Program-made: the position numbers and the translations under genes
Notes under the pieces: generated by a model
Database searches by the model: none
What the model saw: only the letters and a program-made list of their open reading frames with translations
Told to the model about the DNA's origin: nothing
Shown here: positions 1 through 64,000 of the stretch, piece after piece
Layout: each line of letters begins with the position of its first letter
How positions within the stretch are numbered: position 1 is the stretch's first letter
IMG/VR virus record: IMGVR_UViG_3300021400_000219
Coordinates: 57,970 to 121,969 of that record
DNA length: 64,000 nucleotides
Source: a virus
Strand: one strand, 5' to 3'

Positions 1-743
1 CATCATACATTTTATCACAACTAATATAACAAGCATCCGCAACCATAGAACGAGATTTACCAATTCCAGTAGGAGCAGATCGTAAATAAAACTTTTTAAG
101 TCTTGCGCCTCTTGTAACTGTATTAATTAAAGGTCCATATAAAGGAACTCCAACTTCTGGATTCTCTTTTAAATCCTTAATTAATTCTAAAATATTAGTT
201 CCAGCTTGTTGAGCTTCATCAATTACTTCATCTACATAACGCAAACGAATATCTTCAATGCGTTTATCTATTTTGTTTGCTAAATCAATTAATGAAGAAT
301 TATCTAAAGCTTCTTCTTGATGTTGACGCTTTTTAGTATCTAAAATATCATCAGGGTCATAAATATCAGTAACATCAATTCCATAAGAATCATAAGCTCT
401 TAATAAAGTAAATTTTTTAACACGATTATAATAATAATCAAAAGTGTTAGGAGTAGCATTTTCTGATATTTTTATTAACCATTCTTCACCTTTTTGCTGT
501 TTAAAAATAGCTTCACTCTTTGGACGAGCTGCAAGAAAATCTGCAATACTTGATAATGAAATTTCTTGTGCTCCTAATTCATGTAATTTAAAAATACATC
601 CAAAAGCAATCTTATGGAATTGGTCTGGAAAATCTTCATCAGTTAATGAATATTTATCTGTATAATCTAAAAGACGAGGATTATTAAAGACACTTCCTAT
701 TACCTGCATAATTGCTGGAATATCAACATACTTACTTGGCATC
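1..743 (-). CDS. DnaB-like replicative helicase, N-terminal part (gene continues beyond the window start)
   Basis: Minus-strand ORF with its ATG at 741-743 after a GAGGAGG RBS. Walker-A-like APTGIGKS follows a DnaB-type N-terminal domain. Only the 5' part lies in the window. Confidence 0.45.
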
Positions 744-1302
744 TTCAACCTCCTCGTCTAAAAATGTAAATATTTTTCTTTTTTTAGGTTGTCGCATAGG
801 TTCTTTAATTACAATATCAATATAATGGGGTGAATATTCTTCAATATTTTTATCAGCATTTTTCTATTTTAAAAGCCACTAATTATAATAATAATTATAA
901 GCTTCTTGATATACCCAAGGCACTATGCCAATTCCATTATTTGATTTTGATAAATCATTTTTCTTTACTTCATAAAAATATTTTAAGGTTCTTAAAATAC
1001 CTGAATAGGTATAATTATAATCCTATATAAATTTTTTAATCTGTAAAGTTATACGACCATCCATATGTTTTAAATTAAATAACTAAATAATATATTCTTC
1101 TAATGCTTGCCTATCTTGCTCTTCTTTTGCTTGCTCTTCTGATAAAGCACCAGCGCAAGAAGCATGAGCATATCTTCTTGTGTTTACTAAAACAGCTGGA
1201 TATTTATCTCTATCAAATCTTTTTTTACATATCGTACAAGTTACATAATGGGCCATTTAATCCCACCTTTAAAATAGCCCCCAATTAAGGGGGCTATTAA
1301 TT

Positions 1303-2277
1303 TTATAGTAAAGTAGCTTTAATTTCTTCATTAATAAGGTAAATAAATTCAGCTTGCTCACGAGTAGCTTCTGTAACCTTTTTACCCTTACCAAGATAAG
1401 TGTCAACAATTGCACTAATCTTCGTCGCATTACTTTGATTATTAGCCATCAGCTCATTAACCAAAGATGTAAATTCAGACATCAAAGCATCATAATCATA
1501 TTCATTTTCATTAATAGGAATAATCTTTTCAGGTTCATTAGTAACAGCATCAGAACCCTTTATCTCTTCTTCCTTGTTAATTGCGGCGGCAATTGCATTA
1601 GAAAGTGACTGATAAGAAAAATCAACTTCTGCAGGCATATACTTAATTCTACTCTTGCATTCTACAGATTCATCAGCACTACGAATAATCAACTTTCGAG
1701 AACCAGCTTCTACTGTTGCATAAGCTTCAATATCTACTAAGTTACGAACAATCTCATTATAAGTATTTGGACACGCTGGAACAATTTGATTATATTCAGT
1801 TCCATCTTTGCGCTTAAAAGTCTTATCCTTAGAATGAGAAATAAAGAAAATGGTATAGCCTTTCATTTGAATTGTATTCAAAACAGTTTCCCATTCCTTC
1901 TTTACCTTAGACCAACCATTAGTGGACCAACCACCATCTCCAATATTTTCAATACCAAGCTGACTACAGATATACTTTTCACAAAGTGCAGCAGCCTTAT
2001 CAACAGTATCAAAAATAATTACCTTAAAACGTTCCTTAATCTCTGGATCATCCAGCTGACGCAAAACTCCTCTAATATCAGTCCAAGAATTAATATCAAC
2101 AGGAGCTTCAACATTTAGTGCGCCATATCCTTTCTCAAATGCAAATAGCATAGAGTTAGGAATTTCACAAGCAAAGGTAGTCTTACCTACACCGCCAGGC
2201 CCATACATATAAATTGTATAACCATCTAAATTCTTACTAATTTTATGAGGTTTAATTGCTTTTAGATTAATTGCCAT
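1303..2277 (-). CDS. RecA-superfamily ATPase (Sak4-like or AAA family)
   Basis: P-loop YGPGGVGKTT and a hydrophobic Walker B IIFDTVD. Intact 324-aa ORF. Confidence 0.5.
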   Translation of the reverse strand: MAINLKAIKPHKISKNLDGYTIYMYGPGGVGKTTFACEIPNSMLFAFEKGYGALNVEAPVDINSWTDIRGVLRQLDDPEIKERFKVIIFDTVDKAAALCEKYICSQLGIENIGDGGWSTNGWSKVKKEWETVLNTIQMKGYTIFFISHSKDKTFKRKDGTEYNQIVPACPNTYNEIVRNLVDIEAYATVEAGSRKLIIRSADESVECKSRIKYMPAEVDFSYQSLSNAIAAAINKEEEIKGSDAVTNEPEKIIPINENEYDYDALMSEFTSLVNELMANNQSNATKISAIVDTYLGKGKKVTEATREQAEFIYLINEEIKATLL

Positions 2278-2331
2278 ATTATTTCATTTCCTTTTTATTT
2301 TATTTTTTAATTTAGATGATAGGTTGCAAAA

Positions 2332-3273
2332 TTAAAACTTAAAAGGAGCAGCTGTAGCAGTAGTTGTTGCCGCATTATTAGCAGCTTTCTGAGCCTTATA
2401 TTCATCCTGACGCTGCTTAATAGAAGCCAGATAAACTTCTCTATTAGCCATCATTTCAGTCAATTCTGCAGCGGTAAGAGTTTCTTCAGCATCCCAATCA
2501 TAAGGAACAGGATTACAACCAGTAACAACCCAATCCTTACGAGTGCTATTTACAACTCTCACTTCTGGTTCACCAAATGCACTTTCAGTTGTAATTTCAC
2601 GTCTAATAGTCTGAGAAAGTTGACGGCCCCAAACGCAAGTAAAAACAGGGTTAGTGCTTGTTGCACCAAGTCCAGTAAAATAATCCATGCCAGAAGGATT
2701 AGTTACACTAAACTCAATGGGCAAAACATCCTTGCGGAAATTAAAAGTGCAACCTCTAATAGTTACCTTCTCAGGAGTATTACGCTCTTCATCTGCATCG
2801 GTATGGACAACCGAAGTAATAAGCATATCACACTTAAAAGTATTATGAGTCTTTTCATCAGGATCAACAGAATCAATAGCGTGAACAAAACCGCCTTCAT
2901 TACGCTTCACAGAAACAAGTTCCTCAGAACCATTTCTATCAGAATAAAATTCATTAAGAGCAATAGCAGAATCAATTCTTACCTTAGCAGCAGAATCCTT
3001 ATCACTCATCATAATAGTCTTCATTTTACCATCAATAATATTCTTCAAAATACCAAAAGTAGCATTGTTACTACCACTCTTAGTTTTTTCAGTTACATAA
3101 GTAAAATGAACACTTACAATATTTGTACACTCTTCATCGGTTGCAATGTCAAGATTTCCCATAATAAAAGTAGTTCCAGGGGCTTTAGAATTTTCTCCTG
3201 TCACTCTCTCTTCCAGAGAATGTTCATAAATGTATCCTTCAATATGAGTTGTATTAATAAAATTCTTCTTCAT
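2332..3273 (-). CDS. hypothetical protein
   Basis: Intact 313-aa ORF in the minus-strand gene array. No family recognised. Confidence 0.5.
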   Translation of the reverse strand: MKKNFINTTHIEGYIYEHSLEERVTGENSKAPGTTFIMGNLDIATDEECTNIVSVHFTYVTEKTKSGSNNATFGILKNIIDGKMKTIMMSDKDSAAKVRIDSAIALNEFYSDRNGSEELVSVKRNEGGFVHAIDSVDPDEKTHNTFKCDMLITSVVHTDADEERNTPEKVTIRGCTFNFRKDVLPIEFSVTNPSGMDYFTGLGATSTNPVFTCVWGRQLSQTIRREITTESAFGEPEVRVVNSTRKDWVVTGCNPVPYDWDAEETLTAAELTEMMANREVYLASIKQRQDEYKAQKAANNAATTTATAAPFKF

Positions 3274-3289
3274 ATTATTTTATTTCTCC

Positions 3290-3637
3290 TTAATTTTCAA
3301 AAATAACTTCTTTTCCTTTTTCTGTTATACGATAAATTACTGGGTCTTGAGAAACCTTTTCTACATATCCATCAGATACAAGTTTACGAATACTACCAGA
3401 TACGGTGCGAGAAGAAATAAAAAGTTCTTCTGCAATATCTTTTGCTTTCCAAGTTTCTCTATCAGCATAGTCTTGTAAAAATTTAAGAATTAGCTTACCA
3501 TTATCTGTAAAAGCAGGCTTATTCTTTTTATCAGAACTATTCTTAAAAGTATTCCAATAATCTTCTAAATTTTCAGGAAGAGGATTTGTAGAAAAATTAC
3601 TTTCTACATAATCAATAAAATCAGATTTCAATGACAT
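3290..3637 (-). CDS. MarR-like winged-helix transcriptional regulator
   Basis: wHTH segment DIAEELFISSRTVSGSIRKLVSDGYVEKV. Start taken at the internal ATG 3635-3637, which has an AAAGG RBS. The promoter cassette lies immediately upstream. Confidence 0.55.
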   Translation of the reverse strand: MSLKSDFIDYVESNFSTNPLPENLEDYWNTFKNSSDKKNKPAFTDNGKLILKFLQDYADRETWKAKDIAEELFISSRTVSGSIRKLVSDGYVEKVSQDPVIYRITEKGKEVIFEN

Positions 3638-3650
3638 AAAATATACAACC

Positions 3651-3700
3651 TTTCTCATTTCTATATATATTATATCATTATTTTTTTATAAAATCAATTA
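3651..3700 (-). promoter_or_regulatory. P-cassette: sigma70-like promoter plus conserved leader
   Basis: Reverse complement contains TATAATATATATAGAAA. Sits upstream of gene 3290-3637. Confidence 0.6.
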
Positions 3701-4558
3701 AGAAATTTCATCTAAAAAAATTAATTCTTGAGCATAGGGCAGTCCTCGTGCAAAAGACATGAAAGCATCAGACCATTCAGTTAACTTATGATTACGACGC
3801 TGTCCTTTTGAACACATGCCTAAAAGATTTTCATAATTACAAGTCCAAGTCCTAGTTTGTAACCAACCTTCTGGTAACCAACGAATTAATTCTTTCCAAT
3901 AACGCTTATCTTTTGTTTCATTATACTTTTGTCTTAAAAATTCTAATTGTTCAATAAAAAATTCTGATAATTGTTTAATTGAATTTTCTCCGGCAGGAGT
4001 AAAAGCATCTTCTTCTTGCTTATAATAAATTAAATCTGGATTAAAATCATCAGTTTCAAAACATTTAAGTGTAATTGGAGTAGATGCTAATTTATGCATT
4101 GTAGAAGTAGAGTTGCTTACAGTTCCTACTTTATAAGTATCCATTTCTTTCCACCAATATAAAGGAGCTGTAATATCTACAGATACAAAAATCTAACGCA
4201 TAAATTTACGATGTTCAGAACCTGCTTTGATTAAACGCTATGCTAAAAATAAATCTTCTGGACCAATAAATGCACTTAAAAATGTATCATCAGGGCCCTC
4301 TTCTAAAGTTCCATTTTTTAAAAGCCAATCTATATAATGTTCATAACAACGTTCTGCATCTCTATTAGTAGGATATTCCTATTCCCAATTTGGATATTTT
4401 AAACTGGTCCAAGCAGATGCTATATCATCTAATTGATTAACATCCCAAATATTTGTAATACCAAACCAACTATCACTTTTATTCCAAGAGTTCATAGGAT
4501 TTCGCATTCCTCGGAACGCATTTTCAAAATTATAAACTTTGATATTCTCAAATTTCAT
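3698..4558 (-). CDS. ThyX-family protein (flavin-dependent thymidylate synthase fold) with a divergent RHR region; contains in-frame TAG codons
   Basis: ORF 3698-4144 and its upstream extension share one frame and are joined by three TAGs. Similar to Thermotoga ThyX at (GSEH..IFVS..APLYWW) and near the C-terminus (LPYAQELI versus HAQWEI). The RHR motif is not recognisable. ATG at 4556-4558 follows a GGAGG RBS. Confidence 0.5.
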
Positions 4559-4564
4559 TATGAG

Positions 4565-4873
4565 CCTCCGAGCTAGAAATAGTCACTGTCCCACAAATAT
4601 CCAAATTATCTTTATCAGTTGACATTCCAGTTAAAAATACTGTATCATAATTATTACTCTTAAAATCATCGATGGGTTTTGTTTCACAAGTAATTGAACT
4701 ACCAGAAGAAGAGGTTGTTATAGTAGTATAATTATAAGGGTTAGTTGTTGTAGGATATGTATATGTCCAGTTATTTACTGACCTGCGGCCATCCCAATAA
4801 GCCTCATTTAATAAATCCTATAATTCTTCTTTTGTAAATTCAATTTTTCCATAATTATTTAGTGTAAAAACTT
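4565..4873 (-). CDS. hypothetical Thr/Ser-rich protein with in-frame TAG
   Basis: Reading frame between ThyX-like and GIY-YIG genes; MIKVFTLNNYGK...; one TAG. Confidence 0.3.
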
Positions 4874-4884
4874 TAATCATAACA

Positions 4885-5922
4885 TCACCTCATAGAATAT
4901 CCATAGTCTTTTGCGTGATAAAATTCTTGCCAATATTGTTCTCTTTCATTTAATTGTAAAGGTTGACATTCTTCAATAACTTCAAATGTAAAATTTTCTG
5001 GACCAATTTCATACATTGCTGGATAAAGTTTATTACGTGTAGCTACTTCTGCGCCTATTCCACGTTTAATATGTTGACGCCATCTCTCAGCAATATTAAC
5101 TGCTTGTCCAACATAACACATCTAATTTTTAATATTAGTAATTTTATAAATACCAGTATGCTATCCCTATCCAATAACTCTACCAACTAAATCAGTATAA
5201 GGTCTTTCATAATAACACTTATAAATTACTTTATTAAGAGGAAGGCTATCTCTAAAATAAGGCAATATTTCTCTTAATCTTTTAATCTCTACCTAATCAC
5301 TTAAAGATAATTTTAAACGATAAAAAGAATCATCGTCTTCTTTTTGCTAAGTTCTTTTGGCTACTTCAATAGCTGCTGAAACTTTACTACGCTCATTTTC
5401 TAATTGATTTTTTAATTCATCAGTTTCTTGACGCAAAGAACCTAACTTAGAATATAATTTACTTGTCTATTCTTTAAAATCTTCTTTAGCATCTTCCAAA
5501 AGAGAAAGATAAGTTTTATTTATATCTTCTCTTCTTTGCTAAAGATTTTTACTTAAACGCTCCATTTCATGTTCATAGCTTTCTTGAGCGCTTTGTCTAG
5601 CAGTTTCATATATAGCTGCGGCCGCAGTTTTCTACTATTCAGTTAAATCTTTTAGATGTTCTTTAGTACGAGCAATTTCCTATTCTTTTAAATCAATATC
5701 TTTTATTAAAGTTTGTAAAATATCTCCACGCTGTTCTATTAACTACTAAATCTAGTTTGCCTAATCTTGCAAAGTATTAATACTTACTCTTAAACTATCT
5801 CGCTATATTACTAAAGCGGCATTAGATTCCTATATTTTTTGTAATTTTGGTTTTAATTTTAAATAGCAAATGCCGGCGCCCACTCCGCCTGCAGCTATAG
5901 TTAATAAAATTATAAAAATCAT
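4885..5922 (-). CDS. fusion protein: N-terminal transmembrane helix, long coiled coil and C-terminal GIY-YIG nuclease domain; about 19 in-frame TAG codons
   Basis: Frame checked codon by codon from the ATG at 5920-5922 down to the TGA at 4885-4887; no TAA or TGA in between. N-terminus MIFIILLTIAAGGVGAGICYL is hydrophobic. C-terminus GIYKITNIKN(TAG)MCYVGQAVNIAERWRQH is a canonical GIY-YIG motif. Confidence 0.6.
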
Positions 5923-5974
5923 AATAAGAAAAAAAGGGACAGCTTTATGCTGCCCCTATAGACTTTATATTAAA

Positions 5975-6238
5975 TTACTCTTCAGCAGTGGGATCAAAAG
6001 CCATACCAGCATCAGTCAGGCTTAGGAACTTAACCTGCTTATGAGTACCATCGGCAAGTTCAACCTCAGCAGGAGTACGAATGCCAAGACCCTTGCGCTG
6101 AATAGCGGATGTAAAAATACCATCAACGGAACGCTTCTCAAGACCGAGAGCATCAGCAACATCAGCAGCAGTTACATTCTGTCCATTAATCTGCTTCAAA
6201 TAATTCAAAACCTTAACACTATTTTCCTTCATAGCCAT
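5975..6238 (-). CDS. small hypothetical protein, possibly DNA-binding
   Basis: Intact 87-aa ORF. Confidence 0.4.
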   Translation of the reverse strand: MAMKENSVKVLNYLKQINGQNVTAADVADALGLEKRSVDGIFTSAIQRKGLGIRTPAEVELADGTHKQVKFLSLTDAGMAFDPTAEE

Positions 6239-6330
6239 AACAATAAATCTCCTTTAAATATATAAAATAAAATTATTTTTTTAAGTATCTCTACTTGATG
6301 TAAAAATTATATCAAAAAAATTTTTTTATG

Positions 6331-6522
6331 TCAAGAATTTTCTTCTAAAATTTCTTGAACTATTTCATCAACAATCATCATATCAAAAGGTGTTAATGAA
6401 CCAGAAATTGACATAATTTCATCTTTTGCACGCAGAACTTCTGCATGATCTTCATTTGCTTCAATAATAGATTCTAGCTTAGCGATTCGTTCCGCAAGCT
6501 TTTTCATTTCTTTCTTTTTCAT
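6331..6522 (-). CDS. small coiled-coil protein
   Basis: 63-aa ORF rich in K and E. Confidence 0.35.
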   Translation of the reverse strand: MKKKEMKKLAERIAKLESIIEANEDHAEVLRAKDEIMSISGSLTPFDMMIVDEIVQEILEENS

Positions 6523-6567
6523 TAATTTTTCTTCCTTAATTTTTACAAGATTATTATATAATTTTTT

Positions 6568-8520
6568 TTAACTTTTGTCAATTGAAAGCGTTATAATATT
6601 TTGTCCACTTACAATAGGTATACCCAACTTTTGAGCAGCCTGATTTTTTGATGAATTAGATGTTGAGTCATTTGTAATAAGATAATTTACATTTTTTGAA
6701 ATAGAAGATACAATCTTACCTCCATGAGCTTCAACAAATTCTTTTAATGCAGTTCTGTTTGTAAAAGGTGATACGGAACCAGTTACTGCAAATTTTAATC
6801 CATCAAACTCTTTATTATTAGCTTTTTCTTCTATTGGCAATATATTTAAAATATTATATAATTTATCTGCTTCTGTAAAATCAAATTCATGAATTTTTTT
6901 ATTTGTAATATCACCAAAATCAGGTAATTTAGTAAAATTAAAATTCTCATCCACAGCTTTACGAAAAGCATCATAAGATTTAAAAAATTGAGCTAATTGT
7001 TTTGAAGCAGTTTGACCAATTTGAGGAATGCTTAATGCACATAAAAATTTATCTAATGAACATTGTTTACTATTTTCAATGGCTGTTAAAATATTATTTA
7101 CAGAAGTTGGTCCAAAACCTGGCATTTTTATCCACTGAGAACGATATTGCTCAAGATTAAAAATATCTTCTAGTTTATTAATCCAAAATTCATCTATTAA
7201 TTTTCCAAGAGTAGCTTTAGAAAGTCCGCGAATATCTAATCCAGATTTACCGCAAAAATGTTCTAATTTATTAATAAATTTTCCTTCGCAATTAGGATTA
7301 GAACAATAGAGTTCTTCTGTGTCAAAATTTTTTCTTCTAATAGTTTTTTCTCCACAAATAGGACAAACTCCTGGAATATGAAAATAATCTTGTGCTTTAT
7401 CATCTTTCTCTGCACTATATATTTGAGGAATAATCTGATTAGCTTTATAAATTAAAAGATTTTCTCCAATAAATGGCTCTCCTAAAACTTCTTGCATAAT
7501 ACTTATATTATGTAAGTTTGCACGTTCAATGGTAGATCCATCTATTTCTACTGGTTTAAAAATAGCCACAGGTGTTAATACTCCGGTTCTACCCATTGTC
7601 CATTCAATACCTCTTAATGTAGTGGGGTATGTTTCATCGTATAGCTTATACGCAATTGCATTTTTAAAGTGATGAGCAGTTTCACCTAAAGATTTACCAA
7701 ATTTAATATCATCATATTTTACAACAATACCATCATATGGAATATCTTCTGACATTTCAATAATATCTTGTTTTAAAAATTCATCAAATGTGCTATGTTG
7801 AATCCAAGGAACTATTTGAAAACCTAGATGATTACAGGCATCTAATTTATTACTTAGCCAATGATAATTATCAAATCCTTTAATAACATCCCAAACTATG
7901 AAAGTTAAATTGCGTTTAGCACATTCATTACTATCTAATAATCTTATACTACCTGCTGCAAAATTACGGGGGTTTTTATAATCATTAGCAAATTTTTGAA
8001 AATCACTTTCTAAACAAACAATCTCTCCATCAACAATCAATTCATCTTTATAATTAATTTTATTTGGAATAGATGGAATTACTAAAGCATTATGAGTAAT
8101 ATCTTCTCCAATATAACCATTGCCACGAGTCTCCGCAGATATCAATTTACCATTTAAATATCTTAAAGAACAAGTTAAACCATCACATTTAGTCATTATT
8201 AAAACAATATGATTATGAACAAAATTATCAACTTCTATAATATTTTTAGTTTTATCTAAAGATAACATAGGATGATTATGTTCTACTTTTTTTAATTCAT
8301 TAACTACTTGATAAGAAATATTTTGAGTTGGAGAATGAGAAGGATAATAATGAGTCGCTTGTTCCCAATTAAGCAACTCAAAATACCATTTATCCCATTC
8401 TTCATCACTAATTTGTGGATTACCTTCATCATATGATTTAGTCCACTCATTTAATTGAGTAGCAACCTTATCCATATCAGTATGGCTCCAAATTGCATAA
8501 TCATTTAATAATTCATTCAT
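6568..8520 (-). CDS. ligA: NAD-dependent DNA ligase (LigA)
   Basis: KxDG adenylation motif (TKCDGLT), Cys4 zinc finger CPICGEK...CSNPNCEGK, HhH and a C-terminal BRCT-like domain. TAA stop, no TAG. Confidence 0.85.
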   Translation of the reverse strand: MNELLNDYAIWSHTDMDKVATQLNEWTKSYDEGNPQISDEEWDKWYFELLNWEQATHYYPSHSPTQNISYQVVNELKKVEHNHPMLSLDKTKNIIEVDNFVHNHIVLIMTKCDGLTCSLRYLNGKLISAETRGNGYIGEDITHNALVIPSIPNKINYKDELIVDGEIVCLESDFQKFANDYKNPRNFAAGSIRLLDSNECAKRNLTFIVWDVIKGFDNYHWLSNKLDACNHLGFQIVPWIQHSTFDEFLKQDIIEMSEDIPYDGIVVKYDDIKFGKSLGETAHHFKNAIAYKLYDETYPTTLRGIEWTMGRTGVLTPVAIFKPVEIDGSTIERANLHNISIMQEVLGEPFIGENLLIYKANQIIPQIYSAEKDDKAQDYFHIPGVCPICGEKTIRRKNFDTEELYCSNPNCEGKFINKLEHFCGKSGLDIRGLSKATLGKLIDEFWINKLEDIFNLEQYRSQWIKMPGFGPTSVNNILTAIENSKQCSLDKFLCALSIPQIGQTASKQLAQFFKSYDAFRKAVDENFNFTKLPDFGDITNKKIHEFDFTEADKLYNILNILPIEEKANNKEFDGLKFAVTGSVSPFTNRTALKEFVEAHGGKIVSSISKNVNYLITNDSTSNSSKNQAAQKLGIPIVSGQNIITLSIDKS

Positions 8521-10910
8521 ACTTTTGTCACACTCACAATTTGATTACCTTTAATAACAATTGTTCCAACTGAAGTTTTATTAACTACTTTTGCAATTTC
8601 ATTTGCTTTAATACATAAAGAACTTTTATTACCACAAATTAAAATCATATCATTATCAGATACTAAACTTGCGGCAACAACTTCTTCACCCTTCGCACAA
8701 ATATTACCACGTAAATTTCGACCTTGAATAGGTAATGCTTTCAATGCAAATCTACGCCCCATGCCATGTTTAGTAAATAGTGCTAAATCATCAGTTTCAT
8801 CCCGCACAGGTAAAGCACAAATAACTTCATCTTCTGGCCGCAGATTAATTCCTTTAATGCCCATAGATACTCTTCCTGTTGGAGTAAAATCAGAACCTTT
8901 TACTCTTAATCCATAACCATTTTTAGTGAGTAAAATAATACTTTCTTGATTGGCTAAAAAGACAGAAACTAATTCATCATTTTCATGGAAATTTAAAGCT
9001 TTAATACCACTCTTCTTTTTTACAGAGATATAATCACTTAAAGCAGTTCTTTTTACATAACCTTGCTTTGTAACAAAAACAATATATTTATCATCTGTTT
9101 CTCTATAAATAGAATAAATAATAGTGGGTTCTTCTTGAGGTTCCATGCTGACCAGAGCACGAACAGGTGTTCCCTTAGAAGTATTATTTCCTTCTGGAAT
9201 ATCATCAACAATTAAACGATACATATTGCCTTTATTGGTAAATATCATAAGGCTATCTACGGTATTAGTTCTTAAAACCATATTAGTTATATCGTCTTGT
9301 GTTTTAATTCCTTTTCCTCCCCGCCTTTGAGACCTGAATGAAGTAGCCGGTATGCGTTTAATATTGCCGCCTTCTGTGAATACGACAACACATTTTTCTG
9401 GTGGGATTGCGGCAATCTTTTTTTCTTCATTATTTTTAGGCTCCTCAATTTGAGTTAATTCAGTACGTCTTTCATCGCCATATTTATTTACAATATTATT
9501 TAAACGTAACCATAATTCATCTACTGGATTAGCTAATATTGCATTATAATGATCAATATCGTACTGGAGACTTGAGCATTCCTCTTGCAATTCAATTTTT
9601 TCTAAATTTGCTAAACGACCTAATTTCATTTCTACGATAGCATGAGCTTGGTCTTCTGTAAATTTATATTTATTTTGTAGTTGAGTTTTTGCATCCGCAG
9701 CTGATTTAGACTGTTTGATTAAAGCAATAATATTATCAATATCTTCTAAAGCTTTTAATAATCCTAAATTAATATCTAATTTACGTTCAGCCTTTTTTAA
9801 ATCAAACTCAGTTTCTCTTTTAATACATTCCGTATTATGTTTAACATAAATTTTACAACAATCTTTTAAATTTAATTCAGTCGGAGTTTTACTTACAAGA
9901 CCAACCATATTATAAGAGAAAGATGTTTGTAAATCAGTTAATTTAAATAATTGAAAAATAATCTTATTTAAATTAGCATTCTTTTCACATTCAAGAACTA
10001 AACGAAATCCCTTTTTACGAGTGCTTTCATTACGAATATGTTTAATCCCTTCAATATCTCCATTATCACAAACTTTACCAATTTGTTCCATAAGAGCTTC
10101 GGTAGCAACACCATAAGGAATTTCATAAAATACAATATTATTATTTTCAATATCGTATTTTCCTCTAATTTTAACGCTACCTCGGCCAGTTCGCATTATA
10201 TTGGGGATGTCATTTTTATTAATAATAATTCCACCTGTTGGAAAATCAGGTCCAGGTAACATAGGTTCTTTGCCATTAATATAATCATTAATAGCTTGTG
10301 CTACTTCTCTTAAATTATGAGGAGCCCAATTACAAGCCATGGCAACGCCAATACCAGTATTAGGATTACAAAGTAAATTAGGAAAATAAGATGGCAATGT
10401 TACAGGCTCTTCTTTAGTTTCAGAATAATTAGGAATTGTATTAACAACTCCTTTTTTCATTCCTACTAACATACCATCTTCTACCAAGGTAGATAATCTT
10501 GCTTCTGTATAACGATATGCCGCTGGACCATCTCCATCACGATTTCCTTTTGAACCATGAAAATCAATTAAAGGATAACGCATTACCCACTCTTGAGATA
10601 ATCTAACTAATGCACCATAAATAGAACTATCTCCGTGAGGATGCCAATCAGCCATAACATTACCAACAATATTAGCACATTTCACATGGGGCTTTTTTGA
10701 GCTAAAACCTTCATCATATGCACCATATAAAATTCTTTTTGCTACTGGCTTTAATCCAGAGGTTGCATCGGGGATGGCTCTATCTGTGTTAACAGCAACC
10801 GCATATTCTATAAAATTAGTACCAAGTTCAGTGACAAGGTCAGTTAGAATCTCGTTTGCCATAAAGTGTTTCCATCCTTTCTTTAAAATCTTCCATCGCT
10901 TCTTCGACAA
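8517..10910 (-). CDS. type II DNA topoisomerase large subunit (GyrA/ParC or T4 gp52-like)
   Basis: Active-site tyrosine region AAYRYTEARL. 797 aa, TGA stop. Confidence 0.85.
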   Translation of the reverse strand: MSKKRWKILKKGWKHFMANEILTDLVTELGTNFIEYAVAVNTDRAIPDATSGLKPVAKRILYGAYDEGFSSKKPHVKCANIVGNVMADWHPHGDSSIYGALVRLSQEWVMRYPLIDFHGSKGNRDGDGPAAYRYTEARLSTLVEDGMLVGMKKGVVNTIPNYSETKEEPVTLPSYFPNLLCNPNTGIGVAMACNWAPHNLREVAQAINDYINGKEPMLPGPDFPTGGIIINKNDIPNIMRTGRGSVKIRGKYDIENNNIVFYEIPYGVATEALMEQIGKVCDNGDIEGIKHIRNESTRKKGFRLVLECEKNANLNKIIFQLFKLTDLQTSFSYNMVGLVSKTPTELNLKDCCKIYVKHNTECIKRETEFDLKKAERKLDINLGLLKALEDIDNIIALIKQSKSAADAKTQLQNKYKFTEDQAHAIVEMKLGRLANLEKIELQEECSSLQYDIDHYNAILANPVDELWLRLNNIVNKYGDERRTELTQIEEPKNNEEKKIAAIPPEKCVVVFTEGGNIKRIPATSFRSQRRGGKGIKTQDDITNMVLRTNTVDSLMIFTNKGNMYRLIVDDIPEGNNTSKGTPVRALVSMEPQEEPTIIYSIYRETDDKYIVFVTKQGYVKRTALSDYISVKKKSGIKALNFHENDELVSVFLANQESIILLTKNGYGLRVKGSDFTPTGRVSMGIKGINLRPEDEVICALPVRDETDDLALFTKHGMGRRFALKALPIQGRNLRGNICAKGEEVVAASLVSDNDMILICGNKSSLCIKANEIAKVVNKTSVGTIVIKGNQIVSVTKV

Positions 10911-11047
10911 AATAAAGTTTTGTTAAAACCTCTTCCTTAGCTTCATCAGTCATTTTTTCGGAATAGTCTCCCCAATTTCTATATTGACCCTGTTTATATT
11001 GACCAACATAAAGAATATCTCCCCATTGGTTTCTTGCAGTGAGTCTA

Positions 11048-12955
11048 TTATTCAGCATTATACTGAGCCTCCTCACTATGCTCTTTAATATAAACCTTTC
11101 GAGGGGTCACCGCTGTTCCCATTAAATTATCAAATAATTTTCTTGCGGCTTCAATATCATTAATTGTCACTTGACGAATAATTCTTTGTTCGGGGTCTGT
11201 TAAAGTTTCTTCTGTTTCTTCAACATCCATTTCGCCAAGCCCCTTCATCCGGTTTACTTTATAAGATTTGCCACTATTAGCTTTACGATATTCTTCTAAA
11301 GCTTCATCGTTTTTAATATATTTGTATCCTTTATTAGTGGTAATTTTATAAAGAGGTGGAACACCAGCATAAACAAAACCATCTTCAATTAATTGAGGAC
11401 AGAAATTCCAAATGAATGTATAAAAAAGATTTTTAATATGAGCACCATCAACATCAGCATCACTCATAATAATAATTTTTCCATAACGAATTTTATTTTT
11501 ATCATAAGATACTTTCATAGTTTTAGGATCAATCTCTAAACCAAAAGCATCCATCATGGTCATTATTTCTGCATTCTTTTGGATTTTATCAATACCAGCT
11601 TTATGAGTATTAAGAATCTTACCACGAACAGGAAGTACAGCTTGAAATTCATTATCTCTAGCAGTCTTCATATTACCAGAAGCGCTATCACCCTCTGTAA
11701 TATAAATTTCACATTTCTTGCGGTCTTTACTAAAACAATCAGCTAATTTAGAATCAAAGCGCAAAGCCTTTTCTTTTTTAGCTTGTTTTTCACGAATTGA
11801 ATCTCTAGCTTTTTGTGCAGCTTCCCTAGCTTTTTTAGCCATTTTAGCTTTATCCGCTATAGCTTTAATTTCTTTTTCATTTTGAGTGAACCATATGCGT
11901 AATTCATCTGCAATCGCCGCAGTAAATGGTGTCATTTCAAGCTTAGTAATTCTAGTTTTAACTTGAGCATCATATGCTACATTTGGAGCCGTAATATTAA
12001 AGACAATATATAGTCCTTCTTGAATATCATCACCAGAAAGATTATCTTCATTATCTTTAAGCCATTTCTTTTCTTTAAAGAATTTATTAAATTCTCTTGT
12101 GAGTAAGGCTTTAATTTGAGTAATATGAGGCCCAACAGAAGTTAATCCAGTGTTTACATATGGGACCATGGTCATTGAATAGTTAGACGTATAAGTCATA
12201 ACCATATCAATTTTATTTTTTCCATTTGTAAAATTTAAATTAAAACGATTGTTAATTAATTCTTTACCTGTAACAGCTTCATCTACTAAATCACTCAAAC
12301 CATTTGTAGAATAATAAGTAGTTTTTTCTCCATTATTATCTAATTCTATAGTTAGACCAGGACAAAGGGCTGCTACAGTTTTAAATAAAACTTTAATTTC
12401 ATTTACATTTACTTCTGGATGTGTAAAGAATTCTTCACTTGGTTCCCATTCTACACAAGTTCCATTTTCAAAATCTTTAGCTGTAAAAATTTCTCGTTTA
12501 TTAAATTCACCTTCAACAAAATAACAACGCTCTACTTGCCAATTACGATAAGTATAAACATCTAACCAATGCGAAAGAAAAGTTGTTATCTTAGAACCAA
12601 TACCAAAAGAACCTAATGATGTACCTTCATAAGTACCATCTTCTCTATATTTGCCTGAAGTATTTAATACACTAAAAGCTGCTTCAAGAATTGTTTTTCC
12701 ATCTTCTCTAAAATTATTAGGAATAAATCCTTGACCATAATCTCTTACACGACACATTTTACCATTTATTGCAACTTCAATTTTATTTCCATGACCTAAT
12801 CTAAATTCATCTACTGCATTAGAAAAAATTTCTACCAATAATTGAGTTGCATATGTTGTATCTCCTGCATATACCCCAGGGCGCAAACGAGTAAATTCAA
12901 GAGGTGATAAACTTTCTATTGAATCTTCATTATATAATGTTTTATCAATCTTCAT
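11048..12955 (-). CDS. type II DNA topoisomerase ATPase subunit (GyrB/ParE or T4 gp39-like)
   Basis: GHKL ATPase N-terminus, TOPRIM motif YITEGDSASG and PLYKI; 635 aa. Confidence 0.85.
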   Translation of the reverse strand: MKIDKTLYNEDSIESLSPLEFTRLRPGVYAGDTTYATQLLVEIFSNAVDEFRLGHGNKIEVAINGKMCRVRDYGQGFIPNNFREDGKTILEAAFSVLNTSGKYREDGTYEGTSLGSFGIGSKITTFLSHWLDVYTYRNWQVERCYFVEGEFNKREIFTAKDFENGTCVEWEPSEEFFTHPEVNVNEIKVLFKTVAALCPGLTIELDNNGEKTTYYSTNGLSDLVDEAVTGKELINNRFNLNFTNGKNKIDMVMTYTSNYSMTMVPYVNTGLTSVGPHITQIKALLTREFNKFFKEKKWLKDNEDNLSGDDIQEGLYIVFNITAPNVAYDAQVKTRITKLEMTPFTAAIADELRIWFTQNEKEIKAIADKAKMAKKAREAAQKARDSIREKQAKKEKALRFDSKLADCFSKDRKKCEIYITEGDSASGNMKTARDNEFQAVLPVRGKILNTHKAGIDKIQKNAEIMTMMDAFGLEIDPKTMKVSYDKNKIRYGKIIIMSDADVDGAHIKNLFYTFIWNFCPQLIEDGFVYAGVPPLYKITTNKGYKYIKNDEALEEYRKANSGKSYKVNRMKGLGEMDVEETEETLTDPEQRIIRQVTINDIEAARKLFDNLMGTAVTPRKVYIKEHSEEAQYNAE

Positions 12956-13643
12956 TTAAATTCTCCTCAATTTCGTTTACTTTATTTTTAAGTGTTTGTA
13001 ATATAAATACAACTTCAAGAATATCTGTTGTCTGATTGGTTAAAACATTAATAAAATCTTGTGAATAAATTAATTTTTTAATATTATTTAAAAATTCTTG
13101 AGTTATTTCTAGCTCCATTAATCATTCACCTCATCCATTATCCATTCTTCATAATTATAAATTACATCTATAATATCTTTACCTAATCTCCCATCTTCAA
13201 TCATATGACGAATATATTCTAACATAGCAAATGCTCGCCACTTATACATTTTATACTAAGATGGAGCATCTTCCACTGCTTTTTTCCATTCCATTCCTGT
13301 ACGTTTCTCTCGCATTACACGATTATAACTTTTTAAAAATGTTTTTTCTTTTTCATTCATAATATTATTATACCATATTTTTAAAATTGATTCAACCTTT
13401 GACTGTCTGACCAAGTAAATGCTCTATAAGAAGCTAATCGCATTAAAGCGATATATCTACCAAAAACAGAAGAATTATTCCAACGATTTCTCATACGTTC
13501 CCACTGTTTTTGAATATAAGGATAATCTAATTCTTTTAAAAAAGGTAAAAAAGTAGATTCATCATAAATATCTATCATATTTTTAATTTCTTCTTTAGAG
13601 TATTCAAAATAATAAGAATTATTTTGACGCTTATAATATTGAT

Positions 13644-14074
13644 TATTTAGAAGCTAATTTGTCTGCTAACTCATTCCATTTATCTCCTGAGTGACCTTTT
13701 ACTTTTTTTAATTCAACTCTATATCCATTCTGCCAATGCTTATAAAAAGGTTGGATTAAATCTAAATTTTCAGGCGTTTTATTATCTGCCTTTAGCCATC
13801 CTTTATTTGCCCAATTAAACATCCAAGAGGAAAAAATATTTATACAATATGCGCTATCAGAATATATTATTGGAATACTGCTATTAGATGACTAAGTCCC
13901 GTATCTTAAAAAAGCCCATAAAATGGCTTTAAGTTCTTCTCTATTATTAGTTGTCTCTTGGCAATATTCAGTATGAGTAGTAATTAAATTTTCATTATCG
14001 TCTAATATAATTACTGCAAAACCTCCTGGCCCACCTGGATTAGAACGACAGCTACCATCTGTGTAAATAATCAT
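13644..14074 (-). CDS. rnh: ribonuclease H (RNase HI-like) with in-frame TAG
   Basis: N-terminus MIIYTDGSCRSNPGGPGG...TTNNREEL matches the RNase HI motifs TDGSC and TTNNRMEL. The ORF continues through TAG at 13892-13894. Confidence 0.7.
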
Positions 14075-14354
14075 TATTTTTTTAACTCCACATCTTTTGG
14101 TAAATATAATAAAATTACATTATCAGGCAATAATTGTCTAATATGTTCAAATACTTGACGAAAAGTATCATAATCATATGTAAAATCTGGCATACAAATT
14201 CTAATAACATCTCCAGGTTTAAGTTCATTTACATTAAAATTTAATTTTTTTAATGTAATGTCTTTAATCTCAATCATAATATGCTCCTTTAATTGACATA
14301 TCATTATATTTTTCTTATTATATATATTATACAATATTTTTTAAATAAAAACAA

Positions 14355-14392
14355 TAAAAAGGGTTTGAGAAAAATCCCAAACCCTTTTTATA
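14355..14392 (-). terminator. rho-independent terminator hairpin
   Basis: AAAAGGGTTTG(AGAAAAATC)CAAACCCTTTT with flanking T and A tracts. Confidence 0.6.
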
Positions 14393-14393
14393 T

Positions 14394-14723
14394 TTAGATA
14401 CCATAATTAATATCTATGTCTTCATTTAATGGAGCATCCCCATTATCAACATCAGCATTTAATTCTGCCATTACTGTTTCAAATTTAATACCGTTCTTTG
14501 TATTTTCTTTTGTTGATTTATTATAATAAAAACACTAGCTTACACCATATGCGCCCCAAGGTAAACTAATCATAGCTGTTAACCAAGGTAAAGAACCAGT
14601 ATAATCTTTCCAAACACAAAATGCTGCTAGTGCTAAAAAAGCAAGTGTTACTATCCATATGAGAATAGACTCTTGGACTAATAATACTTTACTAAATGCT
14701 TTTTTAGATTTTTTCTTCGCCAT
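14394..14723 (-). CDS. holin-like small membrane protein with in-frame TAG
   Basis: Basic N-terminus plus two hydrophobic helices (LIWIVTLAFLALAAFCVW and WLTAMISLPWGAY). Lies immediately upstream of the endolysin and overlaps it. Reads through TAG at 14535-14537 to TAA at 14394-14396. Confidence 0.5.
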
Positions 14724-15747
14724 TTAAAATACGATAAAGAACAGTAACAAATTCCTCACGAGTTAATGGTTTACGATACATTTTACGTCCTTGAGAATCT
14801 CCCTTAATATATTTTTTAGATTCAGCCCATTCACGAGCTTTTTCAGAATAAGATTCAACGTGCTCATCTGCAGCTAAATCTTCTAAATAAGCATTCATTA
14901 ATTCTTTAAATTTATCAAGAGTCATATCTTCATCCTCCTCAATTGGTTTAGTATATTTTTTAGTATAATTTAAATGTATCCATCCTTCTCCAGTATATCC
15001 CCATCCAGTAGAAGAGGTTTTAGAAATATGAACAATAGTATCATTATAATATTTTTTAACAATATTATAATTAGTCCCCGCACCTTTGCGGCAATTTAAA
15101 TAGCCATCATCAGATTTAATGATAACATCGTAATTAACTTCTGTTATTTTATCTTCTACTTTTGGAGTTGTGCCTGGATTTTTTATTACCCAGTAGTATT
15201 TAACTTGCTTTTTAAATAAAGAGTAATCTCCTTGGGTTCTAGCTAATTTAGTAGATGCTGGGTCATTAATAAAAATTGTATTACCAGAGATTTTCCATAC
15301 AACAATATAATGTCCACTTCTAGTCCAATTACCTTTACCCATACAAGCAATTACTAAATCACCATTATCTACAGCAGTTTTTGCTTGAGTATGATAAGAT
15401 GCAGTAGAATTGCCATAAATATTAGCACTATTTAATTGTGTGCATTTTAATCCATATCTTTTAAAAGCAGGAACAAAGTATGAATAATATGTTCCAGAGT
15501 TTAATGCTTTATAACCATTCTTTAAAGCCCAAGCACATTCTGTTTTTGGTGTAACATTTTTATCAGCCCACGTTGCTAAAATCATAGCAGCACTACTGGG
15601 GCCGCAACCTGAACCGCCAATAGTGCTGCTTTCACCTTTTACTGCATAAGGTATGTTTTTCCAACGAGGGTCTGTTTGAAAATATGAAACTGGTTGTTGT
15701 GCCATATTTTCTTCCCTCCTTATAATAATTTTAAACGTATTAACCAC
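14704..15747 (-). CDS. endolysin: cysteine peptidase domain (NlpC/CHAP/C39-like, GCGPSSAAM) plus two C-terminal SH3b-like wall-binding repeats
   Basis: Peptidase motif with the putative catalytic Cys near the N-terminus. The C-terminus carries duplicated YxxxxGWGYTGEGW-type SH3b repeats. Confidence 0.7.
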   Translation of the reverse strand: MVNTFKIIIRREENMAQQPVSYFQTDPRWKNIPYAVKGESSTIGGSGCGPSSAAMILATWADKNVTPKTECAWALKNGYKALNSGTYYSYFVPAFKRYGLKCTQLNSANIYGNSTASYHTQAKTAVDNGDLVIACMGKGNWTRSGHYIVVWKISGNTIFINDPASTKLARTQGDYSLFKKQVKYYWVIKNPGTTPKVEDKITEVNYDVIIKSDDGYLNCRKGAGTNYNIVKKYYNDTIVHISKTSSTGWGYTGEGWIHLNYTKKYTKPIEEDEDMTLDKFKELMNAYLEDLAADEHVESYSEKAREWAESKKYIKGDSQGRKMYRKPLTREEFVTVLYRILNGEEKI

Positions 15748-15956
15748 TCTGATAAAGTTTCTGTTTCCATTTCATTTTTAAAATGTTTTTGACGTTCTTC
15801 ATTATATATCTAAATTATATATTCAATAGAAGCTGAATTCCAATAATCCCAAAAAGGTTTTATATACTAAACAAATGCTTGTTCTGTATATAATATTTCT
15901 TTTGGATGCATTTTCCATATCGAAGAGTGTAAAATAAAATAATGATAAATAGTTAA

Positions 15957-16703
15957 CTAAACAATTTTATATTCTAAATTCTTTTGTTTTTCAATGGGTA
16001 ATGTTTTTATAAAATCATGAGCATAAGCACAAGCTTTAATAAAATCAATTGCATTATTAAAACGATATTCTCCTTCATTTTTTCTAGTAATACTATCTTT
16101 TCCCCAACGCCAAACATAAGATATAATATTTAAAAATCCAATTTTATTAGCACATTCTGCCGCGATGCTTAAAAAATAAGTATCTTCATGCACTCTTAAA
16201 TCAGGATGAAATTTTATGTTATTTTCTAAAAGAAAAGATCTTTTAAACATTTTACCGTGCATCCAAGTATTTTCAACTTTATGTGTAATATAAATCATTT
16301 GATTATTCTATAAATTATAACTTTCTTCTAACCAAAGAGTTTTTAAAATATCCCAATCTTTTTGCTACATTTCTTGAAGCATTGCTCCTAAACTACCTAC
16401 ATTATGTAAACTATCATCAGCATCACAAAACATTACATATTTTCCAATTGCATTGCTAAGACCAAATTGTCTAGCTACTCCAGGCCCTTGATTTATAGAT
16501 AAAACCTTTTGTTGTATAGTAATATCTAATAAATGAAATTGAGATAAATCTATAGGTTTTGTACCATCTCTAACAAGAATAATTTCAATTTTGGATAAAT
16601 CAATACCTACTTGATTATTAATACTTGATAATAAAGGCATTAATTTTTTTTCAGTTTCTTTATAACTAGGAATTATGATTGACAATATTATATTATTTTC
16701 CAT
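15957..16703 (-). CDS. family 2 glycosyltransferase (GT-A) with in-frame TAG
   Basis: SIIIPSYKE N-terminus and a DADD (DxD) motif. ORF fragments 16365-16703 and 15957-16298 share one frame and are joined through TAG. Confidence 0.6.
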
Positions 16704-16716
16704 ATATTTATTCCTT

Positions 16717-17896
16717 ATAATAAATTTGCTAATTCAGCTATTTTACTACGGTGAATTTGCTAAAGTGTTACTTCACCATAAAAATTATGTCCTCTAAATA
16801 TCTTAGATATTCTACGCATACCGTTATTTGCGCCATCATATTCTATTAAATCCACTTGACTTTCAGTGTCACCATCAAGTATCATAATACAATCTTCGCC
16901 TACTCGCTATAATGCAAGTTTAGCAAGAGTGATATCTAAATTCTATGCTTCAGTTATATAAATACCAGCATTCATTCCAGAAGTATCATAACCTCTAATA
17001 TCACTCATAGGTAAAAGAATTAATTTATTTTCTTCAATTAAACGCAAAACAGCCTCTTGTCCACCTAATTTACTTGATAGCATATTGCCAATTTGAGCAT
17101 CTAATAATTTTTCATTTTTATCTCCTGGATAATAACCAAGTTTAGCCGCATTGCGAGTAGCTACAGTATTACAAAAAACAATTATTTTATCTATGCGATT
17201 ATGTTCTAATAAATAAAATAAATATCCAAGAGCTAGATGAGATTTTCCCGCGCCAGATGGACCTCGCAGCATAGTAATTTGATTATTTAATAAACTATCA
17301 GCGGCCATTGCCTAAAAAATATCATCTTTATAAGGTTTAATATTTCCAAACCAATCACTGTCAAAAGTTTTATATTTAAGTGGTCTAAATTCAGATCCGG
17401 TCCAACATAAAGTATCTACTCTATCTCCACGGCAATCCCAGATATTAATATATTCATTTGTTTGAATATTTGGTAAATTTAAATGACCTTCATAAAGTAA
17501 AGCTAATTCTTCATCTGATAAATCTATATCTTTATAACCTGTATAATTATCAGGTTCTATAATAATACTTTTTACTTCTATAGGTAAAAATACCGAAGCT
17601 AATTGTTTCATTGCTAAATCATTAGTATAAAAAATAATTTTATCAGATAAGTCTTCTGTCAATATTTGATTATTTAATGCATAAAGTATAGATGCGATAA
17701 TTTTTCCATCATTGTTTAATTCTAAATATCCAAAATCTTTAGAGATATTATCTGTATAGATTAAACATATATATTCATTAATATGTTCATCTAAGAGATG
17801 AAGAAGTGTACGAGCTGTATGTTTTATTCTAGCATCTTTATTTTGTGATACTTTGATTTTTTCTAATTCTTGCAGTGTAATAGAACTAATTACCAC
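16717..17896 (-). CDS. PIN-PhoH (PhoH2-like) fusion ATPase with three in-frame TAG codons
   Basis: PIN-like N-terminus (17312-17896) and PhoH P-loop GPSGAGKSH (16943-17308) are in one frame, separated only by TAG-Ala. Continues to TAA at about 16717. Confidence 0.7.
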
Positions 17897-18264
17897 TATA
17901 GATTCACTGCTCTATTGGAATAAATCTTCATTTAATAATAATAAACTGCTTGTATCATAAATATTAAAAATCATCTTCTTCATCATCCTCTTCTACTTCA
18001 TTTGGAATTATAAATCCAATTTGATTTACAGGTTCTTCACCTAATTCATTTTTTAATTTCTCTAATTGATTAGTGTCTTTCTAAATAGTTAATACCATTG
18101 GACTTTTTCTTAATTCAAGGTATTGCAATAATAAATTTATTATTCCATCACCTAATGGCACTATCCATTGAGTAAATATAACACCTAAGATAAAAGCTAT
18201 TAAAAGTTTAATAGGCAATCACCCCTTTAAATAATCCTATATATTTATAAAAAATATTTAAAGA

Positions 18265-18700
18265 TATTTAATCTATATTGTCCTTATTGCGGTTTGCACG
18301 AATACGTTTATAAAATTCATCTTTATTTTTTAAATACTGCTATAAATTTTGTTGTTCATTTTTTAAAGTATCTTTCATTAGATTTAATTCATCTTGAATT
18401 TGTTGACGCTAATGCTCTAGCATATTTTCCATATAACCGTGTGAATCATATTTTTTACTTTTGTTTACTGAATAATATAGTTGATTAAGCGCAGCTAATT
18501 TATGTTTTAATTCATTGCGACGATATTGAAATAATTTAATAATAGCTCTACGCTATGCTATATTAATTCCAGTTTTTTCATTTTGCATATCTGTGTCTTC
18601 TGGAGCACAATGTGCAATACCTGTAAAATATTGACCTTCATATTCAATAATATATGTAGATACTCCAGAGTCTTTATCATATAAATAATTATGTTCCATA
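18265..18700 (-). CDS. hypothetical protein with in-frame TAG codons
   Basis: Minus-strand frame MEHNYLYDKDSGVSTYIIEYEGQYFTGIAHC... with three TAGs. Confidence 0.35.
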
Positions 18701-18765
18701 ATAAAAATTCCTTTTTCTTTTAATTATACTAAAAGAAAAAGAAAAAGGCAAATTTAAATTAAAAT

Positions 18766-18794
18766 TTGACACTAGAAAAATTTTTTAATATAAT
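18766..18794 (+). promoter_or_regulatory. consensus sigma70 promoter (TTGACA-17-TATAAT)
   Basis: TTGACA at 18766-18771, an exactly 17-nt spacer and TATAAT at 18789-18794. Precedes the peptide/radical SAM operon. Confidence 0.7.
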
Positions 18795-18824
18795 CAATAT
18801 AGAAAATTTTTGGAGGTATTTTTT

Positions 18825-18866
18825 ATGTGTAATATATATAATATTTTATAGTGGAATAGAAAATAA
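18825..18866 (+). CDS. 13-codon small ORF (MCNIYNIL-TAG-WNRK) preceding the radical SAM genes; candidate leader or precursor peptide
   Basis: ATG 9 nt after a GGAGG RBS. Contains one TAG and ends with TAA. Confidence 0.35.
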
Positions 18867-18889
18867 AAATTAATAAAGGAAGTAAATAA

Positions 18890-20095
18890 ATGATATTTCA
18901 TGATTGTACTCAATGCACGAGTGAATGTCGGTTACAAACTTTTGAAGCTGTCAGAGATGAATTTTCATCCATTGACAGCTTTAAATATAATTCATAGATT
19001 CACTCTAAACCCACGAATTTATTATTGGGTTTAACAAATAGATGTAATTTATAGTGTAATTATTGTTTTGTAGATTAGAATATTAAAGATATGACTTTTG
19101 AGATTGCGGATTAGGCTATTTAGTGGAGTTTATCTAATTGTCAAAATGAAGAAAAACCAACAATAGGTTTTTTTGGAGGCGAACCTCTTTTAAAATTTAA
19201 AGAAATAATTGTTCCTATTTGTTAGAAATATAAAGATTTAGTAAATTTTAGTATTACGACTAATGGTGTTTTATTAAATGAAGATATAATTGATTTTTTC
19301 TGTGATTATGAAATAATACCATTACTTTCTTTTGATGGAATTCCCTCAGTATAGAATAATTAGCGTTCAAATTCTTTTGATAAAGTCAGAAAGAATATTC
19401 CTTATCTTTTATTACGGTTTCCTCAAACTACTATGCGTGCTACTGTAACAAAAGAATCAATTCCTTATTTATATGAAACTGTTTTAATGGCAGAAGAATT
19501 AGGATTTGAGTCTATTTTTTTCTGTGAAAATGCATATGAAGATTGGGATCAAGAAATCGAAATTTATTTAGAAGAATAGTTTAAAAAAATAGGTTTATAT
19601 ATTTATAAAAAATTAAGGAATAAAGAAAAAGTTATAAAAATTCAACCTTTTAATAGAATTTTTTCTAGTTTATATAAACTTCAATAGAATAAATTATTTT
19701 TTGATAATACTATTTTAAGATGTGGATTAGGAACTACTTCTTGCGCTATTACACCTGATGGTGATATTATACCTTGTCAAGAAAAAATTTCAAATTATTA
19801 GTATACTATTGGAAATATTTATACTGGAATCAATTTCAATTTACATAAAAAATATTTAATAGATTATTTTAATAAAATAAATAATTTACAATGTGATAAA
19901 GGTTGTTCTGATAGAGATAAATTAATTTGTTTATCTCATTTATGTCCTTCTCGCTTAGAAGATTTAAATTATACATTTTCAACAGCATCTTGTGTTTTTT
20001 CTCGGATGGCAACAAAAATTTGTGCAAGATTATTCTTCTTATGTAGCTATAGTTGTGAAGATAATATTAAAGAATATTGGGGTGAAGAAGAATGA
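18890..20095 (+). CDS. radical SAM enzyme with C-terminal SPASM/twitch domain; six in-frame TAG codons
   Basis: Frame verified. CX3CX2C motif is C-N-L-(TAG)-C-N-Y-C; glycine-rich SAM motif GFFGGEPLL. C-terminal Cys clusters CGLGTTSCAITPDGDIIPC and CDKGCSDRDKLIC. TGA stop overlaps the next ATG. Confidence 0.75.
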
Positions 20096-21309
20096 TAGAA
20101 CGCAGATTTAGACCTATTAAAGTTAGAACTATTATATTTACAGAAGCTTGTCCATTAGATTGCCGTTATTGTAGTTTTAAAAAAGATGATACCTTTGGAA
20201 CTAAACGAGATCTTACAAAAGAAGAACTTTTTAATTTAATAGCTGATTATGATAAGCAAGATGATGTAAATGCTGTAAACACTAGAATTTTATTTTCTGG
20301 TGGTGAGCCTTTTTTAAAATGGAGTTGGATAAAAGAAATTATTGAAAAATATTAGCATAGATTTTCTTACTCTTTTAATACTTCTGGCTATCTTTTTACT
20401 GAAGAAATTTTAGAATTTTTATCTCATTATGAAGTAGATTTTAATTTATCTGTAGATGGAAATGAAGCTTTAACCAATTACCTACGTCCAGTTGTTAATA
20501 CTAAATATAAAACAGGCTATATGAAACAATTTAAAAAAATTGTTTCAAATTTATTATATTATTTTCCAATGACACCCTTTAAAGCTATTGTTAATGCTAG
20601 ATATGTAGATTTGTTGTATTAGACATATCGTTTTGCAAATGATTTAGGTTTTCCTTATTTTTCTTTTATTTTAGATTTTAATAATAGAAAAAGAGAAATT
20701 TATAATGAAAAACAAAAAGAAGCTTATTTAGAATGGACAGATAAACATACTAAAATTTTACAAGAATAGTTAGATTTAATTGTACAAGATATTACTACTA
20801 ATTTTTTAATGAATAAAAAAAGAACTCAAATATTAGAATTTAATAAAATAATTTCTTTTTTATTTAATGAAAAAAACTTTTCTCCTGAAAATATGCAATG
20901 TCAGTTATTTAATAATCGTTCGCTTTTAACTTTATATAATAATAACGATAATAAAGAATCTGAACAATATTGTTTAAGTGGAGAGTTCTCTGATATATCA
21001 GTATTACGACAAGAGCTTATGAATCAATATAATTCTTTAAATCATTAGTGCTTATTAGATAAAGATTGTCCAATTTTTGAATATTGTTGTACAACTTGTT
21101 GTATTCAAATAGGATATTTAAAAAATTAGCAATTTTTTAATTTTGATGAATTAGAATGTATTGTTATAAAAAATTGTTATAAAGCAGTTTTAAAATTATT
21201 AGATATAAGTAATGAATTTTGTAAAAATTCATTTTTATATTAGCAATATGTTTTAGATATGATGAAAGAAGGAGGAAATAAAATTGGCGACTTTTCCTTC
21301 AACTCCTAA
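20092..21309 (+). CDS. second radical SAM enzyme with a Cys-rich C-terminal auxiliary-cluster region; about seven in-frame TAG codons
   Basis: CPLDCRYC (CX3CX2C) and SGGEPFL. C-terminus CLLDKDCPIFEYCCTTCC. Frame 0 is continuous from 20092 to TAA at 21307-21309 across several TAGs. Confidence 0.65.
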
Positions 21310-21901
21310 ATGTGATGACTGTCATAATGGAAATAGCTGTAGTAATAGAAATACTGGTGGATGTCATGGATGTAATACTTGTAATTCATCTTGTTAGACT
21401 ATTTGTGAAGTAGGATATCAAACAATAAGTAAACATCCTGATGTTGGTGATTTTGTATGGTCTGAAGTACAAAAGGATATGCTTTTAAAAGATTATTTAA
21501 CAGCGAAAAATTGGAATAAATTAATTCAAAATTTAGAAAAAGCTGAATCTATTGGATAGGCAAAAAGGCAAGGTAGTGCTGGTTCAGCAACCCTCGTTGA
21601 ACCAAATGAAGTTTTTTATGCAAAATACTATAATGAGATTCAAAAAAAATTATCAGGTTTTGAAAATGCATATTTTAGTCCTGTAGATAAAGATGATATT
21701 ATTACTGCTGCCAGAATAAATGCTATTCGCTCCTCTTATTTAAATGCAAAATTTAAATCAAGTGTTTGTGATATATGTAATACATCAGAACAAAATTGTG
21801 CTTGTAATTGTAGCTGTTCTTGTGCTTGTAGTTGCAGTTGTGACTGTGGCCCTTGCTCTTGTCCTTGTTCCCATCCTTGCAATTGTCAAACTAATTCATA
21901 A
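21284..21901 (+). CDS. Cys-rich protein (N-terminal CxxC cluster; C-terminal CACNCSCSCACSCSCDCGPCSCPCSHPCNC repeat); TTG start; two TAGs
   Basis: RBS AAGGAGG 9 nt upstream of the TTG. 205 codons, TAA stop. Last gene of the radical SAM operon. Confidence 0.5.
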
Positions 21902-21924
21902 TATTAAAAAATTTTGAAAAGTGA

Positions 21925-22000
21925 TTTTAATTTTGGATTGCGGATATGTTGGCCCTGGCCGGCCGTAGCAGATATTTTTCTCACGTGTGTGCGTGTATGC
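21925..22000 (+). repeat. GC-rich intergenic element, copy A of 4
   Basis: TTTTGGATTGCGGA...GGCCGTAGCAGAT...CACGTGTGTGCGTG. Shares its core with copies at 33912, 43888 and 54655. GC-rich in an AT-rich genome. Confidence 0.7.
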
Positions 22001-22037
22001 AAAAAATCCTCGTGCATTATGCACGAGGATTTTTATT
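22001..22037. terminator. bidirectional rho-independent terminator
   Basis: Perfect 14-bp stem AAAATCCTCGTGCA(TTAT)TGCACGAGGATTTT with A and T tracts on both sides, between convergent genes. Confidence 0.8.
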
Positions 22038-22833
22038 AACCATAATAGCCTCCATCAGGAGGATCTCTACGATATTGCCAATCTCTAGGACAAGCAATAT
22101 TCATCCAACTAGGTCCGGAGCATTTTCCTTCATGAACACAACGAGCACACTGTCTTCTTTTATATTCATCAACTTTTAACCAAGTTTCATAAGGCTTAAT
22201 TTTAGTAACATCGGGTTCGACGCAAACATCGTGAGGAGTAGTTCCTTCTTCAATTAAATGCGCACTCACCCACTCAGCTTTCATCTCTTGGATAATATCA
22301 TTTAAATTACAAGGATAACAATCGTGAGCATCCATTGCAACATTATACATCCAAAAGTTATTTTCAAAAAAATGCTCTTTTTGATGAGTGTGTCCAAAAA
22401 GATTAAGAGTCATTTGTTTAAGAAACTTATCATTATTTCCAGTAAGAGAAGGAAAATGGCTCATATAAAAATGATATCCTTGATGTTTTAAATAAATAGA
22501 ATTTTTTGTTTCTACTACATTAGCAAGAGTTTGATAAATCTCCCATCTACGATCAGTGTCGTGATTGCCTCTTACAATATGAAATTTACCATTCATTTGT
22601 CGCATTAAATTAGTTGTAAGAGTCATATCAGAACCAAGCATTAAATCACCAAGAATATATACATCTTCGTCTGGCCGCACCATAAAGTTATGACGTTCAA
22701 CAATGGCAAAATTCATTTGTTCAACAGATTCAAAACCACGAGCTTTCCAAATAAATTCTCTATCATGATTTAAATGCCAATCTGAACAAGCCCACACATG
22801 AGGAAGTTCACCAAGAACAATTTTATTAGTCAT
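22036..22833 (-). CDS. calcineurin-like metallophosphoesterase (Pnkp-type phosphatase module)
   Basis: GDxxD..GNHD motifs (ILGDLMLG, RGNHDTD). Overlaps the kinase gene by 8 nt. Confidence 0.7.
   Translation of the reverse strand: MTNKIVLGELPHVWACSDWHLNHDREFIWKARGFESVEQMNFAIVERHNFMVRPDEDVYILGDLMLGSDMTLTTNLMRQMNGKFHIVRGNHDTDRRWEIYQTLANVVETKNSIYLKHQGYHFYMSHFPSLTGNNDKFLKQMTLNLFGHTHQKEHFFENNFWMYNVAMDAHDCYPCNLNDIIQEMKAEWVSAHLIEEGTTPHDVCVEPDVTKIKPYETWLKVDEYKRRQCARCVHEGKCSGPSWMNIACPRDWQYRRDPPDGGYYG

Positions 22834-64000: not shown

Follow-up and report, generated by a model that had tools for sequence, protein, structure and literature searches.

Two radical SAM enzymes and a cysteine-rich protein form a candidate RiPP-like maturation cassette in a TAG-recoded large gut phage

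Described maturases and the phage locus

In bacteria, radical SAM/SPASM maturases are already known to act on Cys-rich peptides. In a TAG-recoded large gut phage, of which a stretch of 64,000 nucleotides (the window) was analysed, we found a three-gene unit encoding two radical SAM enzymes, rSAM1 and rSAM2, and a Cys-rich protein of 205 aa. This unit recurs in all of the related phage contigs examined, and, as far as we found, it has not been described earlier.

The best profile match of both enzymes is PapB, the radical SAM/SPASM enzyme of the PapB/PapA (freyrasin ranthipeptide) system, in which repeated Cys motifs of the substrate are cross-linked as thioethers (PMC12373016). PapA is short and carries CX3D/E motifs, whereas the phage system has two enzymes, and the CxC and C-x2-3-C repeats lie in a protein of 205 aa. 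The PapB equivalog model (NF047865, 330 positions) aligns from about residue 43 of rSAM1 and so covers the radical SAM and SPASM core only; the scores of 164.8 bits (rSAM1) and 59.9 bits (rSAM2), relative to a cut-off of at least 340 bits, leave both enzymes outside this family. The solved structure closest by sequence is CteB of the CteB/CteA SCIFF system (PDB 5wgg and 5why), with E = 2.7e-24 for rSAM1 (5wgg) and E = 6e-9 for rSAM2, and the SPASM region of rSAM1 aligns with it. However, CteB carries an RRE domain at its N terminus and its alignment with rSAM1 does not start before residue 85 of CteB, the SCIFF profile (TIGR03974) gave 107 bits for rSAM1 and 49.6 bits for rSAM2 relative to at least 425 bits, and the adjacent phage gene encodes 205 aa rather than a SCIFF precursor of about 45 residues.

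In the QhpD/QhpC system, a radical SAM/SPASM enzyme forms several Cys thioethers within a protein subunit (the quinohemoprotein amine dehydrogenase gamma-subunit) and not in a released peptide. The score of rSAM1 with the QhpD profile (TIGR03906) was 100 bits, below the cut-off of 453, there are no dehydrogenase genes at the phage locus, and the substrate family is unrelated. The CXXX-repeat maturase (TIGR04115), CcpM (TIGR04068) and CefB (NF038107, Cys-every-fifth) likewise pair a SPASM maturase with a periodic Cys-repeat substrate; rSAM1 scored 57 to 98 bits with these profiles, all below the cut-offs, and their substrates are short bacterial peptides, whereas in the phage protein a folded core lies between two repeat segments of different type. 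HxsB/HxsC resembles the phage unit in having two adjacent radical SAM maturases and a tandem X-repeat substrate, but its repeats are His-Xaa-Ser, it has other partner proteins (HxsA), and the HxsB profile (TIGR03978), which is the second-best match of rSAM2, gave 56 bits relative to 370. The anSME enzyme (PDB 4k36 to 4k39), the founding SPASM fold, acts on a protein Cys and is the best structural match of rSAM2. This resemblance is one of fold only: the identity is 14 to 16%, the anSME profile (TIGR03942) is not among the 25 rSAM2 matches listed and gave 66.5 bits for rSAM1 relative to a cut-off of 349, the Cys-rich protein has no C/S-x-P-x-R motif, and there is no sulfatase among the neighbouring genes scanned.

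The known cases in phages are mostly bacteriocins of temperate phages, with short precursors. An initial annotation of the window had stated that such maturation systems are not known cargo of phages, which overstated the case: prophages are known to carry bacteriocin and RiPP clusters, as exemplified by sublancin on SP-beta (10.1101/2020.10.01.322628), PHROG 1802 already gathers phage radical SAM proteins, and the TAG-recoded gut phage phAss-1 (OQ749652.1) has two radical SAM genes followed by a homologue of the Cys-rich gene and then gyrB. The phAss-1 module genes were deposited as 'hypothetical' or unannotated, with the Cys-rich gene lacking any annotation, which exposes an annotation gap; the word 'radical' does not occur in the phAss-1 paper, and cysteine appears there only as 'cysteine hydrolase' in a table (PMC10607447).

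The two enzymes, TAG recoding and transcription signals

The rSAM1 gene (18890 to 20095, plus strand) encodes 401 aa with 11 TAG codons, and its radical SAM core is preceded by no more than about 40 residues. The initial annotation had described a radical SAM enzyme with a CX3CX2C motif interrupted by a recoded TAG, a GGEPLL motif and C-terminal SPASM-type Cys, and all of these were seen: C52-x3-C56-x2-C59 (C52-N-L-(TAG)-C56-N-Y-C59), FFGGEPLL, and a C-terminal set composed of C278-x12-G-x4-C296, C335-x3-C339-x7-C347-x4-C352 and C368. The SPASM motif used for comparison (PF13186/TIGR04085) was CX9-15GX4C ... CX2CX5CX3C ... C, for two auxiliary clusters. The Pfam Radical_SAM score (PF04055) of 50.2 bits, relative to a threshold of 29.5, places rSAM1 in the superfamily, and its Pfam SPASM score (PF13186) of 22.0 bits lies marginally above the cut-off of 21.5 and assigns it to the SPASM group. 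All 8 homologues share C52, C56, C59, C278, C296 and C352, and 6 of the 8 also have C285, C335, C339, C347 and C368; the orthologues in contigs L001 and L009 are without five auxiliary-cluster Cys and keep C278, C296 and C352 of the C-terminal set. The highest NCBIfam scores were 165 bits for PapB, 116 for the nif11 maturase and 107 for the SCIFF maturase, all below the cut-offs, and the top matches, which also include QhpD, CcpM and the CXXX-repeat family, are all maturases of Cys peptides or proteins. The nearest relatives of rSAM1 are the ranthipeptide maturase PapB and the SCIFF thioether maturase CteB, although it scores below every family cut-off.

The rSAM2 gene (20092 to 21309, plus strand; 405 aa, 6 TAG codons) starts within the rSAM1 stop as ATGA and encodes a divergent radical SAM enzyme with a SPASM-like C-terminal domain of seven Cys. 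The CPLDCRYC motif (C20-x3-C24-x2-C27), the SGGEPFL motif and the Cys-rich C terminus attributed to it earlier were borne out. It belongs to the radical SAM superfamily by Pfam (Radical_SAM PF04055, 57 bits relative to 29.5; Fer4_12, 42 bits), with no match to Pfam SPASM, and the spacing of its C-terminal Cys is non-canonical for SPASM (C270, C294, C320-x5-C326-x5-C332-x4-C337, C356). All seven of these residues, together with C20, C24 and C27, are invariant in 44 sequences of the rSAM2 family. This family consists of 89 clusters, all at E <= 3e-54, with nothing between 1e-10 and 1e-54, and on these alignments rSAM2 is a member of a discrete clade with seven invariant C-terminal Cys. The AF2 model of rSAM2 (pLDDT 88) matched anSME 4k37 best in Foldseek (E = 6e-13, TM 0.62 to 0.68, about 400 columns) and also matched CteB, ChlB and SuiB over the full length. 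The assignment of rSAM2 as a SPASM enzyme is therefore a putative one, based on the seven invariant Cys and the predicted fold.

The profiles put neither enzyme in a housekeeping family, the outcome that had been named beforehand as speaking against a maturase. For rSAM2, NrdG (TIGR02495) gave 29.8 bits relative to 131 and PflA (TIGR02493) gave 36 bits relative to 232, and the QueE PHROG (phrog_2076) gave E = 0.015 for rSAM1 and 1.3e-6 (29 bits) for rSAM2, with coverage of the core only. The best PHROG match of both enzymes, phrog_1802, scored far above QueE (93 bits for rSAM1 and 71 bits for rSAM2). Both enzymes score far short of the curated cut-off for each named maturase family, and the evidence supports their placement among the peptide-modifying SPASM maturases. 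A PqqD/RRE domain was not matched in either enzyme by Pfam.

The homologue residues aligned with TAG codons were Q in 52 of 133 cases, relative to a background of 3.9%, and three TAG positions correspond to an invariant Q in homologues, which supports the reading of TAG as glutamine in this phage. A suppressor tRNA with anticodon CTA is encoded at 41018 to 41092 on the minus strand (ARAGORN and Rfam tRNA, 57 bits). The cassette genes contain 19 in-frame TAG codons (11, 6 and 2, in gene order), and full-length products therefore need this phage tRNA-Sup(CTA) to read TAG as Gln; in our best reading, translation of the cassette is gated by it. A tail-fibre-like gene is among those rich in TAG in the window; the ligase, topoisomerase and other replication genes have zero TAG.

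All sequence features listed in the initial annotation were found where it had placed them. The perfect sigma-70-type promoter (TTGACA-17 nt-TATAAT, 18766 to 18794, plus strand) was confirmed as a 12/12 match, the sole one within 17.5 to 23 kb, and both hexamers are kept in the syntenic relatives L005 and L008. Matches to the sigma-70 consensus with at most one mismatch number 15 in the window relative to 1.5 expected (10-fold), and 0 of 100 shuffles reached 15. The bidirectional terminator was likewise present, as an intrinsic-terminator hairpin at 22002 to 22034 with a 15-bp stem, a 3-nt loop, an A-run before and a U-run after; it is common to the cassette and a convergent Metallophos gene, is unchanged in L005 and L008 except for one loop base, and is missing from the list of the pattern scanner.

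The Cys-rich protein and its genomic contexts

The gene for the Cys-rich protein (21284 to 21901, plus strand; 205 aa, 2 TAG codons) has a TTG start behind AAGGAGG and overlaps rSAM2 by 26 nt, such that, with the ATGA overlap upstream, the three cassette genes are translationally coupled. Of its 24 Cys, 8 are in residues 1 to 41, none in 42 to 161 and 16 in 162 to 205, in agreement with the C-terminal Cys repeat and N-terminal Cys cluster noted at the outset. The N-terminal cluster (residues 10 to 41) is followed by a helical core (42 to 161), an invariant C-D-x-C-N motif at 162 to 166, and a (CxC)n tail at 172 to 201. The core was confidently folded by AF2, and neither of the Cys-rich ends could be modelled. 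In most homologues, the N-terminal segment has C-x3-C-x3-C runs, and Cys is the sole invariant feature of the repeat segments in the family, which comprises 158 clusters at 50% identity. No entry for this family was found in Pfam, NCBIfam or PHROGs, and no structural relative was detected. The protein falls outside the metallothionein-like class: CxC is present, but it has 205 aa (the class has fewer than about 100), a Cys-free folded core of 120 residues, and no Pfam or NCBIfam match.

The protein is probably the substrate of both radical SAM enzymes. The initial annotation had counted an absent or non-conserved Cys-rich ORF against its reading; a conserved family was found instead, and a member directly follows one to four radical SAM genes in 16 of 16 independent contexts read. 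The contexts named are the window, L001, L002, L003, L005, L008, L009, L010, L011 and L013, with L014, L015, L016, phAss-1, L017, L018 and L020 in addition. No family member was present in 17 IMG/VR loci with only generic radical SAM matches. The number of radical SAM genes varies from one (L011) through two to four (L014), and L009 adds to its two a third gene that matches Radical_SAM only weakly. The L015 cassette includes two YcaO genes and a GT2 gene, with YcaO directly beside the Cys-rich protein, and L010 has a methyltransferase. Both rSAM1 and rSAM2 are present in 11 of 11 CxC-tail contexts whose cassette could be read, and family members of the CxxC type have other enzyme complements, so that the kind of repeat and the enzyme set go together. 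The combination of an unchanging substrate with varying enzymes resembles a RiPP cluster.

A comparison with L014 shows that the cassette is exchanged as a block. The L014 flanks are 93 to 95% identical to the window, and the whole cassette, enzymes and Cys-rich gene together, is replaced and inverted between breakpoints at 18755 (just upstream of the promoter) and 21893 (stop codon). The terminator and a conserved GC-rich stretch at 21925 to 22000 lie in the retained flank, outside of the replaced segment.

Proposed reading, alternatives and flanking genes

Taken together, the affinity of the enzymes with peptide maturases and the co-occurrence of the Cys-rich family support the RiPP-like maturation proposed initially, and we consider it rather likely that the cassette is a phage-borne system of this kind, in which the substrate is a whole small protein and not a short peptide. 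By analogy with the nearest characterised relatives, the modification is probably the formation of Cys thioether cross-links. Host RNA polymerase can initiate at the consensus promoter, and each enzyme would split SAM to yield a 5'-deoxyadenosyl radical and take a hydrogen from a residue in one Cys-repeat segment, after which a neighbouring Cys sulfur would bond to the radical carbon, as in the thioethers made by PapB, CteB and QhpD. Because neither enzyme carries an RRE domain, we propose that the enzymes dock on the folded helical core and that the Cys-rich segments on either side serve as two 'cores'; that rSAM1 and rSAM2 split the two segment types between them is speculation. Such modification would yield a compact protein with many cross-links, produced in the recoded and, judged from TAG content, presumably late phase.

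The putative precursor is encoded beside its candidate modifying enzymes, as in the general definition of a RiPP (16 of 16 contexts, overlapping genes, varying tailoring enzymes); a leader/core arrangement, with a domain (RRE or other) that binds the leader and release by proteolysis, is not apparent, and the size of 205 aa and the dual Cys segments are atypical for RiPP precursors. The cassette contains no protease, transporter or immunity gene, and release of a small product is therefore unsupported.

A different role for the Cys-rich protein, in which it binds metal or serves as an Fe-S partner (metallothionein-like, or as a scaffold or source of clusters or sulfur) of enzymes that act elsewhere, seems unlikely to us. 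CxC repeats are also typical of metal-binding proteins, and up to three [4Fe-4S] clusters are required per SPASM enzyme; this demand, the 24 Cys among 205 residues in CxC/CxxC repeats, and the segments that AF2 cannot order without ligands all speak for such a partner. However, the protein matches no metallothionein or Fe-S scaffold family in Pfam or NCBIfam, the module has no other conserved gene that could encode a substrate, the nearest characterised enzyme relatives all modify peptides or proteins, and the enzyme set changes with repeat type, including the L015 YcaO, an enzyme that acts on peptide backbones. We give a low probability to the same enzyme-substrate pair carrying out other chemistry, with one or both enzymes making formylglycine from Cys, C-C or C-O cross-links, epimerisations or methylations. 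SPASM enzymes catalyse many different reactions, the rSAM2 model resembles anSME most, and both enzymes are distant from every equivalog cut-off, but the sulfatase motif is lacking, several of the top rSAM1 matches are thioether formers (PapB, SCIFF, QhpD), and the repeats are invariant in Cys only.

Modification of nucleic acid (such as DNA hypermodification) or of a small molecule, with the Cys-rich gene as a hitch-hiker, is very improbable. Phage thymidine hypermodification clusters include radical SAM enzymes (PMC8989533), and the module adjoins gyrase, topoisomerase IV or ligase genes in L001, L003, L009, L011, L013 and L017; against this, the adjacency in all contexts comes with overlapping stop and start codons, the L014 swap moved all of the genes together, and the QueE and NrdG profiles score poorly. 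The chance is similarly slight that the true precursor, or a regulatory leader peptide whose TAG senses the suppressor tRNA, is a 13-codon mini-ORF upstream of rSAM1 (18825 to 18866, plus strand; MCNIYNIL-TAG-WNRK, with TAG as Q). The initial annotation had included this ORF with its own RBS in the operon, and both were found, with GGAGG 8 nt upstream; the ATG-TGT start and internal TAG are kept in L005 and L008, and the length differences are in frame. It is nevertheless confined to the window and these two contigs, the three closest relatives, where it has 13, 10 and 21 codons and one or two Cys, and is absent from L001, L002, L003, L009, L010 and L011 and from every other family cassette; three sequences are too few for a test of coding constraint. 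Therefore, it is not a conserved part of the system, and its status is uncertain.

Returning to the preferred reading of a protein-sized, enzymatically modified substrate, what is new is the substrate family, with its layout of repeat, folded core and repeat; the occurrence of the module in recoded large gut phages, where its many TAG codons mean that it is made only once the suppressor tRNA is active; and the swappable nature of the cassette, in which the radical SAM genes number one to four and YcaO or GT2 is sometimes added. If the protein is truly cross-linked, it would provide a protein-sized scaffold and new enzyme clades for RiPP enzymology, and a new class of phage auxiliary function, likely under diversifying selection. 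For the biological role of the product we infer only that wholesale exchange between near-identical phages would fit a function under such selection, as in competition, counter-defence or host interaction. A broader proposal, which we regard as tentative and rather doubtful, is that a lineage of large TAG-recoded gut phages (including phAss-1; predicted Clostridia hosts) keeps a hypervariable 'protein-RiPP' locus, in which a family of small proteins with a conserved docking core and two variable Cys-repeat arms and swappable radical SAM/YcaO/glycosyltransferase sets yield a heavily cross-linked arms-race effector or virion component. Its part in the arms race may be in competition among phages or among bacteria, in counter-defence, or in blocking a host target, for example topoisomerase, whose phage-encoded replacements usually adjoin the module. 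If true, this would be the first RiPP-type pathway to form a core part of the lytic programme in phages of the virulent type, and its precursor would have a new architecture in which a folded recognition domain separates two cores.

Regarding the flanking genes, there is no protease or transporter in the unit swapped relative to L014; a C39_2 peptidase at 14704 to 15747 belongs to the flank, and no such gene is near the cassette in L001 to L003, L009 and L010. A GT2 glycosyltransferase at 15720 to 16703 on the minus strand (Pfam Glycos_transf_2, 62 bits) is an insertion relative to L005, L008 and L014. It shares 29% identity along its whole length (E = 8e-32) with the L015 GT2, whose start overlaps the Cys-rich gene, and is a possible accessory enzyme, weakly linked to the cassette.

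Operon layout and TAG recoding

With TAA and TGA as the sole stops, so that TAG is sense, three long ORFs were called on the plus strand at 18.7-22.0 kb: the radical SAM enzyme genes rSAM1 (18890-20095; 401 aa, 11 in-frame TAG codons) and rSAM2 (20092-21309; 405 aa, 6 TAG), followed by an ORF for a Cys-rich protein (21284-21901; 205 aa, 2 TAG). This region is broken into fragments under the standard code. Comparison with seven homologues indicates that TAG is read as Gln in these genes: at the 19 TAG positions of the cassette, Q made up 52 of the 133 aligned residues, relative to a background of 3.9%, and it was invariant at three of the positions. Full-length cassette products need TAG suppression, and a suppressor tRNA with the anticodon CTA is present at 41018-41092 (minus strand) within an array of 23 tRNAs that spans 39935-50339 (minus strand). 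Expression of the cassette would probably be late, because a tail-fiber-like gene is among the TAG-rich genes of the window and the ligase and topoisomerase genes lack TAG.

The three genes are coupled. The stop codon of rSAM1 and the start of rSAM2 overlap as ATGA, and the Cys-rich ORF, which shares 26 nt with rSAM2, begins with a TTG codon 8 nt past AAGGAGG. The TTGACA-17-TATAAT promoter at 18766-18794 (plus strand) is the sole 12/12 match in the region, and both hexamers are kept in two syntenic relatives. With one mismatch or fewer, 15 such promoters were found in the window compared to 1.5 expected; five are perfect, and several near-perfect ones lie within the tRNA array. A bidirectional terminator hairpin at 22002-22034, common to two convergent genes, has a 15-bp stem with an A-run and a U-run on either side. 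An Rfam search of the operon and its 3′ region gave no significant match. Between the stop codon of the Cys-rich gene and this hairpin is a GC-rich stretch (21925-22000) that is conserved in the syntenic close relatives L005 and L008 and, taken together with the hairpin, folds with a z of -3.1 and has no Rfam match. It may represent a small RNA or, alternatively, a 3′UTR element of the minus-strand gene.

The initial annotation had counted a 13-codon ORF upstream of rSAM1 (18825-18866, plus strand) as the leader ORF of the cassette. The ORF and its GGAGG are indeed present, and its ATG-TGT start and internal TAG are kept in the window, L005 and L008 (13, 10 and 21 codons, respectively), but it occurs only in these three, and no counterpart was found in the other cassettes examined (L001-L003 and L009-L011). 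It was rejected as a RiPP precursor because of this confinement. It may be a translated upstream ORF; it does not define the module and is not the substrate.

The enzymes and the Cys-rich protein family

The rSAM1 protein contains C52-x3-C56-x2-C59, with a TAG codon within the motif, and FFGGEPLL. It passes the Pfam Radical_SAM profile (50 bits) and, marginally, SPASM (22.0 relative to a cut-off of 21.5). The NCBIfam matches were, in order, the PapB ranthipeptide maturase (165 bits), nif11-peptide maturase (116), SCIFF thioether maturase (107), QhpD (100), CcpM (98) and CXXX-repeat maturase (86), and the curated cut-offs are far above every one of these scores. Therefore, rSAM1 belongs to the peptide/protein maturase clade but falls outside every named family. 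The nearest solved protein is CteB (5wgg; E = 2.7e-24), although the alignment starts at CteB residue 85, past the RRE domain, and rSAM1 has an extension of only about 40 residues before the core. Each of eight orthologues has C278, C296 and C352, and six also have C285, C335, C339, C347 and C368; the other two, from L001 and L009, may keep just one auxiliary cluster.

The motifs CPLDCRYC and SGGEPFL are found in rSAM2, which matched Pfam Radical_SAM (57 bits) and Fer4_12, with no SPASM match in the Pfam scan. The AlphaFold model (pLDDT 88, pTM 0.88) aligned over about 400 columns with anSME (E = 6e-13, TM 0.62-0.68) and also with CteB, ChlB, TigE and SuiB, and it predicts a full radical SAM plus SPASM architecture. 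The C-terminal Cys residues 270, 294, 320, 326, 332, 337 and 356 are invariant in 44 sequences. The family is sharply bounded, with 89 clusters all at E <= 3e-54 and an empty gap up to 1e-10. One orthologue (L010, 6835-8031) has one in-frame TGA at a site occupied by K, G, S or A in other sequences, which could reflect an error in sequencing, a pseudogene or additional recoding. The view that the enzymes lie outside housekeeping families such as QueE, NrdG and anSME was borne out, as the profiles of these families and of PflA scored far under their thresholds. PADLOC gave similarity to viperins at the core level only.

Of the 24 Cys in the Cys-rich protein, 8 lie within residues 10-41 and 16 within 162-201, and the stretch 42-161 is devoid of Cys. 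The protein had no match in Pfam, NCBIfam, PHROGs or PADLOC. It represents a real family nonetheless, of 41 clusters at 90% identity. As the initial annotation would have it, the ORF is conserved in related genomes: an exhaustive profile search gave 158 clusters at 50% identity (E <= 1e-3), 31 of them at E <= 1e-30. In the N-terminal cluster, C10, C13, C27, C41 and Q38 are invariant, Q38 being encoded by TAG in the window, and most members have N-terminal C-x3-C-x3-C runs with NxxC. The core is Cys-free with three similar 'ITAxxYN'-type helices, and at the C terminus an invariant C-D-x-C-N motif leads into a (CxC)n tail whose length varies. In more distant members, the core and a C-D-x-C-N-like motif are retained, and the repeats at both ends are of the CxxC type. 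An AlphaFold model of P0002, a homologue with 65% identity, built with the family alignment, had a core pLDDT above 90 and values below 40 for the two Cys-rich ends. The family profile gave a single, chance-level match to PDB sequences.

Searches of GenBank phages (DNA and protein) with the operon, the window Cys-rich protein, P0016 and P0167 gave no match, and rSAM2 as the query gave only generic matches to the N-terminal core; P0184 was the sole query that retrieved the phage phAss-1 (OQ749652.1). Neither the Cys-rich protein nor its alignment gave a confirmed locus in pattern-based scans of IMG/VR and GTDB genomes; low-complexity repeats and interruption by TAG are the probable reason. Two IMG/VR orthologues were retrieved with the rSAM2 alignment.

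Cassette contexts and exchange

In all readable contexts, radical SAM genes were directly 5′ of the Cys-rich gene, usually with a stop/start overlap. Both rSAM1 and rSAM2 accompany the CxC tail in L001 (an NCBI assembly, 124-kb contig), L002 (174 kb), L003/L004, the window-syntenic L005-L007 and L008, L009, L010, L016 (253-kb contig) and L018 and L020 (IMG/VR loci of rSAM2 orthologues). L009 adds a third, downstream gene with a weak Radical_SAM match, and L010 adds a methyltransferase. In contrast, CxxC-type repeats were found with a different enzyme complement: one rSAM1-like enzyme in L011/L012; a truncated rSAM1-like gene upstream in L013, a short contig that ends before any further gene; four radical SAM genes in L014; two YcaO, one radical SAM and an overlapping GT2 in L015; and two radical SAM genes in phAss-1, followed by a 174-aa Cys-rich homologue and gyrB. 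The co-occurrence of the Cys-rich gene with radical SAM genes was strict, and no family member was found in 17 control IMG/VR loci with generic radical SAM matches only.

The phAss-1 homologue (L017, 6908-7432; about 67.8-68.35 kb of OQ749652.1) contains 3 TAG codons and coincides with no annotated feature, and the deposit has the two preceding radical SAM genes as 'hypothetical' or in fragments. One control locus, the IMG/VR contig L028, has an unrelated 202-aa C-Q-x-C repeat protein (3348-3956) directly 5′ of a generic radical SAM gene, which may be an independent case of the same theme. CxxC-type cassettes repeatedly encode a protein of about 190 aa (L011, 2765-3337; L014, 6582-7169; L017, 4167-4748), which is absent from the window cassette. 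By eye, its C terminus ('N-I/V-G-F/L ... K-x-K/V-x-F-D-F/Y') resembles a small kinase catalytic loop, and it is possibly an extra tailoring enzyme.

The cassette is exchanged as a module. In L014, from a near-identical phage, the flanks are 93-95% identical to the window at 13652-18755 and 80% at 21893-22611, whereas 3.1 kb of the window is replaced by an inverted 5.7-kb cassette that encodes a 195-aa protein and a Cys-rich protein of the CxxC type besides the four radical SAM enzymes. One breakpoint is 11 nt ahead of the -35 box, and the other coincides with the stop codon of the Cys-rich gene; therefore, the promoter, the 13-codon ORF and the three genes are the replaced unit. The terminator and the GC-rich stretch remain with the flank, the latter still adjoining the Metallophos gene. 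L005, L008 and L014 come from sequencing runs of ruminant or human gut.

Proposed chemistry and neighboring genes

At the level of sequence, the domain identities and conserved cluster ligands of the cassette are established. A constant substrate with variable tailoring enzymes, the pattern seen across these contexts, is the logic of a RiPP cluster, and we infer that the Cys-rich protein is the substrate of rSAM1 and rSAM2. By analogy with PapB, CteB and QhpD, the enzymes would form Cys thioether cross-links, perhaps with one repeat segment per enzyme, and the folded core would stand in for the missing RRE/leader interaction. The main rival, that the Cys-rich protein is instead a metal or Fe-S binding partner, we regard as unlikely, and a different chemistry on the same substrate is about as improbable. 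The lack of protease, transporter or immunity genes counts against a classical secreted bacteriocin.

A search of the accessible literature found no description of the module; in the phAss-1 paper, the word 'radical' is absent and cysteine appears solely as 'cysteine hydrolase' in a table (PMC10607447). RiPP and bacteriocin clusters are known in phages, rarely and mainly in temperate ones (10.1101/2020.10.01.322628). Therefore, the enzyme class and logic are already known, and the substrate family and enzyme clade are new, as are the phage setting with code-gated translation and the diversification at the cassette level.

A C39_2 peptidase (14704-15747) was rejected as a leader peptidase, as it belongs to the conserved flank, comes without a transporter and is missing from the cassette neighborhood of distant relatives. 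The equivalent neighborhood in L009, L011 and phAss-1 contains lysis genes, and an endolysin-type role is our guess. Compared with L005, L008 and L014, the window has an inserted GT2 glycosyltransferase gene (15720-16703, minus strand; 5 TAG). Its product is 29% identical over the full length (E = 8e-32) to the L015 GT2 that overlaps the Cys-rich gene and so could be a further tailoring enzyme. The best PDB sequence match was 5tze, deposited as 'Glycosyl transferase', and the top NCBIfam matches include TuaG and EpsD, which are teichuronic-acid and exopolysaccharide enzymes; therefore, the protein could equally well function in the cell wall.

The cassette is flanked by a set of genes that resembles an RNA-repair system (22036-25919 and 38198-39715, both minus strand), encoding a Metallophos phosphoesterase, an AAA_33/KTI12-type kinase, an RNA ligase and an RNA-binding protein of phrog_850 (460 bits). 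Genes of the Metallophos and AAA_33 types are also neighbors of the cassette in L005, L008 and L010; L014 has only the former there and L003 only the latter. An 816-aa ORF without TAG (30765-33215, minus strand) matches domains of the major vault protein of eukaryotic type (MVP_shoulder, 83 bits; Vault_3, 38 bits), which is unusual for a phage. The most recoded ORF of the window (4885-5922, minus strand; 16 TAG in 345 codons) joins a long N-terminal part, which by eye looks like a coiled coil, to a GIY-YIG homing-endonuclease domain, and a comparable fusion follows the topoisomerase genes of phAss-1 (L017, 11275-12255).
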